The notes under the pieces are model-generated. The model ran no database searches, had not been told where the DNA came from, and was given only the letters and a program-made list of their open reading frames with translations. Below, one piece after another: positions 1-64,000 of a stretch of 64,000 nt of DNA. Source of the stretch: the human T2T-CHM13v2.0 reference genome, Homo sapiens. How positions within the stretch are numbered: the first letter of the stretch is position 1; the number at the start of each line of letters is the position of its first letter. The stretch covers positions 2,208,001 to 2,272,000 of the forward strand of contig CP086569.2 of the NCBI GenBank assembly GCA_009914755.4, in the 5' to 3' direction. Position numbers and translations under genes: made by a program.

Positions 1-105
1 AGAATCCCTTGAACTAGGGAGGCAGAGGTTGCAGTGAGCTGAGACCATGCCATTGCACTCCAGTCTGGGTGACAGAGTGAGACTCCGTCTCAAAAAAAAA
101 AAAAA
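1..105 (+). mobile_element. Alu 3' fragment (right arm plus A tail)
   Basis: ...gaggcagaggttgcagtgagctgagaccatgccattgcactccagtctgggtgacagagtgagactccgtctcaaaaaaaaaaaaaa. Confidence 0.85.
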
Positions 106-434
106 GGAAATTATCCTAAAAACATGTGCAAAATCTATATTTGAGGCTCTGCGTTGTTGACCCGAATGCTAAAAAGATCAGCATGAAAGGATATGAAACT
201 TCCAAAGAGTCTCCAATATTTTCTCATCTCCTGGCCTCTCCTTTGTAATTTAAAATAAAATTACTGGACCTCACACCAAAAACTTAGTGCTTCTCTCAAG
301 CCAAGTACCTACATTACATTTGACAGGCCACCACCCCCAGATGGCCTTGGTTTTCTTGTCTGCAAAATGGAACAGGATGGACACATGCCCTTTGAGACGT
401 CCCCAAGATCCAAATTCGATTTGTGCTTTTACTA

Positions 435-1624
<1,190 letters not shown>

Positions 1625-1689
1625 GGTAATTAAATATTTGATGCATGAATTGGTTACGGGTCGAAGTATATTTCCTGTCCCCCAAAGAT

Positions 1690-2240
1690 ACGCTAAAATG
1701 ATAACCCTTGGGACCTATGAGTGTGACTTTCTTTGAAACCAGAGTTCTTCTACATATTATTAATTACATGAAAACGAGATCATACTGGATTAAGGTGGGC
1801 CCTGATCCAATCACCTGTCTGTGCTGCTATCACGAAAATATCATAGACTTGGTGGCTTGTAAACAACAGACATTGATTGACTGGGTGTCTTATAAACAAC
1901 AGACGTTTATTGACTGGGTGGCTTATAAACAACAGATAGTTGTTGACCGGGTGGCTTATAAACAATAGACATTTATTGCTCACCTTCTGGACGCTGGAAG
2001 TGCCAGATCAAGGTATGACAGATTGAGTGACTCGAGGGGACTGTCTCTGTTTCCAAGATGGCGCCCTGTTGCTGTGTGCTCACGTAGCCTTAGAGCCCAG
2101 CCTGTTCCCTCCAGCTCTTTTACAGAGCGCTAATCCCATCCATTAAGGCAGATCCCTCATGAGTTCATCACTTCCTAAAGGTCCCACCTCTTAATAAGGT
2201 TGCATCGGGGATTAAATCTCAACAGGACTTTTGGAGGGAG
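1690..2240 (+). mobile_element. MaLR LTR, MLT1-type (family name from memory)
   Basis: tgggacctatgagtgtgac...ttataaacaacagacatttattgctcaccttctggacgctggaagtgccagatcaagg...ctaatcccatccattaagg...cctcttaataagg, the characteristic MLT1-like motif order. Confidence 0.55.
1840..1975. repeat. about 33-bp tandem repeat x4 inside the LTR
   Basis: (gactgggtggcttataaacaacagacatttatt)x4 with small variations. Confidence 0.8.
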
Positions 2241-3089
2241 GCTGTTGTCATTTCACCTTTCAGCACAGACCAAACATCGCCCCTTAAAAAACCAGGAAGC
2301 TTCCCCAGAGAGAATATAAATTATGTCACTAGATTTTATCTGTGTGTCCTGCGTCTCTCTGTTTCACGTTCTGTGGGACTTCTTATCCTTCAGTGAATTA
2401 TTTGAACTGGATCTCTAGGGCATGTTTCTGAAGGGCTTGACTTGTTTTAAAAATTGAACAAATACATTATTCATCTTAGCTTATTTCCTGTTCTGAGTTT
2501 TTTTTTCTTTAATGGGAGACAGAAGAAAGCCAATTTATATAACAGATCTGATTGCCAAATCAGTAGTCTTTACATGTTCTTGCCTTTCAGCTAAAACTGC
2601 AAGTTAAAACTAGAGTTTTTTTGTCTTTTGTTTTTGTGCATTTAAATCCTTCTATTTTAAAATAATATGCTTAAAAAAATAAAGAAAAATAGCCACCCAT
2701 GCAACTCTCTCTCATTTGATATTTTCATTCACAGCCGGTGTTGGTCCCACCCGTCAGATATCTAGACTGTCATTTGGTGATGAGATTTTCCCACCTGGGT
2801 GCTAAAGAGACCACCAGGTTTTTCACCGTGTTACTCAACGCTGGCACTTAGCTCCAGTTCTCAACAATAGACAGTTTTCACAAGGCCTGTTGCTCACAGG
2901 GTCTCTGCAGAAATATTTTGACATCCTAAAATCTGCTTCCTGTTGGTGTACCTCCTTCTGTGGAAGAAAAAGAGGATAAAAAGCACATCTTTCTTAAAAC
3001 CCAGTCTTCATTGAGTAACAGAACATCTTTATGGAGCATTATTCATCTCCTGAAGACCAGATGATGTTGCTCATTCATCAACTTGATCA

Positions 3090-3775
3090 TTAAAAAGTCA
3101 GGAAACAACAGATGCTGGAGAGGATGTGGAGAAATAGGAACGCCTTTACACTGTTGGTGGGAGTGTAAGTTAGTTCAACCATTGTGGAAGACAGTGTGGC
3201 GATTCCTCAAGGATCTAGAACCAGAAATACCATTTGACCCAGCAATCCCGTTACTGGGTATATACCCAAAGGATTATAAATCATCCTACTATAAAGACAC
3301 ATGCACATGTATGTTTACTGCAACACTGTTCACAATAACAAATACTTGGAACCAACCCAAATGCCAATCAATGATAGACTAGATGAAGAAAATGTGGCAC
3401 ATACACACCATGGAATACTATGCAGCCATAAAAAAGGATGAGCTCATGTCATTTGCAAGGACATGGATGAAGCTAGAAACCATCATCCTCAGGAAACTAA
3501 CACAGGAACAGAAAACCAAACACTGCATGTTCTCACTCATAAGTGGGAGGTGAACAATGAGAACACATGGACACAGGGAGGGGAACATCACATACCAGGG
3601 CCTGTCAGGGGGTGGGGGCCTGGGGGAGGGACAGCATTAAGAGAAATACCTAATGTAGATGACAGGTTGATGGGTGCAGCAAACCACCATGGCACGTGTG
3701 TATGTATGTAACAAAACTGCACGTTCTGCACATTTCCCCAGAACTTAAAGTATAATAATAAAAAATAATAATAAT
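3090..3775 (+). mobile_element. L1 3' end (ORF2 C-terminus plus 3'UTR), young L1PA-like
   Basis: ORF 3083-3382 translates to L1 ORF2p tail ([49 protein letters not shown]); 3'UTR motif cattaagagaaatacctaatgtagatgacaggttgatgggtgcagcaaaccaccatggcacgtgtgtatgtatgtaacaaaactgcacgttctgcacatttccccagaacttaaagtataataa. Confidence 0.9.
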
Positions 3776-4339
3776 TTTTTTTGATGAAAGGACATAGTTG
3801 AAACTGCATCTTTAAGTGGTGACCTCCCTGGCTCTGGCTTCTTGTCCCTTTGTGGGCAAGAGGAGAAAGACATTCTGCTTGAATGGAAACCGAAGGTTTC
3901 TCCAAGCATGAAGGAAGAAGAGGGGGGTTACCAAAGATTGTTAGAAGTCAGGACTTACCTTGACATATAGCAGAAGCAAGGAACCAGGGTTTCCACTCTG
4001 TGAGTTTGGAAGAAGCTGAGCAGGAACAACAGAGATATGTCCCTGAGGGTGGACCTCATTCTTCGAGGTCCTATGCTAGCAAAACAGGTGCTGGAGAGGA
4101 GGATGTACTCATTATTGCTTTATTTCATTCTACCATTTTTTTTCTTCAGATATGATACTTACTTCTATCCCCTATATTTCTTAGCTTTGCTTTTATACTT
4201 CCTATTTCTTTTTCCTTTTTCTTTCTATGAAATTTCTTCTATCTTGTCTATAATTTTGGTGATTTCTCCCTCACCTATATACATTCTGCTGTTTATCTAC
4301 TGAAAAATTTATTTCATTGATTATATTTTTGCAACCTAA

Positions 4340-4708
<369 letters not shown>

Positions 4709-5194
4709 CCTTTTTTATTTTTTAGTATGCTTACTCGATGGATTATATATTATTATCCTGATAAAAGAAAAACTTCAGCCAAACTAAATTTAAAGGAGTT
4801 CAATTAAGCAATGAATTTAACGGATCGGGCAGAATCACTGCAGATTCACAGAGACTCCACCGCAGCCATGTGATGCAAGAAGATTTATAGACATACAAAA
4901 ATAAAAGGGAAATGACATACAGAAATCAGCAGGGAGGTACAGAAACAGCTGGCTTGGTTACAGGTTGGCATTTGCCTTATTTGAACACGGGCTGAACTCT
5001 CAGCAGTGTATGAATGGTTGAAGTATGGACGCTGGGATTGGCCAACACTCAGTTACGGTTACAGCCACATAAGCCTAAGTTAGGTTTTCAATCTTGCCTG
5101 CCTATTAAGCTAGGTAAGAGTTCATCCACAAGGACTCAAATATAGAAGTATGGACTGCTTCCCAGGCAATATTTAGTTTGATTTAACAATTCTC

Positions 5195-5515
<321 letters not shown>

Positions 5516-7234
5516 AATCCTCAATATTCTGTTTGCTTTTGTGAAATCTTTATTTAATATGCTAGATTTTTTTAAATGTTGATGCTTTGGAAAAGCGTTG
5601 TTATCTTTGCCTATGAGCAAGTTTTTCCCGGAGTATTTGGCTTTTCTGTGAAGTAACCCCATGTCCTTTTGAAAGACTGTTTCTGGAAATGCAGCTGCCA
5701 AGTTGGGAGGAAACCCAAGCAACCATTTGGGAATGACCCCACGGAAGAGAAACAAGGCCTCTGGCCAACACCCCCAGCTCTTCCGAGGTACCTGCCAGCA
5801 ACAACTCTCAGCCATGTGAATGAAGTCACTTCGGACTCTGCACCTGCCTCAGTGCTCCAGCCACCACCACCACATTCAGCAGAACCACCTGGCCAACCCA
5901 TCAGATAATGAGAACTCATATATTAAGTCCTTAAAAAAAAAAAAAAAAAGCACCAGCTGATGCCGTCTTTGCCTGCTGACACCTTCACCACACCCTTTGC
6001 TCTGAAAAATTCAGTTGACAAAATTAGTTTGAAATGCGAATGCCAGGGCTTTATTTATTGTCATTATTTTGGACAATATCCCCAGTACGTTTGGGACATT
6101 TTATCACCGTTCAAAGGACCTCTTAGTGTGGAGAAAACTGAGCCTATTTCGGATTTCAAATAAGTAGGAGAGAGATTTAAAATTACTCTGACCTAGTAAA
6201 CTCTCAAAAAAAAGTAATGCATTTCCCTAGAATGAGATGATATTTGAAAAGCTGATTATAAATCATTTCATTCTACTCACTAAATCAGGGCTGCGTTGCT
6301 CTGCTATCTATTAGGACTTTAATAATGTGTTACCTTTTGAATGCAGTAAGAATTCAATCTTTGAAACTCTCATAATACAAAGCTTAGGATAATATAAACT
6401 CAGTCAAAGTGAGATTCTTTGACATGAACTCTTCATGTTTTTTCATTCAAAGAGGAGAACTCTGTCCTTTCCTTCATTCTCCCTTTTTTAGTAGAAAAAG
6501 TAATTCTTGTAGAAGATACGTATTCCTTCAGATCTCTCAAATTTCCTCTCTAGTGACATCTGCTTCACCAACATTCCTTTTTTCCCCTTTTCCTTGTTCT
6601 TGTTCATTTTCCTTTATCGTCTGTGTTTTTCTCATACTTAATTTGCTTCGTGATTTAGGAACTTTTGTTTTACTGGGATTTGTCACTTGAAAGTCCCAAT
6701 CCTTTCACGGTCTATCCAGGCCTTTCAACCGTGCCAATAACCGGCTAAGTCTGCAGTAGTCTGGATGGAATTGTTTTGCACAAGGTCCAGACGGCGTCCA
6801 GTCTTTGTCTCTGCAAGCCTGCTTCTCATTGACTCTTAGATCGGCTCTCCTGTTCCAGCTGCAATTTTCCACAGTGCCTCTTTGTTTCAGAATTGGAGCA
6901 GTAACCCCTTTTCTTTTTATTTCCAGTCAGCTTTTTTTCCTGCCCCCAAGTAGCAGAGACTGCAGTGCACATAAAGTTAGGGACTCAGCTTGTGTCTGTA
7001 TAAATATTTGACCTGAATCTAGACAAGATGCAGGTGCGTGGTTTTTCTGATTTATTTTTACACTCAGGCAACTCATCTTTTTTGCTGCTTCTACCCTCGT
7101 GAGAGGTAAGAGCTGGGAGTCACACCAGATTCAATTCAGCCAGTGTGCTGCTATCCGTTTCTTTTAGGCTGACTCTCTCTACTGTTTGACACAGCTGCCT
7201 CGCTAGCTCATGGCCATGTGTAAAATCAGCATTA

Positions 7235-7576
<342 letters not shown>

Positions 7577-7811
7577 TTATTGACTGGGCTTTCAGGCACC
7601 ATTGTTTAAAAAGACTTGCTGAAAAACAAAGCAAGCTTACCCCATTTCCTCTACTCCATCCGGAGTCAACTGTCACAGCTAAGAGTTGTGATGATCTCCA
7701 AAAAGTGTTGGATATTGGAAGCCTTGATGTTCGAACTGCAGAGATTTTTCTACAGCAGAAGTGGAAGAAGGTTTTCTGGTGAAGGACAGACTTGAAGATA
7801 GCTCACCATGA

Positions 7812-8178
<367 letters not shown>

Positions 8179-8754
8179 CAGTACCATACGTTTTACTATA
8201 GATATCATCTCCAAGGAGGGCAGAGAGAAGAGTAAAAATAGCAAAATTCAGAGATGGTTACACACTTTCTTTTTGTTGTTATTGTTTTCATTCCTTTGTC
8301 CTCTGCTACATCACAGGCTTTCAGTTCTCCAAGTGGGATGCGCTGTGGTGCTTATTTAATTTCAGTCTCCTTTTCCCAGTCACCTGTTAGGAAGCTGTGG
8401 GTTCGTCCTTGTTCAATTAGTCATGGAATTTGAACACTGATAATGGCTTCTGAAATGTAATTTAAATTGTAGATTTGTGATATCTGCTAGTATGTATTCA
8501 TTCTCAAAGCCAGCCTCATTTTTATTAGTCACAGTTTTGAATTATTTACTAGTTTCTTTCATTAGAATTGAAAAATGATATTTTAGATTGTTTCAGATGT
8601 CTGTGCCTTAAAGTAAATGAAAATGGGAGCTGAAAGAAATCTATATCTTTCTTACTCTGAGAGCAATTCATGGACATTCCCTTCTGTTTATAGTTTCATA
8701 GGAGTTTTAAGTGATTTTAAAATACAGGGCTTCCAGTTATATTGGGGGAATAAT

Positions 8755-9363
<609 letters not shown>

Positions 9364-9442
9364 TGATTTATCAGTGCAAGTTGTTTTATTACTGATAAAC
9401 TACTGGAGAATGGATGCACATTTTTCTTGAACTTTCTGTTTT

Positions 9443-9605
9443 TCTTTTTTTTTGACAGGGTCTAGCTCTGTCACCCAGACTGGAGTGCAGTGGCAGGATC
9501 ATGGCTCACCTTAGCCTTGACCTCCCAGGCTCAATGATCCTCCCATCTCAGCCTCCCGATTAGCTGGGGACTGCAGGCACACAACATAATGCTCAGCTAA
9601 TTGTT
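9443..9605 (-). mobile_element. Alu fragment (right arm only, AluJ-like)
   Basis: gacagggtctagctctgtcacccagactggagtgcagtggcaggatcatggctcaccttagccttgacctcccaggctcaatgatcctcccatctcagcctcccgattagctgggg. Confidence 0.7.
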
Positions 9606-9619
9606 TTTTCTTTTTCTTT

Positions 9620-10092
<473 letters not shown>

Positions 10093-10350
10093 TGAGCTGT
10101 TTTCCTTGTGGATCATTGAAAGCTACGCCCTCAAAAGGCAAAAATGGGCAGCTCCCTGCATCTTGCATTCAGGTTTCTGAAAAAAAAAAAAAAAAAAAAA
10201 AAAAAAGCTTAAGTCACACTGACTGCTGGTTTTTTCTTGTCATATTGAATCTCCAAGATGTGCCTTCAGACATTTCCTCTGGGTCTGTTGGAGGATAGGT
10301 TTCGTTTGACCTGAGATTTCATTAATTTTCTCCGAGAGGCGTTTGCTTAG

Positions 10351-10727
<377 letters not shown>

Positions 10728-10987
10728 CTTTCTTACTTAACCTGATGTAATGTCTTTCACGTGTGTTGGAGTTTATGGAACTTCAATTTCATTGATGGAC
10801 GACTACCCCAGGCACTTCCATTTTATTCCTTTCACCAGATGTTCCTGTTTAATTCTCTCTTATTAATGTCATAACCTGCTCGTGTTCTTTTGTACAAATA
10901 ATAAACGTTCATTCATGGGAATACCTCAATGCAAAAACGTGTACTCACCATCCTTCCTCAATTTAAGTGCTTAAAAAAATAACCTCT

Positions 10988-11689
<702 letters not shown>

Positions 11690-12664
11690 TTATAATAAGA
11701 AAAAATTATTGAACATAATTATGTTACTCATGATGTGTCCATCCTCACTCCCCCAAAAAATTGGCATCAAAATCTCACTTTGACTCCAGATGTTTACCAA
11801 AATGCATTCACTTTCAGCTGAAAGATGTTTTGTGGCCAAAAAGAAAAAAATAACCTGGAAATAGACCAATGTTTCCTCATGCTGCAAAAGGTCTGCTTTG
11901 GCTTGATAAGGCGATCAGGTGTTTGCAAAACATTTCCACCCTCTTTTTTTTTTAGTAACAGAAAAGTTGGCACTTCTGCTAGCCCAACATTTTTGCACAC
12001 AGAAGTTTTCTCAGTTAAAAGCTGCCTGGGACGGTGCCTCCAGCTTGAAATTCTTCTGCATCTCTGCACAGCACTGTGCTGAATTTTGCAAGTGCCGCCA
12101 ACAAGAAGCTGCGGCAGGGTGCTGGGAATTTCACAGAAAGCTATTCCCTTTTTCCTACCTGGTTATAGAAACTGCTTTTTCTTTAGAATGTTATAGTTAC
12201 CCTTTGAATAGTGGCTTATCATTTCAATACATTTTTGTATGAATTTTAAATGCCTATATTCAACCCAACTTTTTCCTTTCTCCTAGGGGGCTGATACCGT
12301 CAGGACAGCGGCTTGCTGAAAGTTTTAACAATGAATTCTGCAAAAAAAAAAAAAAAAAAAAGAAACCCTGGTCAGAGCCTATGCCAATTTCTCTGGTGTA
12401 AATTTTCCTCTTGTGGTTGATTTAAAGGTACTCAGGTGAGATTATGGAATGCGGATTTGGAAAGAGATAATGCCCTGTTGGTTCTCATAAGCTCATACGA
12501 GCTACTCCTAGCACCCCTGTATGTCAAGGTGTACAAGGCAGAGAAAGATGACAAGCTGGTGATCTTGGGAGGGAAAACCTTAGTCCCCACAGGTGATTGG
12601 TTCAAAGGGCGCTATGACCACTGCAGCAGGAGCACAATCTGATATGGAGTTCAATGCTCCTGGG

Positions 12665-13212
12665 AAGATGTGTTTAGACCGGGGATCTCCAACCCCTAGC
12701 TGCAGATTTGTACCAGTCTGTGGCCTGTTAGGAACTGGGATGCCCAGCAGGAGGTGAGCAGAAGGCACCTCTATTTACATCTGTATTTACAGCATCTGTA
12801 TTTGCAGCTGCTTCTGATCACTGCCATTACCATCTGAGCTCTGCCTCCCGTCAGGTCAGTGGTGGCATTAGATTATCGTGGAAGCATGAATCCTATTGTG
12901 AACTGCCCATATGAGAGATCGAAGTTGCATGCTCCTTATAAGAATCTAGTGCCTGATGATCTGTCACTGTCTCCCATCAACCCCAGATGGGACCATGTAG
13001 TTGCAGGAAAACAAGTCACGGCTCCCACTGATTCTACATGATGGCAAGCTGTAGACTTATTTCACTATGTATTCCAATGTAATAGTAATAGAAATAAAGT
13101 GCACAATGAATGCAGGGTACTTGAATCATCCTGAAACCATCTGCCCATCCCCTGGTCCACGGAAAAATTGTCTTCCGCAAAACCTGTCCCTGGTGCCAAG
13201 AAGTTTGGGGAC
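12665..13212. mobile_element. MITE-like DNA-transposon relic (palindromic MER-type element; family not certain)
   Basis: ends 'ggggatctccaacccctagctgcag...' and '...ggaaaaattgtcttccgcaaaacctgtccctggtgccaagaagtttggggaccactg' are inverted-complementary; internal 'cagtggtggcattagattatcgtggaagcatgaatcctattgtgaactgcccatatgagagatcgaagttgcatgctccttataagaatctagtgcctgatgatct' matches a very common human MER-type DNA-element consensus from memory. Confidence 0.5.
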
Positions 13213-14025
13213 CACTGGTGCAGACCTTTCTCCCCTCCTTCTGAAAATCTTCTGGCCAGAGTCCTGCTGTGTGACGGTTAGGATTGAGGGTCAACTTGAT
13301 CGGATTGAAGGATGCAAAGCATTGTTCCTGGGTGTGTCTGTGAGGGTGTTTCCAAAGGAGATTCACATTTGAGTCAGTGGACTGGGAGATGCAGACCCAC
13401 CCTCATTGTGGGTGGGAACGATCTCATCAGCTCCCAGTGTGGCTAGGATAAAAGCAGGCAGAGGAACATGGAATGAGAAGACTTGCTGAGTCTCCCGGCC
13501 TCCATCTTCCACCCGTGCTGGCTGCTTCCTGCCCTCGAACATCAGACTCCAAGGTCTTCAGTGCTTGGACTCTTGGACCTACAGTGGTTTGCCAGGGGCC
13601 TATCGGGCCTTTGGCCACAGACTAAAGGCTGCACTTTCAGCTTCCCTACTTTTTAGGTTTAGGGACTCGGACTGGCTTCCTGGCTCCTCACCTTGCAGAT
13701 GGGCTATTGTAGGACTTCACCTTGTGATTATGTGAGTCAGTTATCCTAGTAAATTCCCCTTCATATATACATCTATCTGATTAGTTCTGTCCCTCAAGAG
13801 CACCCTGACTAATATATACTGGAAATGGCCTCTGTTACCCAGACATGTGCCTCCAAGGAGAAAGTTCTTGGAAGCCAGATGAGTTCTCTCTATGACCTTC
13901 AATTCAACACGTGGATGAAGGTGTGGAATGAGGCAGTAGGAAGGGCTCTGAGCCAGGCATGCTGAGAGCTTATCATCACATAACAACACTGGGATTGTCA
14001 GGCTCTTCAGAGATACAGAACTAAT

Positions 14026-14414
14026 ATAGTTTGAATATTTGTCTCCTCCAAATCTCACTTTGAAATTTGGCCCCTAATGTTGGTGGTAGGGCCTAGTGGG
14101 AGGTATTTGGGTGATGGGAGCAGATCTCTCATGAATGTCTTTGTTCTGTCTCTACAGTAATTAATGAGTTCTTGCTCTGTTTGTTCACATGAGAGCTGGT
14201 TGTTTAAAACAGCCTGGCACCTCTCTCTCTCACCTCCTTTCTCACCCTGTGACATGCCAGCTCCACTTCACCTTCCACCATGAGTGGAAGCTTCCTGAGG
14301 CCTCACCAGAAGCAGATGCTGGCTCCATGCTTGTACAGTCTGCAGAACTGTGAGCCAAATAAACCTCTTTTCTTTATAAACCACACAGCCTCTGGTATGC
14401 CTTTAGAGCAATGT
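14026..14414 (+). mobile_element. MaLR LTR (MST/THE1-like), forward
   Basis: 5' 'tttgaatatttgtctcctccaaatctcactttgaaatttggcccctaatgttggtggtagggcctagtgggaggta...' and 3' '...ctgcagaactgtgagccaaataaacctcttttctttataaaccacacagcctctggtatgcctttagagcaatgtgtat'. Confidence 0.65.
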
Positions 14415-14830
14415 GTATTAGTTTGTTCTCACATTGCTATAAAGAACTATCTGAAGCTGGGTAATCCATAGAGAAAAAAGGTTTAATTGGCTCATGGTTC
14501 CATAGGCTATACAAGAGGCATGGCTGGGGAGGCCTCAGGAAACTTACAATCATGGCAGAAGGTGAAGAAGAAGGAGGCACTTCTTACATGGTTGGAGTAG
14601 AAGAAACAGAGTGAAGCAGGAGGTGGTACACACTTTTAAACAACTAGATGTCTTGTGAACTCACTCACTATCACACAAACAGCAAGGGGGGAATCCACCC
14701 CTTGATCCAGTCACCTCCCACCATGCCCTCTCTCCATTATTGGAGATTACAATGGGATGTGAGATTTGGGTGGGGACACAAATCCAAATCACATCACATT
14801 GCAAAACAGACTAAGACAAGAACCAGACAA
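14415..14830 (-). mobile_element. MaLR LTR (THE1/MST-like), reverse, abutting the previous LTR tail-to-tail
   Basis: tgtattagtttgttctcacattgctataaagaactatctgaagctgggtaatccatagagaaaaaaggtttaattggctcatggttccataggc...ccaccatgccctctctccattattggagattacaatgggatgtgagatttgggtggggacacaaatccaaatcacatca = reverse complement of the THE1/MST LTR consensus. Confidence 0.7.
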
Positions 14831-15520
14831 ATAAACATATAAAACAGGATTCACTCTGGGAATTGGCCCACATGATTATGGAGGCTGAGAAATTTCATGA
14901 TCTGCCATCTGGAAGCTGGAGAACCAGGGAAACGGGTGGCACAAAACAGTCAGAATCCAAAGGCCTAAGGGTGGGTGTGGAAGGTGCGGGGAACTGAGGG
15001 GCTCTGCTCGTGTAAGTCCTGGAGTCCAAAGACACAAGAACCAAGAGCTCTGCTCTCTGAGGAGATGGATGTCCCAGCTCAAAAACAGAGAGGAAGTTTT
15101 CCCTTCCTCTACCTTTTTCCTCTACTTGGGCCCTCCATGGATTGAGTGATGCCCACTCCTAGTGGTGAGAGTCTTCTTTACTCAGTCTGCTTGTTCAAAT
15201 GCAAATCTCTTCTGCAAACACACTCACAGACACACCTAAGGGTTTTACCAGCTACCTGGGCGTCCCATAGCCCAGGCAAGTTGACATGTACAGTTAACCA
15301 TCACTTCCACCTACACATCGGCTGAGTTCCTCCATCTGCCAGGACTCCCTGGCCAATGTGGAATAACACTCTCTTGGCTTCCTTCTGAGGCTTGCTGGGG
15401 AATCAAATGAGAATTTGCAAGCCTGAAAGTTTGTATTAAAGAGTGTGATGCCAGTTTTTGATATTTGGTTGCTGACAACTTCCAAGTGCACCCTCTCAAT
15501 TCCCGTGGAATGGAGATATC
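14830..15520. mobile_element. old interspersed repeat (LTR-like, unclassified) forming the spacer of the inverted repeat
   Basis: ctgggaattggcccacatgattatggaggctgagaaatttcatgatctgccatctggaagctggagaaccagg...cagtctgcttgttcaaatgcaaatctcttctgcaaacacactcacagacacacc matches a common human repeat consensus from memory. Confidence 0.4.
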
Positions 15521-15720
15521 TTTATTTGTCTGGTTCTTGTCTTAGTCCATTTTGCATTGTGATGTGATTTGGATTAGTGTCCCCACCCAAATCTCACATC
15601 CAATTGTAATCTCCAATAATGGAGAAAGGGCATGGTGGGAGGTGACTGGATCAAGGGGTGGATTCCCCCCTTGCTGTTTGTGTGATAATGAGTGAGTTCA
15701 CAAGACATCTAGTCTGTTCT
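15521..15720 (+). mobile_element. MaLR LTR 5' fragment, forward; inverted near-identical copy of 14636-14828
   Basis: gtgatttggattagtgtccccacccaaatctcacatccaattgtaatctccaataatggagaaagggcatggtgggaggtgactggatcaagggg... Confidence 0.7.
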
Positions 15721-15823
15721 CCCCACAAATGATGACAAAGCACATCTTGGCAAACTGCTGATAAAGCCCAGGTGCTTGCTCCTTTGGTGCCAGTGGGAGC
15801 TTGAAATCAGGTAAGGCCGGGTG

Positions 15824-16161
<338 letters not shown>

Positions 16162-16299
16162 CTACCCTGCTCCTTACCCACAATAAAAATTCAATCTAGA
16201 GTTTTTTCTTTACCATCTTGGTCTATTCTGGATCAGCTTGGAAGATCTTTCCTGCTCTCCCACAAAAGCTGTATTATGTAAGAAATATGTGTTTGCATA

Positions 16300-16350
16300 C
16301 TCTGTTTGTATGTGTGTATGTGTGTATGTGGGGGGTGGGGTGGGGGGGTC
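16300..16350. repeat. (TGTGTA)n plus G-run simple repeat
   Basis: gtatgtgtgtatgtgtgtatgtggggggtggggtggggggg. Confidence 0.85.
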
Positions 16351-16419
16351 ATGAGTCTTGACATCCTGACCAAATTTGGGAGGAACAGGTGCATCCTATT
16401 ATTTCAAGATGGCCTCACC

Positions 16420-16722
16420 AGCGCAGCATGGTGGCTCATGCCTGTAATCTTAGCATTTGGGGAGGCCAAGACAGGAAGTTCGCTTGAGACCAACAGTTTC
16501 AGACCAGGCTGTGCAACATAGCGAGATCTTATCTCTCTAAAAAAAATTAGCCAGGCCTGGTGGCACGCACCCCTATAGTCCCAGCTTCTCAGGAGGCTAA
16601 GAAGAGAGGATCACTTGAGCCCAGGAGTTCAAGCCTTCAGTGAGCCATGATTCCACCACTGCACTCCAGTCCCAGGCTCTTAGAATGAGACCTTGCTTTA
16701 AAAAAAAAAAAAAAAAAAAAAG
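16420..16722 (+). mobile_element. Alu (AluJ-like)
   Basis: gcgcagcatggtggctcatgcctgtaatcttagcatttggggaggccaagacaggaag...ggaggctaagaagagaggatcacttgagcccaggagttcaag...; A21 tail. Confidence 0.85.
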
Positions 16723-16757
16723 GCTATGGCTACACTAGTGTCCTTGGATAAAAGTAA

Positions 16758-17093
<336 letters not shown>

Positions 17094-17559
17094 CACAAGG
17101 CCATAATTCAATTGTGAAGTTCCCAGTTGCCGATGATCCTGGCCTGCCTTCCTCAGTTAGAACCTTCTAGGCATGCACACAGGTGGGGTGGTCTGTGTTT
17201 TTCTTTTCCTTTTTCCATTTACATGGGATTTTAGACACACTGTGTAGTTGGAAGACTGGAAGATTTCTATTTGTAAATGAAATTCGACCTGAATGAGAAA
17301 GAGTCGTAACTCTACAGGGATCATCCATCAATGCCTAAGTTCCTTCCATCCCCAGTTTGAACACATCTGTTATGCATGAGACTCCTTAAGCTGCACAAAA
17401 AGCACACACTCATTTCATGCGATGGACAGCCGGAAGCAGTGCATCCTGCAGGCTAGGATGTGTTGCTTTGTTGAAAGCTTTGCCGGACAGCCTGTAATTT
17501 GGAGGGAGAACGGCCTGAAGCATTCAGATTCAGCAAAAGGCTCTTCTTTTGAAACCAGA

Positions 17560-18170
17560 TCATACTGTTATCACCAGAAAGAGGTCCCGATCCAGACCCT
17601 CAAGAGAGTATTCTTGGATCTTGCCCAAGAAAGAATTTAGGGCGAGTCCATAAAGTGAAAGCCAAGTTTATTAGGAAAATAAAGGAATCAAGAATGGCTA
17701 CTCCATAGCCAGAGTAGCCCCAGGACTGCTGGTTGCCCATTTTTATGGTTATTTCTTGGATATGCTTAACAAGGGGTGGATTATGGTTATTTGTATGGAT
17801 ATGCTAAACAAGGGGTGGATTATTCATGCCTCCCCTTTTAGACCATATAGGGTAACTTCCTGACGTTGCCATGGCATTTGTAAACTGTCATGGAGCTGGT
17901 AGGAGTGTAGCAGTGAGGACCACCAGAGGTCACTCTTGTGGCCATCTTGGTTTTGGTGTGTTTTCGCCGGCTTCTTTACCTGTTTATCTTTTACCTGTTT
18001 TACCAGCAAGGTCTTTATGACCTGTCTCTTGTACCGACCTCCTATCTCATCCTGTGACTTAGAATGCCTTAACCATCTGGGAATGCAGCCCATAAGTGTC
18101 AGCTTCATTTTGCCCAGCCCCTATTCAAGATGGAGTTGCTCTGGTTCAAACACCTCTGACCATACTTTAA
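17560..18170 (-). mobile_element. LTR-like repeat, unclassified (copy 1), with internal about 40-bp tandem duplication
   Basis: reverse complement reads ...aataaacttggctttcactttatggactcgccctaaattctttcttgggcaagatccaagaatactctcttgagggtctggatcgggacc (polyA signal plus R/U5-like); about 85% identical over about 420 bp to 22775-23215. Confidence 0.4.
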
Positions 18171-18473
18171 CCTGATTCTGCAAAAAGCCCTCTCATCAGA
18201 TGCCTCTGCAGCATGGAGGGTCGCAGATTGAATATACTCTTTTCTAGGTCTTGAGTGGATTTGTTGCAGAGCCAGTGAGCAAATGCAGTTATCACCACCT
18301 TGGTTTGCCTGTGACTGTCATCATGATGAAACAGCTACATTGTCTGGGGTACATACCCTGGGGTTCATTGTCTCGCACCGAGAAAGAATTCAGGACACAG
18401 ACACGTGTGGGTGGATTAAGGAGTGGAAAGTTTAAGAGACAAAGAAAGGAAAGAAGAGAGCAGCTCCTTGCCA

Positions 18474-18497
18474 GAGAGAGAGAGAGAGAGAGACATC
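18474..18497. repeat. (GA)n microsatellite
   Basis: gccagagagagagagagagagagacatc. Confidence 0.85.
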
Positions 18498-19561
18498 TGA
18501 AAAGTAGGGAGGTGGCAGTCAGCAGCAGATTTTATAGGCAGGCTGGAGAAGGTGGTGTTTGATTTATGTAGGGCTCACAGATTGGTTCCATCAGGTACGT
18601 TTACATAGCGCCTGTGGGGAAGGCTGATTGCCCCACCTTAATCTTATTATGCAAATGGGCTTTCCACTTGATAGGCGCCATCTTGTCTGCTCCTTACTGT
18701 ACAAGTGGCCGACAAAGAGGAGGAAGATGGAGCCACCCTGTTGAACGTCTCTAGTCCCTAGTTCCTGCCGGCATTCACCCGTGCAAGCTCCCAGCTGGCT
18801 TGTCTATGTCTGCAGCTTGACTTGACAGGCTGCTCTTTGTTAGAAAATGACTTGGGGCTGCTTTTCATTAAAGAGAAAAGCCTTACCAAGGACTCCCATA
18901 CCCTTACTGTCTGCCTAAGTGATTTCTTCTTAACTCCTGTATCACTGGCAGACTCTGAGTTGCCTGTTGGGTGGAGTACTATATTGCCGAGTATCATGAC
19001 TGTATTAGATGTGAGGGAGACAGTGTGAATAGGACATGGTCCCTGAAGAGCACAGAGCTCTCACGTGGGGCTGGGCGGAGCTTCTGTCCTATCCAGTGTT
19101 ACGGAACCCTTGCAAGCACAGGTCAGGCAGCTCCAGTGCTGGAAGACATGCACGCAAAATCCAGGGGGACCATTGCAAAGAGGTTTAGTGTTTCTTGGAA
19201 AAATGCCAGAAGTCTGAAGAAGTGGTGGCCCCGAGCAGCTTTGAAGGATGTGCATGCAATTAAACCGAAGCCAAAGGGTCAGAGAGAGGAGTGAGAGCCA
19301 GGTAGGAATCTATGTGCAGCTTCATCATAAACTCACAGGCAGGCTTCATGCAGCACCGTCTCAGTGCATTCAATGTTTGGATTCCACACGCATGCATCCT
19401 CAACCCCCTTGCAATGCTATTCTCCCTGGAGGGAAATGGGTCATTCTTACTCTATCATATGCAGATATCTGGTCAACCAGATAAATGTGTGAGAAAACAC
19501 CAACAAAGCAGAAATTACTTTTAATTATAGAGCAGAGTCATCGTAAAAGTTTGTGCAAAAA

Positions 19562-19868
19562 AAATTTTTTTTTTTTTTGTGGCTGGGTCTCCCTCTGTTA
19601 CCCAGGCTGGAGACCTGGAATGCAGTGGTGTGATCATGGCTCACTGCAACTTCGACTTCACAGGCTCAGGTGATCCTCGCACCTCAGCCTCCCAAGTAGC
19701 TAGGATGACAGGTGTGTGCCACCACACCTAGGTAATTTTTGTATTTTTTGGTAGAGATGAGGTCTCACTATGTTGCGCAGGCTGGTGCTGAAATTCTGGG
19801 CTCCAGTGATCCTCCTACCTCTGCTTGCAAAGTACTCGGATTACAGGTGTGAGCCACAGTACCTAGCA
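19562..19868 (-). mobile_element. Alu (reverse, AluJ-like)
   Basis: T18 head; gtggctgggtctccctctgttacccaggctggagacctggaatgcagtggtgtgatcatggctcactgcaacttcgac...gattacaggtgtgagccacagtacctagc. Confidence 0.85.
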
Positions 19869-19872
19869 AGAT

Positions 19873-20211
<339 letters not shown>

Positions 20212-20365
20212 TGAGAGACTGTACAATATTGTAAACAAATAAAATCAGAAAACATATTGTGTTTCCACGGTTCCAACACATATGGGTCACATGAATTGCG
20301 TGAACTCACTGTTAAGTGCATGGTAAATATCATGCTTTAAAAAGAGAAAGATGTTTCGGCATCAC

Positions 20366-20668
20366 TTTTTTTTTCTTTTTCTTTTTTCAGATGGAGTCTG
20401 GCTCTGTCCCCCAGTCTGGAGTGCACTGGCACCATGTCAGCTCACTGCAACCTCCGCCTCCTGGGTTGAAGTGATTCTCCTGCCTTAGCCTCCTGAGTAG
20501 CTGGGATTACAGGCGCCTGCCACCATGTCTGGCTAACTTTTGCATTTTAGTAGAGATGGGGTTTCACCATGTTGGTCAGGCTGGTCTCAAACTCCTCAGC
20601 TCAGGTGATCCGCCCCCCTCCGCCTCCCAAAGTACTGGGATTACAGGTGTGAGCCACCGAGCCTGGCC
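20366..20668 (-). mobile_element. Alu (reverse)
   Basis: ttttttttcttttt cttttttcagatggagtctggctctgtcccccagtctggagtgcactggcaccatgtcagctcactgcaacc...gattacaggtgtgagccaccgagcctggcc. Confidence 0.9.
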
Positions 20669-20803
20669 CAGTATCACTTGCTTAAATATTTTAGAAATGT
20701 GTAGAACTTTCAGGAAGTTACAAAAACCATGTTCCATGAGCTATTTTAACATATTTACTTGACAGCTGTCTCATGCGGCTTTTGTAAATAAAAGTACAAG
20801 TAC

Positions 20804-21126
<323 letters not shown>

Positions 21127-21565
21127 TCAGCCTAGGAGTGTTTTTAGCACGAGCTGCAATTATAGATGGGGTCAGCTGCATGACCCAAGATGAAACCTAG
21201 AAGAAAACACTCACGTTCACCACCACCATCAACAGTGCCTTCCGCAACACATCCCTCCATGGGAACTGCCAGATGTTTCTTTCTCTCTATTGTGTAGCTA
21301 AATATTTTCTGAACTATATTGGGCAATTCTTTCCAACACAAATGTCTTGGAATGCTAATAAAAGTGCCTGGGGGAAAAAAGAGGCTCTAAATTCAGGGGG
21401 AAAAAATGTGGAAAAGACTGAGCTTCTCAGAGTTGAGCGGTTCTTTTCAGCAAGATTTCTCAGTCTTTTGTTTGCTGAAGGGCAATTAAATCTCCCAGGA
21501 GAGATACTGTGGGTACTGTGGTCCGCGTGCCCAAAATTCTTTAACCACAGAACTGTTTTTGCTAA

Positions 21566-22196
<631 letters not shown>

Positions 22197-22472
22197 TGAG
22201 GATTTTAGACTTCAGCCAAGGCAAAACTCCAATTATTAGTTTTCTAATCATTTTACTTGTCAGGACATAGGTGCAGTTCCAGTTAACAGGGAAGAGTGGC
22301 ACACCTGCTTATGCCTAATTATAAAGTAACTGAGGAAAACCATCAGTGTTTTCCAGGAAGTTGACAAAGTCCTGGTTCTTTATGAATGAGTTCAGAATCT
22401 GCCATTGAGGTTTCCAGAGATGCCAGACCTAAGAAATCCTGGGGAAATAAAGACACTTAAAGAGATAAAAAC

Positions 22473-22770
22473 CGGCTGGTGTGATGGCTCACGCCTGTAA
22501 TCCCAGCACTTTGGGAGGCTGAGGCGGGCAGATCACGAGGTCAAGAGACAGAGACCATCCTGGCCAACATGGCGAAACCCCGTCTCTACTAAAAATACAA
22601 AAAGTAGCTGGGCGTGGTGGTGCGCACCTGTAATCCCAGCTACTCGGGAAGCTGAGGCAGGAGAATCACTTGAACCTGGAGGCGGAGGTTGCAGTGAGCC
22701 GAGATCTGGCCACTGCACTCCAGCCTGGTGACAGAGTGAGACTCCGTCTCAAAACAAACAAAGAAAAGAA
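22473..22770 (+). mobile_element. Alu (AluY/Sc-like)
   Basis: ccggctggtgtgatggctcacgcctgtaatcccagcactttgggaggctgaggcgggcagatcacgaggtcaagagacagagaccatcctggccaacatgg...gagaatcacttgaacctggaggcggaggttgcagtgagccgagatctggccactgcactccagcctggtgacagagtgagactccgtctc. Confidence 0.9.
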
Positions 22771-22774
22771 AGTA

Positions 22775-23215
22775 GAGGAATAAAAGAATGGCTAGTCCAC
22801 ATGCAGAGCAGCCCTGAAGGCTGCTGGTGGGCCATTGTTATGGTTGTTTCTTGATGATATGCTAAACGAGAGGTGAATTATTCATGCCTCCTGTTTTTAG
22901 ACCATAGAGGGTAATTTCCTGATGTTGCCATGGCATTAGTAAACTGTCATGGTGCTTGGTGGGAGTGTAGCAGTGAGGATGACCAGAGGTCACTCTCATC
23001 ACCATCTTGGTTTTGGTGGGGTTTGGCCAGCTTCTTTACTCCAACCTGTTTTATCAGCTAGGTCTTTGTGACCTGTAGCTTGTGTTGCCTTCCTATCTCA
23101 TCCTGTGTCTTAGAATGCCTAACCTCCCAAGAATACAGCCCAGTAGGTCTCAGCCTTGTTTTACCCAGCCCCTATTCAAGATGGAGTTGCTATGGTTCAA
23201 ACACCCTCTGACACT
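22775..23215 (-). mobile_element. LTR-like repeat, unclassified (copy 2, lacks the R/U5-like end)
   Basis: aataaaagaatggctagtccacatgcagagcagccctgaaggctgctggtgggccattgttatggttgtttcttgatgatatgctaaacgagaggtgaattattcatgcctcc...ccagcccctattcaagatggagttgctatggttcaaacaccctctgac; same family as 17560-18170. Confidence 0.4.
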
Positions 23216-23217
23216 GC

Positions 23218-23575
23218 CTGTATTAGTCTGTATTTATGCTGCTGATAAAGACATACTCGAGACTGGGAAGAAAAAGAGGTTTAATTGGACTTACAGTTCC
23301 ACATGGCTGGGGAGGCCTCAGAATCATGGCGGGAGGCAAAAGGCACTTCTTACATGGCGGGGGCAAGAGAAAAGTGAGGAAGAAGCAAAAGCCGAAACCT
23401 CTGATAAACCCATCAGATCTTGTGAGGCGTATTCACTATCACAAGAATAGCATGGGAAAGACCATTCCCCCATGATTCAATTACTGCCCCTGGGTCCCTC
23501 CCACAACATGTGGGAATTCTGGGAGATAGAATTCAAGTTAAGATTTGGGTGGGGACACAGCCAAACCACATCACT
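23218..23575 (-). mobile_element. MaLR LTR (THE1-like), reverse
   Basis: tgtattagtctgtatttatgctgctgataaagacatactcgagactgggaagaaaaagaggtttaattggacttacagttccacatggctggggaggcctcagaatcatggcgggaggc...ccatgattcaattactgcccctgggtccctcccacaacatgtgggaattctgggagatagaattcaagttaagatttgggtggggacacagccaaaccacatca. Confidence 0.75.
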
Positions 23576-24060
23576 GTCATTTTGTAAAAGATGTGCATTT
23601 TTGTCTTCTCCGGTTGCCATAACAAATCACCACCAATTTTGTGGCTTTAAAAGAACAGAAATGTAGTGTCTTCTGATTCTGGAGTTCAGAAGCCTGAAAT
23701 TAGTATTGCTGGGCTAACACCCAGTTGTTGTCAGAGCTGATTCCTTCTGGAGTCTCCAGAGCAGAACCTACTCCCTTTCCTTTTGAAGCTTGTAGAGGCT
23801 GTTTTGCCATGCCTTGGCTTGTAGCCCCTTCCTCTACCTTAAAGACATCAGCACATTTCCCTCCTCTCAGACCTCTGTTTCTATCCCCACATCTCCTTGT
23901 CTGACTCTGACCCTCGTGCGTCCTCTTTCCGGTATAAGGGTGCTTGTGATGACATTGAGATACCCTCATTATGATCCAGGATAATCCTCTCATCTTAAAA
24001 TCCTTAATCACTTTTGCAAAGTCACTTTTGCCATATAAGGTCACATATTCACAGATTTCA
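23575..24060 (+). mobile_element. MaLR LTR, MLT1-type (family name from memory)
   Basis: tctccggttgccataacaaatcaccaccaattttgtggctttaaaagaacagaaatgtagtgtcttctgattctggagttcagaagcctgaaattagtattgctgggctaaca...gatccaggataatcctctcatcttaaaatccttaatcacttttgcaaagtcacttttgccatataaggtcacatattcacagatttcagggattaggatgtgg. Confidence 0.6.
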
Positions 24061-24565
24061 GGGATTAGGATGTGGGCGTCATTGGGGCCATTATTCTGTC
24101 TATCACATGGAGATTAGGATGTGGACATCTTTGGGGCCATTATTCTGTCTCCCACATGGGGATTAGGACATGGACATCTTTGGGGGTCATTATTCTGTCT
24201 CCCACATGGGGATTAGGACATGGACCTCTTTGGGTGTCATTATTCTGTCTACCACATGGGGATTAGAATGTGGACCTCTTTGGGGGACATTATTCTTTCT
24301 ACCACATGGGGATTAGAATGTGGACATCTTTGGGGGACATTATTCTGTCTACCACATGGGGATTAGGACGTGGACATCTTTGGGGCCATCACCTGTCTAC
24401 TACATGGAGATTAGGACATGGACATTTGGGGGGTCATTATTCTGTCTACCACATTAGGATTAGGATGTTGACATCTCTGGAGCCATTATGTTGTCTATCA
24501 CATGCGGATGAGGACATGGACATCACTGGGGCCATCACTTTTTCTACCAGAAGAGGAAAGAGTAT
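24055..24565. repeat. minisatellite of about 57-bp units x about 9, amplified from the 3' end of the MLT1-type LTR
   Basis: (ggggattaggacatggacatctttgggggccattattctgtctaccacat)n with variants; produces the periodic peptides in ORFs 24072-24266 and 24270-24680. Confidence 0.85.
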
Positions 24566-24981
24566 TGGGTTTAGGGTGAGGGGACATAAGTATGTGGTCC
24601 CAGAACTACCATTGGTTAGCTCATTACACTGGACAATGGACCTTGCCTCTAGGTCCTTGGGTCCTACATCTGTATTGTAGGGGTAATCCATCCTACATCA
24701 GATCTATGGTATTCAAGTAACGGGAACAGGCTAATACAGTCAGCCACTCAAAATGGCTTCATAACATCCTTAAGCTATGGAACCATGAGCCAGACATATC
24801 TGATTTGACAAAATTAAGATAAGGGTCAGAAAACTTTCTCTTCTGGCTCTCTGAAGCAAAGCCTTTATTTTGATCTGTCTAGCTGTCAATGTCTTTCCAT
24901 TTTCAAATCACAGTTACCAGTCTTTCACCTTTACATGTATTTTAATGGCTTAACATCATTAATATCAGCAGGAAATTGATT

Positions 24982-25273
24982 TTTTTTTTTTTAGATGGAG
25001 TTTCGCTCTTGTCACCCAGGCTGGAGTGCAATGGCGCGATCTTGGCTCACCACAGCCCCCACCTCCAGGGTTCAAGTGACTCTCCTGCCTCAGCCTCCTG
25101 AGTAGCTGGGATTACAGGCATGCACCACCATACCCGGCTAATTTTTGTATTTTTAGTAGAGATGGGGTTTCTCCATGTTGGCCAGTCTGATCTCGAACTC
25201 CCAACCTCAGGTGATCCGCCCACCTAAGCCTCCCAAAGTGCTGGGATTACAGTCGTCAGCCACTGTGCTCGGC
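24982..25273 (-). mobile_element. Alu (reverse) with TSD gcaggaaattg
   Basis: T13 head; agatggagtttcgctcttgtcacccaggctggagtgcaatggcgcgatcttggctcaccacagcc...gattacagtcgtcagccactgtgctcggc; (a/g)gcaggaaattg on both flanks. Confidence 0.9.
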
Positions 25274-26857
25274 AGGAAATTGTTTTTACTAAGAGACCGC
25301 TGAGCCAGTGTGGAGAGGGATCAACATGAAAACATGATGGCATTTGAATATTATTTTCCAAAATCAGATTATCCCTTTAAACACACGTTTCTCTAACTCA
25401 TGGGAGGCCAATGTCAGTCATGACATGAAATTATATTTCCCACATTGCATCTTAGACTAGAACTTCTATAAATCTGCAAGCCAAAAAAACAGAACTTCCA
25501 AGGCTCCATAGCAAAGTAACCAAGCCAACCCCATACTCACCTAGAATCGACTCTCTACAGCTGTGTTCATTCATCACACTCATTACTTCCAAATTGGATG
25601 TTTTTTTCTCCAACAGGCTCAATGACTACTTAATTTACATTCCAGCCACAAAATCAAGCCTCTGATCTTACCTACTCCTGTGTCAGGCATAAACGTAATT
25701 ACGAATACAAAGTATTGCAGATTAGGTAATGCATTCAGTCTAGGATGGAAGACTCAGGTTGTACTTGGTGAGGGAAAGCGTTTACAACACCTGTCTACTG
25801 GATTTAAACATGCAGCTGCCATTGGGGTTAGGGTTGGAAATTTCCATATCACTGGTAGCTGAGTTCCTGACTAGTTGGGATAATCAAGGGTAGTTGAGAG
25901 CCAAGTACTTAATGATTATCTCCACTCTGCAAATGACCAATGTCTTGTGGCATACATTACCCAAACTTCTCATTCTACTTGGAATACTCCTTCTGTAGCA
26001 AGTCTAGGTCCTTCTAGAGCCGTCTTCAGAGTTGAGGTCTGGCAAACTCATTCCATGCCCAAGATCAAAACCAGTAGGCTTACCACTTTACCATTGGCAT
26101 CCAAGCTTGACTTCTTGATCTTCAAGTGACATGCTTTCTGTATCCTCATTTCTGCCTTTATTCTTTCTTCTCCAAAATTCCCAAAGTGGTCTTGGGCAGA
26201 GAAGATAATGATGGGTTTTGGTTGTCCTTAAAAAGTCTGCATGGATATCTTCACAGGAAAGCAGCATGCTTTTACCTAATTTTGTTTTGTCCTCTCAGGT
26301 ACATGGTGATTCCTAGTCTATCATGTGTGTGAATTTCTTGGGGTTCTGCTACAAGGCAGATTCTGTTTCAGTGGATCTGGGTGGGGCTTCACATTCTATG
26401 TGTCTAAGTCCTGGGCAATGGTGATACTGCTCATCCATGGACCATATATTGTGTCTTGAGGTTTTACAACACAGGTGTATATAGGTTTATGTATATAGGT
26501 GATGCCCTGCATAAACTCACTACAGAAAACGACCTGGGCTAGAAATGGTAGCAGAGTGCAACCTAGGGGTCCCTGGGTTGGCTTAAACTCAGTAGGTAGG
26601 CATGGAACTTGGGATGGCCACTTTCTTGACCCTTAGCAGGAATTGCATGGGTCCAGGCAATTTATCACAAGAAAAACAAAGTAAATGCCCCAGATGGATC
26701 AACTCAAATGCATCAGTACTAGTAGAAACAACTAAAATGATGGCTACCTGGCTGGATTCATGTTCTGTGGTAGCATCTTCCTCTACTGCTGATGTGAGGT
26801 TGGTCCCTGAAGCAGAAATGGCTCTTGTCGCCCAGGGACAAAGGAGTCTTGGCTGGG

Positions 26858-27250
26858 CACGGTGGCTCATGCCTGTAATCCCAACACTATGGGAGGCTGA
26901 GACAGGAGGATTGCTTGAGCCCAGGAGTTAAAGACCAGCCTGGACAACATGGCAAAACCCTGTCTCAAAAAAAGAAAGAAAGGAAGAGAGAAAGAGAGAA
27001 AGAAAGAGAGAGAGAAAGAAGGAAGGAAGGAAAGGAAGGAGAGAGAGAGAGAAAAAAAAAGAAAGGAAGAAAGAAAAGAAAGAAAGAAAAGAAAAGAAAA
27101 AAAGAAGAAAAGAAAAGAAAACTTTGCTGAGCCCCCAGGCTTGGTGGCTGAGATGAAAGCATCGCTGGAGCCCAGCAGGTTGAGTCCGCAGTGAGCTGCG
27201 ATTGTGCCACTACACTCCAGCCTGGGCTACACAGAGGGACCATTTCCAAA
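26858..27250 (+). mobile_element. old Alu whose middle A-rich linker is expanded into a (GAAA/GA)n tract
   Basis: left arm ggctgggcacggtggctcatgcctgtaatcccaacactatgggaggctgagacaggaggattgcttgagcccaggagttaaagaccagcctggacaacatggcaaaaccctgtctc; right arm ...gcagtgagctgcgattgtgccactacactccagcctgggctacacagagggacc. Confidence 0.7.
26975..27120. repeat. (GAAA)n/(GA)n/(GGAA)n compound microsatellite
   Basis: aaaaaaagaaagaaaggaagagagaaagagagaaagaaagagagagagaaagaaggaaggaaggaaaggaaggagagagagagagaaaaaaaaagaaaggaagaaagaaaagaaagaaagaaaagaaaagaaaaaaagaagaaaagaaaagaaaa. Confidence 0.9.
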
Positions 27251-28384
27251 ACCAAGAAAGAAACAAAAAAGGGAGTCTTGCTAAGTTGATGCCTTTAGAA
27301 CTCGTTGTTCGTAGAGACAAAGTTGGTGTGTGGGAGCTCCCCATGCACTTCTCTGGAGGATAAGAGAGGGTAGCTCCATTCTTTGTTGAGAAAAGTGCAT
27401 TTGCCCAGAGGGCTTGGGGGCTCAGGTTTAAAAAGAAAAGTCTGAAGGTCAGTGCTTGCTGATGATAATAAGTGATGCTGAAATTATCTAGCATCTAGAT
27501 GCTAAAATGTCACCCTTTACCATCTTTTCAACATCCTTCTGTCTCAGTGGTATGAAATGATTAATTTCACCCAGGGTAATTGGCTATTTAAACTTACTGG
27601 CACTGGCAAAAAATGCATTAAGGTGGACATTCTAAAATCAAAGATATTAATATTAAGATCTATTTTATTTCTTTAAAAAATTACATGAGATCTTCCAGGG
27701 ACCATGTAATGAGCAATAGTTAGCATATAAAGTACTCCAGACCCATCCAAACATTTGTCAACACTACAGTATAAACATTATTCCTTTATTTTCCAAATTT
27801 CTGGTGTAGAGTGTGTTGCAATTGTTGGAAACTAGACTGAGATTAAACAGTGAGTAATACTCAGTATTGCAACCTGTCGTTTCCAATTTCCTGAACCATC
27901 AGGAGAATACAGTGCCTCTTTTTAGTGTTATTTATGAACCATAGCTTTTGCATCCATTTTGCAATTACACATGGCCAACGTTTAATATATAAAGTCATGA
28001 AAACTCTTTGGAATCTAATTGTTTTTTTCCCCTCTGGCTGGAACGAATAGTTAAGCAGAGGAAACTGTAAAGAGGTTCATGTAGATTTCACAGAATGTGT
28101 TTTATGATCTTTTTGCATCATGAGTTTGGCTCTGTCTCCAGGGGAATGCAATTCTCCCAATGAAATGGGGAACTCAGGCTTCCTCCAACCAATTGTTCTC
28201 TTTCCTTGAATTTATTCCATGGCAAGAATGGAATATCCCTGCAAAGATTCTCTAGGATGATCCAGACAAAGTCAATTCATTCATTCATGGGTGCTTGCAT
28301 TCATTTAATGAATATTAATGACCTAGACTGTGCCAGATATTGGAGTAGGCCTGCATATATATGGGTCCCAACATTTGGTCTCAG

Positions 28385-29010
28385 AAAGTAATAGGTAGAT
28401 AGACAAATAGATGGATGGATGGGCGGGGTAAGTGGATGAATGGATAACTGGATAGAAAGTTGGGTGCATAGATGGATGAATTATTAGGTGGATTAATGGA
28501 TGGACAGATAGATGGGTAAATGGATAAGTGGGTAGCTAGGTAGTTGGATAGTTGATTGGATGAATGGATGGATAGATAGTCAGATAGATGTTATATAGAG
28601 AGATGGATGGATGTATATATGGATGATGGATGGACAGATGGATGGGTGGATGGATGAATGGGTAGATACATAATTGGTTAGTTGATTGAATGAATGGATG
28701 GATAGATAGTTGAATAGATGGTTATAGGGAGAGATGAATGGATGGATATATGGATGATGGATGGGCTGATAAATGGGTAGATGGATGATGGGCAGATAAA
28801 TAGTTGGATAGTTGATTGGACGAATGGGCGGATAGATAGTTGGATAGATGGTTATATGGAGAGATAAAGGGATGATAGATGGACAGACTGCATGGGTGAA
28901 TGGATGCATAGATAGTTGGATAGATACTTGGTTGGATGGATTACAGATGGAAAAATAGATGAATATATGTATGGATAGATAAATAATCGCATAGATGGTT
29001 GGATGGACAG
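28385..29010. repeat. compound (GGAT/GATA/GATG)n minisatellite with about 130-bp higher-order units
   Basis: ggatggatgggcggggtaagtggatgaatggataactggatag...; blocks 28545-28640, 28675-28765 and 28805-28890 are about 85-90% identical; source of the 174-aa reverse ORF 28580-29104. Confidence 0.9.
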
Positions 29011-29665
29011 ATGGAAGATTCTCAACTTCATGGCTTAATGCCAACTCCTCTCCACCTTTCATGTCGATTGGTGGTCCCAGGGGGTGCAAAATGGGTGGTC
29101 TCATACAGTAGTTCTAAGCAGGTGTGCTGTTCTCAGCAGCCTCAGGGACCAGCTGTGTTACCTTGTTCATGTAACTCAACTTCTCTGCTCCCCGTCACAT
29201 CTTTAAAGCAGAGGACAGGATGGCTGCGAGAATGACGTGAGAAAATCTGGGTCTCAGTGGTGTAGGGAGAGCTAAAGGGATGCTACTACAATTCAGAGAG
29301 TGATCATTAAATGTGCCTCTTCAAATGTGCTTCAGGACAGTCCTCTTCCGTGGCTCAAAAAAATGAGGTCAGTCATTTCCCGACCGCAAACCCTGTCCAT
29401 TTGTGTATCGCTTAAAAGTAAGTGACCTTACTTTTGAATTTACATCTCTTCCAATAAAAGAAACAGGAGTCCAAAGTTATCTGGAATAAGACATGTCATA
29501 AAAACACAGGGGTGTCAACCACAATGTGGAAGATGAATAACCCTGTATAACACGCAGGAAGAAAAATAAGCTGTCTCCATTCAGCCAATGAATGAAACAA
29601 ATCCAAATGCAAGTGAGAATAGGGGTAGGGGTTATTACCAAGCAGGTTCACAGGCTTGCTGATGA

Positions 29666-30172
<507 letters not shown>

Positions 30173-30282
30173 TAGAATTGACGGTAGGAAATGGAGCTCT
30201 CTACTTCCTCATTTCCAGAGTAAGCAGGGCGCACGTTCCCATGGTGCCCTTCTATTTTTTCACAACACTCTAAGTTTTCTCA

Positions 30283-30592
30283 GCTGGGTGCGGTGGCTTA
30301 CACCTGCAATCCCAGCACTTTGGGAGGCTGAGGTGGGAGGATCACTTGAGCCCCGAAGTTTGAAACCAGCTTGGGCAACATAGCAAGACCCCATCTCTCA
30401 AAATATCTTTAAAAAATTAGCCAGTCACGGAGGTATGTGCCTGTAGTCCCAGCTACTCAGGAGGCTGACGTGGGAGGATTGCTTGAGCCCAGGAGGTCAA
30501 CAATGAAGTGAGCTATGATGTCATTCCAGCGTGGGTGACAGAGTCTGACCTTGTCTCAAAATAATAAATAAATAAATAAATAAATAAATAAA
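30283..30592 (+). mobile_element. Alu (AluJ-like) with (AAAT)n tail
   Basis: agctgggtgcggtggcttacacctgcaatcccagcactttgggaggctgaggtgggaggatcacttgagccccgaagtttgaaaccagc...; tail (aaat)8. Confidence 0.85.
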
Positions 30593-30940
30593 AGTATTAT
30601 CCAAAAATACTTAATTTTAAACATTTTCTCCAAACTCCCAATAGGGCATGAAACAGCTATTAACAATAATTACATTAACAATTTCTTTTTGCTATGATCA
30701 TATCTGCAAATTATAGGAAGGGTGCTGAGTCCACTGTAGCCAGTATACTTAGTACATCTGAGATACCCAAATCAGTGTGTCTCATCAGAGCTGCTCATAG
30801 ACACGATAGGGGTTTCAGCAAACCCCTGATAACCCATGCATGACTTTTCTTTTTAAATGTGCCCGGTTTTCATTCATATTCGGAGTTTTCAGGTCAATCT
30901 CAAATACACCTGTCTTCCCGTCTGTACAGAATATATGTAT

Positions 30941-30943
30941 ATA

Positions 30944-30976
<33 letters not shown>

Positions 30977-30985
30977 CATACATAA
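30941..30985. repeat. (CT)n(TA)n microsatellite
   Basis: tctctctctctctctctctatatatatatacatacataa. Confidence 0.9.
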
Positions 30986-31697
30986 AGGGGAGTTTATTAT
31001 ATATTAACTCACACGATTACAAGGTCACACAATAAGCTGTCTGCAGGCTGAGCAGCAAGGAAGCCAGTCTGATAACTGAAGAACCTGGAGTCCAATGTTC
31101 AAGGGCAGGAAGCATCCAGCACGGGAGAAAGATGCAGTCTGGGAGGCTAGGCCAGTCTCTCTGCACATTTTTCTGCCTGCTTATATTCTAGCCAAATTGG
31201 TTGCTGATGAGATGGTGCACACGCTGATGAAGCGGGGTGCGGGGTTTGCCTTTCCCAGCCCACGGACTCAAATGTTAATCTCCCTTGGCAACACCCTCAC
31301 AGACACACTCAGGATCAATACTTTGCATCGTTCAATCTAATCAAGTTGACACTCAGTATTAACCATCACACCATCTTTTCACAGCTGCTGCCAAAAACAC
31401 AACTTCAATCTTCAACAGAATCTTTTTAATGAAAAGGAAATACCTTTGCCATTCAGAGTTTTAGAGAAAGTTCAAGGCCCTTTTCAAAAAAGAAAATAAA
31501 ATTTTTAAAGAGGAGTGTCAATTCTTATCTTGTTAGCTAGTATTCAAGGATGAAGTTGCAGCTGTGGCTTAATTACAGAATCCTGCCCACTTAATTCAAC
31601 ACGATTCACACTTAAGTTCACACACATCTACTTTTTCTCATTTTGTTCTTTGGTGAATTTAAAATATTCAGAATAATGGTAACAGTAATGGCTGTGA

Positions 31698-32105
<408 letters not shown>

Positions 32106-32544
32106 TAGAAATACTGTGTTGTGGTAGGCATTATATTATCGTTATCATTGTTTTTCAAACTGGGGCACCTTAGGTAGGCAAAGGTTAAGGAATTGGCTCA
32201 GGTTGTGTTACAATTGTATGCCCAAACTGGGCTTTAAGCCAAAGCAACCTGATTCTAGATCCAGACTATGTTCTTTGTCCAGACCTTCGTACTGGGGGGA
32301 CCCTGACTCCTTCCATTAAGAGGGGCTTCTCCCCTTCTTTTATACCTAAGGACAAGCAGTAGAGAGATCAAGTCTGTACACAATGTTGAATGTAGGGTAC
32401 GCACCCATGAGTCTGCCTGTGTCTTATGACAATGCTCCGTCAACCCGTCGGGAAGCTCTGCCTTCCTCTAGTGCTCTCCCCACCAATGCTTGGGCCCCCA
32501 TACTACCACCAAGCCCGCCACTTTTATTTCCTTTTTTTAAAATT

Positions 32545-33159
<615 letters not shown>

Positions 33160-33366
33160 TAGATGAACAAAAATTATCTTATGCCATCTGTCACCCCAAG
33201 ATTATAAAGGTCCCTTCCCAGAGGAATGTACCCTCCTCACAGCTCCCTCAAACACCCAGCCATCTTGTTAGCCATGTAGATACGAAAACTAACCCTTAGC
33301 CATGTGTCTGCCACATTTTCCTTCTTGGGGCTAATAATAAAATAAGTGTATTAAGACATGAGTTGA

Positions 33367-33680
33367 TGGGATGCGGTGGCTCACGCCTGTCATCCCAGCA
33401 CTTCGGGAGGCCGAGGTGGGCAGATTACCTGAGGTCAGGAGTTCGAGACCAACCTGGCCAACATGCTGAAACCCCGTCTCTACTAAAAAAAAAAAAAATA
33501 CAAAATTAGACAGGTATGGTGGCGTAAGCCTGTAATCCCAGCTACTCAGGAGGCTGAGGCAAGAGAATCGCCTGAACCCAAGGAGGTGGAGGTTGCAGTG
33601 AGCAGAGATCGCGCCACTGCACTCCAGCCTGGGCGACAGAGCGAGACTCTGACTCAAAAAAAAAAGAAAAAGAAAAACAT
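33367..33680 (+). mobile_element. Alu
   Basis: gatgggatgcggtggctcacgcctgtcatcccagcacttcgggaggccgaggtgggcagattacctgaggtcagg...ctgggcgacagagcgagactctgactcaaaaaaaaaagaaaaag. Confidence 0.9.
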
Positions 33681-34095
33681 GTTCTTTTTAAATCATAAAT
33701 ACAATTAAAATTGTACTTATGAAATATGCCTTTTCAAACTTTGTTTCTTAGCTTTTGACCCTGTTCTGGGGTCGGTGAGGTACTTGTGTGAATCTTACAG
33801 CAGGTTTTTCTGCCTAGTGGTCTGACTGGCACGTCGAGCGCCTGCCCAGTGAAAGCTGAGACCAGCGAGGGTGGAGTGCTGTGTTCCCCTGTGCAGAGGG
33901 TGAGGAGCCTTCCTGAGTTTTTCCGAGACACAGAGAACCCAGACCTCCTTTAGGAAAATAACTATAGAATAGCTCGATTGTTAAAATCATCATGCGAGCT
34001 TTGCCAGCCGCTTTTTGTTGTTGTTGTTTTAATAGAAAGCATCCCTTCCCACAGCTAAGGAGACCACGTGAGAGGCATCTCATTCTATAGAATGC

Positions 34096-34513
<418 letters not shown>

Positions 34514-35939
34514 CTACCAAGCTAACGGTATACAGGCTAGGGTTCTGTTTTCACAATGACACAAAGAGGTGCACCTGAGCCATGTGGTTTCAAAAAATAT
34601 TTTATTTTCTGGAATAGCCATAATATCTCAGCTCTGTCTTTATGCCCTCTCTCCACACGGAGGAGGCAGAAGCTATGACAACACTGAGGTGCCACACATC
34701 ACACCTGCAAAACAGAATAATGGGAGCGTTTAGGAGACTGTAGAAAATGCTCACCAGGGTGCATACAGACAGGATGGGGGCTGGGCATTGCTGGGCTGCT
34801 GCTGTCTGTCAAGGACATTCAGAGAGATATACATGTCCCCGGGGCAGGGCCCGCCTCCATCTTCATCTCTTCTCTCTCATGTGTCAAATGAAGCAGAGGA
34901 AAAACAGCAGAGAGTCCTTCACGGCTGCTGGACTAGGCAATGCAACTCTCACAAGTGATGAGATTGAGAATGTGCCTTACACATCCCGTAGGTCTGGCGG
35001 TCACGAATGCGAGATTTGCTTCTAGAAATTTCTGGGACTCTTGTTTCATGTGCAAAGTGCCTAGTCTGTATCTGTAGGGCGATGCTGTTCTTCCAAGACA
35101 TGATTTTTCCTTTTTACAACAGACAGGATAGGAATATTTGGGGTCACTTGGCAACAATGATGATGGGGAATCCTCTGTATCTCTTCCCTGGAGCATTTGC
35201 TCTGCACACAGAAGGAAGCCATTTGCACTGGATGGAGTCTGTATGAAGCTGGCAGCATGGATTGCATTGGAGAGTTAAGTAGGGCAAGCCCCCCAGTTGC
35301 ACCTACTCTAACGATGGTATAATCTGAAGCTGATTTGTCCTGTGGACGTCTCTAGCCAGTAATAAGAGTAAACAGTTCCAATGGGCTTCCCTTGGGCATT
35401 GGAACCCCTGTGAATTCCGACTCTGCACAAGAGCAAGGTGGACGAAAACTTCACAACAGAATGGGCCAGGCAAGGGGGCAGAGATGGCTGGATGGGACCA
35501 CAAGGATGGATGGAGGTTACAGATGCCAGCATGGCCCCAGAGGTGACACTGCCCATGAGTCCTGGTTACCCAGTGATGGCTTGGCAGGATGAGTGACGGG
35601 TGGGGAAGATGGCCTTTATCCTTATTGACAGTCATCTCACCCTTCACTCCTGCAGTGCAGCTGGGCTGACATGCTGGTGGACGTTCTTCAGAGAAGGGCC
35701 AAGCTGTGACCTTCAGAGATCCATCCCTCCACACTGGAGTCCTGGCCTACTGGTAGCTTATGAGGGGGATGCTCTTACAACTCCTTGGCTTGCAACTGGC
35801 ATGCAGGCAAACTGAAGACTCCACAGCCACTCCATCACTTTAGGGGCCCTAAGCAGATGCAAAGAGAAGGAAAAAAAAGAGTAAGAAAAAAAAAATCAAT
35901 GGTAATCTGATGAAGGGTTACCCCCCACCGCCGCCTCCT

Positions 35940-36320
35940 GCTCTCTTTAGAGACGGGGTCTGGCTCTGTTACCCAAGCTGGAGTGCAGAGGTGCAATCAC
36001 AGCTGACTGTAATCTCAAACCCTTGCACTTTTTAATCTTTTTTAGAGATGGGGCCTGGCTCTGTTGCTTAGGCTGGAGCACACTGGCGCAACCATAGCTG
36101 ACTGTCATCTTAAACGCCTGGGCTTAAGCAATTCTTTTATCTCAGTCTCCTGAGTGGTTAACGCTACAAGTGTGTGCCACCAAGCAGATAATTTTTAATT
36201 TTTTTTTTTTTGTCTCATTAAGTTTCCCAGGCTGGTCTTGAACTCTTGCACTCAAGTAATCCTTCCACCTCAGCCTCCCGAAGTGCTGTGCTGACAGGCA
36301 TGAGCCACGGCATCCAGCCA
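35940..36320 (-). mobile_element. degenerate Alu/FLAM-like monomer fragments (reverse)
   Basis: agagacggggtctggctctgttacccaagctggagtgcagaggtgcaatcacagctgactgtaatctcaaaccc...; ...ggtcttgaactcttgcactcaagtaatccttccacctcagcctcccgaagtgctgtgctgacaggcatgagccacggcatccagcc. Confidence 0.65.
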
Positions 36321-36329
36321 GTACATCTC

Positions 36330-37460
36330 TTTAATGCTACTGAGAAGTCATTTCACCCAGCACTTTGGTTCCTAGTATCATGTTCAAAAAAAAGAACCAG
36401 GGCTCTCTGGAATAATGGTTAATTCTAAGAACGGAGCTTGGGTGATACAGATAGGCCTGGACCATCTTGTAGTACAAGAAAATAAGAAAATGCTCAAATA
36501 CACAAAAAAATGGGGGTGCGTGAAAGATAAGCAAAAGCCAACATGAAAGAGCTCCTGGTGCTCAAAGCTGAAACAATTTGGGCAATAAAATAAAATAATA
36601 TTAGATGGCAACCCAAAGCAATCAATTATTGAATAAAAACATAAATGAAGGAGGAGATACAAATCCCCTGTGCAGAAGAGTCCCATCCAAGTAATTGATG
36701 TAGATATTTTATTCTCAAGAAGATGAAACATAACTCCCCACTCCTTTAAGTGTGGGTTGCATGTAGAGACTTCCTTTCAAAGAGCATGGTCAGGAGATCA
36801 ATAACTTTTCAGTGGAGAAATCTGACAAACACCACCTCAGACGTGATCAAGGCCAAAGTCAACAATGGTAGGTCAGGCTGACAGTATGTACCTTGATATG
36901 ATGTAATAAGAATGACTCTTCATCGCTGCCGTCATCCTCTCCAAAGCCAACCACCCTAGTCTCACCATGAGAAAAGTTGCAGACAAATCCCAACAGAGGG
37001 ACAGCTTGACAAAATACCTGACCCGTTGTCCTCAAGACAGTGTTTCTCGTATAGTCTGCAGCACCGTGAGCCAAATAAACCTCTTTTCTTTATAAATCAC
37101 TCAGCTCAGTTACTCCTCTATAGCAATACAAAATGGACTAATACACAAGCCACATCCAAGTGCCATTTGTGGCAAGGGGCCCTTGTATGGTCTGCAGGCC
37201 TTGCTTTGGATGACCTTGAAGTAAGGTCTTGTATTTGACTCTTGAACAGTCTGCAGAACTGTGAGCCAAATAAATATCTTTTTAATAAATAAACCCATAC
37301 AAGAGTCATGTACAAGACCTTGCTTCGAGGTCATGAAAAACAAGGCAAGTCTCAGAAACTGTCACAGCCAAGAGGAGGCATGACTCAATGTAATGTGGGT
37401 TCTGGAGGAGATCCTGGGACAGAAAGAGGACATCAGGAGGAAAGTAGTGAAGTCCAGTAA
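36330..37460 (+). mobile_element. MaLR (THE1/MST-type) internal sequence with rearranged LTR-end fragments
   Basis: ...tgtcacagccaagaggaggcatgactcaatgtaatgtgggttctggaggagatcctgggacagaaagaggacatcagg (THE1-int 3' motif); LTR-end motifs 'ctgcag(c/a)actgtgagccaaataaa...ctttataaa...ggactaatacac' at about 37040-37145 and about 37245-37300. Confidence 0.55.
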
Positions 37461-37474
37461 ACAGAAGAGTTTAG

Positions 37475-37835
<361 letters not shown>

Positions 37836-38264
37836 GCATTTTTCCATTTATAGATTGCCTTTATTCTGCATATGGTAGAACCAAATGGAAGTCAAGACAC
37901 AAGCATCTGGGGTGCTGGAGCCTGAGAAGACCTGTCTGGAGCTTGACAGAAATTCTGAATCCCCACCGACTCTCAGTCTACCCAGAAAGACAATGACCCA
38001 ATAAAGAAACAGACTTTAGTCCTGTGTGAATTTGCTTGGGCTGTGTGTGGGGAGGCCCCTCCATCAGGGATAGTTCTGGCTAAATATCGCATGTGGAAAA
38101 CTACCAGATGGTTGAGAGTGAAGATGAGAGAAGAGCCAGGGAGGGAAGAGATGCTTTCTTCAGGGCCAGGGGAGAGAAATTCCATAAGAAAAGCATAGGG
38201 TTAGCTGGAAGACAAAATGAGACTTGTGCTATCCAGATTGGGGGCACCAGCCACAAATGGCATT

Positions 38265-38700
38265 TGGATGTGGTGTCTTCGTCCATTTTGTATTGCTATA
38301 AAGGAATATCCCAGGCTGGGTGACTTATTAAAGAAAAGGGGTGTATTAGGCTTACCGTTCTGCAAACTCTATAAGAAGCAAGCATGGTGTTGGCATCTGC
38401 TCAGCTTCTGGTGAGGCCTCAGAAAGCTTTTACTCATGGAGGAAGGCAAGGGGAACCAGAGCGTCACATGGTGAAAGAGGGAGCAAGAGAGAGAGGAGGA
38501 GGAGCCAGGCTCTTTTTAACAATCAGCTCTTGCATGAACTAATACTGTGAGAACTCGCACATTACCATGAGGATGGCACCAAGTCATTCATGAGGAATCT
38601 GTTCCTGTGACGGAAACACCTCCCACCAGGCCTCACCTCCAACACGGGGGATGCTATTTCAACAGGAGATTTGGAAGGGACAAACACCCAAAGGATGTCA
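38265..38700 (-). mobile_element. MaLR LTR (MST/MLT1-like), reverse
   Basis: gtccattttgtattgctataaaggaatatcccaggctgggtgacttattaaagaaaaggggtgtattaggcttaccgttctgcaaactctataagaagc...cctcccaccaggcctcacctccaacacgggggatgctatttcaacaggagatttggaagggacaaacacccaaa. Confidence 0.7.
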
Positions 38701-38779
38701 GTTCATTTGAATTGAGATGTGCTGTAAATGTACAATAGACACTGGATTTGAAGACTTGGTGTGAAAAAAGAATGCGCGC

Positions 38780-39070
38780 TATCTCACTCATAACTATATA
38801 TACAATTCTAATATATTCTAAATAGCTATATATACTATTCTAAATCTATTCTAAATAACTACATATACTATCCTAAATAATTCTAAATAACTACATATAC
38901 AACTCTAAATCTATTCTAAATAATTCTAAATAATGATATATACAACTCTAAATCTATTCTAAATAACTATATATACAATTCTAAATCTATTCTAAATAAC
39001 TATATATATAAAATTATAAATATATTCTAAATAACTATATATAATTCTAAATAATTATACCTATATATAC
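38780..39070. repeat. AT-rich minisatellite, about 33-bp unit x about 8
   Basis: (aactatatatacaattctaaatctattctaaat)n with variants. Confidence 0.85.
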
Positions 39071-39204
39071 AATTCTAAATACATTCACACATATATTTTT
39101 AAAATATAAATTTGAAATAAATTGTGTATATGTATACAATTATTTTATATACTTATAAAATATATATATTCATTTATGACATTTATACATATATGTTTAT
39201 ATAG

Positions 39205-40475
<1,271 letters not shown>

Positions 40476-41137
40476 TGACGGGTAGAGTTCTTCCAGACCC
40501 TGAAAACCTGGGGCATCCAGGGAAAATACAGAAACAGGGCTCCGGGTACCTCAGTGGAGTACTAGGTGGGGCTGTAGCCACATAGCTGTGTTCCCCTGAG
40601 GCCCCCAAAAGCCCCATGATCTCCAGGGACACCGGGCTGGGCAGGCTGCTATTCCACCTCTCACCTCTTTGAACCCCAGTCCCTCCACCTTTCACAGTGG
40701 CATAAAGACTCTTCCCAATTAGGATGACCCAAACATCTGGGTCAAGGAAGATTCAGTGACCCAGGGACCTGTCCTTGCTCCAGGCAAATCAGTTGGAGCA
40801 ACTTGGAAGTGACTAGATATTTATTCTGAGCACTTGGGACGAAGCTTGGGGGTATAGGGAATTCCTTGATACCTTCTCAAAGAATTCAAAGTCTACTGAA
40901 AAGGGCTTTCCTTCACTTGAGTATCTCAAATATTCATCTGGGAACGCTATCTACCACCTCCTGAATCGCTGCTATTGGTAAGATAATGGGTTGATCTCCA
41001 CAAATTATAATGATGATCACACTTGCTAGCCCCAGGAACCAGCCGCATCCAATTCAGCTTTTGCAAGGAATCTAATTCCTGTCTGTCTCTTCCCCACCTG
41101 TAACTCTATAAATCTTATCTTTAAGAATGGGTGGGGG

Positions 41138-41776
<639 letters not shown>

Positions 41777-42134
41777 CTAATTATGTTCTAGGTATGGCAC
41801 CGCTTTCAGAGTCAGTTTCCAGATGTGCAATTTTAGTACACAAGAACCTTTATCAGCCCCTTACTTTCTCTGTTTCTTCATGAATCCTTGAGGCAGAGGT
41901 CCAACATGGAGAATCATGGTGCTCAATGAGTGGTGGACCTTGGCCAGGTGACTTGGGCCTAAGGCAGCATGTCTGTCGAGTGATGATCATGTCACTCACC
42001 TGCCAAAGCTTACGTGTGGATAAGGTGTTGTCATAAGGTGGGTTCCCCAGACACAGAGACTGAGGTTGGGATTCAAAGACATAGAGCATTTGCAGAGGGA
42101 GGGAGGGAAGCCCGTTTAAAAAGGCACTAAGCCG

Positions 42135-42435
42135 GCCAGGGGTGGTGGTGGCTCACGCCTGTAATCCCAACACTTTGGGAGGCTGAGGCAGTTGGATCAG
42201 GAGGTCAAAAGATCAAGACCATCCTGGCCAACATGGTGAAACCTCATCTCTACTAAAAATACAAAAATTAGCCGTGCGTGGCAGTGTGCACCTGTAGTCC
42301 CAGCTACTCGGGAGGCTAAGGCAGGAGAATCGTTGAACCCGGGAGGCGGAGGTGGCAGTGAGCTGAGATCGCACCACTGCACTCCAGCCTGGTGACAGAG
42401 TGAGAATCCGTCTCCAAAAAAAAAAAAAAAAAAGG
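42135..42435 (+). mobile_element. Alu with TSD aaaaaggcact(a/g)ag
   Basis: gccggccaggggtggtggtggctcacgcctgtaatcccaacactttgggaggctgaggcagttggatcaggaggtc...ctggtgacagagtgagaatccgtctccaaaaaaaaaaaaaaaaaa. Confidence 0.9.
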
Positions 42436-42537
42436 CACTGAGGCATGATTTGGTCTCAGGACATATCTCAACCTGGTCAACAGCAGGCTCTGGAATACAA
42501 ATTGGGCTGCAGAATTTGCTGCCTTTGGGCATGGAAG

Positions 42538-42590
42538 TATGTGTGTGTGTGTGTGCGCGCGCGCACATATGTATGTGTGCATGCATGATC
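42538..42590. repeat. (TG)n(CG)n(TG)n alternating purine-pyrimidine tract
   Basis: gtatgtgtgtgtgtgtgtgcgcgcgcgcacatatgtatgtgtgcatgcatg. Confidence 0.9.
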
Positions 42591-42974
42591 TCACGTGCTG
42601 TGGCTTCCTCTACCTGAAATGAATCTTCACCTTAGCGTTATCTGGATAACTGTATCTTGACCTTCAGGGCTACACCAAGCATCACGATGCCTTAAACATC
42701 TCCTCCCAAGCCCACCTGGGTTCTTCCTCCATGTTCCTGTAGCACAGAGACTCTGAGATCTGTCTGCCAGCTGTTTTATGGCATGTGGCCCGGACTTCTG
42801 TTATACCCTGGATCAAAATGTACCACAATTATCAAATAACCTTGCCATCTCCCCAGCTGGGAATTTACACTCAGAGCAGGAACCAGGTTTGTCCAGTATT
42901 ATAACTGCTGGTACATAAGAGCCAGGAAAGGTTTGTTAAATGAGTGTTTCAGGCTAAATTGTGTCTCTTCGAAA

Positions 42975-43560
42975 TGCCCATGTTGAAACCTTAGCCCTCA
43001 TTTGTGACGGTGTTTGAAGATAAGGCCTTCAAAGAGGTCATTATGCGAAAATTATGTCATTAGGGTAGGGCCTGATCCAACAGGACTGGTGCCCTTATAA
43101 GAAGAGGAGACGAGGACACAGACACACACAGAGGGTTGACCCTGTGAGGACACAGGGAGAAGACGGTGTCTACAAGCCCAGGAGAGAGGCCTCAGGAGGA
43201 ACCAGCCCTGCCCACACCTGGATCTCGGACTTCCAGCCTCCAGGACTGTGGGAGAATCAATGCCTGTTGCTTATAAGCCACCCAGTCTATGGTATTCTGT
43301 GATAGCAGCCTGAGATGGACTAAGACACTTCATAAGAAGAGGAGATGAGGACACAGACACACAGAGGGGCGACCCTGTGAGTACACAGGGAGAAGATGGC
43401 GTCTACAAGCCCAGGAGAGAGGCCTCAGGAGGAACCAACCTTGCCCATACCCTGATCTCAGACTTCCAGCCTCCAGGCCTCCAGGAGAATCAATGTCCCT
43501 TGTTTAAGCTTCCAAGTTTGCGGTCCTTTGTTATGGCAGCCTTAGCAAACTAATACAATG
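42975..43560 (+). mobile_element. MaLR LTR, MLT1-type, with internal about 235-bp tandem duplication (or two tandem LTRs)
   Basis: 'cttataagaagaggagacgaggacacagacacacacagagggttgaccctgtgaggacacagggagaagacggtgtctacaagcccaggagagaggcctcaggaggaaccagccctgcccacacctggatctcggacttccagcctccagg' occurs twice (about 43090 and about 43325); ends ...gcagccttagcaaactaatacaatgaatgaatcaa. Confidence 0.6.
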
Positions 43561-43892
43561 AATGAATCAAACAGCACATGTATTACAATTCTAGTTGTGC
43601 TATCCAATAGAATAGCCACCAGCCACATGTGGCTGTTTACGTTTAAATCAATATAGCTCAATAAAAATAAATATTCAAGCCTTGAATGAAACCATACTCA
43701 ACAGCCACTTGTGGTTGGTGCTTCCAACATTGCAGTTGCCTTCCTCCTCAAGAGTCGTGTTCTTGGTTGAATTCATCTCCTCTGCCCCTGAGGAAAGCAC
43801 CCGTTGTCTCTCCGCACTTCTGAAGGTTTACTGCCCCACCATCTGTCCCCAGATGGAGAACCCTTGCAGGATGCAAGGGGATATTGAAATGA

Positions 43893-44225
<333 letters not shown>

Positions 44226-44229
44226 AATG

Positions 44230-44478
44230 ATGTTTGCAGTGGTTAGGGTGGCTCACACGTGTAATCTCAGCACTTTGGGAGGCTGAAGCAGGAGGATCAG
44301 TTGAGCCCAGGAGTTTGAGAACAGCCTGGGCAACGCTGACAAAACCGCATGTCTACAAAAAAATACAAAAATCAGTCTGGTATGGTGCTACATGCCTGTA
44401 GTCCCAGCTCCTCAGGAGGCTGAGGTGAGAGAATCACCTGTAGTCCCAGCTACTCAAGAGGGTGAGGCAGGAGAACCG
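44230..44478 (+). mobile_element. Alu (AluJ-like), 3'-truncated at about Alu position 218, with internal duplication
   Basis: gtggttagggtggctcacacgtgtaatctcagcactttgggaggctgaagcaggaggatcagttgagcccaggagtttgagaacagc...ggtgaggcaggagaaccgcttgaaccag. Confidence 0.8.
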
Positions 44479-44705
44479 CTTGAACCAGATTCAGCTCACT
44501 GCAACCTCCACCTCCTGGGTTCAAGTGATTCTCCTGCCTCAGTCTCCTGAGTAGCTGGGATTACAGTTTCCTGCCACCACATCCAGCTAATTTTTGTTTT
44601 GTTTTTTTTTTTTTTTTTTTTAAGTAGAGACAGGGTTTCACCATGTTGGCCAGGCTGGCCTCGAACTCCTGAAACTCAAGTGATCCCGCCTGCCTCGGCC
44701 TCCCC
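44479..44705 (-). mobile_element. Alu (reverse), truncated at about Alu position 245; abuts the previous Alu head-on
   Basis: attcagctcactgcaacctccacctcctgggttcaagtgattctcctgcctcagtctcctgagtagctgggattacag...gtagagacagggtttcaccatgttggccaggctggcctcgaactcctgaaactcaagtgatcccgcctgcctcggcctcccc. Confidence 0.8.
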
Positions 44706-44770
44706 AAAGTTTTTTTCTTAAGCATCTTTTTTAGATGCCTTTGTTCTCATATTTCTGTTTGCCTCTACTA

Positions 44771-45235
<465 letters not shown>

Positions 45236-45629
45236 ATTCATTTAGCTTTCATCGTAATTACAGTCACACTTCACACACATGGGAATTAGGGAGCCAGGAA
45301 GAGTAATGCGGCAATGCCCTGTGTTCAGACCACTATTAATGGGTAGGCTTTGGGGATACTTTGCTTTTCTCTTTCACTAATGATGTCTGTCCATTTTCCC
45401 CGAGGATCTTTTCGGGAGCCTTCTGTGTGGTGGGCCCACTTACGACCTGAATCACCGCATTCACGCCAACAGTACCAACCCATAGGTATGCTTAGTCATC
45501 TGATGACTCAGAGACAGGGGGTAGGCGGATGGAATGGAAGGATGAGTCTGGTCAGATGGTAAGAGATAGTACAATGACATGAAAAATAGCCACCACTGAC
45601 CACTGGCAACCTGGCCTTGAGATCCCTAG

Positions 45630-45956
<327 letters not shown>

Positions 45957-47376
45957 TGAGCGCATAATTACAGACAGTCTTCACCTTCCCCAGAGGAAAA
46001 CATAACAGCCTATCCCAAGGTTTCGTAATAAAAGCGTAAAATTGTCATAAACCCACAGTAGGTGTTCAATAAATGCATACATCTTGTTCCCACACCCGAA
46101 AAATCCTAGTTAGGAGGTGACCGAGGAGAGTTTACAACACAAATTGCACCTGAGGTTTTGCACACGAGTGAGTTTGATCCCTTTCCTCCAGAAGGCCGGC
46201 TACTCATTCAAAGGGCCCAGTTTGTTTCAAACTATTTTTGGAACTGTTTCAGAATTGCCTCCAAGCGCCTGTCTAGACCTTACCTTACACTGGCGCTATT
46301 TTGAGCTAAAAGCCATATTGATTAAATTGGCTTCTAAAGTTATCCCCCAGACTTGGCGCTGAAGGAGGCTTAGGTATTTCCAAAAATCCTAGCCTCTGCC
46401 TGGAAGGCTCCCCAGCTAAGGATGCAAGACAAGGACCAAGGACGACATTTCTTGAAAGATCCTGCCTCTGGGGATAGTTTCGGAAAGGAAGTGCTCAGGT
46501 TTGTGAGACAGCAGCAGGGCCCTGGGACCTTTCTCTGATGGGGGAATATCCCCCTCTAGGTCAGCACGCCCCATCACAGCACTGCATCTACTGTAGGTAC
46601 CTCCAAAGTCACCCTTTCTATTTCACTCATGTTTCCCTTGAATTTACACTTTACATGTTGCTAGACCAAATCGGCGGAGGGGAAAAAATAACTCATGGAA
46701 ACATGATCTTTTTAGAAATGGCATTACTCAGAAAGCACAGCAGGGGTTTGGCTTATGGTACGGTGTTGTTTTCCTGCTTTGAGGCGCTGTTACAGATTCT
46801 TCTTCCCACTGTACAGCTTCCCGGCCTGACATGCTGCCTTGGGAAGTGCGTGAAAGTGAACGCAGCCTCCTCTTCCTCTTAGGAGTCCTCCGTTTCGTGT
46901 CTCTTACATCCTGAAAGGACCCAGCTCTCTGAGTCAGGCCGCGGCACTGCCCCTCCTAGCTCCAAATCCACATCTATTTCCCACTTCACTTTCTAAGTGG
47001 GATTTAGCTTAACACTGTGGAGCTTGGAGTATCACAGAGCTAATATGTAAGACCCAGGCTGGTCTTTCCTTCTCTGTCGGCACCTTGGAATTCTCTACTA
47101 CCTTTCAGCCTGCCTCTCCGCTCCCCCCGCTTTTTTTTTACAGACATCTGCAATGCAGGCAAGTTCCAATATGAACATCTGTGGAACACAGCCTGAGAAG
47201 AGGAGATATAAAAGGATCTTAATTTTAGGGTGAAGGAGGAGAAGAATGGTTAAGAAGCGTCTCAATAACCTAAGCCACAACCTCAGGCTTTGAAAACAAC
47301 ATTAACTGAGAACAGCTTTGAAAACAACAGTGAGATTTTCAACTCAATTCTTTTTCCCACAGGTCACTTATCTTGA

Positions 47377-47720
<344 letters not shown>

Positions 47721-47964
47721 AGAGTGAGATTTTCAACCCAATTCTTTTTCCCCCATGTCACTTATCTTGAATTCCAAAATGTTTACTTCTGCTAAAGAAT
47801 CTTTTTTTTTTCAGTGATATAAATTTGGAAGGTATGTCAATACTCTTATCCAGTGTAAAGTCCTATGACCCAAACACGTGCGTATTCGTCTCTCCTCCCC
47901 GCTACACTTCCCTTGGGGAAGTGCACACAACAAGGCAAACAAACACCTCTGACCACTTCTGAGG

Positions 47965-48502
<538 letters not shown>

Positions 48503-48810
48503 TAGATGTTTTGTCTTGCTACATCTCAAGCTTCATTACAGATCGAATTTACCCTCTTCCCTCAACTCTTCTTGCACAGAAGCTGAGGTTTCCAGGAGGC
48601 CCTCTCTACCCCTTGGGGGACCTTCCCCTTAAGTTTGGAAGCTGCCAAAACCATGTAAAGGAGATTTTAGGAGGGTCTTTGCACTATATGGGATCCCAAG
48701 AAAAATGCATTTAGGGCCACTTTTTCAGCAGCTTCGCTTTAAGGTTCATTTTTTTTTTTTTTAAGACTCATAAAAATCTTTACAGTTTGGAACACATAAA
48801 ATATATTGAC

Positions 48811-49114
<304 letters not shown>

Positions 49115-49286
49115 TTAAAAATGGAAACCTGTGTGAGCAGTGTCTAGAAACAGATAATTAGCAGTTATTCTGTAATCAATTTTTTAAAAACTTTAAAGAG
49201 AATGATTAATTTTAAACCCTAAAGGAGAGTTGCAAGTAGAAATATAATTTAAAACTTTTGTGTAATATCACTGCAATGGATGTGAG

Positions 49287-49291
<5 letters not shown>

Positions 49292-49323
<32 letters not shown>
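49292..49323. repeat. (CA)n microsatellite
   Basis: cacacacacacacacacacacacacacacc. Confidence 0.95.
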
Positions 49324-49814
49324 CATAAACACACATGTGTGCCACAGGTCCGTTGGTAAAAGCTTGGTTACTGATGATTGAGTTTTTTTCTTTTATTCTT
49401 GGGGAAGTTACATAACCTGTTTTTTTCCAGCCTTATTTTTCCATTCTGTGTAATTGGGATACTAATTATATTCATGTTGCTGTCAGGAGGGTAAAATACA
49501 ATGTATATAATATTATTTTCACTCCAGATCTGGTGTTTAGTAAAACACTCAGCAACTATTAGGTGTAATTGTTATTTATAGGAAACTGTAGGTCTTTTGA
49601 CAGTAATCATAACCACCCTTGCATGTGTGGGTTGTCCATAGAAAATTAAGATAATAGCGCAGAGGTTTCTGTCTCATCATGCTCTTCCCAGCTTCACTGA
49701 GATTGTCCTTTTTTCCAGTCAGGGCTTATCTTTCTAGGTTCCAGGAAAGCATCCTGAGGGATCATGCTGCTGTTTTAATACTCATATCTTCTTTAGGTGT
49801 GAAATACCCAAACG

Positions 49815-50099
49815 GGCCAGGAGCAGTGGCCCACACCTGTCATCCCAGCACTTTGGGAGGCTGAGGTTGGAGGATCACGAGGTTAGGAGTTTGAGACCAG
49901 CCTGGCCAACATGGGTGAAACCCCATCTCTACTAAAAATACAAAAATTAGCCAGGCATGGTGGCACGTGCCGGTAATCCCAGCTACTCAGGAGGCTGAGG
50001 CAGGAGAATCGCTTGAACCTGGGAGGCAGAGGTTGTAGTGAGCCGAGACTGCGCCACTGCCCTCCAGCCTGGGCGACGGAGCAAGACTCCATCTCAGAA

Positions 50100-50132
<33 letters not shown>

Positions 50133-50150
50133 GAAAAAAGAAAGAAAAGA
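49815..50150 (+). mobile_element. Alu with long A/GA-rich tail; TSD gaaatacccaaa
   Basis: gggccaggagcagtggcccacacctgtcatcccagcactttgggaggctgaggttggaggatcacgaggttagg...; gaaatacccaaa(c/t)gg on both flanks. Confidence 0.9.
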
Positions 50151-52061
50151 AATACCCAAATGGTCACCATGATCTAAGCACTCCCTTGGAGAACTGATGG
50201 ATGTCAGTGTGCACTGATGGACATAAAACAGGACCACAGAGAAGAGTCACACTTGTAGAAAGAAATGCCCCCCAATCTCTAGCCAAAAGCTCCAAGTGGG
50301 AGTCTGTGTCACTTCCAGTGACAACTCTGCACTGACTCACTGCGTGACCTTGGGCAAGAAGCACTTCTACCTGCCTTGGTTTGTGGACCTGAAACAGGGA
50401 TGTTAGCACCAACCTGGCATCTTCCCAGGACAGTGGCGCAGATCTGGAGGAACACCTCACGGGAAGGTCTTTTGTAGATCACACAGGAGGCTACACAGAC
50501 ATGAGTTACTGTGATTTCCTTTTGTCTAAAGGTTTCTTTCTGGTTCTAGCCTTGTCTATCTGGGGGAAGGAGACTATCTGTGATGGAGATGAGCGTTCTT
50601 TTCCAAGAGCGTTAATTAGCTGTTCACTTTGTGACTTCGTGAGCGCCCTACCATTTGAATTCTGAATCCCTGCGTTTTGTTCTCATTTGGTGATGAGCCT
50701 TTCAGCAGACATGGTAGTGACTATTAAGTAGGCATTTTAATGCAATCGTTCATAGAATCAATATGTAGACGGCTAGTTTCTAATTTATGAGAAGGCATTC
50801 TCTGGGAAATTGAATAAACAGTGCTCGATTGGAATATGGAAATTTTATATAAGAAAAATAATCCGAGAGAGGCTGAGAATGTACAAGCTCTAAGGAATCA
50901 TCAGATGTGAACAGGACTTCAGCTATCATGTTTAGGGTGAGCTTCGTTAGTGGCTCACATCTAGTTTCAGCTGCAACTGTATTTTCATATCGTTCCCAGG
51001 CAAGCCCCGCGAGTGACTGACTCCACGACCCTGTTTCTTCCCAAACCCTCACCTGAGAAACAGGCTTCTTGGATTAAATCTTCCTTTTCCTATTCGACTA
51101 GCCCGGTGGGTTTGTGCTTGGCGTAACTTTGGGCCCCCTGGGTGGGATGTGCTTGCGTGAAGCTCCAGTAGCTTTTCCTCTGTGCCGGGAATAATTTGCA
51201 AAGCGTCCTATTTTGGATTTTCATAATCAAGCTTCTACCCCGTTTCTTTTCAGTTAATTTAATACCTGGAGCACACGCAGTACTTCAAAAATATTGGTCC
51301 GTTCTGGTGTCAGAGAGTCTTTTTGGACTGAGATGTAAAAGTCCTACATTTGGGTATGTGAGCTGGGAGTTGGGGGGCCAGGCTGAGGAGAAGCAACAAA
51401 TTCCAGAGACAAACTTGGCATCTTGGGAGATGTAATACACGCACCCAGCCACAGAGTCCCAGGAGAATGTATTTTAATGGAGAATGTGGAGGGACTTTGC
51501 AAATGTTTTCATTTTCTCAAATCATATCTGTTATCCTGAAAGTGGTGTCTGTTCCCCCTAACGCCCCCCCGCTCCCTCCCCAACCCTTTGCAGACACTGG
51601 CATCTGTGGACATGAGTTAGGTGCTGCAGTACCACTCACTGTGTCAACTACAGTATTAACTACGGAAAACACACACACAGTCACAGTCACACTGACACTC
51701 ACACCCTAACCATCCCAAATCAGACATTTGCAGTCCCACGGGATTTCCAAAGATTCCCCGGACAAGCAATCTATAGATTATCCTGGGACCAGAAAAAAAA
51801 AAGTCCTAGGATTTTTAGTTTCCTTAACCCTCAAGTGGCTGGAAACTGTTAATCAGAGAGGAATGAACATAAATAACACCAAGCCGAGCTCCGTCTGATC
51901 CGAAGTGAGCCCCCAAACAGCTTCTGTCTGCCCTGATTACCAAAGGAAGCCATGCCCACGCATAAATTGGCAGTCTATTTAAACTGGGTGTTCTTCCTCA
52001 CAGTTTTTTTTTTTTCCCAGAGAAATATTCAAAGGCAGGCATTTTTCTGGCTAAGAAGATA

Positions 52062-52067
52062 TTTATT
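52062..52067 (-). terminator. candidate poly(A) signal AATAAA (reverse strand) about 860 nt downstream of the micro-ORF stop
   Basis: plus-strand tttatt at 52062-52067 is AATAAA on the reverse strand, followed (reverse strand) by ...cttcttagccagaaaaatgcctgcctttgaatatttctc; would end a roughly 1.0-1.7 kb single-exon transcript from the CpG island. Confidence 0.2.
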
Positions 52068-52079
52068 TAAGTCACAGAT

Positions 52080-53830
52080 TGCTTCACCTTCCCAAACTTG
52101 CCCGGCACACTTGGTGTAGGGCAAAGCCTCATCCTTGTCACATCTGTCCCTCTCCCCTCTGGAGCAGGGGCCAGAGGACTTTGGAGGACACCTACTCCCC
52201 CCACCCCCAAGGCTTCGGCTTCCCAGGGGGGGCTTGGCAGTGTGAGAAAGGCAAACCGCCTTCCGACCTGGTTGAAATTTTGTTTCCCATTGCTCCCTAG
52301 AGGTGTCCCTTGGCCGTGGATAACGCTCACTCTGTTCCTAGCCTCGCGCTCACCGTGTTTGTCCATGGAGGTTATAGGGAACTTGAGTGCGGGGTCCCCA
52401 CCGCCGGAGCAGAGGGCTAGGGACCCGATAGCGCCTGGTGTGCCATAGCGCATTGGACCCACCCGAGAGCCCGCGTTCTGCTGCACCGGTGGCGGCCACA
52501 GGCGGGAGCGCCTATGCGCCTTGGACCCAAGGCGCCCAGGGGGTGGGTGGGACGGACCTGGAGGGGGTACAGGGGGGGCCTGCGCCCACCTCTCTGCACG
52601 CGCATCTGCCGCTTCCCGTGCCCCATAGGGGAGCCCCGGGCTCCGTGAATCCTCGGGTTCAGTCCCGCGTCCGGATTCCGCGTCCTCCCCGAAGTTGGGG
52701 CTCCCCAACCGTGGCCCCCCAAAGCGCCCGCACGAGCGCACTCACCCGCTCTCCCCGGTGCGTCCCTGAAGGTCAAGGCCAGGAGGCGGTGGAGGTGCAG
52801 GGCGGGCGGTGGGGCCCGGAGTAGGGGGCGCGGGCGCCGAGCTGGGGGGCACCGCGGGACGGCTCAGTCCCCATGGCCCTGGCGCTGGGGGCGCCCCCCG
52901 CCTGGCGACCCCGGGGGTCCGCGGCGCTCAGATGCCGTGGTCACAGTCCACATCGCGGCAGATGTACCAGAGGATCACGTAGAGGATGAGGAGGATGGCG
53001 AAGATGAAGAGGGCCACCAGGATCGCCTTGGTCACCGGCGAGATGAGAGACTGCATGGCCCCAGCGGGGCGCGCGGGAGGGCGGGGGGCGCGCGGGGGCG
53101 CGGGGCGCGGCGCTCACGACCCCCGAGCGCGCCCGGAGCCCCGCGCCGGCCCCGCGCCGCATCCGCAATGCTCCGTGCCCGGGACAGACGCTGCCTGGGT
53201 GGCTGCTCGGCGGCGGCGGTGGTGGCAGTGGTGGCTGCTCGGAGGCCGGCGCGCTCGGGTGCAGGCGGCTGCGCGCGGGGCTCCCACCGCCCGGGTCCCC
53301 CCAGCTGCTGGCGCTCACCGGGCCCGGCGGCCGCTGGGCTGGGCTGGGGGCACGGGGGGCCCTGGGGGCGGCCGGGAGGAGGGGGCGGCGGCCATGGGGG
53401 AGAGCTGGAGGAAGGCGGCGCGCCGGGCAAGTCCCCCGAAAACTTGGGGCGGAGGCGGCGCGGTGACAGGTGGAAACGCCAGCCCCGCGGGCAGCAGCGC
53501 GCAGCCGTCCACTGGCGGCGGGGGGCGCGGGGGCGCGGGAGGGAGGCGCGGGGGCGAGCGCGCGGGGAGGGGCTGCGGCACTGGGCGGGGGGCCTCCCTT
53601 TGCAGATGGGGAGGGTCGGGGGAGAGCAGGCGTCCCCGACTGCGCGCCTTTCCATCACCTCTCCCACCTCTCTGCTTTTCCCGGCCCCCTCTCTCCAGCG
53701 CAGCGGTGGATATCTCTCTCGTCCAGGTCTTGCATCTCACCCCTTCTTTGGGAGTCCCCTTCCTTTCCTCTTTTCCTCACTCTCACCCTGCACCCCGGTA
53801 TGGGTGAGCTGCGATATTCTCATCAAAGAA
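52080..53830. promoter_or_regulatory. CpG island (promoter-like), very GC- and CpG-rich core 52740-53620
   Basis: dense CpG (gcgcgc, ccgcgg, ggcgcgg) with many Sp1-type GC boxes (gggcgg/ccgccc), e.g. 53064-53110 gcggggcgcgcgggagggcggggggcgcgcgggggcgcggggcgcgg; the only CpG island in the window. Confidence 0.85.
52928..53056 (-). CDS. candidate single-exon micro-ORF, 42 aa, single-pass transmembrane micropeptide (unrecognised)
   Basis: reverse strand atgcagtctctcatctcgccggtgaccaaggcgatcctggtggccctcttcatcttcgccatcctcctcatcctctacgtgatcctctggtacatctgccgcgatgtggactgtgaccacggcatctga = MQSLISPVTKAILVALFIFAILLILYVILWYICRDVDCDHGI*; 20-residue hydrophobic core; codon-position GC 52%/29%/93% (39 of 42 codons end in G/C) against uniformly GC-rich surroundings; Kozak-compatible ggggccATGc; inside CpG island. 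Confidence 0.45.
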   Translation of the reverse strand: MQSLISPVTKAILVALFIFAILLILYVILWYICRDVDCDHGI

Positions 53831-53861
53831 TGAAGGTGCTCATGGAGAGAAGCTGCCCCTT

Positions 53862-53890
53862 CTCTCTTTCTCTCTCTCTCTCTGTGTCTC
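53862..53890. repeat. (CT)n microsatellite
   Basis: ctctctttctctctctctctctgtgtctc. Confidence 0.85.
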
Positions 53891-55210
53891 TTGTACAGGG
53901 AAGGGGGTTTCAAGTTGCAACTAACTCATTGCTGATACCAAGCAGGATGGGCCCAGGCAGGAAAAAAGTACACACCCTTGCCCAGAGTCACAGCTTCTAT
54001 AAGGGGAAGGGGGAGACTGGGTTCTGTGATGAAGGGGTGAGGCAGACGTCTTGGTGTGAGACTCAGTCCCGTGATAAAGGGGCGATGCACACAGACGCCT
54101 TAGTGTAAGGATCCAGGTTTCTGCCCTCGCATCACAGAAAGCCCTCCACCCCACGTTTGTCCCTTACTCTCTGGGGCTTAGCCCTGGGGAATGGAGAGAC
54201 AGGCATGGTGGCACGTGGGTGCACACACATTTTTCCTGAAGTGTGAGCTGTGTTTAGGGCTGATGTCTGGTGGAGACACGAACAGGTCAGGGCACAGCAC
54301 AGAAGGCCGAAGGAGCCCAAATTCTTGGGAAAGGAGGTAGTTCCTCCCTAGCTGGGCATCCTGAATACTCTCTTTAAGGGAGGGAGGGAGCTGGGGCTGT
54401 TGGACAGGGGCATAGGGCTTGCACCAGGAATCCATGACATGGTAAGAACAGGGACCACCCAGTTTCCCAGCAAATACACAATTCAGGCCTTTCATGCCCT
54501 GATTTTTGTCTCCGCTCCCTGTGGCCCCTAACACCGGTGAGCAGGAGCTGTTCCACGATGCCTGGTAGAAGTCTTCGCCTGCCTGCAGTGACACACTACT
54601 GAGGGAAAATTTTATACCTGCATGCAGTGACCCCAGCACCGATGCCCCATGGTTCTGGGAGACAGAAAGAGCTTCAGGGTTGGAGAGCCTTTGTCTGAGA
54701 GCCTGGCTCCCGAGGGTAAGGCATTCCTGACCTTCAGAAACAGGAACAAAGGAGAAGATAGGACCTGACCCAGGTAAAAATAGCCTCCCCTGCTATGGTC
54801 TAGGATGGATTTGCAGCTGAGGAAGGATGCCAGGAAAATGGACCATGATATCAGAGGGCTGTGTGGGTCGGGGAAAAAGGAATTCATCAAGCACTAAAGT
54901 GGCGATGCAATCTCTCCTCTGCACCCTTCTACCCGGTGTTTCCATTCCAGAGACAGCTCTTCCCCCAGGATGACACAGGTGGGAGGGAGGAGACCCTCTT
55001 CCTGCTGACGGCAAAGAGAAGAGCCCACCTCAGGGTCTCCCAGCAGATAGCCGGGTGGCTGGCGTGGCTTTCCCTTGAATCTGCAGTCTGTGAAAGGTTT
55101 TCGAGCAGAAGTGGGGAGCAAGGGAACAGTTTTGTAGATGGCATGACCCATGCCAGCAAGGCTTGCAGCCAGGCAGCTTCTTCTTGCCACTTTAGAGAGG
55201 AAATCAATTG

Positions 55211-55266
55211 TGTGTGTGTGCGCGCGCGCGTACCCGTGTGTGTGGGTGGGTGTGTGTGCACGTGCC
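55211..55266. repeat. (TG)n(CG)n(TG)n alternating purine-pyrimidine tract
   Basis: tgtgtgtgtgtgcgcgcgcgcgtacccgtgtgtgtgggtgggtgtgtgtgcacgtg. Confidence 0.9.
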
Positions 55267-55626
55267 CACACAGTGCATGAAAAGGTCCTCGCTCAGCGAT
55301 AGTGTGTACATTTCCAGGGCAGCAGCTTCTAACTTTCAATTGAACCTGCGTTTCCAGCCTCTAGCTGTTCATCGGCTGAGAGAAGATGGATAATTGAATT
55401 TCTATACTTCCACTTCTCTGCACATGAAGAGTTGGTATTCCTCAGGGGAATTCCTCAGGGGAAGAAACACCAAAGTTTCAGACAGTTTGTAAACTTACTT
55501 TTGTCTGTACAATTTATCAGACACCCACAGTGAAGCCAAGAGCAAAAAGAACATCCAGATGGAAAGGTATAAGGCAGGTGTCAGAGCCAATACACCACGA
55601 TTCCTTTCTCACAAATAGAATTTGAT

Positions 55627-55931
<305 letters not shown>

Positions 55932-55939
55932 TGATTTTT

Positions 55940-57300
<1,361 letters not shown>

Positions 57301-57321
57301 GTAGAATTATCATTATTAGAA

Positions 57322-57535
57322 GCTAGTGGCTGAGTGCAGTGGCTCATGCCGGTAATCCCAGCACTTTGGGAGGCCGAGGCAGGTGAATTGTTTGAGGTCA
57401 GGAGTTCGAGACCAGCCTGACCAACATGGTGAATCCAAGAGGTGGAGGTTGCAGTGAGCCAAGATTGCGCCACTGCACTCCAGCCTGGGCAACAGAGCGA
57501 GAGTCTGTCTCAAAAATAAAAATAAAAATAAAATG
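57322..57535 (+). mobile_element. Alu with large internal deletion
   Basis: gctgagtgcagtggctcatgccggtaatcccagcactttgggaggccgaggcaggtgaattgtttgaggtcaggagttcgagaccagcctgaccaacatggtgaa|tccaagaggtggaggttgcagtgagccaagattgcgccactgcactccagcctgggcaacagagcgagagtctgtctcaaaaataaaaataaaaataaaat. Confidence 0.85.
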
Positions 57536-57806
57536 CTGTTTCTGCCACTTAATCCTTCAGTCATGTACATATCCTTCATTTTCCTCATCCCTGAGTGACT
57601 TCTTGAACTAAATATGGTGGGAAGGCAATGTTTCAGGGCAGCCACTCTCCCTAGAGTGAATTATTTTAGAATCAGAGAAGTGGTTGCTTCCTAAATCACA
57701 ATGTGTGAACTACTAAACGCTCTCTCCATATGTGGCTTGTGGTTGTTTGGTCCTGAGATACAGAGCTTCTAACGTGGACGGTAATCTATTGATTTACTAT
57801 CAGTGA

Positions 57807-58188
<382 letters not shown>

Positions 58189-58724
58189 TAGAAACTCATG
58201 GACAAGATGAACCATGAGCCCTGGGGCAGGCAGATGAGGACAGGAAAAGTTCCCCATTGACTAATTCATTCCTGGGTGATTAGAAGTATTGGAAGGATTT
58301 TATCACTTCTGATTGGCTCAGTATCTGTGTGAGTAAGAGCTGCTCATGGGCTGACCAGAATCTGCTCCAGGTGGACAGCTATCTCTGGGTCTGTTTACTG
58401 AAGAAACGTGTGTACTTTCTTGAATGTGCTACAACTCTTCAGGGTATCCCTGGAGAACTTTGGGATAGGTCCAGCATTCCATGTAGAAGATGGAACATCT
58501 TTCCCAAGAGTTTTTGGATCGTGTCTATCTCTGGCTTGACTCAATTGCCTAAAGTAATTGAATAATAAGTGCTTTTCCTCTGCTTCACTTTGAATGCTGA
58601 AACATGCGTTTTGTTTTTTAACCAGAGGAAACTTGCCCAAATTCTTGACAATCCTGGGCTCCTTTGGAGGATTGAAAATCTTGGGTCCTGGCTCTGTCTC
58701 CTGGATCTGCACGTTGGGTCATCA

Positions 58725-59143
<419 letters not shown>

Positions 59144-59297
59144 TCAAGATTTGGAAAAAATCTTGGTCAAAATCAGGATTTTGACTACTGTTTCTCCATG
59201 CCCTGCTCACATGAGAAACCCTCTCTCCCTCCAAGGCTCCAACTCTGTAATCACTTCTCATTCCCAAATCTGTGGGTCAAATCAAGGTCAAAAATCA

Positions 59298-59732
<435 letters not shown>

Positions 59733-60212
59733 CTAATGTGTTATTATTTTTAGTGAGGTTAAGTCTACAGGTTAACTGAGGCATAAACAGACTTGCTATA
59801 TTTGCTAATTTAGGCAAAACACAAAGCCAATGATAAAAACCGATAAAACCCAATGGACGAAAACGGATGTTTCCGTAATAGCAGGAGTCGCTTAGAGGTT
59901 CAAAAGCATTTTACCTTCTTAGTTCATGGTTTCTGCTTTTCTTTAGTCTGCCAGTGTTGTTGTCTTTGGGATATGTCTTTTTACTATTTGCTCAGATTAT
60001 TTCAAATATGATAGTGGGTAGTGTTGTGTGAAATAGCTAAGATTTTATGTAGATGCTATTAATAAATTTAAACTAACATTTTAGGTGTCCAGCATTTTTT
60101 ATCTATGAACAGAGCAGCTAACACTAGAAAGAGTTCTCTTTACAGGGAAGCAGATGTAACCCACCTGCTTTTTAGAATGGGGTGGTTTTACAAGGAAACA
60201 TCTCTCTAGGTT

Positions 60213-60507
<295 letters not shown>

Positions 60508-60828
60508 GGAAACATCTCTCAAGTTCCTAAGGTAACTGCTTTGTTCCAAAACATAGATTCATTAAACTCAGTGTGTGTGAAAACTAGTAATAAGTTAGCA
60601 GAGCTGATGGGGACTTCAGACTTTAGTGTATGTTTTTTACTACCTTATTCCAGCAAATATGGGTTGGCGACAAAACCACAGAAACGATAGAAGAAAGGAC
60701 ATTTTATTTTTAAAATAGCAGAGTGGGAGCCAGTCAGCCATGGATTCAGATGACGAAAACAACCAAAGAAATGTGCACAAACTCTCACAGTGTTATTTCA
60801 ACAAAGTATATATTTACAGATTGTCTAA

Positions 60829-61213
<385 letters not shown>

Positions 61214-61623
61214 CGTCTATTCTTTGTAACAATCATGTGCCTTGATTTAAGAATTCCCATGTGCTCAAGCTTCTTGACCATCAGAGTGATTGTAAGATAA
61301 AGTAAGAATGAGACACCTTGAGGTCTCATTCAGGCCAGTGGGGATGTGTGGGGAAAACAAACAAACAAACCAAAAAAACAGGAAATATGGGTTAGTCACT
61401 AACCCTTTAATGGTGTTTCCTGTGTGTTAAAACTTTTTACGTAGAGCCACTGCCTCTCAGGTAGGCAGGACTGTGTCCTTTGTCAAATGAAATAGTGGGG
61501 GCAGCAAGTTGAAATCACCTGTGTGATTTAAACCCATGCATTACTTGGGGGAGAACTGTTGACATAATTCAGTGTCAACAGGGGAAGGAACATGTTCTCT
61601 TTCCAGAAGGGTATAAAGGTACT

Positions 61624-61953
<330 letters not shown>

Positions 61954-62445
61954 TCAGACCAGCTAAAATCACATGTATATGTGGGTCAAACATAAATGTG
62001 GTGTTTGAAATGTCCCTTTTCTTTGACACAAAACTTCATTTTTCAAGTATAAAGCCCGATTTTGATGCCCATTTGCGGTGTGCAAGTCCTCATTATTCCA
62101 ATGCTTCAGAGTCCGTGTTACAGGCAGAAATGTAAATATTTATTCTGTAATCGTCCTTTAATTTTTTTTTGTTCTTTCCTGCATCACAAAGTTTTTGACT
62201 GGCTGTTTCGGAAGACTATGTGATAGTTTCCTTTAACAGGGGGAGAAGAGCCCTTCATGATGGCGCTGAAGAATGATGATGCCTGTGTGTGTGCGGACCT
62301 GACCAAATTCTCAGGTTTGGGGTTACCCTCTAGATAAAGATTCTGATGGGGAGAGGGAGCTGTGATTTAGTTAATGCTTATCTGACTGCGCCACCTACCG
62401 GCTCGGCAGGGAATATGCTGCCTGCCTCTGAGGTTTTCACCGAGG

Positions 62446-62869
<424 letters not shown>

Positions 62870-62951
62870 TTAAAGCCTGCTTGCTGTGGGAGACTTTTCA
62901 GTATTCAAACTTTTATATTTAAGTACAATTTTTGATGATGTTGTGTCTTTT

Positions 62952-63250
62952 TTTTTTTGAAATGGGGGTCTTGTTCTGTCACCCAGGCTAGAAAGAAGTG
63001 GTGCCATCACAGCTCACTGCAGCCTTGACATCCTGGGGGCAAGCAATCCTCCCACCTCAGCCTCCAGACCAGCTAAAATCACAGGCGTGTGCCACCATGC
63101 TCAGCTAATATGTTTGTTTGTTTGTTTTGTAGAGACGAGGTATCACTATGTTGTCCAGGGTGGTCTTGAACTCTTGAACTCAAGAAATCCTCCTGCCTTA
63201 GTCTCCCAAAGTGCTAGGATTACAGACGTGCGTTACCGTGTGCAACCTGA
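62952..63250 (-). mobile_element. Alu (reverse, AluJ-like) carrying a templated 15-nt patch
   Basis: T head; gaaatgggggtcttgttctgtcacccaggctagaaagaagtggtgccatcacagctcactgcagccttgacatcctggggg...cctccagaccagctaaaatcacaggcgtgtgccaccatgctcagc... Confidence 0.85.
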
Positions 63251-63289
63251 TATTTTATCTGACAATGGTAGGGAGGGGCCAGAAGAGTC

Positions 63290-63365
63290 AGGGAGAGGGA
63301 GATGGAGACAGAAAGGAAAAGGAATAAAGAGAGAGAGAGAGAGACAAGGAGAGAGAGACTGATGG
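63290..63365. repeat. GA-rich low-complexity tract
   Basis: gggagagggagatggagacagaaaggaaaaggaataaagagagagagagagagacaaggagagagagactg. Confidence 0.8.
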
Positions 63366-64000
63366 AAATTCTTTTTCCACCAACCGAGAAGAGAAGCAGC
63401 ATCCCATCAGAGGGGGTTGATCCAAGCCATCTACTGTATTAGTTCATGAGAAATGACTGGCTGTAACACATGAGCCCTGGAATTTCTGTGGCTTAACAAT
63501 TAAATAATTATTTCTCACTCATCCAGTTGTCCAGTGTAAGACTTAGGGACCCCTGAGCAGGCGGCCAGCTCTCAGCAAAGACAGCACAGTACCAGGGAAG
63601 GGTCACAGGAATTTTGGCACATGGCCAGCTGGTTCCACTGCACCTGCCCAGGGACGCTGGTCTCCAGGCTCCTGGCTTCTCAGCCTCAGCACAGATGTCT
63701 GCATCCCCAGAATTTTAAGGGAGGCTGCTGGAAGCCGGGGCAGGAGGTGGGATGAGAATGAAGCTTTTCAGAGCAGAGACCATAACAGACCAATTTTCAA
63801 ATTGTCTGAAAATGGAGCATGACCCAAATTCTTAGGAGACTCTAGGGAGGAGAGGGAACCGCAATAATAGCCGACATCACATTTCCCAGGGGAGTGGAGT
63901 CTAAGAGTCAGATTTGAGTCCGTTTAGATTGAAATTGGAAAGATACAGAGATGGAAGAGTCTGATGTTTCCTCAAAAGGTTAACCGAAGACATACCATAT

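What the first reader, a model, noticed from the sequence alone, without database searches (positions are those of the whole stretch)
52928..53056. Self-contained 42-codon ORF for a single-pass membrane micropeptide inside the CpG island (reverse strand), with a strong third-position GC bias
The reverse strand reads ATG...TGA = MQSLISPVTKAILVALFIFAILLILYVILWYICRDVDCDHGI. It has a short polar N-terminus, a roughly 20-residue hydrophobic helix (VALFIFAILLILYVILWYI) and a short Cys/Asp-rich tail, which is the architecture of SERCA-regulin-like or SMIM-type micropeptides. GC content by codon position is about 52%, 29% and 93% (39 of 42 codons end in G or C). The surrounding CpG island is GC-rich at all three positions. 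The 224-aa reverse ORF just downstream (52067-52741), for comparison, shows no such periodicity. This three-base periodicity is the classic signature of selection on a reading frame in a GC-rich region. The ATG context (ggggccATGc) has a purine at -3. The ORF is below the 60-aa cutoff of the supplied ORF track, so it would be missed by standard ORF filters. I cannot match the peptide to any protein I know (not PLN, SLN, MRLN, DWORF, ELN, ALN, SMIM1, OST4, stannin or others recalled). It may be an annotated small-protein gene I do not recognise, or an unannotated sORF.
Basis: partly seen in the sequence, partly recalled or inferred. Interest (0 to 1): 0.78.

Follow-up and report, generated by a model that had tools for sequence, protein, structure and literature searches.

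The report
Unannotated ultra-conserved 42-residue membrane microprotein gene
The 42-codon reading frame is a real protein-coding gene for a tiny single-pass membrane protein, with an amino-acid sequence identical in human and swallow and nearly identical in trout, yet no database or paper searched here annotates it correctly.

Summary
Window 52928-53056 (-) is ATG...TGA and encodes MQSLISPVTKAILVALFIFAILLILYVILWYICRDVDCDHGI. GC by codon position is 52/29/93%.

- Human and swallow differ at 14 nucleotides in 13 codons. All 13 codon changes are synonymous, and only in this frame (codon-pair dN/dS 0-0.016 against the two bird sequences).
- Loci from the swallow, the trout-type contig and the other non-primate contigs align to the window only across the ORF.
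- A spliced, polyadenylated mRNA contig from a 94%-identical primate carries the intact ORF in exon 1. Its donor is at 52745, its acceptor at 35849, and its poly(A) site at 34585.

The peptide is not SMIM36, although UniRef gives that name to one mis-spliced homologue. It matches real SMIM36 at only 40% over 35 residues, which makes it at most a distant paralogue.

No correct RefSeq or UniProt entry exists in the collections searched. Only spurious fused or mis-spliced models were found, including the human Celera model hCG1981875.

The window is human chrX. I infer PAR1, because teleost gene models fuse the ORF to ZBED1 or DHRSX and because the locus lies near the end of X-sized scaffolds in cat and titi monkey.

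The likely product is a tail-anchor-type membrane microprotein that acts through its invariant helix. Translation and function were not tested here.

The parts
52928..53056 (-). 42-codon sORF plus TGA stop (ATG 53056-53054, stop 52930-52928), encoding MQSLISPVTKAILVALFIFAILLILYVILWYICRDVDCDHGI
   Evidence: Translation. Codon GC. All-synonymous divergence from birds and frame specificity. It is the only block that aligns to non-primate loci.
52958..53026 (-). Codons 11-33, the hydrophobic transmembrane helix AILVALFIFAILLILYVILWYIC. Nineteen of its 23 residues are invariant in the six-sequence alignment of both subtypes.
   Evidence: Hydropathy. Invariant columns. AlphaFold2 gives a single helix over residues 7-40 with mean pLDDT 85.
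52746..53056 (-). Part of exon 1 that can be delimited: the sORF plus 182 nt of 3' UTR up to the splice donor. The 5' end (transcription start) is not determined and lies somewhere upstream in the CpG island.
   Evidence: mRNA contig L037 is colinear with the window down to 52745/52746 and then jumps to about 35848.
52740..52745 (-). Splice donor GTGAGT (exon ends ...GAGAGCGG at 52746)
   Evidence: Junction in L037. The donor and 30 nt before it are conserved in titi monkey, Iriomote cat and L003.
35849..52745 (-). Intron of about 16.9 kb (GT...AG)
34585..35848 (-). Exon 2, 1264 nt, all 3' UTR. The AATAAA signal is at 34606-34601 and the cleavage site is at about 34585.
   Evidence: L037 ends in a poly(A) run that is absent from the genome, right after GAAACCA.
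52400..53700 (.). CpG island that holds the sORF (GC 76%, CpG observed/expected 0.82)
52966..52967 (-). Cryptic GT inside codons 30/31 (CTCTG|GTACAT). Many automatic gene models use it to leave the ORF.
   Evidence: Models P0016-18 and P0189-P0197, and human hCG1981875, diverge after residue 29/30 into tails unrelated to each other. The mRNA contig L037 does not use this site.
53160..53162 (-). Upstream ATG in the +1 frame. It opens a 73-codon ORF that overlaps the sORF. Its context is weak (C at -3).
   Evidence: In titi monkey an indel puts this ATG in frame (P0003), so its phase is not conserved.
53393..53395 (-). Upstream ATG in the sORF frame. It opens a 26-codon ORF that stops before the sORF.

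Best explanation
Window 52928-53056 (-) is the complete coding sequence of a real vertebrate protein-coding gene that appears to be unannotated.

The gene has two exons. Exon 1 lies in the CpG island and holds the whole 42-codon CDS plus 182 nt of 3' UTR. A 16.9-kb intron follows. Exon 2 is a 1.26-kb 3' UTR with AATAAA and a poly(A) site.

The product is a 42-residue bitopic membrane microprotein with three parts:
- a 10-residue N-terminal stub ending in Lys10;
- a very hydrophobic helix of about 23 residues;
- a 9-residue acidic tail (R-D-x-D-x-D) after an invariant juxtamembrane Cys33.

The following steps are inferred, not shown.
- The whole chain fits inside the ribosome exit tunnel, so it must insert post-translationally, like a tail-anchored protein.
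- The very hydrophobic helix and acidic (not basic) C-tail point to the ER and secretory pathway rather than mitochondria or peroxisomes.
- The charge balance (+1 N-side, about -3 C-side) predicts N-terminus in the cytosol and C-terminus in the lumen or outside.
- The identities of the helix residues are invariant on every face across roughly 400 million years, not just their hydrophobicity. I therefore infer that the peptide works by packing its helix against a conserved partner membrane protein, as a small accessory or regulatory subunit.

The confidence of 0.85 applies to 'real, selected, protein-coding single-pass membrane microprotein gene'. I put the accessory-subunit mechanism at about 0.5 and the N-in/C-out topology at about 0.6.
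For: Shown here:
- Against Hirundo rustica there are 14 nt differences in 13 codons, all synonymous. Against the bird-like contigs the count is 10 synonymous and 0 non-synonymous; against the Iriomote cat (L002) and L003 it is 8/0 and 5/0; against the trout-type sequence 14/3.
- Nei-Gojobori gives dS 0.44-0.65 with dN 0-0.010. Only 23.8% of sites are synonymous, so 14 synonymous hits by chance is about 2e-9.
- In the other five frames the same substitutions are mostly non-synonymous or the frames contain stops.
- Bird, rodent-like, trout-type and type-B loci align to the window only over about 53075-52914, which is essentially the ORF itself.
- Every type-A orthologue keeps the 42-codon length and the stop position.
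- mRNA contig L037 (94% identical primate) carries the intact ORF. It has a GT-AG junction at a donor conserved in primates and carnivores, and a non-templated poly(A) tail after AATAAA.
- An exhaustive HMM search finds 49 relatives. Those that carry a source name are all vertebrate: human, sheep, goat, reindeer, raccoon dog, pangolin, voles, a flycatcher, trout, cod, catfish and croaker. Salamander, swallow, titi monkey and Iriomote cat come from the first search.
- AlphaFold2 predicts one helix over residues 7-40 with pLDDT 85.
- The ORF is first of 386 in the window for codon periodicity and for hydropathy.
Against: - No ribosome-profiling or mass-spectrometry data could be consulted, so translation is inferred from evolution only.
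- The spliced mRNA comes from a related primate, not from human. The one human-identical contig (L034) is colinear with the genome and may be genomic DNA.
- The transcription start is unknown.
- Two upstream ATGs exist, and one opens an ORF overlapping the sORF.
- The stop codon lies 182 nt upstream of the only exon junction. By the 50-55 nt rule this makes the mRNA a nominal target of nonsense-mediated decay.
- No partner, localisation or phenotype is known. The topology and mechanism rest on general rules.
Confidence: 0.85

Rival explanations
1. The ATG starts a longer, multi-exon protein. The reading frame leaves the sORF at the internal GT (CTCTG|GTACAT, after codon 29/30) and continues in downstream exons, as many database gene models propose.
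For: About a dozen deposited models do this. They include human Celera hCG1981875, sheep, raccoon dog 'protein VASP homolog', Chionomys LOC130869245, swallow, salamander, catfish and a flycatcher.
Against: - The tails after residue 29/30 share nothing with each other. In contrast, the unspliced tail YICRDVDCDHG[IL] and its stop are conserved from primates to the trout-type sequence.
- The exit points differ between models: after L25, Y26 or W30.
- The human model reads straight through the real donor at 52745 in non-conserved frames.
- The only mRNA contig in hand keeps the ORF intact and splices at 52745.
- Fusions to TRPC5, DHRSX and ZBED1 are joins with neighbouring genes.
Confidence: 0.04
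2. The block is conserved for a non-coding reason. It could be a promoter or CpG-island element, an RNA structure, or a regulatory ORF whose act of translation matters but whose peptide does not.
For: It sits in a CpG island. It is in a transcript otherwise free of conserved ORFs. The mRNA has features typical of transcripts classed as lncRNA: a stop far upstream of the junction, and upstream ATGs.
Against: - A non-coding constraint would not put 13 of 14 changes at third positions with zero amino-acid change, nor make that pattern specific to one of six frames.
- Conservation begins at the ATG and ends at the stop.
- A regulatory uORF needs a downstream main ORF, and none is conserved here.
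- Rfam finds nothing in the window.
Confidence: 0.03
3. It is a member of a known functional family. Either it is SMIM36 itself or a close SMIM36 paralogue, as the UniRef name on one homologue suggests, or it is a SERCA-binding regulin in the mould of phospholamban, sarcolipin, myoregulin or DWORF.
For: - UniRef labels the Pleurodeles model 'Small integral membrane protein 36'.
- The peptide shares a pattern with SMIM36: PVT, then ILVA, then a transmembrane segment, then Y-x-CR-x-x-D. BLASTP gives 40% over 35 aa (E 0.001 pairwise) and hhalign gives E 5e-4.
- Gene layout is similar to what the SMIM36 preprint describes, with the CDS in exon 1 and two exons in zebrafish.
- Size and single C-terminal helix resemble the regulins.
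Against: - Real human SMIM36 is a different 93-aa protein on chr17, and its peptides are absent from the window.
- The hhalign probability is only 31% on a low-complexity helix.
- This family lacks SMIM36's 50-residue C-tail, which ends T-x-V.
- The flank charges are opposite. The SMIM36 N-flank is acidic, so the predicted topology is inverted (inference from the sequences).
- The regulin LFxxF motif (named from memory, Anderson et al. 2016) is not present. The peptide reads L16-F17-I18-F19-A20, and LFLFA/LFLFT in type B.
- Regulins have 0-5 luminal residues, whereas this peptide has 9-10 acidic ones.
Confidence: 0.08

Closest known systems
SMIM36 (small integral membrane protein 36; human chr17, 93 aa; found by PhyloCSF, Mudge et al. 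2019, PMC6886504; zebrafish knock-down preprint 10.1101/2023.01.14.524032)
   Same: - It is a vertebrate-wide microprotein with one almost invariant transmembrane helix.
- It shares the local pattern PVT-x(2-4)-ILVA...Y-x-CR-x-x-D.
- Its CDS is confined to the first exon.
- It was itself long missed by annotation.
   Different: - Similarity is only 40% identity over 35 residues, with hhalign probability 31%.
- SMIM36 is 93 aa or longer, with a conserved cytosolic-type tail ending S/T-T-x-V. This peptide stops 9 residues after the helix.
- The flank charges are opposite.
- The chromosomes differ: chr17 for SMIM36, chrX for this gene.
- SMIM36 is annotated in more than 100 species. This family is not.
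SERCA regulins (phospholamban, sarcolipin, myoregulin, endoregulin, another-regulin, DWORF)
   Same: They have the same size class (about 30-60 aa), a single C-terminal helix, tail-anchor geometry, and in several cases were discovered inside transcripts annotated as lncRNA.
   Different: There is no LFxxF motif and no detectable sequence similarity: no Pfam or PDB hit. The C-terminal tail here is longer and acidic. SERCA binding was not tested.
Other deeply conserved membrane microproteins recovered from 'non-coding' transcripts, for example the 25-aa LINC00672 peptide listed by Mudge et al. 2019
   Same: The discovery logic is the same: a short ORF, purifying selection visible only at codon level, and a host transcript that looks non-coding.
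   Different: The sequences are unrelated. This ORF was not found in the held text of the supplements of Mudge 2019, Mackowiak 2015 or Sandmann 2023.

Membership tests
Protein-coding sORF under purifying selection | Excess of synonymous over non-synonymous change, specific to one frame | tested here: met
   Against the two bird sequences there are 13 and 10 synonymous codon changes and 0 non-synonymous, with dN/dS 0-0.016. The other five frames fail.
Protein-coding sORF under purifying selection | Start codon, frame, length and stop preserved across distant species, with conservation ending at the ORF borders | tested here: met
   All type-A orthologues have 42 codons plus a stop. Alignments to non-primate loci are limited to the ORF plus at most about 20 nt.
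Protein-coding sORF under purifying selection | Present in a mature, spliced, polyadenylated mRNA on the right strand | tested here: met
   Contig L037 has a GT-AG junction from 52745 to 35849, AATAAA, and a non-templated poly(A) tail. It comes from a 94%-identical primate, not from human.
Protein-coding sORF under purifying selection | Direct evidence of translation (Ribo-seq periodicity, peptides) | not testable with these tools
   No ribosome-profiling or proteomics data are available here. The peptide strings do not occur in any searchable paper.
SMIM36 | Significant full-length similarity to the invariant SMIM36 core [49 protein letters not shown] | tested here: inconclusive
   BLASTP gives 40% over 35 aa with E 0.001 in a pairwise search. 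hhalign gives probability 31% and E 5e-4.
SMIM36 | A C-terminal tail of about 50 residues ending in the conserved T-x-V, total length 87-109 aa | tested here: not met
   This family ends 9 residues after the helix.
SMIM36 | Identity with the human SMIM36 locus and its detected peptides (EYAPEATLEAQPSIR, GPGLSLGDPAPLGK) | tested here: not met
   Neither peptide occurs in any frame of the window. SMIM36 is on chr17, whereas this window is on chrX.
SERCA regulins | LFxxF motif in the transmembrane helix (feature named from memory, Anderson et al. 2016) | tested here: not met
   The peptide reads LFIFA in type A and LFLFA/LFLFT in type B.
SERCA regulins | Physical and functional interaction with SERCA | not testable with these tools
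   This needs an experiment.
Tail-anchored membrane proteins | A single hydrophobic segment within about 30 residues of the C-terminus and no N-terminal signal peptide | tested here: met
   The helix spans residues 11-33 of 42, the N-terminal stub is 10 residues, and the peak KD score is 3.34.
Tail-anchored membrane proteins | N-terminus cytosolic, C-terminus luminal, with post-translational insertion by GET or EMC | not testable with these tools
   This is predicted only, from charge balance (K10 against D35/D37/D39) and from chain length relative to the ribosome tunnel.

The most novel reading that the evidence does not exclude
This is a still-unannotated, deeply conserved protein-coding gene in the human pseudoautosomal region PAR1. 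It would add to a region whose short list of protein-coding genes (as I recall it) contains no such small membrane protein.

It would also found a new vertebrate microprotein family. The family has at least two subtypes: type A ending ...CRDVDCDHGI, and type B ending ...CRDVDNDYI. Type B occurs in a manatee model, on a goat 144.7-Mb scaffold (about X size), and in contigs from metagenome samples whose label suggests ruminant gut. The family may share an ancient origin with SMIM36.

A gene in PAR1 would be expected to escape X-inactivation (from memory) and so vary in dose with sex-chromosome number. That would make it a new candidate for Turner- and Klinefelter-type dosage effects.
Probability: 0.45. 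Interest if true: 0.78.

Novelty: new member of a known kind. Interest (0 to 1): 0.64.

Why it matters
A 42-residue protein identical in human and swallow, and three residues different in the trout-type sequence, is under constraint as strong as core cellular machinery. Yet it has no name, no correct gene model and no literature in anything searched here.

If it is confirmed, four things follow.
- It adds a protein-coding gene to the human catalogue, probably in PAR1. That region is poorly aligned across genomes, which would explain why conservation-based annotation missed it.
- It corrects a set of wrong database models: human hCG1981875, the 'VASP homolog', 'DHRSX-like', 'ZBED1' and 'TRPC5' fusions, and one entry misnamed SMIM36.
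- It gives a defined target for finding the membrane partner that such an invariant helix implies.
- It shows that a codon-position GC contrast inside a CpG island can flag a missed coding sORF.

Tried and rejected
- Identification as SMIM36. The UniRef name on P0017 led there. I rejected it after recovering the true human SMIM36 sequence from the supplement of PMC6886504. It is a different protein, absent from the window, with weak similarity only.
- An N-terminal extension. I rejected it because there is an in-frame stop 20 codons upstream. The titi 71-aa form arises from an indel that shifts an upstream ATG into frame.
- Long 'homologues' of 145-282 aa (P0025, P0031, P0032, P0165, P0166, P0168, P0171, P0174). 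These are read-throughs of the TGA as Trp by a gene caller (...DHGIW...), so they are artefacts. P0042 (545 aa) is a mis-clustered, unrelated flavoprotein.
- The 35-aa form P0009 (MTKAIL...). It is a gene-caller start at GTG that avoids overlap with a spurious GC-rich ORF, not a different protein.
- Pfam, PDB sequences and Rfam gave nothing significant. The best Pfam hits are below threshold and only match viral or transmembrane segments.
- Literature. Peptide substrings returned zero papers. The supplements of Mudge 2019, Mackowiak 2015 and Sandmann 2023 gave no match, though stored files may be truncated. The Nature 2026 microprotein paper has no held supplements. 'hCG1981875' gave no paper. 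A search for '42-amino acid micropeptide' returned one irrelevant paper.
- A search of the window for DHRSX or ZBED1 exons found none.
Full report
**1. The observation**

The reverse strand of window 52928-53056 reads ATG...TGA and translates to MQSLISPVTKAILVALFIFAILLILYVILWYICRDVDCDHGI.
- GC content at codon positions 1, 2 and 3 is 52.4, 28.6 and 92.9%, with 39 of 42 codons ending in G or C.
- The ORF is a 57% GC trough between flanks of 85% and 78% GC. Read in the same phase, those flanks are GC-rich at all three positions: 84/89/81% and 83/87/73%.
- The neighbouring 224-aa ORF is flat at 68/62/64%.
- An in-frame stop lies 20 codons upstream with no ATG in between, so the ORF is self-contained.
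- The start context is GGGGCCATGC, with G at -3.

ORF length means nothing in this island: 46 ORFs of at least 30 aa overlap 3 kb. But of all 386 ATG-ORFs of at least 30 codons in the 64-kb window, this one is first for GC3 minus GC2 (0.64 against 0.40 for the runner-up). It is also first for hydropathy (3.34 against 2.85).

**2. It is coding**

A protein search found the exact 42-residue sequence on 368 public contigs, plus close variants. I fetched the DNA of 14 distinct orthologous or paralogous ORFs.

| Compared with the window | Synonymous codon changes | Non-synonymous codon changes |
|---|---|---|
| Swallow *Hirundo rustica* (L019) | 13 | 0 |
| Bird-like contigs (L004-L011) | 10 | 0 |
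| Iriomote cat, named from the protein accession (L002) | 8 | 0 |
| L003 (species not named; flanks like L002) | 5 | 0 |
| Trout-type contig (L026) | 14 | 3 |
| Rodent-like contigs (L012) | 11 | 6 |

(All.)

- Against the swallow there are 14 nucleotide differences, 13 at third positions and one at a first position of a Leu codon. The proteins are identical.
- Nei-Gojobori estimates give dS 0.44-0.65 with dN 0-0.010. Only 23.8% of sites are synonymous, so 14 consecutive synonymous hits have a chance of about 2e-9.
- Scored in the other five frames, the same substitutions are mostly non-synonymous or the frames contain stops.
- Outside primates and carnivores, the only part of each locus that aligns to the window is the ORF. 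Examples are L026 252-381 = 53057-52928 and L019 = 53066-52921. The 60 nt on either side cannot be aligned.
- All type-A orthologues keep 42 codons and the same stop.

This is the signature of purifying selection on the peptide, not on the DNA or RNA.

**3. It is in a processed mRNA**

Contig L037 comes from a sequencing-run assembly and is 94% identical to the window, so it is from a related primate.
- It is colinear with the window from 54732 to 52745, then continues at about 35848 and runs to 34585.
- The junction is ...GAGAGCGG|GGCCCC.... The genome has GTGAGT at 52745-52740 and ...CTGCTTAG| ending at 35849.
- The contig ends with AATAAA (34606-34601), 15 nt of sequence, and a poly(A) run that the genome lacks.
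- The donor and the 30 nt before it are conserved in titi monkey, Iriomote cat (L002) and L003.

The gene therefore has two exons. Exon 1 holds the whole CDS plus 182 nt. The intron is 16.9 kb. Exon 2 is a 1264-nt 3' UTR with no conserved ORF.

The contig extends 1.7 kb upstream of the ATG. I cannot tell whether that is 5' UTR or a merge with an overlapping transcript, so the transcription start is open.

Three features may limit expression:
- an upstream ATG at 53162 in weak context, opening an overlapping 73-codon ORF;
- an upstream ATG at 53395, opening a 26-codon ORF;
- a stop codon 182 nt upstream of the exon junction, which by the 50-55 nt rule (established knowledge) marks a nominal target of nonsense-mediated decay.

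In the type-B relatives the donor lies 5 nt after the stop in L016 and L020 (TGAAGCAG|GTAAGG, GTGAAG), and about 41 nt after it in L024. Both distances are inside the safe range.

**4. What it is not**

UniRef names one homologue, *Pleurodeles* P0017, 'Small integral membrane protein 36'.
- The true human SMIM36, recovered from the supplement of Mudge et al. 2019 (PMC6886504), is a different protein. It has 93 aa and lies on chr17: [41 protein letters not shown]...
- Its two mass-spectrometry peptides occur in no frame of the window.
- The two proteins share only PVT...ILVA...Y-x-CR-x-x-D. BLASTP gives 40% over 35 residues (E 0.001 for the single comparison), and profile-profile comparison gives probability 31%.
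- SMIM36 also has a conserved 50-residue tail ending T-x-V, and an acidic N-flank.

A distant paralogy is possible but not shown.

The regulin comparison is architectural only. The LFxxF motif (recalled from Anderson et al. 2016) is absent, since the peptide reads LFIFA. There is no Pfam or PDB-sequence match.

**5. Annotation status**

- The SMIM36 search returned over 100 RefSeq and UniProt entries correctly named. The collection therefore does contain vertebrate RefSeq and UniProt.
- The exact 42-aa sequence carries no UniRef and no nr source. Its only names are 'hypothetical protein', from *Prionailurus iriomotensis* and one other source.
- An exhaustive profile search of 1.84 billion representatives found 49 relatives.

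The named relatives are all wrong models:
- human Celera 'hCG1981875, partial';
- *Chionomys* 'uncharacterized LOC130869245';
- raccoon dog 'protein VASP homolog';
- trout 'DHRSX-like';
- croaker 'ZBED1';
- prairie vole 'TRPC5';
- pangolin 'putative helicase with zinc finger domain';
- manatee 'extensin-like';
- hypothetical or unnamed proteins of sheep, goat, reindeer, cod, catfish and a flycatcher.

Most of these models leave the ORF at a cryptic GT (CTCTG|GTACAT, 52967/52966), or nearby, and continue into tails that share nothing with each other. The human model maps at 91-100% identity to five window pieces (three at 100%) and reads through the true donor.

Peptide strings occur in no searchable paper. 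They also do not occur in the held supplements of three sORF catalogues.

I conclude that the gene is unannotated in everything I could reach. I could not inspect the current GENCODE and RefSeq releases directly.

**6. Where it is**

- The Celera model ties the window to *Homo sapiens* and to a 155.4-Mb contig, the size of chrX.
- The locus lies 1.3-1.9 Mb from the end of X-sized scaffolds in L002 (Iriomote cat), L003 and titi monkey.
- In croaker and trout it sits immediately upstream of ZBED1 and DHRSX on the same strand, close enough for gene predictors to fuse them.
- From memory, ZBED1 and DHRSX are PAR1 genes in human.

I therefore infer, at roughly 0.75, that the window is in PAR1 (Xp22.33/Yp11.3).

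This would explain two things. The first is the 93% GC3: PAR1 has extreme recombination and GC-biased gene conversion, which push every unconstrained site to G or C. The second is the annotation gap: PAR sequences are GC-rich and were poorly assembled and aligned in the genomes that conservation scans relied on. Both explanations are inferences.

**7. How it probably works**

AlphaFold2 gives a single helix over residues 7-40 with mean pLDDT 85. Of the 42 positions, 26 are invariant in an alignment spanning both subtypes, including the run I21-Y31.

The inferences, from established knowledge of membrane-protein biogenesis, are as follows.
- A 42-residue chain is released before its helix leaves the ribosome, so insertion is post-translational, as for tail-anchored proteins.
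- The very hydrophobic helix and acidic C-tail argue for the ER and secretory pathway rather than mitochondria or peroxisomes.
- The charges (K10 on the N side; R34, D35, D37, D39 on the C side) predict N-terminus in and C-terminus out.
- Cys33 is invariant at the interface. Cys38 and His40 are found only in type A.
- The residue identities, not just the hydrophobicity, are fixed on all faces of the helix. An A11-x3-A15 small-residue motif is also invariant. The most economical reading is tight intramembrane packing against a conserved partner protein, as a small accessory or regulatory subunit.

I put about 0.5 on the accessory-subunit mechanism and about 0.6 on the topology. A SERCA-specific role gets under 0.1.

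**8. Verdict**

The object is a new member of a known kind: a conserved transmembrane microprotein gene hidden in a transcript that looks non-coding. Its conservation is exceptional, its position is probably pseudoautosomal, and it has left a trail of wrong database models.

What is missing is direct evidence of translation, a human transcript model, and any functional data.

Noticed in passing
L016-L018, L020, L021, L024/L025 (ORFs at L016:3814-3939, L020:1835-1960, L021:666-800, L024:807-929); proteins P0010-P0014, P0175, P0181-P0187, P0194, P0198: There is a second subtype ('type B') of the same family. It has 40-41 codons, and 44 in L021, and ends ...WYICRD[VLA]DNDYI or ...QDLDNDPI. Its splice donor lies 5 nt after the stop in L016 and L020, and about 41 nt after it in L024. 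It occurs in a manatee model, on a goat 144.7-Mb scaffold (about X size), and in contigs from metagenome samples whose 'XIEF21' label I take to be a ruminant-gut study. Whether human has a type-B copy was not determined.
   Followed up: partly
L016 vs L021; P0186, P0187, P0198: Some type-B copies look relaxed or decaying. L016 and L021 differ by 1 synonymous and 7 non-synonymous codons. The goat copy P0186 has lost its ATG. P0187 and P0198 carry changes inside the otherwise invariant helix. This suggests lineage-specific duplication or pseudogenisation.
   Followed up: no
Protein P0017 (Pleurodeles waltl KAJ1116298.1 / UniRef100_A0AAV7NPJ3): UniRef names this mis-spliced model 'Small integral membrane protein 36'. 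Its first 29 residues belong to the family described here, not to SMIM36, and the rest is a non-conserved tail. The name is misleading.
   Followed up: yes
window 52762-52775 (-): The 14-mer TGACCTTCAGGGAC in the 3' UTR of exon 1, just before the donor, is conserved in human, titi monkey and the Iriomote cat (L002), with two mismatches in L003. The GC-rich sequence around it has diverged. It could be a splicing or 3' UTR element, or a nuclear-receptor-like half-site. This was not tested.
   Followed up: no
window 50344-50882, 51924-52083 and 49357-49512: These blocks in intron 1 are conserved between human and L002/L003 at 66-73% nucleotide identity. No conserved reading frame was examined. 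They may be regulatory elements.
   Followed up: no
window 28496-28883: This is a minisatellite with a 130-nt period (3 copies, 84% matches) built of GATG/GATA-like units. It causes the GC-skew spike of 0.51 in the 28-29 kb bin.
   Followed up: partly
window 38790-39086 and 39510-40063: Two AT-rich tandem arrays, with periods of about 33/65 and 135-140 nt, account for the 24% GC bin at 39-40 kb.
   Followed up: partly
window 52937-53833 (+), 52986-53807 (+), 53032-53667 (-): Long ORFs of 211-298 aa overlap the sORF and the island on both strands. They show no codon periodicity and no conservation. They are the stop-poor ORFs expected in DNA of 76-85% GC, and gene callers on assembled contigs regularly call them.
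   Followed up: partly
Protein P0177 (Microtus ochrogaster KAH0499870.1): A vole gene model joins the sORF's first 35 residues to the C-terminal part of TRPC5. This implies that in voles the sORF lies upstream of TRPC5 exons on the same strand, a different neighbourhood from the ZBED1/DHRSX one seen in teleosts. It may reflect rearrangement of the rodent X or PAR.
   Followed up: no
window 54732-53057 relative to contig L037: The primate mRNA contig continues 1.7 kb upstream of the ATG, beyond the CpG island, without a splice. This could be a very long 5' UTR, unspliced or antisense transcription merged by the assembler, or a divergent plus-strand transcript. It is unresolved.
   Followed up: no

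What the first reader, a model, noticed from the sequence alone, without database searches (positions are those of the whole stretch)
52080..53830. Sole CpG island of the window, strand-asymmetric (G-rich on the + strand) with G-quadruplex-prone GC-box arrays; likely promoter, possibly bidirectional
The 1.7-kb island contains dense CpGs and many GGGCGG or CCGCCC boxes. From about 53060 to 53620 the + strand is strongly G-rich (runs of GGGG separated by CG), so + direction transcription would give a G-rich non-template strand (R-loop and G4 prone). A reverse-strand transcript would carry a C-rich leader before the micro-ORF. A Kozak-perfect + strand ATG at 53394 (gcggccATGG) opens a low-complexity Gly/Arg/Ala frame. 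A possible GT donor follows at about 53471 (acag|gtgg). This could be a divergent first exon or a chance feature.
Basis: partly seen in the sequence, partly recalled or inferred. Interest (0 to 1): 0.5.

Follow-up and report, generated by a model that had tools for sequence, protein, structure and literature searches.

The report
CpG island enclosing conserved microprotein gene
The GC-rich patch is a genuine but ordinary CpG-island promoter, and its main content is a tiny minus-strand gene for a 42-amino-acid membrane protein that is identical from primates to birds; the G-quadruplex/GC-box "arrays" and the plus-strand start codon are by-products of base composition.

Summary
The island is real: 52251-53750, 1.5 kb, 73% GC, CpG o/e 0.81. 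It is the only non-Alu island in this primate window. The + strand G excess in 53060-53620 is also real (skew +0.21) but patchy. GC boxes (8) and G4 motifs (3) occur no more often than the island's own dinucleotide composition predicts.

The island wraps a compact minus-strand gene:
- conserved upstream blocks (53301-53560);
- a 125-nt leader 95-100% identical in four mammals;
- a 42-aa single-pass membrane ORF (53056-52928), identical in primates, carnivores and birds (variable sites by codon position 4/0/21);
- an invariant splice donor (52745);
- an invariant poly(A) signal (52067-52062).

The + strand G-richness is therefore the conserved C-rich 5' leader of this gene read from the other strand.

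The "Kozak-perfect" + strand ATG lies in a CCATGG palindrome. Its + strand frame is broken by indels in other mammals, while the minus-strand reading opens a conserved uORF.

Synteny (CD99 and ASMT in vole, subtelomeric position) places the locus in pseudoautosomal region 1. Bidirectionality is plausible, because vole CD99 sits head-to-head 596 bp away and the literature describes a MIC2R/CD99P1 CpG island, but it is not shown for this window.

As a CpG island this is ordinary. The enclosed gene is the more interesting item.

The parts
52251..53750 (.). CpG island: 1500 bp, GC 73.4%, 163 CpG, CpG o/e 0.81.
   Evidence: sliding-window criteria. One search shows an island at the same position relative to the ORF in every orthologous locus examined.
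52928..53056 (-). Micro-ORF of 42 codons plus TGA: MQSLISPVTKAILVALFIFAILLILYVILWYICRDVDCDHGI. It has one hydrophobic span (about residues 11-32) and start context GCCATGC.
   Evidence: identical peptide in 10 of 11 loci including 4 birds; variable sites by codon position 4/0/21; 19 codons with only synonymous changes; the only 3 amino-acid changes (I>V/L) are in the vole.
53057..53190 (-). Ultra-conserved GC-rich 5' leader or core-promoter block directly upstream of the start codon. It is G-rich then C-rich in gene orientation. On the + strand it appears as G4 motif 53066-53105 followed by the C-rich stretch 53113-53170.
   Evidence: 95-100% three-way identity (window, L001, cat) over 53180-53057 with no indels; L011 is also near-identical; the predicted hairpin (-92.9 kcal/mol) is not more stable than shuffles (z +0.24).
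52941..53162 (-). Upstream ATG at -106 (ATG 53162-53160, context GCGGATGC) opening a 73-codon ORF that overlaps the whole micro-ORF out of frame.
   Evidence: the uATG is present in the window, titi monkey (where it is in frame with the micro-ORF, = P0017), L001, cat and L011/L012; it is absent in L013 and the vole.
53315..53395 (-). uORF1, MAAAPSSRPPPGPPVPPAQPSGRRAR*.
   Evidence: start, stop and frame are kept in titi monkey (23 aa), L001 and cat (25 aa). The only indel against L001/cat is 3 nt.
53301..53560 (-). Conserved upstream blocks (distal 5'UTR and/or promoter), including the invariant CACCTGTCACCGCGC (E-box plus TGTCA) at about 53462-53476.
   Evidence: 70-85% three-way identity in 53500-53301, against 5-30% in neighbouring bins; 92-97% identity with titi monkey in 53440-53560 against an 80% background; the E-box is kept in the window, titi monkey, L001, cat and swallow.
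53181..53300 (.). Poorly conserved GC-rich spacer. About 95 nt are absent from L001 and cat. It contains a 17-nt direct repeat spaced 32 nt apart (53198-53214 and 53230-53246).
   Evidence: 5-22% three-way identity; repeat family D2.
52724..52789 (-). Conserved block TGACCTTCAGG...GG|GTGAGT containing a strong minus-strand splice donor. The G of the GT is at 52745, which is 182 nt past the stop codon.
   Evidence: 10.3 bits, the best donor in the region. (GGTGAGT and TGACCTTCAGG invariant in five mammals). (86% identity to L001 over 66 nt).
52060..52076 (-). Invariant block TGTGACTTAAATAAATA containing the poly(A) signal AATAAA (52067-52062). The predicted cleavage site is about 52045.
   Evidence: identical in the window, L001 and cat (titi monkey differs by one base after the hexamer). 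It is the first AATAAA downstream of the ORF in both the window and L001.
53066..53554 (+). Three canonical G4 motifs on the + strand (53066-53105, 53336-53385, 53520-53554). This is the template strand for the minus-strand gene. One C-rich motif lies at 53120-53153.
   Evidence: regular-expression search and G4Hunter. (number not above compositional expectation). (2-3 antisense motifs upstream of the ORF in non-rodent mammals, 1-2 in birds, 0 in vole).
53394..53807 (+). This is a chance ORF and is not conserved.
   Evidence: frame-breaking indels (16, 1, 4, 34 nt) against L001, and similar ones against cat.
53467..53475 (+). It is weak. The bases are conserved, but as part of the conserved E-box block.
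   Evidence: (4.5 bits).

Best explanation
The island is the CpG-island promoter together with almost the whole transcription unit of a compact minus-strand gene. That gene encodes a 42-aa single-pass membrane microprotein and lies in the pseudoautosomal region (PAR1) of a primate sex chromosome.

Proposed mechanism:
1. (Inferred) A germline-unmethylated, TATA-less, GC-box-containing island directs dispersed initiation somewhere between about 53560 and 53100.
2. (Shown by conservation) The RNA runs leftward through a conserved C-rich leader that carries one conserved short uORF and one conserved overlapping upstream ATG. It then passes through the 42-codon ORF, past a conserved splice donor at 52745, to a conserved poly(A) signal at 52067-52062.
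3. (Inferred) The very GC-rich leader with its uATGs limits and possibly regulates translation of the microprotein by leaky scanning or reinitiation.

The + strand G-richness, GGGG runs and G4 motifs are the complement of this conserved C-rich leader, so the G4-prone strand is the template strand of the gene. The GC boxes are present at the density that the composition predicts. The + strand ATG and ORF are accidental. Divergent + strand transcription may exist, as it does at most CpG-island promoters, but no conserved + strand exon was found.
For: The island and its limits were measured. An island surrounds the orthologous ORF in primate, carnivore, other mammal and bird loci, and the leader is C-rich in gene orientation in most of them.

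The ORF is under strong purifying selection. Variable sites by codon position are 4/0/21. There is no amino-acid change between the primate window and four birds. The exact peptide is on record on 368 contigs.

Gene boundaries are conserved. The leader 53180-53057 is 95-100% identical with no indels, and the blocks at 53500-53301 are 70-85% identical. The donor GGTGAGT at 52745 is invariant in five mammals. The poly(A) block is invariant.

uORF1 keeps its start, stop and frame, and the uATG at -106 is kept in five mammals. An RNA-derived contig from a rodent RNA sample contains the 3' half of the ORF and at least 510 nt of 3'UTR.

PAR1 assignment: the vole locus has CD99 (tblastn E=9e-14 and 3e-7) and an ASMT-type methyltransferase (Pfam Dimerisation + Methyltransf_2) flanking the gene, about 50-70 kb from a chromosome end. 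The titi monkey, cat and L001 loci lie 1.3-1.9 Mb from contig ends. The window has 44 Alu matches and is colinear with the titi monkey at 82-84% identity.
Against: No transcription start, methylation, chromatin or ribosome data can be reached with these tools, so the start-site position and promoter activity are inferred only from conservation.

The negative GC skew of the leader in the direction of transcription is the opposite of the classic R-loop-forming skewed CpG-island promoter. The conserved uATG at -106 in a good context would, if transcribed, divert ribosomes from the main ORF. That argues either for a start site downstream of it or for strongly repressed translation.

The conserved donor 182 nt past the stop codon implies a spliced isoform whose acceptor I could not identify. 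The exact 42-aa protein carries no human accession or name in the protein collection, so human expression and translation are unverified here. The PAR1 placement rests on synteny in other species, not on mapping the window.
Confidence: 0.78

Rival explanations
1. Bidirectional promoter. Besides the minus-strand microprotein gene, the island drives a stable + strand transcript. The candidate is the first exon of the transcribed CD99 pseudogene CD99P1/MIC2R or another lncRNA. The G-rich non-template strand (53200-53620) would favour R-loops and G4s in that direction. This adds to the best explanation rather than replacing it.
For: In the vole, CD99 and the micro-ORF gene are head-to-head, 596 bp ATG to ATG, inside one island. 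[quoted passage not shown] That would fit a non-coding + strand exon. The skew is negative at 53100-53199 and positive at 53200-53599, as expected on either side of a divergent start-site pair near 53200. The bases of the 53470 GT are conserved in the titi monkey, L001 and cat.
Against: No CD99-like exon is detectable in the window or within 10 kb of the gene in the titi monkey, cat, L001 or swallow. Alignment of CD99 exon 1 sequences to the island scores at null level. Nothing to the right of 53574 is conserved with cat, and only one short block (58410-58557) is conserved with L001. The + strand donors are weak or not conserved. The vole intergenic region is a derived 103-bp x4 array of ETS plus ZNF143-like modules that is absent from all other loci, so the precedent may not transfer. 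The conserved 53301-53560 blocks are equally well explained as minus-strand 5'UTR or promoter.
Confidence: 0.4
2. The island marks a + strand protein-coding first exon that starts at the Kozak-perfect ATG 53394 and is spliced at about 53470.
For: GCGGCCATGG is a textbook initiation context. An open frame runs from 53394 to 53807. A GT lies at 53470.
Against: The frame is destroyed by indels of 16, 1, 4 and 34 nt in L001, with similar ones in cat. The peptide is low-complexity Gly/Arg/Ala, as expected from any frame of 83%-GC DNA. The donor scores only 4.5 bits. The ATG belongs to a CCATGG palindrome whose minus-strand reading opens a frame-conserved uORF.
Confidence: 0.02
3. The GC- and CpG-richness is a neutral by-product of the extreme recombination and GC-biased gene conversion of PAR1, not a promoter.
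For: The locus is inferred to be pseudoautosomal. The flanks diverge fast: 82-84% identity even to a New World monkey. The primate island has no housekeeping promoter motifs such as ETS, NRF1, YY1 or CRE.
Against: The island is sharply bounded within a window of 45.8% GC and o/e 0.33. It coincides exactly with a conserved gene from the promoter blocks to near the poly(A) site. It is present around the same ORF in birds, where, from general knowledge, this region is not a mammalian-type PAR. Parts of it are 95-100% conserved, the opposite of neutral drift.
Confidence: 0.03

Closest known systems
CpG-island (TATA-less, GC-box) promoters of small, lncRNA-like microprotein genes (general class)
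   Same: The island spans the 5' end. There is no TATA or CCAAT box on the gene strand, and GC boxes are present. The gene is a compact transcription unit with a short conserved ORF encoding a single-pass membrane peptide.
   Different: The island covers nearly the whole gene rather than only its 5' end. The leader is C-rich in the sense direction, giving a negative skew. Two conserved upstream ATGs and a 125-nt leader are better conserved than the ORF's synonymous sites.
MIC2R / CD99P1 CpG island in human PAR1 (Smith & Goodfellow 1994, as summarised in PMC5842202) and the neighbouring lncRNA LINC00102
   Same: It is a PAR1 location next to the CD99 gene family. The CpG island is associated with transcripts that lack a long ORF. 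In the vole the same island is shared with CD99 itself.
   Different: Identity of this window with that island could not be tested, because no human genome map is available here. No MIC2 exon 1/4/5-like sequence was detected in the window. That LINC00102 is the host transcript of the micro-ORF is my recollection of the map only.
SMIM36 (small integral membrane protein 36)
   Same: It is a short single-pass membrane protein. It shares the layout 'xPVT - TM helix - Y.CR..D'. UniRef labels the newt gene model P0031 for this locus 'Small integral membrane protein 36'. hhalign gives E 5.5e-4 and 41% identity over 34 columns.
   Different: The hhalign probability is only 30%. True SMIM36 is a 93-aa protein with a central TM helix, encoded elsewhere, and it coexists with this gene in the same groups (for example newts and birds). 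This protein is 42 aa with no C-terminal tail. It is at most a distant paralog.
GC-skewed, R-loop/G4-prone CpG-island promoters (Ginno et al. 2012/2013; from my own knowledge)
   Same: There is strong local GC skew and clustered G4 motifs within a CpG island.
   Different: In that class the non-template strand is G-rich downstream of the start site. Here the G-rich strand is the template strand of the only demonstrable gene. The class signature would hold only for a hypothetical + strand transcript.
uORF-controlled mRNAs (leaky scanning/reinitiation; general class)
   Same: There is a conserved short uORF plus a conserved overlapping out-of-frame uATG ahead of the main ORF.
   Different: Inclusion of these uATGs in the mRNA is unproven. 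The uORF peptide itself is only loosely conserved, and triplet-repeat slippage could explain the 3-nt indels.

Membership tests
CpG island (Gardiner-Garden & Frommer; Takai & Jones) | Length >=200 bp (>=500 bp under the stricter definition) | tested here: met
   1500 bp, 52251-53750.
CpG island (Gardiner-Garden & Frommer; Takai & Jones) | GC >=50% (55%) and CpG observed/expected >=0.6 (0.65) | tested here: met
   GC 73.4%, o/e 0.81. It is not repeat-derived, since no Alu match lies inside it.
CpG-island promoter | The 5' end of a gene lies in the island | tested here: met
   The conserved start codon, leader and upstream blocks of the minus-strand micro-ORF gene lie in the island. The same arrangement is seen in all orthologous loci.
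CpG-island promoter | Transcription initiates inside the island (CAGE/TSS-seq) | not testable with these tools
   No expression data for this species. The only evidence is an RNA-derived rodent contig covering the 3' half of the ORF and the 3'UTR.
CpG-island promoter | Unmethylated DNA with H3K4me3 | not testable with these tools
   Persistence of CpG at o/e 0.81 and in orthologs argues indirectly for germline hypomethylation.
CpG-island promoter | Enrichment of Sp1 GC boxes | tested here: inconclusive
   8 boxes are present, but about 8 are expected from the composition. 4-14 boxes occur in the 600 nt upstream of the ORF across the loci compared.
Bidirectional (head-to-head) promoter | An opposite-strand gene whose start lies within about 1 kb | tested here: inconclusive
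   Met in the vole (CD99, 596 bp away). No + strand exon could be demonstrated in the window.
Bidirectional (head-to-head) promoter | GC-skew sign switch at the divergent start sites | tested here: inconclusive
   A switch is present near 53200 (-0.11 to +0.17/+0.33). The pattern is interrupted on the left by the ORF (+0.15 to +0.30).
Protein-coding first exon on the + strand (ATG 53394) | Reading frame preserved in orthologs | tested here: not met
   Indels of 16, 1, 4 and 34 nt within 53394-53620 against L001, and similar ones against cat.
Protein-coding first exon on the + strand (ATG 53394) | Competent splice donor | tested here: not met
   CAG|GTGGAA scores 4.5 bits, well below the minus-strand donors at 10.3 and 8.8 bits.
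G4/R-loop-prone skewed CpG-island promoter | G-rich non-template strand downstream of the start site of the gene | tested here: not met
   For the minus-strand gene the sense leader is C-rich (skew -0.11 to -0.26 in the three 200-nt bins upstream of the ATG). The G4 motifs are on the template strand.
G4/R-loop-prone skewed CpG-island promoter | G4 motif density above the compositional background | tested here: not met
   3 observed vs 1.8 expected (island) or 2.4 expected (53060-53620); P=0.26 and 0.44.
SMIM36 family | Significant sequence or profile similarity and the same architecture (about 93 aa, central TM helix, conserved C-terminal tail) | tested here: not met
   hhalign probability 30%. 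42 aa against 93 aa. No Pfam family for either protein. True SMIM36 is annotated separately in the same groups.
Pseudoautosomal region 1 locus | Synteny with PAR1 genes (CD99, ASMT) and a subtelomeric position | tested here: met
   The vole locus has CD99 and an ASMT-type gene flanking the micro-ORF, 50-70 kb from the chromosome end. Three other loci lie 1.3-1.9 Mb from contig ends. The PAR1 gene order is from my own knowledge and from the gene lists.
Pseudoautosomal region 1 locus | Direct mapping of the window to the X/Y PAR1 | not testable with these tools
   No primate genome map or annotation is available here.
Structured RNA element in the leader | Folding energy beyond composition, or a match to a known family | tested here: not met
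   z = +0.24 against 200 shuffles. No Rfam match above noise.

The most novel reading that the evidence does not exclude
The island is the control region of an overlooked, amniote-invariant 42-aa membrane microprotein gene in PAR1, which in human annotation is probably hidden inside a 'non-coding' RNA. It could have escaped comparative gene finders because PAR1 was missing or unalignable in most older assemblies. Its translation would be gated by an exceptionally conserved GC-rich leader carrying a uORF and an overlapping uATG. The island would be the ancestral bidirectional promoter shared with the CD99 gene family, whose adjacent copy decayed to CD99P1 in primates.
Probability: 0.3. Interest if true: 0.55.

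Novelty: already known. Interest (0 to 1): 0.3.

Why it matters
As a CpG island this is routine. It shows that apparent 'GC-box/G4 arrays' and 'perfect Kozak ATGs' inside 80%-GC DNA should be tested against composition and cross-species frame conservation before being read as signals.

The useful outcome is the reassignment. The strand asymmetry that suggested a + strand exon is in fact the conserved C-rich leader of a minus-strand microprotein gene. That gene shows no amino-acid change between primates and birds and lies in the pseudoautosomal region, so it would have two active copies in both sexes and escape X inactivation.

If that gene is still annotated as non-coding in human, it is a good candidate for experimental follow-up. 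Its uATG-laden, ultra-conserved leader would be a testable case of translational control of a microprotein.

Tried and rejected
1. GC boxes and G4 motifs as enriched arrays. Rejected: counts equal the expectation from Markov-1 simulations of the island.
2. + strand coding exon from ATG 53394. Rejected: frame-breaking indels and a weak donor.
3. A special stable hairpin in the ultra-conserved leader. Rejected: -92.9 kcal/mol, but shuffles average -94.0 (z +0.24). Rfam shows only sub-threshold noise.
4. The micro-ORF is SMIM36, as the UniRef label on newt P0031 suggests. Rejected: the true SMIM36 family is distinct and the profile-profile probability is 30%. Pfam gives nothing for either.
5. Splicing inside the ORF, as in the newt, swallow and vole gene models. 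Rejected as the conserved product: that donor scores 3.6 bits, the three models' C-termini are unrelated to one another, and the unspliced C-terminus WYICRDVDCDHGI is conserved from fish-type sequences to mammals.
6. An intron between donor 53318 and the leader. Rejected: the interval is only about 40 nt in L001 and cat.
7. CD99-like (CD99P1) exons in the window. Not found by tblastn with human CD99 (sequence recalled from memory, then validated on the vole) or with vole exon 1, nor by Smith-Waterman alignment at the DNA level.
8. Downstream exons at conserved blocks. The 50.4-kb block is a MIR repeat core, and the 46.3-kb block looks like a non-coding conserved element.
9. Exact look-ups of the long GC-rich window ORFs, intended to fetch same-species or RNA contigs. 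Nothing on record.
10. Literature searches for the peptide string, for a pseudoautosomal microprotein, and for a CD99 bidirectional promoter. Nothing found. The 1994 MIC2R paper is not held.
Full report
OBSERVATION. The window is primate DNA. It contains 44 matches to an Alu core (0 expected), and it is colinear with a titi-monkey contig at 82-84% identity. A sliding-window scan finds one substantial CpG island at 52251-53750: 1500 bp, GC 73.4%, 163 CpG, observed/expected 0.81. The window as a whole has 45.8% GC and o/e 0.33. The other segments that pass the formal thresholds are 200-350 bp and borderline, and most overlap Alu copies.

The + strand G excess is real in 53060-53620 (281 G vs 183 C, skew +0.21). 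It is patchy, however. 53100-53199 is C-rich and 53600-53799 is strongly C-rich.

Three canonical G4 motifs lie on the + strand (53066-53105, 53336-53385, 53520-53554). G4Hunter places 18 of the window's 39 regions scoring >=1.5 inside 52-54 kb. When the island is simulated from its own dinucleotide composition, the counts are unremarkable. GC boxes are 7+1 observed vs 5.5+2.6 expected. G4-or-longer runs are 30 vs 28.4. G4 motifs are 3 vs 1.8. None is enriched. The 'arrays' are what any 80%-GC, G-skewed sequence contains.

WHAT THE ISLAND CONTAINS. In the middle of the island, on the minus strand, is a 42-codon ORF (53056-52928): MQSLISPVTKAILVALFIFAILLILYVILWYICRDVDCDHGI. This exact peptide is on record on 368 contigs. 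It is annotated only as 'hypothetical protein' in an Iriomote cat genome. Close homologs occur in other vertebrates, including 41-aa versions.

I compared eleven genomic loci: the window, titi monkey, cat-like, three other mammals, vole and four birds. The peptide is identical in ten of them. The ORF has 4, 0 and 21 variable sites at codon positions 1, 2 and 3. Nineteen codons carry only synonymous changes. The only three amino-acid changes (Ile to Val or Leu) are in the vole. This is an unambiguous coding signature.

All these loci have a CpG island from about -800 to +800 around the ORF's ATG. The few hundred bases upstream are C-rich in gene orientation in most of them.

GENE ANATOMY ON THE MINUS STRAND. 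Alignment of the upstream side (quantified) shows the following:
- 53180-53057 is 95-100% identical in the window, L001 and cat, with no indels. A fourth mammal (L011) is also nearly identical. This exceeds the conservation of the ORF's synonymous sites.
- 53300-53181 is unconserved. It includes about 95 nt present only in the window, with a short direct repeat.
- 53500-53301 is 70-85% identical.
- Conservation decays beyond about 53560.

The conserved distal part includes an invariant CACCTGTCACCGCGC block. It also includes a short uORF (ATG 53395-53393, stop at 53317-53315) whose start, stop and frame are retained in the titi monkey, L001 and cat (23-26 codons; the only indels are multiples of three). 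A second upstream ATG at -106 (53162) is retained in five mammals. It opens a frame that overlaps the whole micro-ORF, out of frame everywhere except the titi monkey.

Downstream of the stop codon, the block TGACCTTCAGG...GG|GTGAGT is invariant in five mammals. It contains the strongest splice donor in the region (52745, 10.3 bits). About 990 nt from the ATG lies the first AATAAA (52067-52062). It sits inside a 17-nt block, TGTGACTTAAATAAATA, that is identical in the window, L001 and cat.

An RNA-derived contig from a rodent sample shows that the gene is transcribed. That contig carries an intronless 253-aa syntaxin ORF chimerically joined to the 3' half of the micro-ORF and at least 510 nt of 3'UTR.

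I could not find the acceptor for the 52745 donor. The conserved blocks further left are a MIR repeat (about 50.4 kb) and what looks like a non-coding conserved element (46235-46411).

THE PLUS STRAND. The 'Kozak-perfect' ATG at 53394 is the + strand reading of a CCATGG palindrome. The minus-strand reading of the same palindrome is the uORF start. The + strand frame is interrupted by indels of 16, 1, 4 and 34 nt relative to L001, with similar ones in cat, so it is not coding. The GT at 53470 scores 4.5 bits. Its bases are conserved, but they lie inside the conserved E-box block, which the minus-strand promoter or 5'UTR explains equally well. Other + strand donors (53804, 54037, 54286) are moderate and only partly kept in the titi monkey. 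Nothing to the right of 53574 aligns with the cat locus, and only one short block (58410-58557) aligns with L001.

GENOMIC CONTEXT AND BIDIRECTIONALITY. In the vole the micro-ORF gene lies between a CD99 gene and an ASMT-type methyltransferase, 50-70 kb from the end of a 128.5-Mb chromosome. The CD99 identity was confirmed by tblastn with human CD99 (E 9e-14 and 3e-7), and the methyltransferase by Pfam Dimerisation + Methyltransf_2. The titi monkey, cat-like and L001 loci lie 1.3-1.9 Mb from contig ends. From my own knowledge and the gene lists, the known PAR1 order is ...AKAP17A-ASMT-DHRSX-ZBED1-(LINC00102, CD99P1)-CD99-XG. Together these place the window in pseudoautosomal region 1.

In the vole, CD99 and the micro-ORF gene are head-to-head with 596 bp between their ATGs, which is a true bidirectional promoter. 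[quoted passage not shown] A + strand non-coding partner is therefore plausible here.

I could not demonstrate it. No CD99-like exon is found in the window or within 10 kb in four other species. Alignment with CD99 exon 1 sequences scores at null level. The vole intergenic region is a derived four-fold 103-bp repeat of ETS plus ZNF143-like modules with CRE sites. The primate, carnivore and bird islands have only GC boxes and, in all but one bird locus, one conserved E-box. I put the probability of a stable + strand transcript starting in the island at about 0.4.

MECHANISM. Three things are shown by sequence comparison: an island conserved around a conserved gene, with conserved 5' and 3' landmarks. 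The rest is inferred. The island is probably a germline-unmethylated, TATA-less promoter with dispersed initiation between about 53560 and 53100. If the start sites lie upstream of 53395, the mRNA has a C-rich 5'UTR of at least 340 nt and more than 80% GC, with two uATGs, which would strongly limit translation of the microprotein. If they lie downstream of 53162, the conserved blocks act at the DNA level.

The leader's predicted structure is very stable (-92.9 kcal/mol), but no more so than shuffled sequence (z +0.24), and it matches no Rfam family. Why this leader is more conserved than the ORF's silent sites remains unexplained. For the demonstrable gene, the G4-prone strand is the template strand. 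The classic 'G-rich non-template strand, R-loop-prone' model does not apply unless a + strand transcript exists.

RELATION TO KNOWN THINGS. The island meets the formal CpG-island criteria and behaves as a CpG-island promoter. The protein is not SMIM36, despite a UniRef label on the newt model P0031. The real SMIM36 family was retrieved and is described in the preprint read. It is 93 aa with a central TM helix and is present separately in the same groups. Profile-profile comparison gives only 30% probability (E 5.5e-4; shared xPVT...TM...Y.CR..D layout), so the micro-ORF protein is at most a distant paralog. Neither the peptide nor a PAR1 microprotein turned up in the searchable literature or in the PhyloCSF new-gene supplement.

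VERDICT. The island and the local skew are real, but the 'arrays' are compositional. As a CpG island it is an ordinary, already known kind of feature, hence interest 0.3. The enclosed invariant microprotein gene and its ultra-conserved, uATG-bearing leader are the parts that deserve follow-up.

Noticed in passing
window 52928-53056 (-): The 42-aa single-pass membrane micro-ORF is 100% identical between the primate window, carnivores and four bird loci (variable sites by codon position 4/0/21). It carries no name or human accession in the protein collection. Gene models in newt, swallow and vole splice it at a weak in-ORF donor (3.6 bits) to mutually unrelated C-termini, and these are probably mis-annotations.
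   Followed up: yes
window 53057-53190 (-): The 125-134-nt leader directly upstream of the ATG is 95-100% identical in four mammals, which is better conserved than the ORF's synonymous sites. Folding stability is explained by composition alone (z +0.24). The reason for the conservation is unexplained.
   Followed up: partly
window 53315-53395 (-) and 53160-53162 (-): There is a conserved short uORF (MAAAP...GRRAR*, 23-26 codons in primates and carnivores). There is also a conserved upstream ATG at -106 whose frame overlaps the whole micro-ORF. In the titi monkey an indel puts that ATG in frame (P0017, 71 aa).
   Followed up: partly
window 52724-52789 (-): The block TGACCTTCAGG...GGTGAGT is invariant in five mammals, 140-205 nt past the stop codon. 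It is a strong splice donor (52745) whose acceptor I could not find. Its + strand reading, TGAAGGTCA, resembles a nuclear-receptor half-site with a 5' extension; I recognised this from memory and did not test it.
   Followed up: partly
window 53181-53300: This GC-rich spacer has about 95 nt absent from L001 and cat. It contains a 17-nt direct repeat (53198-53214 and 53230-53246) and (GCC/GGT)n-like triplets. It looks like a lineage-specific expansion between two conserved modules.
   Followed up: partly
window 46235-46411: This is a conserved non-coding element (73-76% identity to L001 and cat, against largely unalignable flanks). It contains GCCAATTTAATCAATATGGCTTTTAGCTCAAAATAG, has no exon-like boundaries, and has non-triplet indels. 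It may be an enhancer downstream of the micro-ORF gene.
   Followed up: partly
window 50374-50560: The block conserved with L001 and cat carries the MIR SINE core (CCAAGGTCACACAGC). It is an ancient repeat, not an exon.
   Followed up: yes
window 24061-24549; 28496-28883; 38790-39086; 39510-40063: These are minisatellites: a 50-bp unit x9.9; a (GATG/GATA)-rich 130-bp unit x3 that causes the +0.51 GC skew at 28-29 kb; and two AT-rich arrays that cause the 24% GC at 39-40 kb. They fit a subtelomeric/PAR1 setting.
   Followed up: partly
L015 9405-10000 (vole): The CD99/micro-ORF intergenic region is a four-fold 103-bp tandem repeat of ZNF143-like (ACTACATTTCCC) plus ETS (CCGGAAGT) modules, with a TGACGTCA site abutting the micro-ORF ATG. 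The promoter architecture has turned over completely relative to primates, carnivores and birds.
   Followed up: partly
L017 (Logan SRR31578017 contig), 1561-2975: This is a chimeric RNA-seq assembly. An intronless 253-aa syntaxin-6/10-type ORF is joined at codon 16 of the micro-ORF to the rest of its mRNA. The 3'UTR is full of TGACGTCA-like repeats.
   Followed up: partly
proteins P0008, P0014, P0015: These 250-282-aa 'proteins' in the micro-ORF's 90% cluster run straight through its stop codon with W at that position and are unusually W-rich. They look like gene calls that read TGA as Trp on vertebrate DNA, which would make them database artefacts.
   Followed up: no
protein P0031 (newt): The UniRef name 'Small integral membrane protein 36' is attached to a model of this locus, although true SMIM36 (93-94 aa) is annotated separately in other salamanders (P0110, P0113). 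The label is probably propagated from weak similarity.
   Followed up: yes
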